Assembly (NCBI GenBank): GCA_022646745.1
Contig: CP060262.1
Coordinates: 750,001 to 782,000 of the forward strand
Length of the DNA: 32,000 nucleotides
Direction: 5' to 3'
Source: Planctomycetales bacterium
GTDB taxonomy: Bacteria > 4484-113 > JAFGCY01
Part shown: positions 1 through 32,000 of the stretch, one piece after another
How the letters are laid out: the number at the start of each line of letters is the position of its first letter
Position numbering within the stretch: position 1 is the first letter of the stretch
Position numbers and translations under genes: made by a program
Notes under the pieces: model-generated
Told to the model about the DNA's origin: nothing
Databases searched by the model: none
What the model saw: the letters and a program-made list of their open reading frames with translations, nothing else

Positions 1-100
1 CAACGAAGCTGCGATGCAGATCCATTGTGCGCGCGGTTTAAGACAATTCGAGCCTGCTGCGAATATCAATATGAATCCTGGTTATCAATAAGGCGGCAAC

Positions 101-532
101 ATGAAGGCGCTTAAGCAGTTCATATTCGGCGGATCAGTGGCGGTTCCCTTCGGTGGCGAGTTCGGCCTGTTCCTGGCGCGTCTGTTCATCGGACTCTCGA
201 TGGCATTCGCACATGGCCTTGGCAAGATCCAGGACCCTTCAGGTGTGATCGGCGGAGCTGCCAAGATGGGCTTCCCGATGCCGGAATTCTTCGGCTGGGC
301 GGCGGCAATCTCGGAATTCATCGGTGCCATCCTGCTTGCGCTGGGCCTTGCGACCCGACCAGCTGCCCTGATGCTGATTGCCACAATGTCCGTCGCGGCC
401 TTTGTGCGGCATGCACCGGATGACTTCGCCACGAAGGAGAAAGCGCTGCTGTACCTCGCGGCCTTCGTGATCTACCTGTTCTTTGGTGGCGGGCGCTGGA
501 GCCTGGACAGCCTGATAGTGAAACGCAAATGA
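101..532 (+). CDS. DoxX-family integral membrane protein
   Basis: 143-aa ORF with four hydrophobic segments. Sequence pattern (LARLFIGLSMAFAHGLGK, GAILLALGLATRPAALML, C-terminal GGGRWSLD) fits DoxX-like small membrane proteins. Purine patch AAGGCGG lies just upstream of the ATG. Confidence 0.7.
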   Translation: MKALKQFIFGGSVAVPFGGEFGLFLARLFIGLSMAFAHGLGKIQDPSGVIGGAAKMGFPMPEFFGWAAAISEFIGAILLALGLATRPAALMLIATMSVAAFVRHAPDDFATKEKALLYLAAFVIYLFFGGGRWSLDSLIVKRK

Positions 533-635
533 GCCTGGTCTCAATCGTGCCTGAGACTGCGCCGCATGCGCTGCGCCCTGATGATCACTGGCCCAGCAGG
601 CACCGGTAAAAATTTCGTCTCATTTCGTGAAACTG

Positions 636-664
636 TTGCGACGAAACGCAAAACGAGTTATCAT
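636..664 (+). promoter_or_regulatory. sigma70-like promoter TTGCGA-N17-TATCAT with no ORF behind it
   Basis: TTGCGA at 636-641, exactly 17 nt spacer, TATCAT at 659-664. The -35 lies inside the short inverted repeat ttgcg-acgaaa-cgcaa. Confidence 0.4.
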
Positions 665-670
665 CCTAAT

Positions 671-759
671 GTGATGGAGCGACCATCACACGAGCTTTTC
701 CTCCCTGCGAGGGAGGGTAAAAGAAAGACCCCGATGAATCACGGGGTCTTTATTTTTTT
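671..759 (+). ncRNA. candidate ~90-nt small RNA (three stem-loops, family unknown)
   Basis: Begins about 7 nt after the TATCAT box. Hairpin 1 gtgatg/catcac (671-689). Hairpin 2 cttttcctccct/agggagg(gt)aaaag (695-723), 12 bp with a 2-nt bulge. Hairpin 3 is an intrinsic terminator. There is no credible ORF; the only reading frame runs through the terminator. Confidence 0.4.
726..759 (+). terminator. rho-independent terminator
   Basis: agaccccg / cggggtct 8-bp GC-rich stem with 8-nt loop, followed by tttattttttt. Confidence 0.75.
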
Positions 760-762
760 CTT

Positions 763-807
763 GCCGTCTCGTGCGAGCACTCGACGGTCTTAGGATGCGC
801 AGTGGCT
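763..807 (+). repeat. 45-nt intergenic repeat, copy 1
   Basis: tgccgtctcgtgcgagcactcgacggtcttaggatgcgcagtggc. 35/45 identical to copy 2 by hand alignment. Contains a ccgtc...gacgg inverted repeat. Confidence 0.6.
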
Positions 808-863
808 CAGGACAGTTCGTCCTTCGTCCACTGCAGACGTTTAGCAAGCCCGATGCCATTGCT

Positions 864-908
864 GCCGTCTCACGCAAGCGCTCGGCGGTCTTGGGATGTG
901 GAGCCGCG
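864..908 (+). repeat. 45-nt intergenic repeat, copy 2
   Basis: tgccgtctcacgcaagcgctcggcggtcttgggatgtggagccgc. Lies 101 nt downstream of copy 1 in the same orientation. Confidence 0.6.
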
Positions 909-995
909 TTGCGGAGGCATAGCCGTAGCTGCGCAGGCTCAATTGGCAAAGCCTGCGAAGCTGTGCTTCGCGGCTCCCCTGATCCCTTCTTCCCG

Positions 996-1001
996 TATAA
1001 T
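996..1001 (+). promoter_or_regulatory. -10 box TATAAT placed 6 nt before the ATG (leaderless geometry)
   Basis: cgTATAATcaccgcATG. No Shine-Dalgarno sequence can fit. Confidence 0.5.
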
Positions 1002-1007
1002 CACCGC

Positions 1008-1958
1008 ATGCTTAAGACCGCAGTGATCGGTGCCGGCAGCATGGGCCGCCACCACGTCCGCAACTATGCCGAAATCCCCACCAGCCAGCTGATCGGGCTG
1101 GCCGACCCGGATGAGGCGCGCAGTGAACTGGCCGAGAAGCACGGCTGCGGCTTCTTCACGGACTACCGCGCGCTGCTGGACCAGAAGCCGGACCTGATCA
1201 CGATCGCGGCCCCGACCACGCTGCACTACCAGATTGCCAATGATGCACTCGACGCCGGTTGCCACCTGCTGATCGAGAAGCCCGTCAGTGACGACCTGGA
1301 AAAGGCGCGTGCGCTGATGGCCAAGGCAAGCGAGAAGAAGCTCAAGCTGGCCGTCGGCCACATCGAGCGTTTCAACCCGGCGGTGATGGAACTCAAGCGC
1401 ATCATCGAAAGCGGTGAGCTGGGTGAGGTGCTGAGCATCAACAACCTGCGTGTCGGCCCCTACCACGGCCGCATCCTCGACACCGGCATCATCCTCGACC
1501 TCGGCACGCATGACGTGGACCTGATCAGCTACCTGTTCAACGAGCGTTGCCATTCCGTGTTCGCCACTGCCACCAAGCGCAAGCACAACCATGAGGACCA
1601 CGCCGTGCTGCAGCTCGGTTTCGGGCAGGGGCATACCGGCATCATCCAGACCAGCTGGCTGGCACCCTACCGCGCGCGCAACGTGTTCGTCGTCGGCACT
1701 GAGCACTTCGCGCTGTGCGACCTGATGAACCAGCTGATCCTCGTCTACGATGACAACCCGGAGGGCAACAACCTGCTCGCCGGCCTGCGCCCGGTGCCCG
1801 ATGGCGAGCCGCTCAAGAATGAGCTGACGAGCGTGATTGCCAACGTGATGGAGGACACCGAACCGCTGTGCACCGCTGAGGACAGCATCTACGCGCTCAG
1901 TGTCTGCAAGGCGGCGCTGCAGAGCGTGGAAAGCGGCCGCAGCCAGGACGTGGTATAA
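1008..1958 (+). CDS. Gfo/Idh/MocA-family NAD(P)-dependent oxidoreductase
   Basis: 316 aa from the internal ATG at 1008. N-terminal Rossmann motif KTAVIGAGSMGRHH and EKP motif (LLIEKPV). The C-terminal alpha/beta domain pattern is typical of the family. The 79 codons upstream in the tracked ORF cross repeats and are Arg/Ser-rich. Confidence 0.85.
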   Translation: MLKTAVIGAGSMGRHHVRNYAEIPTSQLIGLADPDEARSELAEKHGCGFFTDYRALLDQKPDLITIAAPTTLHYQIANDALDAGCHLLIEKPVSDDLEKARALMAKASEKKLKLAVGHIERFNPAVMELKRIIESGELGEVLSINNLRVGPYHGRILDTGIILDLGTHDVDLISYLFNERCHSVFATATKRKHNHEDHAVLQLGFGQGHTGIIQTSWLAPYRARNVFVVGTEHFALCDLMNQLILVYDDNPEGNNLLAGLRPVPDGEPLKNELTSVIANVMEDTEPLCTAEDSIYALSVCKAALQSVESGRSQDVV

Positions 1959-1961
1959 GGC

Positions 1962-2483
1962 TCAGCCCTTTGGCCCGAACTTCTTCTCGTGGTAGCGCTG
2001 GCGTTCACGCTCCAGTTCCCGCTGTTTCGCCTGGGTCCAGTCATTCGGCTTATAGTTTGGCGATGCCAGCATCAGCAGGATGAAGCCGAGGAAGGCAATC
2101 CCCAGACGGGCCAGCCCCATTCCGCCGCCTGCGCGACTCAGTTCCATTCCTGCGGCTTCCAGCACCCTTGGTAGCGAAATCGCCAGCACCACAAACAGCA
2201 GGCCGGGCATTCCGGCGCCGAGGGTCAGGCCCAGCGGTTTCCAGAAGAAGCGAAAGCCCTCCGGCTGCTCATGCCGCACTTCATGTCTTCGCGTCACATT
2301 CCTGGCAACTTCCTTGTAGTTCATCGCCTTGGATCGCTCGAAGATCGCGTTTATGTCATGCATCGGTTTCTCTCGAGCCTCTGCTGACTCCAGCTCCTGC
2401 CAGAATTGCTCCTTGATCTCGTCAGGATCCGGCACAGCTGCCCTGCCCTTGATTTTCATGTTGTCAGAATCCGGTCTTCGCAT
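1962..2483 (-). CDS. hypothetical 2-TM membrane protein, paralog 1 of 3
   Basis: 173 aa with GAGGGA 4-5 nt upstream of the ATG. Soluble N-terminus, then TM1 with G-x-P-G (GAGMPGLLFVV), TM2 starting LARL, and C-terminal tail PNYKPNDWTQ...ERQRYHEKKFGPKG shared with the next gene. Confidence 0.6.
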   Translation of the reverse strand: MRRPDSDNMKIKGRAAVPDPDEIKEQFWQELESAEAREKPMHDINAIFERSKAMNYKEVARNVTRRHEVRHEQPEGFRFFWKPLGLTLGAGMPGLLFVVLAISLPRVLEAAGMELSRAGGGMGLARLGIAFLGFILLMLASPNYKPNDWTQAKQRELERERQRYHEKKFGPKG

Positions 2484-2536
2484 CTGTCCCTCTCACCACT
2501 ATTGCAGCATGTTTCACTTTCCGTTTTCCGATCGAA

Positions 2537-3001
2537 CTAATCCTTAGGCTGGAACTGCTTCTTGGCAAAGTAATTGTGGTCCCGTTCCAGCTGGTCCTCA
2601 CCTTCCTGTGTCCAATCGGCGACCCGGTATACAGGAAAGGCAACTCCCAGCAGCCCCAGACCGATGAGGATCAGAACCAGGCGCAGCAGGCCAGTCCAGT
2701 CGTTTCCAGCAGCATCAGCAAGTGACCAGCCCTGGTAGGCCAGCAGGTCCCTCGTCCAGAAACTGGCGATGAAGATTGCCAGGCCAGGTAGTCCGGCAAG
2801 CAGTATCACAAGCGGTGAACGCCAGTGCCAGTGATGTGCTTCCGGCTTGCCAAAGCGATTGTCCTCGCTTGGACTGATCCGGCTCGCATCCTTCAGGATG
2901 TCCCGTCTGAAAGCCCTGGCACTCAGCTCATTGAGGTCGATGCTGTGGGGCTCCAGCTCCGCATCTCTGTCGATCTTCCAATTCTGTTTCCCTTCCATCA
3001 C
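2537..3001 (-). CDS. hypothetical 2-TM membrane protein, paralog 2 of 3
   Basis: 154 aa. Start is GTG 3001 or ATG 2998, overlapping the stop (2998-3000) of the upstream paralog. Motifs: LAGLPGLAIF, LLRL, PVYRVADWTQ...ERDHNYFAKKQFQPKD. Confidence 0.6.
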   Translation of the reverse strand: MMEGKQNWKIDRDAELEPHSIDLNELSARAFRRDILKDASRISPSEDNRFGKPEAHHWHWRSPLVILLAGLPGLAIFIASFWTRDLLAYQGWSLADAAGNDWTGLLRLVLILIGLGLLGVAFPVYRVADWTQEGEDQLERDHNYFAKKQFQPKD

Positions 3002-3609
3002 TCCCTTTCATCCTTCATCCTGCGGTTAGCCGCCCACTGCTTGCTGTCCTCATACTGTTCCTGCTCCTCAATGCTCCAGCCGACCGGCTTGCGAATCGGC
3101 CAGGCGATGATCAGCATCATCCCGCCGGACAGCATCGCAATCAACCTGACCAGTCCGCTGTAGTTCTGCCCGCCGGCCGTCACGAAGGGGTTGCCATAGC
3201 GCTCTATGAACAGGTGCAGCAGGCAGGCTCCCAGCAGCAGCAGGAATCCGGGGATGCCAAGCCCGAGCGTGTACTTCATCGGCTTGATGTGCAGCACAGT
3301 CCCGTCAGGCTTGTCCACCAGGTCGTCTCGGGCGTGTTCAAAGGCATGGCGCATCATGCGATGCGACTTCTGGTAGTCCATCAGGCGCAGGTCGCCCAGA
3401 TGTACGCTGGCTCCCGGGGCGTTGCTGCCTTCGCCATACCCGCTGCGGTCCCGTGGCGCTGCCTCCTGCCTGCTGTCCTTGTTTCGCTTGTCCAATTCAA
3501 ATCCCCCTTCGATTGGACGCCATGGTTTTGTGTGGGGAGTCGCGCTCCCGATAAATTCACACCGAACATATGCAGGATAACGGATGTCCTGAGTGGACGC
3601 TGCTATCAT
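2998..3609 (-). CDS. hypothetical 2-TM membrane protein, paralog 3 of 3 (start uncertain)
   Basis: Up to 203 aa. Motifs: GLGIPGFLLL, LVRL, WPIRKPVGWSIEEQEQYE. An alternative TTG start at 3495 has GAAGGGGG 7 nt upstream, and would leave room for the divergent promoter of the 3632 gene. Confidence 0.55.
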   Translation of the reverse strand: MIAASTQDIRYPAYVRCEFIGSATPHTKPWRPIEGGFELDKRNKDSRQEAAPRDRSGYGEGSNAPGASVHLGDLRLMDYQKSHRMMRHAFEHARDDLVDKPDGTVLHIKPMKYTLGLGIPGFLLLLGACLLHLFIERYGNPFVTAGGQNYSGLVRLIAMLSGGMMLIIAWPIRKPVGWSIEEQEQYEDSKQWAANRRMKDERE

Positions 3610-3631
3610 GCAAGCCTGAGGTTGCTATCCA

Positions 3632-4129
3632 ATGAAGAAGATGATCATCGCTGCCTGCCTGTCACTGCTCGCTCTGAGCGCCCTTGCACATGCCAAGGAG
3701 CAGCCGAAGCCCGCCAGCTTCAAGCCCGGGGCCTCCGTTGAGCTCGTGGTGAAGGTGAATGCCCCGAAGGGCTGGGCGCACAACCCGATGATGCCGCTCA
3801 AGCTCAGCTTCGACCCGGAGTACCTCAAGACCGCCCCCTTCACCGTGGCGCAGAACAGCTTCGAGGTGAAGTTCGAGGGACATCCGACCAGCGCTGAAGT
3901 GAAGGTTCCGATCAAGCTCAAGGGCTCCCTGAATGACGGTGAGCTGAGCATCCCCGCCAAGCTGGACGCCTTCATCTGCACCGTGGATGAGAGCATGTGC
4001 ATCATGGCCAGCGAGGAAACCAGCCTGCATGTACGGGTGCAGGGCAAGGCCGGCAAGGGTGAGAAGGACCAGGCGCTGGACAAGGGCAGCCTGAGCCTCA
4101 GCCATGTGCTGACCCCGCCGGAAGTCTAG
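3632..4129 (+). CDS. secreted protein resembling the N-terminal (alpha) domain of DsbD
   Basis: 165 aa with Sec signal MKKMIIAACLSLLALSALAHA. Has a PKGWAHN motif and a late Cys pair FICTVDESMCI, arranged as in DsbD_N-type immunoglobulin-like domains. GAGG lies 10 nt upstream and TGCTATCAT at 3601-3609. Confidence 0.45.
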   Translation: MKKMIIAACLSLLALSALAHAKEQPKPASFKPGASVELVVKVNAPKGWAHNPMMPLKLSFDPEYLKTAPFTVAQNSFEVKFEGHPTSAEVKVPIKLKGSLNDGELSIPAKLDAFICTVDESMCIMASEETSLHVRVQGKAGKGEKDQALDKGSLSLSHVLTPPEV

Positions 4130-4179
4130 GACTCCGCCACTTCCCCTTCCCTCCGCTTAGCGGCAGGGCGCCATTCTGC

Positions 4180-4185
4180 TAGAAT
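4180..4185 (+). promoter_or_regulatory. -10 box within TGCTAGAAT, 9 nt before the TTG start
   Basis: cTGCTAGAATcagctttccTTG. Confidence 0.4.
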
Positions 4186-4194
4186 CAGCTTTCC

Positions 4195-5826
4195 TTGAGG
4201 AAGGAAGGCGAATTCCGTACAACTGCCTGGGGTCATGTTCTGCGCTGCTTGCTGGCGGTCATCACTGGACTGCTGCTGTGCCGGCCCCATGCCGCTGCGT
4301 GCGCCGAGCTGTCGGACTTCCCGGACTACCTGACTGCCACGGGTGAGGTCTCACTGGTGGCCGACCAGTACGGCAACTTCGAGATCCTGACTGCCGATTT
4401 CGCCACCCTGCGCATCACCTCCCTTTCCTCCCAGGACACCATCGTTGTCAATGCCGACCGGGTGGAATTCCACCGTGTGACCGGTGAAGTAGAGCTGTAC
4501 GGCAATGTCAGCATCGGCCTCGATGGCGAGGGCAGCCTGTTGCAGTGCGAGCAGTTCAGCTGGGACCCGCTGATGGAGCAGATGGAGGTCAGCGAGCTGC
4601 ACCTGAACCTGCCGCTCAACCTGCTTTTGTCCGACGGCCTGCCGGAGCACCGCATCCGCGCCCGCTTCAGCGGCCACCTGTACGAAACCCTGCCTGAGCT
4701 GCTGATCCTCTACAGCGAGGATGTGCAGCTGGACTTCAGCCCGCGACGCCGGCGCTTCGAGCTGCGCAATGTGCAGTTCACCCACAGCCCGCATCCGGAC
4801 CCGGACCTGTTCTTCACCGCCGATGAGGTGAATGTCGACCCCGGCCAGGGCATCCAGTTCATCAACATCTCGCTGATCGCAAGCGGGCACCGCATCTTCT
4901 CACTCGGCCGGCTGCGCCGCAACCTGCAGGGCAAGGAGCATATCTACGGCTTCGGCTTCCCCGAGGTGCGCATCCACAAGGATGTCGGCTTCTCCTGGAA
5001 GCAGCCGCTGACCCTGCGCCTCGGCGAGCTGGAGAACGACCTGGTGGTGGACTTCCAGGAGGACCGCGGCATCCTGATGCGTGGCGAGAGCTACGTCGAG
5101 CCGTTCAACGGGATGAAGCTCGGCGCGCTCTACGGCCAGGAGCGCGTGAAGGACTATCTGCAGAAGTCCTACGAACGGCGCGACGACTTCACGCTGTTCC
5201 TTTCGCATGAGGCGGACCGCCCGAATGACCTGCTGGAGTTCTCGCGGGTTGACATTGAATATGGCAACGTGAATGCGCGGGCTGACTTCAATGACCCGGA
5301 ATTCGACCGCAGCACCAGCCAGGAGCTGGAACCCCCGTCGGTGGATGACAACTTCGGCGTGGAGGACCGCCGACTGTTCGCCGAAGGTGAGTGGGACTTC
5401 CGCCTGGTGCAGCTCAGTGATGACGTGTACCTTGCAAGCGGGATCCAGAGCCGCTACGTGAACTACAACGACGCAGACCAGTACTACACCGCTGTGGGCG
5501 GTGAAGTGGCGATCATCTACCCCGAGGGCGACTTCAACCACTACCTGCAGTACCGCCTGAATGCGATCAACGGCGACCGCGACAGCAAGGGCCGGCCGCT
5601 GATGGGCTTCGATGCGGTGCGCCGCCAGGAGCTGGACTTCGCCACGCAGTTCCACCTGCACCGCCGCTGGCGCCACGTGTTCCATGGCACCTACGACATT
5701 GACCGTGAGGAATTCGACAAGTTCGAGGTCGGCGCGCTCAGGCGCCAGCACAGCTATGAGATCGGCATGTACTGGGACTTCGTGCGGGAAAGTGCCGGGC
5801 TGGAATTCGGGCTGGTGATCGACTGA
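4195..5826 (+). CDS. hypothetical envelope protein with OstA/LptD-like N-terminal region
   Basis: 543 aa with a TTG start and a hydrophobic N-terminus. Residues ~45-140 (ATGEVSLVADQ...VNADRVEFHRVTGEVELYGNVSI) resemble the OstA/LptA beta-jellyroll. The remainder is rich in alternating aromatic/polar residues, as in beta-barrels. It is shorter than canonical LptD and lacks a terminal aromatic residue. Confidence 0.35.
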   Translation: MRKEGEFRTTAWGHVLRCLLAVITGLLLCRPHAAACAELSDFPDYLTATGEVSLVADQYGNFEILTADFATLRITSLSSQDTIVVNADRVEFHRVTGEVELYGNVSIGLDGEGSLLQCEQFSWDPLMEQMEVSELHLNLPLNLLLSDGLPEHRIRARFSGHLYETLPELLILYSEDVQLDFSPRRRRFELRNVQFTHSPHPDPDLFFTADEVNVDPGQGIQFINISLIASGHRIFSLGRLRRNLQGKEHIYGFGFPEVRIHKDVGFSWKQPLTLRLGELENDLVVDFQEDRGILMRGESYVEPFNGMKLGALYGQERVKDYLQKSYERRDDFTLFLSHEADRPNDLLEFSRVDIEYGNVNARADFNDPEFDRSTSQELEPPSVDDNFGVEDRRLFAEGEWDFRLVQLSDDVYLASGIQSRYVNYNDADQYYTAVGGEVAIIYPEGDFNHYLQYRLNAINGDRDSKGRPLMGFDAVRRQELDFATQFHLHRRWRHVFHGTYDIDREEFDKFEVGALRRQHSYEIGMYWDFVRESAGLEFGLVID

Positions 5827-5981
5827 AACCTGACTCTCATTCGTCAATCGAAATGAGACCAAAATCCACGGCTTTTTCACCGATGTATGCCTATATATCT
5901 GGTCAAAACAGCCCGAACCGTATAAAATCAGTGGGCGGTATTCGGAACGGGGCTGCGGATTGTTAAACCCCGGCCGGTCAG

Positions 5982-5990
5982 TGCTAGAAT
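5982..5990 (+). promoter_or_regulatory. extended -10 TGCTAGAAT for the Cys-tail protein gene (leadered)
   Basis: gTGCTAGAATc lies about 38 nt upstream of GTG 6029. A perfect AGGAGG sits at 6016-6021. Confidence 0.45.
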
Positions 5991-6028
5991 CTTGTTTTGC
6001 ACCCGCGCTTAGGATAGGAGGCGATACA

Positions 6029-6772
6029 GTGAGTATTCGCAACATTTGGACGGGATTGATTGGAGTGCTGCTGGTGGCCTGCATGGCCACCCCGGCCCTG
6101 GCCAACGCTTCGGCTGTTGACCAGTTCTCTGCGGTGAAGTACATCCGCAACCTGAGCGATCTCTCCTGCCAGTACCGTGACCACGGCCTCAGCCTGCAGC
6201 TTGACGGCTACAATTACGAGTGGCTGATCTTCTCCGACAGCTGCATCCGCCAGAACATTGAGGCGGAGCTCGTGATCCTCGGCCGCTCCCGCGAGCACAT
6301 CATCGACCCGCTCGCCTGGCAGCTGCACGTGGACATGCTGGGTGCAACGATTGAGCAGATCAACACCATCACCGACGAGCTGGGCACCTACAACTTCTGG
6401 CCCAACCAGGACAAGATCGTTGACAAGATCGGCCGCAAGGCCAGCGAGGGCACCAGCGTGCTCGGCGACATCGAGGATGAGCTGGGCCGCGGTGAGGAGC
6501 GCAACTATGCCGACCTCGCCACCTACGGCGAGAAGCTGTGGATGATCGGCAACGACCTCGTCTGCCTCGTGAAGGACCTCGACTACGAGAACTGGACCGC
6601 GCTTTACAGTGGCAACCTCTGCGCCGGCGACTGCTGCCAGAACGAGTTCACCGTGACGGCGGCCTGCTTCGACTGCAACGGCTGCGCCAAGTGCCAGGAC
6701 ATCAAGGTCCAGGGCAAGGAGTGCACCCGTAAGGAATGCAAGGGTGGCAAGGGCTGCACCTGCGGCAAGTAA
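6029..6772 (+). CDS. secreted acidic protein with metallothionein-like Cys/Lys-rich C-terminal tail
   Basis: GTG start 7 nt after AGGAGG. Signal peptide SIRNIWTGLIGVLLVACMATPALANA. The last 51 residues contain 11 Cys (CAGDCCQ...CFDCNGCAKCQ...KECTRKECKGGKGCTCGK). Confidence 0.7.
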   Translation: MSIRNIWTGLIGVLLVACMATPALANASAVDQFSAVKYIRNLSDLSCQYRDHGLSLQLDGYNYEWLIFSDSCIRQNIEAELVILGRSREHIIDPLAWQLHVDMLGATIEQINTITDELGTYNFWPNQDKIVDKIGRKASEGTSVLGDIEDELGRGEERNYADLATYGEKLWMIGNDLVCLVKDLDYENWTALYSGNLCAGDCCQNEFTVTAACFDCNGCAKCQDIKVQGKECTRKECKGGKGCTCGK

Positions 6773-6845
6773 CCAACCACGTCTTTACAGGGAATATTCG
6801 GAGTTCTACCTATAGGGGGGTAACTTCGAAATGGGAAACTGGAGG

Positions 6846-6876
6846 CCCGCCGGCGATTATCACCGGCGGGTTTTCT
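6846..6876 (+). terminator. rho-independent terminator
   Basis: cccgccgg / ccggcggg 8-bp stem with 9-nt loop, followed by ttttct. Confidence 0.7.
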
Positions 6877-7263
6877 ACTTTCTGGCAAGGGAGTCCCGAT
6901 GTGAGTCGGGCTATGGGAGAGAGGAGCGCTCTGAGATTTCAACCACAAAGCCCGCAGAGAGCACGGAGAATTCCCGGGGTAGTAAAGCAGCATGGCTGAA
7001 GCTCCAATGAGGCAAAGTACCGGCGTCGCCAGGCGACGCCAGCAAGCTGGCAGGAATTTCGAGCGCACCACGTTCCATCCGGCAGTCAGTGGCGCAATCC
7101 TGCCTCCCGCAGCCATTTGCCCCTTCAATGCTTTGAGCGTGCTGGCGCTGCCGGGCAGCTCCGGTACATGTTCGTCCCGCAAGCATATTTCTCTTGAAGA
7201 AAACTCTGTGCCCTCTGTGGTTAGGCTCCCTGCGCTCTCCTCCTTCTCGGAGGTCTCACCGCA

Positions 7264-8085
7264 ATGAGCACGGTCCTCTCCTCCATCGGCAACGCACTCT
7301 CGATGTGCTGGCATTACGGCCTGCAGAAGCAGAAGGTCGAGATGTCCTACCGCGCGGACTTCATCATACAGACCCTGCTTTCGCTGGTGCACATTGCCGT
7401 GCAGCTGTTCTTCATCACTGCACTGTTCTTCCAGGTGAAGGACCTGCAGGGCTGGGAGCTGCCGGAGCTGGTGCTGATGTACGGTGTGGCGCGCATTGCC
7501 AACGGCTGGTTCAATGTCACCTTCTTTGACATGGCAGTCAGCCTCAGCGACCACTACATCATCGACGGCAACCTTGACCGTCCGCTCTTGCGCCCGCTTT
7601 CCCCATTGTTCCAGGTGGTGCTGGAGAGCCTCAGCTTCCGCAACATCACACAGGTGATCACCGGTACCGCAATCGCGCTGTGGGCCTTTGCCAATGTCGA
7701 GCCGCGGATCCCGCTCACAGTTGGCAACTTCCTGATGCTGCAGGCCTTCGGCCTGCTCGGCAGCGTGGTTTTCGCTGGCGTGTTTCTTACGATCGCGTCG
7801 ATCTCATTCTGGATCAAGGACCGCGTCGGCTTCACTTCCCCGCTGTTTACCATTTCCGAGGCCAGCCGCTACCCGTTGACGATCTACGCCCCCTGGGTGC
7901 AGTACGTCTTCACGCTGGTGATCCCCTTCGGCTTCTGCGCCTTCTACCCGGCGGTGTACTTCATCGAGCCGCAGCGCTGGCAGGCCTGGCTGCTGGCCGG
8001 CCCGCTGGTGGCGTCAGCCAGCTTCGCCTTTGGCAGTTTCATGTTCTACCGCGGGCTCAGGGTATACGAGAGCACGGGCTCCTGA
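7264..8085 (+). CDS. ABC-2 family transporter permease (DUF990-like)
   Basis: 273 aa with six hydrophobic segments. N-terminal ...KVEMSYRADFIIQ... and overall length and layout fit the ABC-2 membrane_6/DUF990 type. No partner ATPase or second permease is adjacent. Confidence 0.6.
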   Translation: MSTVLSSIGNALSMCWHYGLQKQKVEMSYRADFIIQTLLSLVHIAVQLFFITALFFQVKDLQGWELPELVLMYGVARIANGWFNVTFFDMAVSLSDHYIIDGNLDRPLLRPLSPLFQVVLESLSFRNITQVITGTAIALWAFANVEPRIPLTVGNFLMLQAFGLLGSVVFAGVFLTIASISFWIKDRVGFTSPLFTISEASRYPLTIYAPWVQYVFTLVIPFGFCAFYPAVYFIEPQRWQAWLLAGPLVASASFAFGSFMFYRGLRVYESTGS

Positions 8086-8150
8086 GGGATGGGGGGATGT
8101 GGGATGCGGGATGAGCAGAAGAGGTTGGCTTGGGGAGGTTGGAGGGAAGC
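8086..8150 (+). repeat. left arm of an imperfect inverted repeat (G-rich on + strand)
   Basis: gggatggggggatgtgggatgcgggatgagcagaagaggttggcttggggaggttggagggaag. Shares blocks gggatgggg, gaagaggt, gggaggttggag and ggaag with the reverse complement of 8745-8808. Confidence 0.6.
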
Positions 8151-8162
8151 GCGAGCAGAGTA

Positions 8163-8648
8163 ATGTTTGGCAGTCCAAGTTACAATCTGAATGTGAATGG
8201 GATATCGAGAAAAGTACTACAGATCTTCACGTTAGCGATTGCACTCATGCTTTGTTCATGTAGCGATCCTGGAACATCTGTTCACTTGGTCGGAAAGAAT
8301 GACAACTCCATTGTTGTTGGTGTCCAATATGGACTTGGCATCCATCCCAACGGGGCGTTTGTGGTTCGTGATAATGATTTGGCAACATTAATCAATGACG
8401 ATTTTCTTTCCAAAGAGGAATATGAATCATTGAAGGATCAGATCATAGAACTGCAGAAATATGCAGATCCTGAAAAGGAAATCAGTATAAGCTGGATTAT
8501 CCCAGCAGCTGAATTGAGACAATCATCAAACAAGTTGAGTCTTGTTGTTTACAGGTACAACGATGTCAATCACCGATGGGAAATATTGGTTCATCATGAG
8601 GTTGATTCTTCAATAGAAACAAAGGATTATCAAATGAGTTTTTACTAA
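8163..8648 (+). CDS. orphan AT-rich hypothetical lipoprotein
   Basis: ORF 8130-8648 with the first ATG at 8163. Hydrophobic N-terminus ending LMLCSC (lipobox-like). Sample lines hand-count to about 32-45% G+C, versus about 70% in a flanking operon line. I recognise no family. Confidence 0.55.
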   Translation: MFGSPSYNLNVNGISRKVLQIFTLAIALMLCSCSDPGTSVHLVGKNDNSIVVGVQYGLGIHPNGAFVVRDNDLATLINDDFLSKEEYESLKDQIIELQKYADPEKEISISWIIPAAELRQSSNKLSLVVYRYNDVNHRWEILVHHEVDSSIETKDYQMSFY

Positions 8649-8662
8649 GAAGTGAAAGTTGC

Positions 8663-8808
8663 CCACTGACTACTGACTCAGGCGGCTGGCATCCGCCACT
8701 CCAGCGAGCTGAATGCTCGCGCTCCAAACGGTCGGTTTGGCGACCGACCTTCCTAACTCCCCACTCCAACCTCCCACCTCTTCCGCCCATCCCTCATTCC
8801 CCATCCCG
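8663..8808 (+). repeat. structured repeat copy A plus right arm of the inverted repeat
   Basis: 8663-8772 aligns with 8897-9016 at offset 234. Hairpins at 8681-8697, 8704-8720 and 8730-8749. 8745-8808 is the C-rich reverse-complement partner of 8086-8150. Confidence 0.65.
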
Positions 8809-8896
8809 GCTGCAAGGCTGCTCCAACGTTCCATTGTGCGCAAACAAGTTGCGCACCTCCGATTCTGCCTTCTGCCTTTTGCCCAGTGACTACTGT

Positions 8897-9016
8897 CCAC
8901 TGACTACTGACTCAGGCGGCTGTAAGCCGCCACTTCAGCGAGCTGGATGCTCGCACTCCAATCGGTTCAGCGACCGACCCCCCAACTGCCAAACTCCCCA
9001 CTCCAAACTCCAACCT
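8897..9016 (+). repeat. structured repeat copy B
   Basis: ccactgactactgactcaggcggctgtaagccgccacttcagcgagctggatgctcgc... Hairpins at 8915-8931 and 8938-8954, preceded by a partial extra tgactactg duplication (8881-8896). Confidence 0.65.
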
Positions 9017-9050
9017 GCTCTGATACCCCCGACAACCCAGCTCCGACCAC

Positions 9051-10157
9051 CTAGCCATGAAGCATCAGCTTCTCGGCGATGCCCCGGCCCTCCTCGGTCA
9101 GGCGCAGGATGCTGTCCTGCTCGCGCAGCATGCGGTGGCGCTGGGCGTAGCCGATCACCTCGCGGGCGAACTGCTCCTGCCAGTGCATGTGTTCCGCGAT
9201 GTTCTCCGTGTTGCACTCCACCGGCTCCTCCGGGCGGCCCTCATGGTTGGCAATGTGCACCGCGAGCATCTGCGCCGGGAACAGCAGGCGCTGCTCGGCC
9301 TGCTGCATCCAGCGGCTGACGAGCCCACGCTCGGGGGCCAGCAGCCAGCAGACGAGGAAGCAGATCCCGCAGGCGGCGGCGATGCAGCCGGCGATGTTGG
9401 AGTCGATCCTGACCGCAAGGTAGTAACCGCCTACTGCACTCACAGTTGCCAGCAGCGCACTCCAGCCCAGCATCTGCGCCAGCGAGCGTGACAGCAGCCA
9501 GGCGGCGGAAGGCGGCGCGATCATCAGCGCCACCATCAGGATGCTGCCCACGGCGTCAAAGCTGGCAACAGCGGTCACACTGACCAGGCTGACCAGCAGG
9601 TAATGCAGCAGGAGCGGCGAGAAGCCGAGCGAGGCGGCCAGCCCGGCGTCGAATATCGACAGCTTCAGTTCCTTGTAGCAGAGCGTGACGAACAGCAGGT
9701 TGGCCAGCAGCACGGCGGAGCTGACAATGAAGCTGCGCGGCAGGTCCATGCCGAGTACGCTTGCGGTGTCCATCCAGGCAAATCCCAGCTCACCGAGCAG
9801 CACGGCGTCGGTGTCGAGGTGCACGTCCCCCGCCATGCGCGTGATCAGGATCACTCCGATCGAGAACAGGAGCGGGAACACCAGGCCGATGGCGCTGTCC
9901 TCCCGCAGGCGGCGCGTGCCGAGCAGCAGCTGGATCAGCACGACGGTCAGTACACCGACGGCGGCTGCTCCGACCAGCAGCCAGGGGGAATTCAGGTCGC
10001 GCGTTGCCAGGAAGGCCAGTACGATGCCCAGCAGCACGGAGTGTGAGATTGCATCGCTGATCAGGCTCATGCGCCTGAGCACCAGCAGTGTACCGACAAG
10101 GCTGCAGCCGATGGCGACACTGGCAGCGGTCAGCAGGATGGACAGTTCAACGTTCAC
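9051..10157 (-). CDS. metal ABC transporter permease (ABC-3 family) with C-terminal DtxR-type winged-helix extension
   Basis: 368 aa. The ~280-aa polytopic core is typical of MntB/ZnuB/TroD permeases. The last ~85 aa (MLAVHIANHEG...IAEHMHWQEQFAREVIGYAQRHRMLREQDSILRLTEEGRGIAEKL) follow the DtxR N-terminal wHTH pattern. ATGA overlap with the upstream gene. Confidence 0.85.
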   Translation of the reverse strand: MNVELSILLTAASVAIGCSLVGTLLVLRRMSLISDAISHSVLLGIVLAFLATRDLNSPWLLVGAAAVGVLTVVLIQLLLGTRRLREDSAIGLVFPLLFSIGVILITRMAGDVHLDTDAVLLGELGFAWMDTASVLGMDLPRSFIVSSAVLLANLLFVTLCYKELKLSIFDAGLAASLGFSPLLLHYLLVSLVSVTAVASFDAVGSILMVALMIAPPSAAWLLSRSLAQMLGWSALLATVSAVGGYYLAVRIDSNIAGCIAAACGICFLVCWLLAPERGLVSRWMQQAEQRLLFPAQMLAVHIANHEGRPEEPVECNTENIAEHMHWQEQFAREVIGYAQRHRMLREQDSILRLTEEGRGIAEKLMLHG

Positions 10158-11275
10158 GTTGCCGCCTCCCCGCCGATGCTGCGCCGCGCTTCCTGCCAGC
10201 CGGCCTCCGTCAGCCGGATCCAGCCGCGCTCGCCGGAATACTCCACCCAGCCGAGGTCCACCATCACGGCGAGTGTCGATCGGGCGGCCTTCAGGCCGAC
10301 GGCCTGCAGGGCGTTGGGGTCATGCGGGCGGAAAGGGTCCGGGTCGGATTCCACCAGGCGGTAGAGCGCCTGCAGGATGCGCTGGGTCTCGATCCGGCGG
10401 CGGCTGGCAACATGCCGGAACCAGTCCGGCAACAGTCCGCGGTGCGGGGCCAGCAGGATTGCGAGCAGGGTCAGCACGCTGGCGATCACGACGATCACCG
10501 GCCCGGTGGGCAGCTTCTCCATACTGGCACTGAGCATTGCTCCGCCGATGCCGCTCATGGCTCCGAACAGCCCGCCGAGCAGCACGACATTCAGCAGCTT
10601 GTCGGAGAACTGCCGGGCAGCTGCCGCCGGGGCCACCACCAGCGCGCTCATCAGCACCACGCCGACGGCCTGCAGGCCGATCACGATCGCCAGCACGATC
10701 AGCGTTGTCAGCGTGGTGTCCAGCATGCGCTCCGGCAGGCCGGTGCTGGCGGCGAACTGCGGGTCGAAGCTGATCAGCTTGAACTCCTTCCAGAACAGGG
10801 CAAGGCAGATGAGGCAGGCCAGCCCGAGCAGGCAGATCGTCCAGACATCGCGCGTCAGCATGGTGGAGGCATTTCCGAACAGGAAGGTTGACAGCCCGGC
10901 CTTGCCGGCGCTTGGCAGGCGGTTGACGATAACCAGCACCACGAGCCCGATGCCGAAGAACACGGAAAGCACGATGCCGAGCGCACTATCCTCCCGCAGG
11001 CGGGTGCTGCGGGTGATCGCGCTGACGAGCAGTGTGCCGAGCCAGCCGCTGGCCAGGGCACCGAGCACCAGCACCAGCGGGTCTCGCGAACCGCTGAGCA
11101 GGAACGCAATGGCAACGCCGGGCAGCGCCGCATGTGAGATCGCGTCACCGAGCAGGCTCTGGCGCCTGAGCAGAGCGAACACACCGAGCGCTCCGGCGGT
11201 GAAGCCCAGCAGCGCGCAGCCCAGCATCACCGTGCGCACGGTGTAGTCGGACAGCAGCGCGCCCAGGCCATCCAT
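10154..11275 (-). CDS. metal ABC transporter permease (ABC-3 family) with C-terminal DtxR-type winged-helix extension
   Basis: 373 aa. Polytopic ABC-3 core, then the tail ILQALYRLVESDPDPF...STLAVMVDLGWVEYSGERGWIRLTEAGWQEARR. Its start shares 1 nt with the ATPase stop. Confidence 0.85.
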   Translation of the reverse strand: MDGLGALLSDYTVRTVMLGCALLGFTAGALGVFALLRRQSLLGDAISHAALPGVAIAFLLSGSRDPLVLVLGALASGWLGTLLVSAITRSTRLREDSALGIVLSVFFGIGLVVLVIVNRLPSAGKAGLSTFLFGNASTMLTRDVWTICLLGLACLICLALFWKEFKLISFDPQFAASTGLPERMLDTTLTTLIVLAIVIGLQAVGVVLMSALVVAPAAAARQFSDKLLNVVLLGGLFGAMSGIGGAMLSASMEKLPTGPVIVVIASVLTLLAILLAPHRGLLPDWFRHVASRRRIETQRILQALYRLVESDPDPFRPHDPNALQAVGLKAARSTLAVMVDLGWVEYSGERGWIRLTEAGWQEARRSIGGEAAT

Positions 11276-12030
11276 CAGCCGTCCCCGCCTTCCTGCTTCA
11301 TCAGGTAGGCCGAGCGGCCGCCGTAGGTCATTGCCAGCATCTCCGGCGTGGCGGTCGTGGCCACCGGGCCGGCGGCGATCGCACGCACGTTCAGCAGCAA
11401 TACCCAGTCGAAGTACTCGGCCAGCGTTGACAGGTCGTGGTGCACCACCAGCAGGGTCCGGCCGCGCTCGCGCAGCTCCTTCAGGATGCCGACGATTGCC
11501 TTCTCGGTGGTTACATCGACTCCGGCGAAGGGTTCGTCAAGGAAGTAGATCTCGCTGTCCTGCACCAGCGCTCTGGCGAGGAACACGCGCTGCTGCTGCC
11601 CACCGGACAGCTGGCTGATCTGGCGGTTGGCGAAGTCCGTCATCCCGACGCGCTCCAGGGCCTGCATTGCCAGTTCACGTTCCCGTTTGCCGGGACGGCG
11701 GAACCAGCCCAGTTCGCTGTAGCGGCCCATCATGACAACGTCGAGCGCGGTGGTCGGGAAGTCCCAGTCCACGCTGGAGCGCTGCGGTACGTAGCCGATC
11801 AGCCGGCGCTGCCGTGACAGCGGCTCACCCTTGATGAACACGCGCCCTGCGGCCGGCCGGACGAGGCCGAGGATGGACTTCAGCAGGGTGGTCTTGCCTG
11901 CGCCGTTGGGGCCGACGATTGCCATCAGCACACCGGGCGGTACCTCGAGGTCGACATCCCAAAGCACCGGGTTCTCCCGGTAGGCCACGGTGATGTCCTC
12001 CACCCGGATCGCCGGTGTCACTCCGTCCAT
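11275..12030 (-). CDS. metal ABC transporter ATP-binding protein
   Basis: 251 aa. Walker [10 protein letters not shown], signature [15 protein letters not shown], Walker [13 protein letters not shown]-loop VVHHD. ZnuC/MntA/TroB-like. Confidence 0.9.
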
Positions 12031-13058
12031 GCCGGCCTCTCCCAGAGCGGGTTGCCATTTTCATCGCTGATCGAATACGGAATGGTCCCGCCCAGCGCCT
12101 GGACAATTGTCATCACATTGTGCCGGATCATGCCGTCATAGGTCCCGTCCGGCGTGCCTGCTGTGCCCATTGCATCACTGTAAAGTTCCCCGCCGATCTG
12201 CACCTCGAAGCCGCGGCTGCTGCAGGCGGCCTGCACGGCCTCGATGTTGCGCTGCGGCACACTGCTTTCCACGAAGATCGCCGGGATGCGCCGCTCGACG
12301 ATGAACTCCGCCAGCTCACGCACATCAGCAGTGCCGGCTTCGGCCTGGGTGCTGATGCCCTGCAGGCCGCGTACCTCATACCCGTATGCCTTGCCAAAAT
12401 AGTTGAATGCATCATGCGCGGTGATCAGCACACGTGATTCCTCCGGAACGGTGCCAAGCGCTTCAGTCACAGCCAGCTGCAGCACATCCAGGTCTGTCCA
12501 CAGGTCCATCCAGTTTCCCTCGAATTCGTCATGTAGTTCGGGCCTAAGTTCCTGAAGGTTGGTCCTGACCGTTTCCGCTGCTGACATCCACAGTTCCACA
12601 TCCATCCAGACATGCGGGTCATACAGGCCCTCGAACTGCGCAGGCTTGTCCAGCCTGCCACGGTCTATGCCGTCAGTCACGGCAACCACCGGCCGCTGCT
12701 GCCCGAGCTTCTCCAGCAGCTCCCCGAGCTTGGCCTCCAGGTGCAGGCCGTTGTAGAACACGATGTCCGCATCGGCCAGCGCCTGCACATCCCCGGTGGT
12801 GGCCTGGTAGAGGTGCGGATCCACGCCAGGGCCCATCATGCAGTAGACATCTAGCTGGCTGCCACCGATCCGTTCCACGATGTCGGCGATCATGCCTGTG
12901 GTGCAGACCACCCTGATCGGGCCAGCGTTGTCAACCGTCTTGCCGGCCATCCCATCCGATCCGGACTCGGGCGAGTCCTCGCGGCAGGACCCGGCCAGCA
13001 GCAGGAACGCTCCCAGCAGGATTGCCAGCAGGGCATGTATTACTTGCCTGTTGTTCAT
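12018..13058 (-). CDS. metal-binding lipoprotein, TroA/ZnuA (cluster A-I) substrate-binding protein
   Basis: 346 aa with a signal peptide ending LLAGSC. Ligand-position motifs [21 protein letters not shown] and ELYSDAMG give a His-His-His-Asp TroA-like set. No His-rich loop. Confidence 0.85.
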
Positions 13059-14068
13059 GATGCATCCTCCTCCTGCCAGACCTTGTCCAGCAGGGTGAGG
13101 TCAGCACCCAGCGCGACCACGATGCGGCGCATCTCGCCCAGCAGCGTGGCATGGAATCCGGCTGCCTCATCCGGCAGCCCATCCATCTGCAGGCCGCTTA
13201 CGTTGGCAAGCTCCAGCCCGCGCTCCCTGCATGCCGTCTGCAGCGCTTCGATGCGGTCGGCCGGCACGTTCCCATCGAGGAACACCGCCGGCACTTTTCT
13301 CTCAACGAGGTAGTCGGCGAGGGCGTCGATCTTCTGCTGGTCCGCCAGTTCGGCAATGTCATCCTTCGTCATTGCCATCAGCTCGAATCGGTTCGTGCGT
13401 GCCAGGTAGCTGCTGCCGTGGATGTTCGTCACCAGCACGCGCTGGCTGTCCGTCAGGCTGCCGTTGAGGTCCAGCATGCGGGTGTCCAGCTTCATCAGGT
13501 CCATGTAGTAATCGGCATAACGTGAGGCGAAGTAGCCATCCTGTGCCGGGTCAAGGGCCAGCAGGGCATTGCGCACGGTGTCGGACACCTTGCGCCAGAG
13601 CTCGACATCGAGCCAGACATGCGGGTCGTACTGCCCGCCGTAGGCATTGGTCGCCATCAGCCGGTCGTTGTCAATCTCGTAAGTCACTTCCACCAGCGTG
13701 CCGGCCTGCCGCGCCAGTTCCAGCTCGGAAGCCAGGCCGGCTTCAAGTCCCAGTCCGTTGGACAGCACAAGCTGCGCTGTTGCCAGCGCCTGCCTGTCAG
13801 CATCGCTTGCCACATAGGAATGCGGGTCAGTGCCGGCAGGGATGATCAGTGTCACGTTGGCGTGTTCATCACCGATCGCGCGGGCGATCTCAGCGATCAG
13901 CGCAGTGGTACAGACGACATTCATCGGGCTTCCCCCGCCGGCTGCCGGTTCGATGTCAACGGCAGCGGCCTGTGTGTTTTCAGTCTTCGCCTCACTGCGG
14001 CCTTCATTGCATGACAGGGCCAGCAGCAGGATTGCCAGGAGCGTGATGCATGTCCGCAGCCTGTTCAT
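13055..14068 (-). CDS. second, divergent TroA/ZnuA-family metal-binding lipoprotein
   Basis: 337 aa with a signal peptide ending LALSC. Keeps DPHSY and DPHVWLD. The third ligand region reads VTNIHGSSY (His shifted by one position) and the fourth LQMDGLP. ATGA overlaps at both ends. Confidence 0.75.
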   Translation of the reverse strand: MNRLRTCITLLAILLLALSCNEGRSEAKTENTQAAAVDIEPAAGGGSPMNVVCTTALIAEIARAIGDEHANVTLIIPAGTDPHSYVASDADRQALATAQLVLSNGLGLEAGLASELELARQAGTLVEVTYEIDNDRLMATNAYGGQYDPHVWLDVELWRKVSDTVRNALLALDPAQDGYFASRYADYYMDLMKLDTRMLDLNGSLTDSQRVLVTNIHGSSYLARTNRFELMAMTKDDIAELADQQKIDALADYLVERKVPAVFLDGNVPADRIEALQTACRERGLELANVSGLQMDGLPDEAAGFHATLLGEMRRIVVALGADLTLLDKVWQEEDAS

Positions 14069-14571
14069 GCCCGGTCACCGGATCCGCTGGCATCCCCCAG
14101 CAGGGTGAATGCTCCGCTGCCGTTAAGCTCGGCGGCTTCGCGCAGGCGCCTGCGTGTGGCGTCGTCAATCTTCTGCCAGGCTTCCAGCCAGTGATGCAGG
14201 CGCTCGCTGGTCTCACCGCTCAGCCCATGTTCCATCACGCAGGCTTCGGACTCCGCCTTCTCCCGCGGCACACCCAGCACTTCCGCCAGCAGGAACACCA
14301 CGTCGTCATGGCGGTGCGCCAGCTGCTGGGCCAGGCTTTGTCCGATCTCACTGAGAAACACCGGTCCGCGGTCCTCCTGGATCACGAGACCCATGCTGCG
14401 CAGGCGGGTCAGTGTGCGGCTGACGGTCGGAAGCTTGGTGGCGAGCTTCGCGGCGATGTCCGTCACGCGTACCCCTTCACCTGCTTCATCCGCAAGGGCC
14501 AGAGCATAGACCGCCTCCAGGTAGTCCTGCTGCGCGGCACTGAGCTCCGGCTGTTCATTGATACTGTCCAT
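14065..14571 (-). CDS. DtxR/MntR-family metal-dependent transcriptional regulator
   Basis: 168 aa. N-terminal wHTH (QQDYLEAVYALA...VTDIAAKLATKLPTVSRTLTRLRSMGLV), then a dimerisation/metal-site helix with HRHDDV...E..C..EH. First gene of the operon. Confidence 0.85.
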   Translation of the reverse strand: MDSINEQPELSAAQQDYLEAVYALALADEAGEGVRVTDIAAKLATKLPTVSRTLTRLRSMGLVIQEDRGPVFLSEIGQSLAQQLAHRHDDVVFLLAEVLGVPREKAESEACVMEHGLSGETSERLHHWLEAWQKIDDATRRRLREAAELNGSGAFTLLGDASGSGDRA

Positions 14572-14574
14572 TAC

Positions 14575-14612
14575 GAATTACCTCTGGGTAATTACCCTTG
14601 GGTAATTGTAAC
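14575..14612 (-). promoter_or_regulatory. three tandem ~14-bp TAATTA-centred palindromic operator repeats overlapping an extended -10
   Basis: gAATTACCtctGGGTAATTACCCttGGGTAATTGTAAc. GGGTAATTACCC (14586-14597) is a perfect 12-bp palindrome. GGTAATT recurs at 14-bp spacing. On the minus strand TGTTACAAT (14605-14613) is a plausible extended -10, 34 nt upstream of the regulator ATG. Confidence 0.55.
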
Positions 14613-14667
14613 AGCAGGATAGGAATATGATGTGGATTCCCGGAATTGACTCAGCTCAGGATTAATC

Positions 14668-14859
14668 TCAGACCCGACCCAGCCACCATGCCACCGACAT
14701 CAGGAGCAGCATCAGCGCTACGATGGAGTAGAAGAGCAGCTGCAGGAATTCATCTGAAAGATTGCGCGTGAGGATCCAGCGCTGCAGCATCGCCGCTATC
14801 CGGCTGCGCAGGAATATCACGGCAGCCAGTGCTGCCAGGAGAGCCAGTCCCTCAAGCAT
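14668..14859 (-). CDS. small 2-TM membrane protein (63 aa)
   Basis: MLEGLALLAALAAVIFLRSR...LLFYSIVALMLLLMSVAWWLGRV. Starts 11 nt after the stop of the preceding small ORF. Confidence 0.45.
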   Translation of the reverse strand: MLEGLALLAALAAVIFLRSRIAAMLQRWILTRNLSDEFLQLLFYSIVALMLLLMSVAWWLGRV

Positions 14860-14870
14860 GGTTCACAACA

Positions 14871-15044
14871 TCAGGCTGCCGGCTGCAGCACGAACAGCCA
14901 GAGCACGATCAGAAACGGGATCAGTCCCTCCACCACGCTCCAGATCAACAGGATGCGGCGCGGCAGACGCATGATCACGATCACGAATGTGACAATGCTG
15001 AATGCCACCGCCAGCCCGATCAGGATCATCATGTTCTGGTCCAT
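14871..15044 (-). CDS. small 2-TM membrane protein (57 aa, below the ORF-track cutoff)
   Basis: Hand translation: MDQNMMILIGLAVAFSIVTFVIVIMRLPRRILLIWSVVEGLIPFLIVLWLFVLQPAA. GGGAGG lies 6 nt upstream of the ATG. Confidence 0.5.
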   Translation of the reverse strand: MDQNMMILIGLAVAFSIVTFVIVIMRLPRRILLIWSVVEGLIPFLIVLWLFVLQPAA

Positions 15045-15215
15045 CAGCTACCTCCCGGCCACCGCTGCGGCCTGCCTGACTATTCTGACAGCAATCCCAA
15101 AGCATTATCCAGGTGAAACCACCGCTTCTGCATACAGGGTCCAAACCCTGCGGTTAGCCTCTCCTTGCAGGACAGGCCCTGCGCCTGTGCTGGCAACCTG
15201 CAAAGGAGCAGCGCG

Positions 15216-15422
15216 ATGGGCATCGAAGGCACATTACTGGCAATCATAGTCGTGATCGGCGGCCTGGCCGTGCTGGGCCCGGTCGGCAACCGGATTGCCG
15301 TCTCCGAGCTCCCGCAGCGCAACCTGCCTGACAACCGTGACATCATTGCGGCCCGCAACCGGCATGCCCGTAAGCGCTTCAGCCGCAACTGGCCGGAGGA
15401 ACGGCGCAGCCAGTTCCTCTGA
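15216..15422 (+). CDS. small single-TM protein with basic C-terminal tail (68 aa)
   Basis: Internal ATG 15216 has AAGGAG 7 nt upstream. MGIEGTLLAIIVVIGGLAVLGPV... followed by an Arg-rich tail. Confidence 0.5.
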   Translation: MGIEGTLLAIIVVIGGLAVLGPVGNRIAVSELPQRNLPDNRDIIAARNRHARKRFSRNWPEERRSQFL

Positions 15423-15494
15423 TACGTGTGACCGGGTGACATCATCCCTCCACCCACCAGGCTGCAGCGATGCAGCCCCGGCCCGGCAGCAATG

Positions 15495-15528
15495 CCGGGC
15501 TGTTGTCAGGGAGTCTGCAGCGAGGATG
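15495..15528 (-). repeat. 34-nt repeat, copy 1
   Basis: ccgggctgttgtcagggagtctgcagcgaggatg. 33/34 identical to 15731-15764. Its first 5 nt belong to hairpin 15481-15500. Confidence 0.7.
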
Positions 15529-15547
15529 AAAGTACGGGAAGAATTGC

Positions 15548-15721
15548 TCATTTACCATTAAGCAACATATAGCCAGTGGCAACAAAGATGGCGATCATTG
15601 CCACCGCCCAGATGACCCGCAGCTTCCTCGACGCATTGCTTACACCAATTGCTGTAGCAACTGCACCTGTCAGGCACAGGACACCAAAGATGATCATCCA
15701 ATTCTGATATTCCGGGTTCAT
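15548..15721 (-). CDS. small 2-TM membrane protein (57 aa)
   Basis: Internal ATG of tracked ORF 15548-15946: MNPEYQNWMIIFGVLCLTGAVATAIGVSNASRKLRVIWAVAMIAIFVATGYMLLNGK. The upstream part of the tracked ORF crosses the repeat. Confidence 0.45.
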   Translation of the reverse strand: MNPEYQNWMIIFGVLCLTGAVATAIGVSNASRKLRVIWAVAMIAIFVATGYMLLNGK

Positions 15722-15730
15722 ACCATTGAT

Positions 15731-15764
15731 CCGGGCTGTTGTCAGGGAGTCTGCTGCGAGGATG
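15731..15764 (-). repeat. 34-nt repeat, copy 2
   Basis: ccgggctgttgtcagggagtctgctgcgaggatg. Contains the stop codon (15742-15744) of the 117-aa gene. Confidence 0.7.
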
Positions 15765-16095
15765 CCGCAGGCGGGGAGCTGCCTGAGCTGACAGGCTGAC
15801 CAGCGCGGGCAGCAGATGCATTCTGGAAGTACAACCCAAGCAGGCCGGCGATACCCATCACTGCCAGCACAACCCAGGCCCACAGCGGCCAGCCGCCGAA
15901 TACGTTGCGCTGGGCGAAGTCGTACTCGATTTCCGCGCCGGTCCATTCCAGCCCGGGCCGGCCATCACCAAGCCCGAGGTGCCGGCTGATGCCGCCATTG
16001 AGGTTGTTGCGGCTTTCGATTTCGCCAATCACTTCCTGGCGCTGCTGGAATTCCTTTTCCTGCTGGTCGTATTTCTGTTCCCAACTCGGGCGCAT
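15742..16095 (-). CDS. hypothetical membrane-anchored protein (117 aa)
   Basis: GGGGGTG 5 nt upstream of the ATG. Charged, helical-looking N-terminus (EQKYDQQEKEFQQRQEVIGEIE), one TM (WPLWAWVVLAVMGIAGLLGLYF) and a Ser/Pro/Ala tail. Confidence 0.55.
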   Translation of the reverse strand: MRPSWEQKYDQQEKEFQQRQEVIGEIESRNNLNGGISRHLGLGDGRPGLEWTGAEIEYDFAQRNVFGGWPLWAWVVLAVMGIAGLLGLYFQNASAARAGQPVSSGSSPPAASSQQTP

Positions 16096-16182
16096 GCTTC
16101 ACCCCCGTGAATGCAGTCACTGTCCAGTTGATTATGACGCAAAGCAGGTCCGGCCGGTTTCGAAACGAGGAATCCCCCGCGG

Positions 16183-17064
16183 CTACTTCTGGCCGGAAGT
16201 ACCGGTGGACTCGTCGTCCAGCTCAGGACGCGCAGCTGCAGCTGACTCACCCTCGACCACCGACAGCTTGGACTTGCGGCTCAGCTCGCTGCGGCAGATC
16301 CCGCGGCGGCTGGGGTTGCTGACGAAGTCGATCAGGTGCCGCACTTCCGGGGTCAGCTCCACGCTGGCCTGGATCTCCTCAATCGCGTCCTCGCGGCTCA
16401 TGCCACGGTTGAACAGCAGGCGGAAGGCATGCTTGAGTGCGCGCTGGCTGCGGCTGTCCACACCGTTGCGCGACAGGCCGATCAGGTTCAGGCCACGGAT
16501 CGTGGCCGGCGGGGAACCCTGCACCATGCAGAACGGCGGAACGTCGTTCATGATGCCGGCCGTGCCGCCGATCATCGCCATCCGGCCGATACGCACGAAC
16601 TGGTGGAAGGCCGCAAGCCCACCGATGATCACCCGGTCCTCAACGGTGATGTGCCCGGCCAGGGTGGCCATGTTGCTCATGATCACATTGTTTCCCACCG
16701 TGCAGTCATGCGCGATGTGCACACCGGCCATCAAGAGGCAGTCATTCCCGACGGATGTCATCATCCGGCCATGCGAACCACGGCTGATTGTGACGAACTC
16801 GCGGATCGATGTGCGGTCTCCGATCTCGACATAGCTGGGCTGGCCGTCATAGCCGAGGTCCTGCGGGTCACCGCCGATCACGGCGTGCGAGTGGATCCGG
16901 CAGTTGCTGCCGATGCGGGTATTGCAGACAACCACGGCATGGCTGTCGATCACCGTGCCGCGGCCGATGCTCACGCCCGGCCCGATGCTGGCATAGGGGC
17001 CGACGGAAACCTCAGGGGCGAGGACGGCATCCTCATCGATGATCGCTGTGCTGTGTATCTTCAT
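16183..17064 (-). CDS. lpxA: acyl-ACP--UDP-N-acetylglucosamine O-acyltransferase
   Basis: 293 aa. N-terminal left-handed beta-helix hexapeptide repeats (IHSTAIIDEDAVLAPEVSVGPYASIGPGVSIG...), catalytic-region HIAHDC, and a C-terminal helical domain (IRGLNLIGLSRNG...ALKHAFRLLF). Carries about 30 extra Ser/acidic residues at the C-terminus. Confidence 0.9.
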   Translation of the reverse strand: MKIHSTAIIDEDAVLAPEVSVGPYASIGPGVSIGRGTVIDSHAVVVCNTRIGSNCRIHSHAVIGGDPQDLGYDGQPSYVEIGDRTSIREFVTISRGSHGRMMTSVGNDCLLMAGVHIAHDCTVGNNVIMSNMATLAGHITVEDRVIIGGLAAFHQFVRIGRMAMIGGTAGIMNDVPPFCMVQGSPPATIRGLNLIGLSRNGVDSRSQRALKHAFRLLFNRGMSREDAIEEIQASVELTPEVRHLIDFVSNPSRRGICRSELSRKSKLSVVEGESAAAARPELDDESTGTSGQK

Positions 17065-17328
17065 GGACAGTCCGCCGCGGGCAATCCGCGCGCTTCTATA
17101 TTAGCACTGCCGCCGAATCTGCAGGCCAGCCGGCGTTTCAGCTCAATTATGGCCATTCGGTGATATTTTCCTCAAAAGGGCCAATAAGTTAAACCAAAGC
17201 AGGCCATGCGCCATCTATTAAGCTGTAGGGGAGCGGAATACCGGCGGTCAGTTTAAGGCCGGGTATTACATAGCGGGACGAGGTCCCACGGGGCAGTACC
17301 GGGAAATAAAAAAACGGAGGTGCGACTG

Positions 17329-17838
17329 ATGACACAGATACCGGACATGACACAAGTGTTCGACACCATGCGCAGCGGGCTGGCGATCGTCACGACAGCC
17401 TATCGCCGCAAGCCGGCGGGCTGTACGACCACGTGGATCAGCCGCGTCTCCTTCGAGCCGCCGCTTGTCGCCGTGTTCCTCAGCCCGCAGCGTGGCACGC
17501 TGGAGATGATCCGCAAGGGCAAGCGCTTTGCAATCAACTTCCTCGCCGAGGACGGGCTGGCGCTGGCGCGCCAGTTCGGCTTCAGCAGCGGGGCGGACAA
17601 GTTCGCCGATGTGCAGTACGAGACCGGCCAGACCGGTGCGCCGATCCTGCGGGCGGCGGTGAGCTACCTGGACTGCCGGCTGGAACGCATAGAGAAGTTC
17701 GGGGACCACGAGATGGTGCTCGGCAAGGTGCAGCACGCTGCGATCCAGCGGCCGGATGCCCCGGCGGTGTATGACCCGGCAACCTTCTTCCTCAACGGGG
17801 AGCGGGCCGAAAGCGCCAATGAGGCACACCACGGTTAG
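17329..17838 (+). CDS. flavin reductase-like FMN-binding split-barrel protein
   Basis: ATG 17329 has GGAGGT 7 nt upstream. Motifs GLAIVTT...GCTTTWISRVSFEPPLVAVFL and DKFADV...ILRAAVSYLDCRL...GDHEMVLGKV are typical of the Flavin_Reduct family. Confidence 0.8.
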   Translation: MTQIPDMTQVFDTMRSGLAIVTTAYRRKPAGCTTTWISRVSFEPPLVAVFLSPQRGTLEMIRKGKRFAINFLAEDGLALARQFGFSSGADKFADVQYETGQTGAPILRAAVSYLDCRLERIEKFGDHEMVLGKVQHAAIQRPDAPAVYDPATFFLNGERAESANEAHHG

Positions 17839-17844
17839 TCGTAG

Positions 17845-18027
17845 CTACTCGAAGATCCGCAGGTAGACCAGCACGAGCGCGGCATAGGCCAGGCAGACCA
17901 GCGCATAGGAGATGTTGCGCTGGCGGCGCTGTGCGGGTTCCTTGCCCGGCATGGCACTGACCAGCATCAGCAGCACGAGGGCCACGAACACCAGTAGAAC
18001 GATCCGCATCGGGTTGAGGGAGTCCAT
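17845..18027 (-). CDS. small 2-TM membrane protein (60 aa)
   Basis: MDSLNPMRIVLLVFVALVLLMLVSAMPGKEPAQRRQRNISYALVCLAYAALVLVYLRIFE. Lies 4 nt downstream of the preceding small ORF. Confidence 0.45.
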   Translation of the reverse strand: MDSLNPMRIVLLVFVALVLLMLVSAMPGKEPAQRRQRNISYALVCLAYAALVLVYLRIFE

Positions 18028-18031
18028 CCGC

Positions 18032-18268
18032 TCAGTGCTCCATGATGAACAGTGCGTGGAAGGTGATCCAGCTACCGAGCAGGATCAGCGACCACATGAT
18101 CAGCCAGGCAAGTTGAAACAGCCAGGGAGCCAGCGAGTCCTTCGCCCGGCGCCCGACATTGACATTGAGCGCACCGATGGCAACCAGGCCGGCGCCGATG
18201 ATGGCCCAGATCACGAACCCAGGCAGCTTCACACCTCCTATGTTATCTGATCGGAGCGCTGCGGGCAA
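18032..18268 (-). CDS. small 2-TM membrane protein (up to 78 aa, start uncertain)
   Basis: ...FVIWAIIGAGLVAIGALNV...LFQLAWLIMWSLILLGSWITF. An AGGAGG inside the first codons suggests a slightly later start. Lies 14 nt downstream of the dehydrogenase gene. Confidence 0.45.
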   Translation of the reverse strand: MPAALRSDNIGGVKLPGFVIWAIIGAGLVAIGALNVNVGRRAKDSLAPWLFQLAWLIMWSLILLGSWITFHALFIMEH

Positions 18269-18282
18269 GGATCGTGGAGTTG

Positions 18283-19422
18283 TTAAGCGTTGAAGTCAAA
18301 CTGCACGCCGTAGTGCTGCATGCCGCGGATGATGTAGTTCAGGCGCGTCTCGTCGAAGCCGATTGTCTCCGGGGCCGTCACGCCCGGTTCCACGCCAAGC
18401 TTGCCAGCGAGCAGCATCCGCGCACAGAGCACCGCCGGCAGGCCGGTGGTGCGTGCCATGCTGAAGTCCCCGCTGTCCGGGTCCGTATGGTCCAGCAGGT
18501 CGCAGCGCAGTGACAGCTCGCGCCCGTCCTTCAGGCCGGTGGCTTCGACGCGCATCACCGTCAGTTCGCGCATCCCCGGTTCCAGTTTCCAGTTGTCAAA
18601 CAGCAGCCGGCTGGTCAGCTCCAGCGGCACCACGCTGTTGCCACGCACGGTCTGGACCGGCTGCTCGCCGAAGAAGCCCAGCTCACGTAGCATCCGCATC
18701 TTCTCTGCGTGTCCCGGGTAACGCATCGTCTTCTCGATCATCGAGGGATATGGCAGCGTGTCCATGATGCTGCGCAGTCCATCCGTATTGAAGGCCTCCA
18801 GCGTGCCGATCCCGGGGAAGTCCAGCGGCTCCACCTCGCTGAGTGCCGGCATCGTCACCAGTTTGCCATCCACAAGGTAGCGCGCCGGACGGACGTATTC
18901 CTCAATCACGTCGGACGGCGAGAAGGGCGCCTTGTACTCAAACGGCCAGCTGCGTTCCTCCGGCAGTCCGCCGACGAGGATGCGCATTGACTGCGGTTCG
19001 TCAAACTGCCGCGAGAAGCGCGCTGCCAGCATGCCACCCAGTCCCGGCATCACTCCGCAGTCCACCACCACGCGGCTGCCACTCTTTGTTGCTGCATCGT
19101 GCAGTCCGCTGGCTTCCTCCGGGAAGAAGGAAATGTCAATGCAGTCCGTGCCTGTGGCAATCACGTTCTCCAGCACGGCGTAGCCGAAGCTGCCGGGCAC
19201 GGCCCCCATCACGAGATCGGCTGCCCCTGCAACCTCCCGCACCCGGGCCATGTCGCGCAGGTCCGCCGGCTGCGTTGCCATTGCACTGCGTCCGGCGCTG
19301 AAGGCCAGCACAGACTCATCGCGGTCATACAGCGTCAGCTCGATGTCGTCATACTTGGACAGCTCGCGGGCGATGAAGCCGCCCACCAGTCCGCCGCCCA
19401 GCACTGCCACCTTCGTTGCCAT
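18283..19422 (-). CDS. saccharopine dehydrogenase-family NAD(P)-binding protein
   Basis: 379 aa. N-terminal KVAVLGGGLVGG Rossmann motif, then CGVMPGLGG and FNTDGLRS...TMRYPGH blocks typical of Sacchrp_dh N- and C-terminal domains. Its start shares 1 nt with the ltaE stop. Confidence 0.7.
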   Translation of the reverse strand: MATKVAVLGGGLVGGFIARELSKYDDIELTLYDRDESVLAFSAGRSAMATQPADLRDMARVREVAGAADLVMGAVPGSFGYAVLENVIATGTDCIDISFFPEEASGLHDAATKSGSRVVVDCGVMPGLGGMLAARFSRQFDEPQSMRILVGGLPEERSWPFEYKAPFSPSDVIEEYVRPARYLVDGKLVTMPALSEVEPLDFPGIGTLEAFNTDGLRSIMDTLPYPSMIEKTMRYPGHAEKMRMLRELGFFGEQPVQTVRGNSVVPLELTSRLLFDNWKLEPGMRELTVMRVEATGLKDGRELSLRCDLLDHTDPDSGDFSMARTTGLPAVLCARMLLAGKLGVEPGVTAPETIGFDETRLNYIIRGMQHYGVQFDFNA

Positions 19423-20462
19423 CAGTTCCCCTCCCCGGCCAGCCTGGCCGCCGCCCGCACGAAGGCCTCTGCTCCCCGCCGGCAGTCATCCTCAGTCACG
19501 TCGAGATGCGTCACGCAGCGAATGCGCCGCTCGTGCAGCGCAAAGGCCTGCACCTCATCGGCAGCGGCCGCAACGAGCTGGTGCGCATCGAAGCCCGGGT
19601 TGTCAACCGTGATCAGTGCCATGTTCGTCGGAGGCTGCGGGCAGGACAGGTGCGGGCTCGTGTTGACGATTTCCGCGATCAGCCGTGCATTGGCATGGTC
19701 CTCGCCGATCCGTTCATAGTTGTTGTCAAGCGCGAAGATCGCACCGGCTGCGATGATCCCCGCCTGGCGCATCTGCCCGCCGAAGCGCTTGCGCACATGC
19801 CGGGCCTCCTCGATGAACTCCGCCGTGCCGGCCAGCGCGCTGCCCACCGGTGCACCCAGGCCCTTGCTGAAGCAGACGCTGACACTGTCCAGCTGCTGCG
19901 TCCAGTCCGAGGGGATCTTCCGTGCGGCATGGCAGGCATTCCAGAGCCGTGCCCCGTCGAGATGCACCTTCAGGCCCTGTTCGCGGGCGAAGATGCACAG
20001 CTCCCAAAACCGGCGGTGGTCCCAGACCACGCCGCCGCGGTTGTTGAAGGTATTCTCCAGTGAGAGGATGCGGTTCCTGGTGAAGTGGATGTTGACCGGC
20101 TTCAGCAGCGCCCGCACCTCCTCCGCTCCGAAGGTACCGTCCTCGCTGTCAATCACCCGCGCATCAAGCCCGCTCAGTACGGCCGGGCTGCCGGTCTCGT
20201 AGTAGAGCACGTGGCTTTCGCGATGGGCAATGATGCTGTCACCGGGCCGGCCGTGGATGTTGAGCGCGATCTGGTTGGACATGTGCCCGCTCGGCACGAA
20301 GAGCGCGGCCTCCTTCTTCAGGAGCTGCGCGACCTTCTGTTCCAGCTCGCGCACCGTGGGGTCCTCACCGAACACATCGTCACCGACCTCAGCCCTGGCC
20401 ATGAACAGGCGCATGCTGGGCGAGGGCTTCGTGAAGGTATCACTGCGGAGATTGACGGGCAT
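19422..20462 (-). CDS. ltaE: low-specificity L-threonine aldolase (PLP-dependent)
   Basis: 346 aa. Motifs NLRSDTFT, GDDVFGEDPT, SGHMSNQ, HLDGARLWNA and the PLP-lysine motif FSKGLGAPVGS. Confidence 0.9.
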   Translation of the reverse strand: MPVNLRSDTFTKPSPSMRLFMARAEVGDDVFGEDPTVRELEQKVAQLLKKEAALFVPSGHMSNQIALNIHGRPGDSIIAHRESHVLYYETGSPAVLSGLDARVIDSEDGTFGAEEVRALLKPVNIHFTRNRILSLENTFNNRGGVVWDHRRFWELCIFAREQGLKVHLDGARLWNACHAARKIPSDWTQQLDSVSVCFSKGLGAPVGSALAGTAEFIEEARHVRKRFGGQMRQAGIIAAGAIFALDNNYERIGEDHANARLIAEIVNTSPHLSCPQPPTNMALITVDNPGFDAHQLVAAAADEVQAFALHERRIRCVTHLDVTEDDCRRGAEAFVRAAARLAGEGN

Positions 20463-20469
20463 GGGGGAG

Positions 20470-20475
20470 ATTATA
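20470..20475 (-). promoter_or_regulatory. -10 box TATAAT 7 nt before the ltaE ATG (leaderless geometry)
   Basis: Minus strand reads cacTATAATctcccccATG. Confidence 0.5.
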
Positions 20476-20489
20476 GTGCGGGCCTGGGC

Positions 20490-21035
20490 TCAGTGTTCGC
20501 CGGCGTCTGGCCAGCTGCCCCAGTCCACTGAATCCTGATCGCCGCTCTGCTCCAGCAGCATGTAGTAGTAGCTCTTGATGTCATCAGCGGGACCATCCGC
20601 CAGGCGCTTGAACACCTTGCTCAGCGGTGCAATGTACAGGCTGTCACGGAACATGTACTCACCTTCGTCAAAGTCATCCACGGAATGCCTTACCGTCCAG
20701 CTGAATCCATGGTGCAGGCGCAGCACTTCACCGAGGTAGGCTCCCCATTGCATTGCCATGCCATAGATCTCATCCTCGCTCAGCAACTTGCCCTTGAGCT
20801 TTGCCAGGATGCCGCTGGGTTTGCTCCTGTAGATGATGTAAAGCACCCGATCCAGTGCAGGCAGGCTGGCGGGGCTGTAGTCGAAATCCTCACCGAAGTA
20901 GGAGCCGGCATCGGCAACGGCCCTGGCTGCCAGTTCACCCATCCCATAGGCAAGACTCTCGTCAGCCTTCAACGTGTGACGGTCAAGACCCGGAGTCTCT
21001 CTCCATAGCCCGTTCTCGTCATGGAATCTGTACAT
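20490..21035 (-). CDS. hypothetical cytoplasmic protein
   Basis: 181 aa, acidic, with no signal peptide or TM segment. I cannot assign a confident family. Confidence 0.55.
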   Translation of the reverse strand: MYRFHDENGLWRETPGLDRHTLKADESLAYGMGELAARAVADAGSYFGEDFDYSPASLPALDRVLYIIYRSKPSGILAKLKGKLLSEDEIYGMAMQWGAYLGEVLRLHHGFSWTVRHSVDDFDEGEYMFRDSLYIAPLSKVFKRLADGPADDIKSYYYMLLEQSGDQDSVDWGSWPDAGEH

Positions 21036-21041
21036 CAGTAG

Positions 21042-21047
21042 ATTCTA
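21042..21047 (-). promoter_or_regulatory. -10 box TAGAAT 6 nt before the ATG, overlapping the upstream gene's stop codon
   Basis: Minus strand reads ttcTAGAATctactgATG. The TAG is the stop codon of the SnoaL-like gene. Confidence 0.45.
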
Positions 21048-21581
21048 GAACATCGTGTTGTCGTTGGCAGCTTCGGCCGGCACCGGCTGCACCACGTCCC
21101 AGTGCTCGACGATCCTGCCGTCCTCGAGGCGGAAGATGTCCATCACGGCCGTACCCGTATCGCCAGGAAAGAGTGTCTGGTGGCTGTGGGTCATCACGAG
21201 GTCGCCCTCGGCAATCGTGCGCACGAACTCCATGTGCAGCTCCGGATGCTCACTGCGGAACCAGTTGACAAATCCGATGAAGGCATCCGCACCGTCCGCC
21301 GCATGCGGGTTGTGCTGGATATAGTGGTCGCCCTGGTACAGCTCGCAGGCCAGCTCCGGCTGACCCTGGTTGAAGGACAGGTCGTAGTAGGCCAGCACCG
21401 TCTCGCGGTTGGCATCCAGCCGGGCCTGCTCTCCCGTGCTGACAACGCAGCCGCCGGGCAGGATGCCCTGCTCCTGCTGCGCGCGGCTTTCACCGCGGCC
21501 CCATATCAGGATTGACCCGATGAGCATGAATGCGGCCAATGTGATGGCAACGAAACGATGGCTGATCCTGATCACGAACAT
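21045..21581 (-). CDS. membrane-anchored SnoaL/NTF2-like protein
   Basis: 178 aa from internal ATG 21581, with GGGAG 7 nt upstream. N-terminal anchor FVAITLAAFMLIGSILIW. The core ...YIQHNPHAADGADAFIGFV...IAEGDLVMTH...MDIFRLEDGRIVEHWDVVQ fits SnoaL_2/NTF2-like proteins. Confidence 0.7.
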   Translation of the reverse strand: MFVIRISHRFVAITLAAFMLIGSILIWGRGESRAQQEQGILPGGCVVSTGEQARLDANRETVLAYYDLSFNQGQPELACELYQGDHYIQHNPHAADGADAFIGFVNWFRSEHPELHMEFVRTIAEGDLVMTHSHQTLFPGDTGTAVMDIFRLEDGRIVEHWDVVQPVPAEAANDNTMF

Positions 21582-21669
21582 GTGCAACTCCCTGGACCGT
21601 GATTCGGCCCTGTTGCTTGTACCGGCATTAGCCGCCCATTCACTCAGCTGCGTGACCGCTTGAGCTGAC

Positions 21670-22506
21670 TCAGACGGATTCGCCCTCCGGTTCCGCCTCC
21701 GCTTCATCATCCCATTCATCCAGCGCGGCCAGCTCGTCCTCATCGAGGCGGTCCAGCTCCTCCTCGGTCAGCTCCGGCATGCTGGACAGGCCAAGGCTCG
21801 ACCCGATGTCTCCCGCCGCATCGCTGTCCGTGCCCTTCTCCAGGGCGGCCGGACGCGGCGGCAGGTCGATCAGCCCGGCCAGGCCGAACATCTCGAGGAA
21901 GGCGTCCGTGGTGCGGTACAGGAAGGGCCGGCCCGGTGATTCCTCGCGGCCGGCGACTGTGATCAGGCGGCGGTCCAGCAGCGTGCGCACCGTGCTCTCG
22001 GAAGGCACCTGGCGCAGCTCCTCGATCTTCGCGCGGGTCACCGGCTGTTCGTAGGCGATGATCGCCAGCACCTCCAGCGCATTGCGGGTCAGGCGGGCGC
22101 GGCGCACCTTGCGGTTGAACAGGCGCAGGTACTCATCATGCATCGCGCTCGTCAGCAGCTTGTAGCCACCCGCTACCTTGAGGATATCGAGGCCCAGCGG
22201 GCGCAGTTCGCCGCCGGCCTCATTCGCCATCAGCTCCAGCTCCTTCTCGGAACATGCCAGGAACTCGGTCAGGCGCGCCAGCTCGACCGTCTCCCCGGCG
22301 CTGAACAGCACAGCCGTCAAAAGCGAGCGCTGGTCGCGCGGGTCCAGCTCCGCTGGCGAGGGGAGGGATTCACTGTCCGGCTCGGGCTGCTCCTGCTCAT
22401 CATCGGCAGCGCCGGCCACACCGGAGTCCTGCAGTTCGTCGTCCAGTTCCTCTGCCGCGGGCACGGAGTCGTGCTCACTGTCCTGGGGGGGCTGATGCTC
22501 TTCCAC
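21670..22506 (-). CDS. scpB: SMC-ScpAB complex subunit ScpB with acidic N- and C-terminal extensions
   Basis: 278 aa with a GTG start. Core LLTAVLFSAGETV...VAGGYKLLT...LTRNALEVLAIIAYEQPVTRAKIEELR...GRPFLYRTTDAFLEMFGL. Flanked by Asp/Glu-rich tails. Confidence 0.9.
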   Translation of the reverse strand: MEEHQPPQDSEHDSVPAAEELDDELQDSGVAGAADDEQEQPEPDSESLPSPAELDPRDQRSLLTAVLFSAGETVELARLTEFLACSEKELELMANEAGGELRPLGLDILKVAGGYKLLTSAMHDEYLRLFNRKVRRARLTRNALEVLAIIAYEQPVTRAKIEELRQVPSESTVRTLLDRRLITVAGREESPGRPFLYRTTDAFLEMFGLAGLIDLPPRPAALEKGTDSDAAGDIGSSLGLSSMPELTEEELDRLDEDELAALDEWDDEAEAEPEGESV

Positions 22507-22512
22507 GCAGGA

Positions 22513-22521
22513 ATTCTAGCA
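22513..22521 (-). promoter_or_regulatory. extended -10 TGCTAGAAT 6 nt before the scpB GTG (leaderless geometry)
   Basis: Minus strand reads gcTGCTAGAATtcctgcGTG. Lies in the 16-nt gap after the upstream lipoprotein stop. Confidence 0.5.
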
Positions 22522-22522
22522 G

Positions 22523-23662
22523 CTACTGGGCGGGCTCGCTCAGCTCTGAGATGCGCCTGCGCCAGGGCAGGTCGGGCGAGCCGTTGTCCTTCACCTCACG
22601 GCGCTCGAAGAAGAAGTTGACCGGCCCCTCGGACTCGTCGGTCCAGATCAGGTGGCAGCGCGCAAGTTGCGTACCGCCATCCGTCAGGTGCGGCAGCATC
22701 AGTGGCCCATCCACCGGCAGCTCGCCGAAGCCGTCCCCCGGCGACATCGTGCCCGGCGCGCCGATCACCACCGTGAAGCGCTTGTCCTTCTGCAGCGCCT
22801 TGTAAACAGTGCCGGTCTGGTCGGCCGCCAGCAGGATCGAGTACTTCGCCCCACTGATCGCAAGCTCGGCGGCGCAGTCGTCCAGCAGGGACATGACCTG
22901 GCGGTCATACAGCTCGCGTTCCGTCTCCGGCAGGCGAGGCAGGGAGAGCACGGCCCAGTCCGTGTCCTGTGCTTCACGGACCAGTACGCGGGACAGCTCG
23001 GATATACCCTCCGGCTGGCTGCCTGGCGTGTTGAGGAACAGCGGCCGCGGCTGCAGCCCGCTGACAACATCCAGCTCCTCCGGGCTGAGCAGCTGCCAGT
23101 CACGCATGGCGACGGCACTGTACTGCATCGCTGAGAATGCCTCCAGCACCAGCGCTGCCTGCTCGGGGTGCTCCAGCAGGTCCGGGTTGTACCAGCCGCC
23201 GTAGTCCAGCAGCATGAAGGGGTTGTCACCGATCATCCCGCTGTCGAGTTCGACCCGCACCGTGGAGGCATCGCCCCCGCTGTTGGCAACGCGCATCCGG
23301 TTGTAGTTCAGGATCTCCTGCTCGACCGCAGTCACTTCCGCGGTCAGTGCACTGAGCCCACCTGTCAGGTTGTCCATTTCCACGCTGCCGGCCGGCAGCA
23401 GGCGTCCATGGACGTTGCCCGAGTAGATCAGCACAAGCTGCTTCGGTGCACCGGATTCAGTGGTGCCGGCCGCGGCCAGTGCGTTGTCAGTGATTTCTAT
23501 GGCGGGCTGGGATTCCGCTGCCTGCCCTTCCGCATCGCCAGCGTCAGCGGTTTGCGCAGCTGGCAAGCCTGTGCCGGCATCCGTAGCGGCGGGTTTCGGG
23601 CAGCCGCCAAGCAGCAGCATGCAGCACAGCAGGGCAGCCGGAGCTGTCAGTCGTTGGATCAT
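22523..23662 (-). CDS. hypothetical lipoprotein
   Basis: 379 aa with a signal peptide and lipobox LLLGGC. LVLIYSGNVHGRL faintly resembles the first metallophosphoesterase/5'-nucleotidase motif, but the other catalytic motifs are not evident. Confidence 0.6.
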   Translation of the reverse strand: MIQRLTAPAALLCCMLLLGGCPKPAATDAGTGLPAAQTADAGDAEGQAAESQPAIEITDNALAAAGTTESGAPKQLVLIYSGNVHGRLLPAGSVEMDNLTGGLSALTAEVTAVEQEILNYNRMRVANSGGDASTVRVELDSGMIGDNPFMLLDYGGWYNPDLLEHPEQAALVLEAFSAMQYSAVAMRDWQLLSPEELDVVSGLQPRPLFLNTPGSQPEGISELSRVLVREAQDTDWAVLSLPRLPETERELYDRQVMSLLDDCAAELAISGAKYSILLAADQTGTVYKALQKDKRFTVVIGAPGTMSPGDGFGELPVDGPLMLPHLTDGGTQLARCHLIWTDESEGPVNFFFERREVKDNGSPDLPWRRRISELSEPAQ

Positions 23663-23669
23663 CCCGAGG

Positions 23670-23675
23670 ATTTTA
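23670..23675 (-). promoter_or_regulatory. -10 box TAAAAT 7 nt before the ATG (leaderless geometry)
   Basis: Minus strand reads gggTATAAAATcctcgggATG. Confidence 0.4.
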
Positions 23676-23701
23676 TACCCGGCCGGACGGCCATAGGCCC
23701 A

Positions 23702-25069
<1,368 letters not shown>

Positions 25070-25077
25070 GTTCGCTG

Positions 25078-25086
25078 ATTATAACA
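25078..25086 (-). promoter_or_regulatory. extended -10 TGTTATAAT 8 nt before the clpX ATG
   Basis: Minus strand reads aaTGTTATAATcagcgaacATG. No SD sequence. Confidence 0.5.
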
Positions 25087-25283
25087 TTTAACCTATACAA
25101 AGGTTTGGATGATACTGTCTGTCCGCCACTGGATTAATACCCACGGACTGACAAAGGAATCTATCGCCCCAAAAGGCTCCGCGCGTAAATAATAACGGCA
25201 GAACTGTTGCCGGACTTGACCGGAATCAGCCGAGGGACGCCCTGTTTGACGGTTTCCGGTTCAGCTTCCGCCGCAACCTGCCC

Positions 25284-25289
25284 TAGAAT
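25284..25289 (+). promoter_or_regulatory. -10 box TAGAAT 6 nt before the GTG start (leaderless geometry)
   Basis: ccCTAGAATctgctgGTG. Confidence 0.45.
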
Positions 25290-25295
25290 CTGCTG

Positions 25296-26123
25296 GTGAG
25301 GATCTACAGGTACAGGCTGGGTACGAGCACCCACTACGGAGAGATGATCGGGGAGGACCTGCTGGCGCGCTGCGTGCGCCTCAGCCCCTACAAGTTCGAG
25401 CTGAAGCGCACCGGGCATGAGGACCGGCTCAGCGAGGTCGAGCTGCTGGTGCCCGTCAAGCCGAGCAAGGTGGTCTGCGTCGGACGCAACTATGTCGAGC
25501 ATGCGAAGGAACTCGGCAATGTCTCTCCGCTGGACAAGCCGCTCCTGTTCCTCAAGCCGCCGAGCTGCCTTGTGCCGCACGGTGCGGAGATCATCCTGCC
25601 CCTCGGCAGCGAGCGTGTGGATTACGAGGGCGAGATCGCGCTCGTGATCAGCGACCGCTGCTACAAGGTCAATGCCTCCAAGGCATACGACTACCTGCTT
25701 GGAGTGACGGCCTTCAACGACGTTACGGCGCGTGACTGGCAGCAGAGTGACGGACAGTGGACCCGCGCCAAGGGCATGAACACATTCGGCCCCTGCGGCC
25801 CCTACATCGATACCAGCTCAGCCGAGGCCCTGCGGATCGGCGGGCGGCGGCCGGTGGCCCTGACGGTGACTACGGAACTCAACGGCCAGCGCGTGCAGCA
25901 TGGCAGCACGGAGCAGCTGGTGTTCGGCTTTGACAACCTGATCAGCTACGTCTCCCAGCTGATGACGCTGGAGGCCGGCGACATCATCGTGACCGGCACC
26001 CCGGCCGGCGTCGGTCCGCTGAAGCCCGGTGACAGGGTGAGCGTGGCGCTCAACTGCGGCCCCTGCCTGGAGAACACCGTGGTGGCGGACACGCCCTACG
26101 AGGGCCAGCCGCTCGAGCACTGA
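25296..26123 (+). CDS. fumarylacetoacetate hydrolase (FAH) family protein
   Basis: 275 aa. Motifs KVVCVGRNYVEHAKE, FLKPPS, VDYEGEIALVI, AFNDVTARDWQ and DIIVTGTPAGVG are typical of FAH-fold hydratases/isomerases/decarboxylases. Confidence 0.85.
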   Translation: MRIYRYRLGTSTHYGEMIGEDLLARCVRLSPYKFELKRTGHEDRLSEVELLVPVKPSKVVCVGRNYVEHAKELGNVSPLDKPLLFLKPPSCLVPHGAEIILPLGSERVDYEGEIALVISDRCYKVNASKAYDYLLGVTAFNDVTARDWQQSDGQWTRAKGMNTFGPCGPYIDTSSAEALRIGGRRPVALTVTTELNGQRVQHGSTEQLVFGFDNLISYVSQLMTLEAGDIIVTGTPAGVGPLKPGDRVSVALNCGPCLENTVVADTPYEGQPLEH

Positions 26124-26208
26124 AGAAAATGGCAACGGGCGAAGCAGCGCTGCTACGCCCGCCGCCGGATTGCCGGCACATCCCTCTTTCCTACCCTGAC
26201 CGTCAGGC

Positions 26209-27894
26209 TCAGACCCTGAAGTGGTGCACGAGCTCCTGCAGGTCAGCGCTCAGCTTGGACATGTTGATCGCGCTGGAGGCGATCTCCTGCATGCTGGCAC
26301 TCTGCTGCTCGGTGGCCGCGCTGACCTCCTCGCTGGCTGAGCTGTTCTCCTCGGCGATTGTGGCAACCACGTTCATCGCGTCCACGATCTCCGTCGAGCT
26401 GGCATTGATCTGCTGGCTGGCGGCGCTGATCGACTGGACCTTCTCACTGAGGGCGTCGACGCCGGTGACGATCTCCGCCAGCACGCGGCTTGCACCGGAA
26501 ACGGTCTCGGCACCGTTGGCAACCTCCTGGTTGCTGCGCTCCATTGCGCTAAGGGCGGTGTCCATCTGCTCCGCGATGTCCCGCACGAGGCGCGTGATGT
26601 TGCCGGCGGCCTCGTTGGATTCCTCCGCAAGCTTGCGGACCTCCTCCGCCACCACCGCGAATCCCCGACCGGCATCGCCGGCACGGGCCGCTTCGATCGC
26701 CGCATTGAGGGCCAGCAGGTTCGTCTGGTCCGCAATGCCTGTGATGATGCTGATGAATTCACTGATCTGCTGGGTCTTCTGCCCGAGGCCGCGTACGACC
26801 TGCGCGGTGTCCTGCACGCTTTCCGCGGCACGGTTGATGATCTGCACCGCCTGGTCAGCGCTCTGCTTGCCTTCGCTGCCCTGCGAGGCGGCCAGTGAGG
26901 CGTAATGTGCGACCTCGTCGATGTCATGGCTGACGATCTGGATCGCCTTGGCATTCTCACCGAGGTTCTCCTGGGCCTGGCTCAGGCTGCGGGTCGTCTC
27001 CTGGCTGCCCTTGGCAACCTCCTGCACGGTGTCACTGACCTGCTGGATCGCCCGGCCGGTCTCCTCAGCACCGGTGGAGAGCTCCCGGCTGGCGGCGGCC
27101 ACTGAGTTGGCAGCACCGCCGACCTGGCTGATCAGCTCACGGGTCTTCTGCTTCATCTCGATGAAGGCCCGTGTCATGTTGCCGATTTCATCCTTTGTCG
27201 CATTCTCCGCGATCTCAAAGGAGTAGTCGCCTTCGCTCATGGTGTGTGCGGCAGTCACGAGGATGCTCAGTGGCTTGCGGATGGATACAACAAGCACCAG
27301 TGCGATCAGCATCGAAGATACCAGCACGAGCGCTCCGGAAACGATCGCGGTGACGGTTGCCGAACCGATGATCTCGCGGCGCTGCTCACGGGTGTGCTCA
27401 ACCAGGGCTTCCACTGTAGTGTCCGCCTCTCGCGCCGCCTCGTCAGCATGGGCACCTTCGACACTCAGTGACTCATTGCGGATGCGCATCGCCTCTTCCC
27501 AGTCGCCGGCCTGCGCAGCCAGCAGCAATTCATCCGCCGAGGACATGTAGTCGCTGACTTGGTCCTTGTAATTGTCGAATTTCTCCCGTAACTCCGGAAG
27601 GATGGACGGGTCAAGTTCCGCCATGCCTTCGTCATAGACCTTGCGGGTTTCCGCCAGCTTCTCGAATGAAGCCTCGTCGCGGTCCAGCAGGACCCTGAGC
27701 GTAGCCATGCGCACATCCCAAAGCAGGTATTTGTTGTAGTTCATCTCCGCATCATTCTCACCGGCAGTAGCGGCAAGTACGGAAACTTCCTGGATAACGT
27801 GCAGGCTGTAGACAGAGTAGACGGCCGAGGCGAGACTGATCAGGATGACCAGTCCGAAGCCAAGCACCATTCTTCCGGTCAATGTGGTTTTCAT
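26209..27894 (-). CDS. methyl-accepting chemotaxis protein (helical-bundle periplasmic sensor)
   Basis: 561 aa with AAGGAGG 7 nt upstream. TM1, a ~150-aa helical periplasmic region, TM2, HAMP, and a signalling domain with [41 protein letters not shown]. Confidence 0.9.
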
Positions 27895-28290
27895 GCTGAA
27901 CCTCCTTGCAGCTTCATAGCGCGGAACATTCCGCGCACCAATAGCGCCCCTGGATTGGGATTTGGTTGGGGGTGCTTAGGTTGGGGTCCCGGCCATTCTC
28001 GGGTGGGCTTGCAGTTCTGGCAACGCAGTGCCACTTGTGCAGCATTCCTGGTTCAATGGGCCAGGGGGACGGGAAGCGGGGGTCCACTGCTGTCTTCAGC
28101 ATGCCCATTTCCGCCCTTTGCCGGCAGATTGAATGATGGATACATGCCTCAAGATCAACACTGTTCTTCCCGTGTGTAGTGGTGACTAGATTATCCCCAA
28201 CCCTTGTCTCAGTAAGCCAAATCCAATGATAAACGCCATTAACTATATGTGTTATCGTAATTGAGACTCAGGTGCACCCGTGACCGAGAA

Positions 28291-28325
28291 GAAAATGCAA
28301 AAGGGGCGGAGACATGCTCCGCCCC
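28291..28325 (-). terminator. rho-independent terminator of the upstream MCP gene
   Basis: Minus strand has ggggcggag / ctccgcccc, a 9-bp stem with 5-nt loop, followed by ttttgcatttt. A second small hairpin ggccc-gcaa-gggcc lies between it and the stop codon. Confidence 0.75.
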
Positions 28326-28360
28326 TGATGTTTCCTGCGTGTGGCCCTTGCGGGCCGGTC

Positions 28361-30268
28361 CTAGCTGAGCTTGAAGCCGCTCACCATCGCGGTCAGCTCC
28401 TGGGCCAGGGCGCTAAGGTGGCCAGCGTTGTCAGCCACGCCACGGATGTTCTCCTGCTGGCTCTGGGCATTGCTGGCAACCTCTTCGCTGGCAGCGGAGT
28501 TCTCCTCACTGACTGCCGCCACGTTCTGCATCACGTTGACGACCTCGCCGGTCGAGGCATTGATCTCCTCGGCGGCGGCGGAGATGTTCTGCACTCGCTC
28601 CGTCAGGTCCTGCACGCCCTTGACGATCTCGTCGAGGATCTCGCTGGCCTGGGCGACGATTGCCGCGCCTGCGCTGACTTCCTCACTGCTCTTGTCCATC
28701 GCATCCAGTGCGGTGGTCATCTCGCCCTCGATGCTCTTCACGAGGCTCGTGATGTTGCCGGCAGCCGTATTGCTCTCCTCGGCCAGCTTGCGCACCTCCT
28801 CGGCCACCACCGCGAATCCGCGTCCGGCCTCGCCGGCACGGGCAGCCTCGATCGCTGCGTTGAGGGCCAGCAGGTTGGTCTGGTCCGCGATGCCGGTGAT
28901 GGTGCCGATGAACTGGCTGATCTGGGCGGTCTTCTCACCGAGTGACTTGACGACGTCACCGGTCTGCTGCACGCTGGCGTTGGCACGGCTGATCACCTGC
29001 ACCGCCTCGTCCGTGGCCTTCTTGCCGTCGCTGCCCTGCTGCGCCGCCTGGGTGGCGAAGCTGGCGACGTCCTCGATGTCGCGGGAGATGTTCTCGATCG
29101 CCATCGCGTTCTGGTTCAGGCTTTCCTGCGCCTCGCCGAGGTTCTGGTTGGTGTCCTCACTGCCGCGGGCCACCTGCTCGATCGTGCGGGTGATCTCCTG
29201 GATGCTGCTCTGGCTGTCACTGGAGGCCTTGGACATCATCTCGGATGAATTCATCACCTGCGATGTGGCAGCGCTGAACTTGCTGATCACACTCTGCATG
29301 CTTTCGATCAGCACGTTCACATATCCGGCCATCTGGCCGATCTCATCGTTGTTCTGTGACTTGACACGGCTCGTCAGGTCGGCCTTGCCGGCTGCCACGT
29401 CGTTGGCAAGCATTTCCACGTCGCGGCTCATGGCGGCCAGCGGCTTGCTCATGGTGAAGGTGGTGGCCACGCCGACCAGCAGTGCGCTGATCAGGATGAT
29501 CGCTACAGCGGCCATTGCAATGCTCTGGTTCTGGGCGGCAATCGCGCCCTCCAGCACGGAGCGGTCCTGCACGACCTCGAACATGCCGTGCACCATTCCG
29601 GGCTTCCAGCCCTCCATCTTCATGCCCAGCGGGTCATAACCGTCGCCATCCGGATCGTCCGCCGCGGTGCCGTGGCAAAGCATGCAGGACTCATCAAGCA
29701 CGACCGCACGGGCAAAGCGCAGCTTTGCATCTTGGGGAGCTGCGGCCACACCGTCAACCTTTTTGCCGCGCATCCAGTGGCCATCCTCGTAGACGGCGTC
29801 ATAGACCTCGCCGTTGTCCATATAGCCAATTGCACTATCGGCTCCACCATCGATCAGGCTGGTCAGGTATTTGAGGAGTACGTCCTCACTCTCATCCGGG
29901 TTGTTCTTTTCATTGCGTGCGGAATGGGCTGGCGTGTGGAATTCGTAACCGGATTCCTCCGACTTCGTTCCGCCGATGGTCCAGCCGGCAACCACAGGGA
30001 TCGTCCAGAAGAACCTGTCAGTGATGTCCTCTTCACTCTTGAGCAGGTCCTCATCGTTGAACACGGTGTACTTGGCGCGCAGGTCACCGATGTAGTTTCG
30101 TCCGTTCTCGGCTTCCTGGGTGATCGCCACGGCCTTCGCCACGAAGCTATCCTGGATGGACTTGCTCACCCCGGTGCTCACGACGAATCCGTTGACGACG
30201 AAGGCGATGATCAGCAATGCAATGATCACCATGATCAGTTTGGCCCTGATGGTCAGGTTCTTTAGCAT
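28361..30268 (-). CDS. methyl-accepting chemotaxis protein with c-type-haem (CxxCH) periplasmic sensor domain
   Basis: Probable start is ATG 30268 ([11 protein letters not shown]..., GGGGG 6 nt upstream); the tracked ORF extends to 30301. The periplasmic region carries [12 protein letters not shown] and [17 protein letters not shown]...[14 protein letters not shown], as in Tll0287-like/DUF3365 haem-c sensor domains. HAMP and a conserved MCP signalling domain follow. Confidence 0.85.
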
Positions 30269-30660
30269 TTGGACCCCCGAGGTCACTAGTATTTCCGCCA
30301 TTTGTCCGGCGGCGCTCTTATTGAAGGATGTTACGCGGATTGCAGCGTTCCATCTTTAACCTGCGATGCAATTGGGGTGCAGATTTGGTTGCGGCCCGCC
30401 ATGTCGTGGCATGGAAGCTATCGTCGGCTGGATCCCGTTCTTGAACGGAGGGGTGTGGTAACTTTGCGGGTACTCAAACCGGAACAATCCAGCTGGACCA
30501 AGAAAATTTTTGTTCCATCCGCAAGTCAGGCCAAAATCGGTGGAAATGTCCGCAATCTGTTAACGGAATTTGATTTTTGGACTGATGTTTTCAGTCCATA
30601 TAATAGTGTGTTCTTCCAGTGTTAATCAGACGCATAAGCCACTTGATAACAAATTACCAC

Positions 30661-30688
30661 TTGAAATTTTCGTAATATGTGCTATATA
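30661..30688 (+). promoter_or_regulatory. near-consensus promoter TTGAAA-N16-TATATA
   Basis: TTGAAA at 30661-30666 and TATATA at 30683-30688. Lies about 90 nt upstream of ATG 30778 in a visibly AT-rich spacer. Confidence 0.5.
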
Positions 30689-30777
30689 TGTTCGTTCTTA
30701 AGAGGTGGCCAGCGGCTACCCGGCGAATGGACAGACCTGACGGCTGTTATTCGCAATTTCCAATTTGGGAGTATAAA

Positions 30778-31185
30778 ATGCGTCTAGTAGTAGTTTTGAT
30801 GGTGGGTCTGTTCCTGATGGCTCTGTGTGGCTGTCCCGCATCCGACAACGGTGGTAGCGATACCCCCGCCGTGACCGGTGGCACCTCTGATGCCGGCACC
30901 GAAAACCCCTGCATGGGTGGTGAGGCTGCTGATGAGCACGCCGGCCATGACCACGCCGCTGGCGAGGGCCATGAGGACGGTGGCGAGAACCCGTGTGGTG
31001 AGAACCCCTGCGCGGGCGACAACCCCTGCAACCCCTGCGGCGGTGAGAATCCCTGTGGTGAAAACCCGTGTGGTGAGAACCCCTGCGGCGACAACCCGTG
31101 TGGCGACAACCCGTGTGGCGATAACCCCTGCGGCGACAACCCCTGCAACCCCTGCGGTGGCGGCGAGAACCCCTGCGGTCACTAG
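30778..31185 (+). CDS. lipoprotein composed of G-D/E-N-P-C pentapeptide repeats with a His-rich patch
   Basis: ATG 30778 has GGGAG 8 nt upstream. Signal and lipobox MRLVVVLMVGLFLMALCG|C. His patch DEHAGHDHAAGEGHEDGG. 14 N-P-C motifs follow. The tracked ORF start at 30679 lies upstream of the promoter -10 region. Confidence 0.7.
   Translation: MRLVVVLMVGLFLMALCGCPASDNGGSDTPAVTGGTSDAGTENPCMGGEAADEHAGHDHAAGEGHEDGGENPCGENPCAGDNPCNPCGGENPCGENPCGENPCGDNPCGDNPCGDNPCGDNPCNPCGGGENPCGH
30982..31176 (+). repeat. in-frame 15-bp coding tandem repeat (ggy-gan-aay-ccn-tgy)
   Basis: About 12 units, differing mainly at synonymous third positions (ccc/ccg, tgc/tgt, ggc/ggt, gac/gat). Two 9-bp aacccctgc insertions create NPCNPC. 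Confidence 0.9.
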
Positions 31186-31213
31186 TAGATAAACGATCAA
31201 CAGAAACGAAACA

Positions 31214-31238
31214 GGCCCGCCGATCCGGCGGGCCTTTT
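31214..31238. terminator. rho-independent terminator between convergent genes
   Basis: ggcccgccg / cggcgggcc 9-bp stem with 3-nt loop, followed by ttttcatttt on the + strand. An A-rich run precedes it, so it may act bidirectionally. Confidence 0.75.
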
Positions 31239-31288
31239 CATTTTCTGATTATGCTGGCGCAAGGCAGATGCAGCCTGCTTTCCCCAGA

Positions 31289-32000
31289 CTAATAATTGGG
31301 GCTGTGCACCTTTGATGGATCCGCCTTGCGGCGGTCCTTCACCGGCTCATCGTTGATGAGCAGGCCATCGCGGAAGCGCAGGATGCGCTTGCAGCACTGG
31401 GCCACCTCTTCCTCATGGGTCACGATCACAAGCGTGATGCCGCCGTCATTGAGCTCCTGGAAGATCTTCAGCACTTCCTCGCCACTCTTGGTGTCGAGGT
31501 TTCCCGTTGGCTCATCGGCGAGGATGATCGCCGGCTCATTCACGAGCGAACGTGCCACGGCGACACGCTGCTGCTGTCCGCCGGACAGCTCATTGGGCTT
31601 GTGGTGAATGCGGTCCCCCAGCCCGACCCGCTCCAGCGCACTCTGGGCACGCTTGCGCCGGTCACGCACGAAACCGCTGTAGACCATCGGCAGTTCGACA
31701 TTCTCAATCGCGGAAGTACGGGGCAGCAGGTTGAAGTTCTGGAACACGAAACCGATCTTGCGGTTCCGCACCCGGGCCAGCTCGCCGTCACGCATGCGTG
31801 ACACATCCGTCCCTTCCAGGCGGTAGGTCCCGCTGCTCGGGCGGTCCAGGCAGCCCATGATGTTCATCGCGGTGGACTTGCCGGATCCGGAGGTGCCCAT
31901 GATCGCCACGAACTCACCCTCCTCGATCGTGAAGTTCACGCCGGCAAGGGCGTGCACCTCATGCGTGCCCATCTTGTAGATCTTCTCAATGTCGATGAAT
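31289..32000 (-). CDS. ABC transporter ATP-binding protein, MacB/LolD/FtsE-like (N-terminus cut by window edge)
   Basis: Walker A GTSGSGKST, Q-loop FQNFNLLP, signature [15 protein letters not shown], Walker B ILADEPTGNLD, H-loop VTHE. The reading frame stays open to position 32000. Confidence 0.9.
   Translation of the reverse strand, partial: FIDIEKIYKMGTHEVHALAGVNFTIEEGEFVAIMGTSGSGKSTAMNIMGCLDRPSSGTYRLEGTDVSRMRDGELARVRNRKIGFVFQNFNLLPRTSAIENVELPMVYSGFVRDRRKRAQSALERVGLGDRIHHKPNELSGGQQQRVAVARSLVNEPAIILADEPTGNLDTKSGEEVLKIFQELNDGGITLVIVTHEEEVAQCCKRILRFRDGLLINDEPVKDRRKADPSKVHSPNY

Follow-up and report, generated by a model that had tools for sequence, protein, structure and literature searches.

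A lipoprotein with an Asn-Pro-Cys repeat array as a candidate metal binder of the bacterial envelope

We describe a gene for a 135-aa product, encoded at positions 30778-31185 of the forward strand of the window (the whole 32,000-nucleotide stretch of DNA analysed here) and confirmed as an open reading frame by translation, in which a predicted lipoprotein signal precedes a chain with 14 N-P-C motifs in total. Codon-level comparison with its orthologs shows that the gene is real in the NPC frame and under purifying selection. The NPC repeat is undescribed in the searched databases and literature, and the window protein is not an orphan: NPC arrays behind Sec or lipoprotein signals occur in Pseudomonadota, Cyanobacteria, Myxococcota, Gemmatimonadota, Nitrospinota and UBP7/4484-113. 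For the window protein, the most likely role is to bind metal ions, or else other thiol-reactive species, at the cell envelope.

Architecture and conservation of the window protein

The N-terminus consists of MR, 14 hydrophobic residues and then L-C-G-C, and fits the lipobox criterion [LVI][ASTVI][GAS]C. The signal peptide (aa 1-18; 30778-30831, forward strand, as for all parts of the gene) ends in the lipobox residues L-C-G, is predicted by AlphaFold2 to be helical at residues 2-16, and is followed by Cys19 (30832-30834), the predicted lipid-modified N-terminus of the mature protein. Cys19 is invariant across the alignment (A6), and the ortholog from a 4484-113 MAG (P0002) has the canonical lipobox L-S-G-C, which bears out the lipoprotein signal claimed in the original prediction. 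Judging by the lipobox, Cys19 would be lipidated after removal of the signal peptide. The mature chain of 117 aa that starts at this residue is acidic and opens with a Gly/Ser/Asp/Thr linker (aa 20-51; 30835-30930), delimited from the sequence and the alignment, within which lies an isolated T-E-N-P-C (aa 41-45; 30898-30912). The predicted His/acidic patch is present as DEHAGHDHAAGEGHEDGG (aa 52-69; 30931-30984), with five clustered His. The repeat array proper (aa 70-135; 30985-31182) holds 13 of the 14 NPC motifs and ends in a C-terminal G-H, the stop codon TAG (31183-31185) being followed by a second TAG. The predicted 14 N-P-C motifs and two NPCNPC are all found, whereas the G-[DE]-N-P-C units number 11 and not 12, the twelfth being the T-E-N-P-C of the linker; nine of the Cys spacings are C-x4-C. 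The mature part had also been described as free of hydrophobic residues; its only ones are a single Val and a single Met. Its suggested lack of a folded core agrees with the AlphaFold2 model, in which residues 33-135 have pLDDT <50. A pentapeptide-repeat β-helix of the A[DN]LXX type was considered and rejected: there is no Pfam Pentapeptide match, and the low-pLDDT model contains no strands.

Comparison of the 11 repeat units by codon yields 105 synonymous against 30 non-synonymous differences, the latter all D/E exchanges, so that the 15-bp DNA units do vary mostly at synonymous positions, as had been noticed. Between genomes, the ortholog of a UBP7 MAG (L099) differs at 25 nucleotides, every one of them at codon position 3 (23 synonymous, two E->D), and this pattern holds in the NPC frame only. 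The differences among units and the third-position-only changes together support the proposal that selection acts on the peptide and not on the DNA repeat. The 4484-113 ortholog is 62% identical to the window protein and keeps the NPC motifs and four patch His (DDHSGHGHAPGEHD); its repeat unit is altered to GDNPCNPC, i.e. 24 bp as against 15 bp in the window gene, with the NPC reading retained. Across the units, the alignment and the UBP7 comparison, Cys is present in every unit and the inter-unit residues are free to vary. The number of units differs as well. The assembly of a 99.8%-identical strain (L138) shows a clean 75-bp in-frame deletion of five units within the array, for which assembly collapse is the alternative to a true polymorphism; this supports the in-frame variation in repeat number between near-identical strains that had been thought possible. 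The distant lipoprotein relatives P0173 and P0174 have zero or two NPC motifs.

These observations bear directly on the idea that the frame is a spurious or decaying ORF thrown up by an expanded GC-rich 15-bp DNA repeat, with no function at the protein level. Three further open frames span the repeat, and the copy number differs between strains, both of which would suit such an origin; but it is in the NPC frame alone that all 25 substitutions are third-position changes. Chance is ruled out for the ORF because the same frame is conserved in the orthologs. A relative with flanking genes of 71-82% identity has likewise kept the promoter, the ribosome-binding site, the signal peptide with its lipobox, and the terminator, and the NPC reading has survived the change in unit length. 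We regard this explanation as extremely improbable.

Expression signals and the conserved 5' leader

The gene is monocistronic, with a divergent MCP gene on one side and a convergent ABC ATPase gene on the other. It is preceded on the forward strand by a putative sigma-70-type promoter (30661-30689), composed of TTGAAA (30661-30666), a 16-nt spacer and an extended -10 element, TGcTATATA(T), whose TGcTATATA runs to 30688. This block is identical in the window, in the UBP7 locus and in the orthologous 4484-113 locus (L001); it was unreported by the consensus scan because the -10 ends in A. Downstream, a bidirectional intrinsic terminator (31213-31245; stem 31213-31235) with a 10-bp stem, nine G-C pairs and a T-run is common to the window gene and the convergent ABC ATPase gene, and is conserved in both of the other loci. 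These features fit the portrayal of the gene as an isolated unit with its own promoter, a leader of ~90 nt and a strong terminator. The combination of a strong putative promoter, a conserved and structured leader, a good ribosome-binding site and a strong terminator suggests an abundant protein.

Between promoter and start codon lies a leader of 88 nt (30690-30777, forward strand), which is conserved in the 4484-113 locus: the region 30640-30780 is 86% identical to that locus over 122 nt, as against 71-82% for the adjacent conserved genes. Hairpins are predicted at 30704-30720, 30723-30754 and 30755-30773, and the minimum free energy fold has z = -2.5. In the consensus structure the pair-preserving changes are confined to hairpin 1, the comparison staying at three sequences because zero matches to the leader came from two scans of metagenomes. 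The third hairpin is predicted to pair with the Shine-Dalgarno sequence GGGAG (30767-30771), and translation may be controlled through this pairing. A 2-nt indel relative to the 4484-113 locus disrupts the in-frame upstream extension, and the start codon is therefore ATG at 30778. The leader has no Rfam match at E<=10, and BLAST against all fetched loci detected no second copy. The only Rfam matches were on the terminator hairpin and were treated as chance.

Distribution, fusions and gene neighbourhoods of NPC arrays

The window protein matched no family in Pfam or NCBIfam, in keeping with its presentation as a member of an unrecognised family, and literature searches for NPC-repeat strings found nothing relevant. 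A family of NPC-repeat proteins nevertheless exists and is broad, extending over many phyla. We define an NPC-repeat exported protein as one with at least five N-P-C motifs, mostly at a period of 3-8 residues, behind a Sec or lipoprotein signal, which includes the window protein with its 14. A phmmer search against 1.84 billion representatives returned 300 matches that were screened by NPC motif count; most of the top matches were Cys-free, unrelated pentapeptide low-complexity proteins and were dropped on this count. The xNPCx repeats of GC-rich Actinomycetota and of cyanobacterial intergenic regions, whose frames are very short or not secreted, were set aside as non-coding or other-frame repeats. 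NPC-repeat features were found at 57 loci retained from named genomes, as well as in about 45 representatives of clusters, and every credible array found sits after a Sec or lipoprotein signal.

The arrays are either stand-alone or fused to other domains: among 68 NPC proteins longer than 150 aa, 23 carry a SoxA/TsdA-type cytochrome c, 11 a cytochrome P460, seven a YHS domain, matching the NCBIfam 'YHS domain-containing (seleno)protein', and three a DM13 domain. In the non-lipoproteins the arrays are located at free N- or C-termini, so a pure linker role cannot account for them; in related genomes, a cyclophilin (P0149, L134) and a solute-binding protein (L112) are joined to their lipid anchors by an NPC stretch, and an acidic xENPC stretch of this kind is also present in a second lipoprotein of the same MAG (L027). 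The mature chain begins with xHHE or has His clusters in several small NPC proteins, and most small NPC proteins have no His (median 0%). The number of Cys is even in 60 and odd in 55 of 115 NPC proteins (p = 0.71), and in view of this lack of an even-number bias an obligatory all-disulfide state is not indicated; obligatory disulfide pairing was accordingly dropped.

In Pseudomonadota, NPC genes adjoin a gene for DUF6969 in 19 proteobacterial loci, in some of them (L049, L072, L104) within the same operon. Often a gene for a periplasmic FGE-like protein, or sigF/nrsF (two loci), also occurs near NPC genes in this phylum. Neighbours of NPC genes in other lineages further include a YHS protein, a periplasmic FGE-like protein and a multihaem cytochrome-thioredoxin fusion, the last in a locus type that also encodes a second thioredoxin-fold protein. 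DUF6969 is a conserved, His-rich, cytoplasmic protein with a confident structure model, for which we found no sequence or fold match among solved structures and nothing relevant in a literature search. It also adjoins a secreted P460-like protein without NPC repeats, and its link may for this reason concern the partner proteins and not the repeat. Where neighbour enrichment amounted to a count of 3 or 4 (Beta_elim_lyase, tRNA_Me_trans, rhodanese and others) we gave it no weight, as some of these counts derive from closely related genomes (e.g. the L063/L113/L116 group).

The surroundings of the window gene itself consist of chemotaxis receptors and the convergent, syntenic ABC/OEP operon, and no metal-resistance or metal-sensing gene adjoins it; genes for Zn/Mn uptake lie within the window at a distance of ~16 kb. 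Sulfur-oxidation, thioredoxin and Dsb genes are absent from its vicinity. DUF6969 and the FGE-like protein were not found by tblastn in the window or in the 4484-113 and UBP7 loci, and no MNIO, DUF2063, DoxX or radical SAM gene came up in a Pfam scan of the 32-kb window and of the 20-kb 4484-113 locus orthologous to it; all of these are likewise absent from the further loci of small NPC proteins with Pfam annotation. The window does not contain sigF/nrsF either.

Metal binding, known systems and competing explanations

Our preferred explanation, held tentatively and at a probability that falls a little short of even, is that the window protein is a disordered, abundant, lipid-anchored binder that buffers envelope metals through its thiols and imidazoles. 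As to metal binding, the metals involved and any regulation, we infer the following. Sec export, removal of the signal peptide and lipidation of Cys19 would leave an unfolded, acidic chain of 117 residues tethered to an envelope membrane, offering 14 free Cys thiols, each in an Asn-Pro-Cys turn, together with the five-His cluster. Thiophilic or borderline metals, e.g. Cu(I), Zn(II), Cd(II) or Ni(II), might then be bound by multidentate coordination through thiolate and imidazole, and the protein would serve the envelope as a metal buffer or reservoir of high capacity, the more so the more repeat units it has. Several features are consistent with this picture: the domains fused to NPC arrays are of periplasmic redox or metal type; four patch His are kept in the 4484-113 ortholog, and several other small NPC proteins have xHHE or His clusters; and YHS, haem, FGE-like and sigF/nrsF partners, whether as neighbours or as fusions, point in the same direction, SigF/NrsF being known to govern copper-binding bufferins in Caulobacter (PMC11626156). 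The likeness to the architecture of NedA, described below, argues by analogy for the same. Against it count the lack of an adjacent metal gene, the mostly His-free character of the small NPC proteins, the use of NPC stretches as enzyme tethers and the relatives with zero or two NPC motifs. Furthermore, free thiols in the oxidising envelope would need a reducing system, and none was identified at the locus.

Small low-complexity or disordered metal buffers that act via Cys, His or Met are familiar from bacteria, namely the metallothioneins SmtA/BmtA, SilE/PcoE and Hpn. Among these, Hpn of Helicobacter pylori contains EEGCC pentapeptide repeats, and its N-terminal AHHEE is similar to the xHHE with which several small NPC proteins begin. 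Hpn and the metallothioneins reside in the cytoplasm, SilE and PcoE rely on His and Met and lack Cys, and to our knowledge none of them is lipid-anchored; the window protein carries an export signal and has no Pfam match to the metallothioneins or other metal-sponge proteins. OmcA of Chlamydia is a small envelope lipoprotein with a very high Cys content that takes part in disulfide cross-linking of the outer-membrane complex, but it lacks both NPC repeats and a His patch, and its family likewise gives no Pfam match for the window protein.

Closer parallels are offered by exported peptides with modified Cys. The oxazolins or Buf_EGKCG proteins (HvfA of Haemophilus influenzae, NedA) are a copper-binding family (PMC13056109, PMC12452194, PMC11252979), in which MNIO enzymes convert the Cys of the E-G-K-C-G units into another chemical group; NedA of Neisseria dentiae, termed a 'DAG-RiPP', combines a lipoprotein signal with repeated EGKCG pentapeptides and is lipidated on the lipobox Cys (PMC13056109). 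In oxazolins, as in the window protein, tandem short Cys motifs of the form E-x-x-C-G come after a Sec or lipoprotein signal. However, EGKCG recurs in 17-residue repeats, whereas N-P-C recurs at a 5-residue period as ENPCG/DNPCG; the prediction is a β-helix for the oxazolin array but disorder for the window protein; and the oxazolin partners MNIO (DUF692) and DUF2063 have no counterpart among the ORFs scanned in the window or the 4484-113 locus. The HvfA model (NCBIfam NF050188, cut-off 95 bits) does not match the window protein at E<=10, and the best NPC protein (P0165) reaches 23.8 bits, below the cut-off. The bufferins (BufA1/DUF2282, BufA2) are periplasmic signal-bearing Cys peptides of copper homeostasis, about 16% of Buf2 being lipoproteins, and are regulated by SigF/NrsF, whose genes also lie beside some NPC genes, but the window protein has no Pfam DUF2282 match, and no MNIO neighbourhood in the window or the 4484-113 locus. 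N-P-C-x-x repeats are formally CxxxxC and might or might not overlap with the published CxxxxC precursors (PMC12452194; 'Cluster X' of PMC13056109), which carry a signal or lipoprotein signal; the adjacent MNIO, DUF2063, DoxX and, often, Lactamase_B_2 genes of the latter are absent from the same two loci. The 'Cys-every-fifth RiPP peptide CefA' (NF038108) shares with the NPC array a Cys at each fifth residue; two NPC proteins score 15.3-18.6 bits with its model, whose cut-off is 30 bits, the window protein does not match it, no maturase gene is adjacent, and a literature search on this family found nothing.

These parallels suggest that the product could be the precursor of a lipidated, modified peptide akin to the DAG-RiPPs, in which enzymes encoded elsewhere convert the Cys of the E-N-P-C-G units before or after export, so that modified groups and not free thiols would bind. 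RiPP precursors in which repeated Cys pentapeptides follow a signal peptide or lipoprotein signal are well documented (HvfA/NedA), lipoprotein signals are also described for 'CxxxxC' precursors encoded beside MNIO genes (PMC12452194; PMC13056109), and ENPCG and EGKCG have the E-x-x-C-G pattern in common; the sub-threshold matches to the HvfA and CefA models and the tight linkage of NPC genes in Pseudomonadota to DUF6969, and also to the FGE-like protein, could be read likewise. We nonetheless think it rather unlikely, given that neither the known RiPP-associated genes (MNIO, DUF2063, DoxX, radical SAM) nor DUF6969 and the FGE-like gene occur in the window or the 4484-113 locus, that the window protein matches no NCBIfam RiPP model at E<=10, and that DUF6969 is found beside the repeat-free P460-like protein. 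Unlikely, too, in our estimate is a structural role, either as an abundant flexible lipoprotein with intermolecular disulfides, comparable with OmcA, or as a free-standing copy of the low-complexity tether of the lineage. The acidic xENPC stretches that tether the cyclophilin and the solute-binding protein, and recur in the second lipoprotein of the same MAG (L027), would favour this role, as would expression signals resembling those of an abundant small lipoprotein, the variable number of repeats and the relatives with few or no NPC motifs; but Cys is retained in every unit under strong purifying selection, the array ends free, with nothing linked, in many secreted, non-anchored proteins, and the conserved His patch would have no role in a spacer. 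The lack of a Cys parity bias also speaks against it, though it is little informative on intermolecular bonds.

A distinct use of the same thiols, as a redox buffer or sulfur carrier, would have the Cys cycle between thiol, disulfide and persulfide states, absorbing oxidants and electrophiles or passing sulfane sulfur to periplasmic enzymes. The commonest fusion partner, the SoxA/TsdA-type cytochrome (23/68), the YHS domain, whose family includes selenoproteins, and the locus type with the multihaem cytochrome-thioredoxin fusion and the second thioredoxin-fold protein are in line with it, and SigF/NrsF-type systems are reported to answer both oxidative and metal stress (PMC3511200, PMC8315932). 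Yet the window gene has no sulfur-oxidation, thioredoxin or Dsb gene nearby, rhodanese and sulfur-transport neighbours elsewhere are few, with some counts from closely related genomes, and the His patch is left without an explanation; we judge this use quite improbable.

Envelope metal and redox buffering by small Cys-rich exported peptides has only lately been seen as widespread (bufferins and oxazolins, 2024-2026), and the N-P-C array would be a further module of this kind, absent from the searched family databases and literature, with a range that takes in marine Alphaproteobacteria, iron-oxidising Zetaproteobacteria, Cyanobacteria and uncultured phyla. If the NPC chemistry were solved, hundreds of 'hypothetical' proteins could be annotated, and DUF6969, which comprises >5000 sequence clusters, would gain a testable partner. 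For such work the window gene is a convenient subject, since its product would combine little more than a lipid anchor with a His patch and 14 thiols, and a new regulatory leader might also come to light. A more speculative extension, which we consider unlikely, is that NPC arrays mark out a class of exported Cys-array proteins that spans phyla and is so far undescribed, with thiols processed or loaded by likewise undescribed dedicated machinery; in Pseudomonadota this would be DUF6969 and the periplasmic FGE-like protein, together with an ECF sigma factor at some loci. If this were true, periplasmic metallophore or redox proteins could be reached by a third route in addition to that of the MNIO-made bufferins and oxazolins, and the window gene would be the lipid-anchored stand-alone form of this class in UBP7/4484-113, possibly under a new cis-regulatory leader RNA.

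Reading frame and repeat of the NPC gene

The NPC gene is a 135-codon ORF on the forward strand (window 30778..31185), with the product MRLVVVLMVGLFLMALCGCPASDNGGSDTPAVTGGTSDAGTENPCMGGEAADEHAGHDHAAGEGHEDGGENPCGENPCAGDNPCNPCGGENPCGENPCGENPCGDNPCGDNPCGDNPCGDNPCNPCGGGENPCGH. Its protein has a His patch at residues 52-69 and a mature chain of 117 residues starting at Cys19. Chemically, this chain stands out only for its five imidazoles, its 22 carboxylates, the 14 thiols held in Asn-Pro-Cys turns and the predicted lipid anchor. A motif count returned the 14 N-P-C motifs and two NPCNPC of the original prediction, but 11 rather than 12 G-[DE]-N-P-C pentapeptides, the extra unit being T-E-N-P-C. The proposed lack of hydrophobic residues in the mature chain nearly holds, with one Val and one Met present. 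An AlphaFold2 model built from a small alignment is confident solely for the signal helix (residues 2-16), while residues 33-135 lack secondary structure and score under 50 in pLDDT, in agreement with the predicted absence of a folded core.

Tandem Repeats Finder detects a 15-bp period in the gene, and three further frames are open across the repeat, so that the coding frame needed testing. A genome scan recovered an ortholog in a species representative (L099, 'MAG: bacterium isolate UBP7 HKST-UBA01') that is 92% identical to the window across 3.4 kb. All 25 nucleotide differences between the two coding sequences are third-position changes in the NPC frame, made up of 23 synonymous substitutions and two that exchange E for D. 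Thus, the NPC frame, and not one of the overlapping repeat frames, is the real coding frame, and an artefactual ORF is very improbable. A more distant relative from a 4484-113 MAG (P0002, locus L001; 62% identity) has retained the signal peptide and four of the patch histidines, has a canonical L-S-G-C lipobox and carries 18 NPC motifs, and its repeat unit is GDNPCNPC, of 24 bp as against 15 bp in the window. As NPC is kept despite this different unit, selection acts on the peptide and not on the DNA repeat, as had been proposed; consistent with this, codon differences among the window's own units are synonymous in 105 cases and D/E exchanges in 30. The start is placed at the ATG at 30778, six bases downstream of GGGAG, because a 2-nt indel between the window and L001 leaders interrupts the in-frame upstream extension.

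The suggested in-frame variation in repeat number finds a parallel in a near-identical strain from another metagenome (P0001, L138:1085-1417), in which the flanking DNA on either side matches the window at 99.8% identity and the gene differs from window 30778-31185 by one clean in-frame 75-bp deletion of five units between identical repeat copies. This difference reflects either a real in-frame event, through slippage or recombination, or repeats collapsed during short-read assembly.

Genomic setting, promoter and leader

The gene is an isolated unit as predicted, lying between a divergent MCP gene upstream and a convergent ABC ATPase gene downstream, with a hairpin terminator (31213..31235; 10-bp, G+C-rich stem and T-run) at its 3' side. 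An Rfam 'Trp_leader' hit at window 31152-31241 (+) (29.7 bits against a gathering threshold of 41) falls on this terminator and was rejected as chance similarity to a hairpin and T-run. The order ScpB, ClpX, FAA hydrolase, NPC gene and convergent ABC ATPase/OEP/RDD operon is syntenic in the lineage, and beyond this synteny no partner gene is evident there. The divergent chemotaxis receptor (window 28361-30301, minus strand) has a Tll0287-like periplasmic sensor domain containing a CxxCH motif (CMLCH) and is therefore probably a haem-c sensor. A metal-uptake set on the minus strand (window ~9051-14571), some 16 kb away from the NPC gene, comprises, by Pfam counts pooled across the region and not per ORF, a DtxR/MntR-type repressor, an ABC ATPase and two each of ZnuA-type binding proteins and ABC-3 permeases.

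The promoter and 88-nt leader (window 30657-30777; L099 ~5779-5915, minus strand; L001 ~9879-10000) are unusually conserved, more so than the coding sequence. Window and L001 share identical blocks of 31 and 27 nt here and are 86% identical over 122 nt, as against 71-82% for neighboring conserved genes, e.g. clpX. The consensus fold has three predicted hairpins, the last pairing with the Shine-Dalgarno sequence, with pair-preserving changes limited to hairpin 1. The leader has no match in Rfam, and metagenome scans yielded no further copies. We consider the region a candidate new cis-regulatory or mRNA-stabilizing element: as judged from three sequences, the leader may stabilize the mRNA of an abundant lipoprotein or be an undescribed regulatory RNA.

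Distribution of NPC arrays and a possible role in metal binding

Neither Pfam nor NCBIfam has a match to the protein, and NPC-repeat strings occur in none of the literature searched. When 185,579 species genomes were scanned for NPC codon triplets recurring three times with a period of five residues, at least 119 stretches matched, and at least 57 loci were retained once repeats in other frames or in non-secreted products had been discarded; phmmer against 1.84 billion cluster representatives contributed, after filtering, about 45 more. Hence, the family exists and the NPC protein is not an orphan. Arrays are found in Alpha-, Beta-, Gamma- and Zetaproteobacteria (Thalassospira, Terasakiella, Emcibacter, Pseudomonas, Nitrincola, Sedimenticola, Mariprofundaceae), Cyanobacteria (Leptolyngbya), Myxococcota (Haliangium), Gemmatimonadota, Nitrospinota and UBP7/4484-113, and among the matches listed a Sec or lipoprotein signal precedes the array in all credible examples. 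Pro-Cys is constant and Asn is sometimes Asp in Cyanobacteria, while the residues between motifs vary from A/K in Pseudomonadota to G/D/E in Myxococcota and UBP7.

Among the 68 NPC proteins of more than 150 aa, the fused domains are SoxA/TsdA-type cytochrome c (23), Cytochrome P460 (11), YHS (seven, matching the NCBIfam 'YHS domain-containing (seleno)protein'), DM13 (three), and YceI, Cyclophilin and a solute-binding domain (one each). Acidic xENPC stretches serve as tethers in this and related lineages, joining the lipid anchor to a cyclophilin, to a solute-binding domain or to the body of a different lipoprotein (L134:220-558 and 613-1455; P0149; L027:~3100-3809; L112:3320-4723); at L134 a stand-alone NPC lipoprotein directly precedes the NPC-tethered cyclophilin. 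At the extreme (L012:5473-7355; L110:6511-7407), an unclassified MAG encodes a secreted protein of 317 aa that contains 37 NPC motifs; the protein that follows it is cytochrome c-like and has 20 NPC in its C-terminal tail. In seven small Sec-type proteins (P0004, P0076, P0140, P0144, P0165, P0169, P0177), the mature chain is predicted to begin with A/D/G-H-H-E. We take this start, which places a His at position 3, to resemble both an ATCUN-type site for Cu(II)/Ni(II) and the beginning of Hpn from Helicobacter.

Our first choice is that the mature chain would bind thiophilic or borderline metal ions, because the motif recurs in periplasmic proteins of redox/metal type, because several small NPC proteins carry, independently of one another, His clusters or an xHHE N-terminus, and because NedA and HvfA, copper-binding oxazolins with a lipoprotein or Sec signal and repeated E-G-K-C-G (PMC13056109, PMC12452194), give a proven precedent. 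Against this stand the lack of any metal gene adjoining the NPC gene of the window, the missing His in most small NPC proteins, the NPC stretches that merely tether a cyclophilin or binding protein in related genomes, and distant lipoprotein relatives with few or zero NPC motifs; we give a metal buffer somewhat less than an even chance. A structural or tether role is unlikely: a pure linker is insufficient since arrays often lie at free N- or C-termini of non-anchored proteins, and the Cys numbers of 115 NPC proteins show no even-number bias, so an all-disulfide structural state is not indicated. Less probable is a modified lipopeptide of oxazolin type, produced by enzymes encoded elsewhere in the genome, for which ENPCG and EGKCG share the pattern E-x-x-C-G and one NPC protein matches HvfA weakly (23.8 bits against a cut-off of 95); lower yet we place a thiol redox or sulfur carrier. 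By membership tests, the protein belongs to none of the oxazolins, bufferins, CefA, pentapeptide-repeat proteins and metallothioneins. As a metal binder, its nearest functional analog would be NedA, a lipidated oxazolin, or a sponge of the metallothionein type. It is an exported cysteine-array protein, a known general kind, and the array itself seems undescribed in the literature and databases searched, although the published 'CxxxxC' precursors may be NPC repeats.

DUF6969 and other neighbors in other lineages

Small Myxococcota NPC lipoproteins are likewise encoded by solitary genes. Sec-type proteins of the P0003/P0008 group belong to a conserved periplasmic set of an FGE-like protein, a multihaem cytochrome-thioredoxin fusion, a YHS protein and, last, the NPC protein. 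In Pseudomonadota, pooled Pfam scans of neighbors gave one clearly recurrent family, DUF6969 (PF22308), which clustering and tblastn place in at least 19 NPC loci from at least 13 genera (L035:3576-4316, L040:1356-2063, L049:3343-4119, L072:7023-7802, L104:5014-5739 and 14 further loci); in L049, L072 and L104 it lies directly downstream in the same orientation. Periplasmic FGE-sulfatase-like genes adjoin NPC genes in two unrelated locus types (L035:2547-3416; L002:6660-7484). The Thalassospira copy lies between the NPC gene and DUF6969 and is 42% identical to that of the P0008 loci; at the P0295 locus an FGE-like gene is directly upstream of DUF6969.

DUF6969 proteins are cytoplasmic, about 240 aa long, with invariant His/Asp/Glu (HYPxGDVYD...YYYHAH...EHGHFH), and form more than 5000 clusters, all unnamed. 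The AlphaFold2 model is confident (pLDDT 93.6), and Foldseek found no match to it among solved PDB structures (best E 0.88). DUF6969 also adjoins an NPC-free secreted protein of P460-like type, so that its association with the repeat as such is unproven. In the window, L001 and L099, tblastn found neither DUF6969 nor FGE-like partners. A new processing system centered on DUF6969 and FGE-like proteins, together with a new leader RNA, is considered unlikely. At two loci of Rhodobacteraceae type, sigma factor genes accompany DUF6969: SigF-type ECF sigma and NrsF anti-sigma genes lie between it and an NPC-cytochrome P460 gene (L070:1983-3293), or a confirmed ECF sigma gene precedes it, with the adjacent ORF a putative nrsF (L125:607-1872). 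This arrangement parallels the control of the copper-binding bufferins of Caulobacter by SigF/NrsF (PMC11626156).
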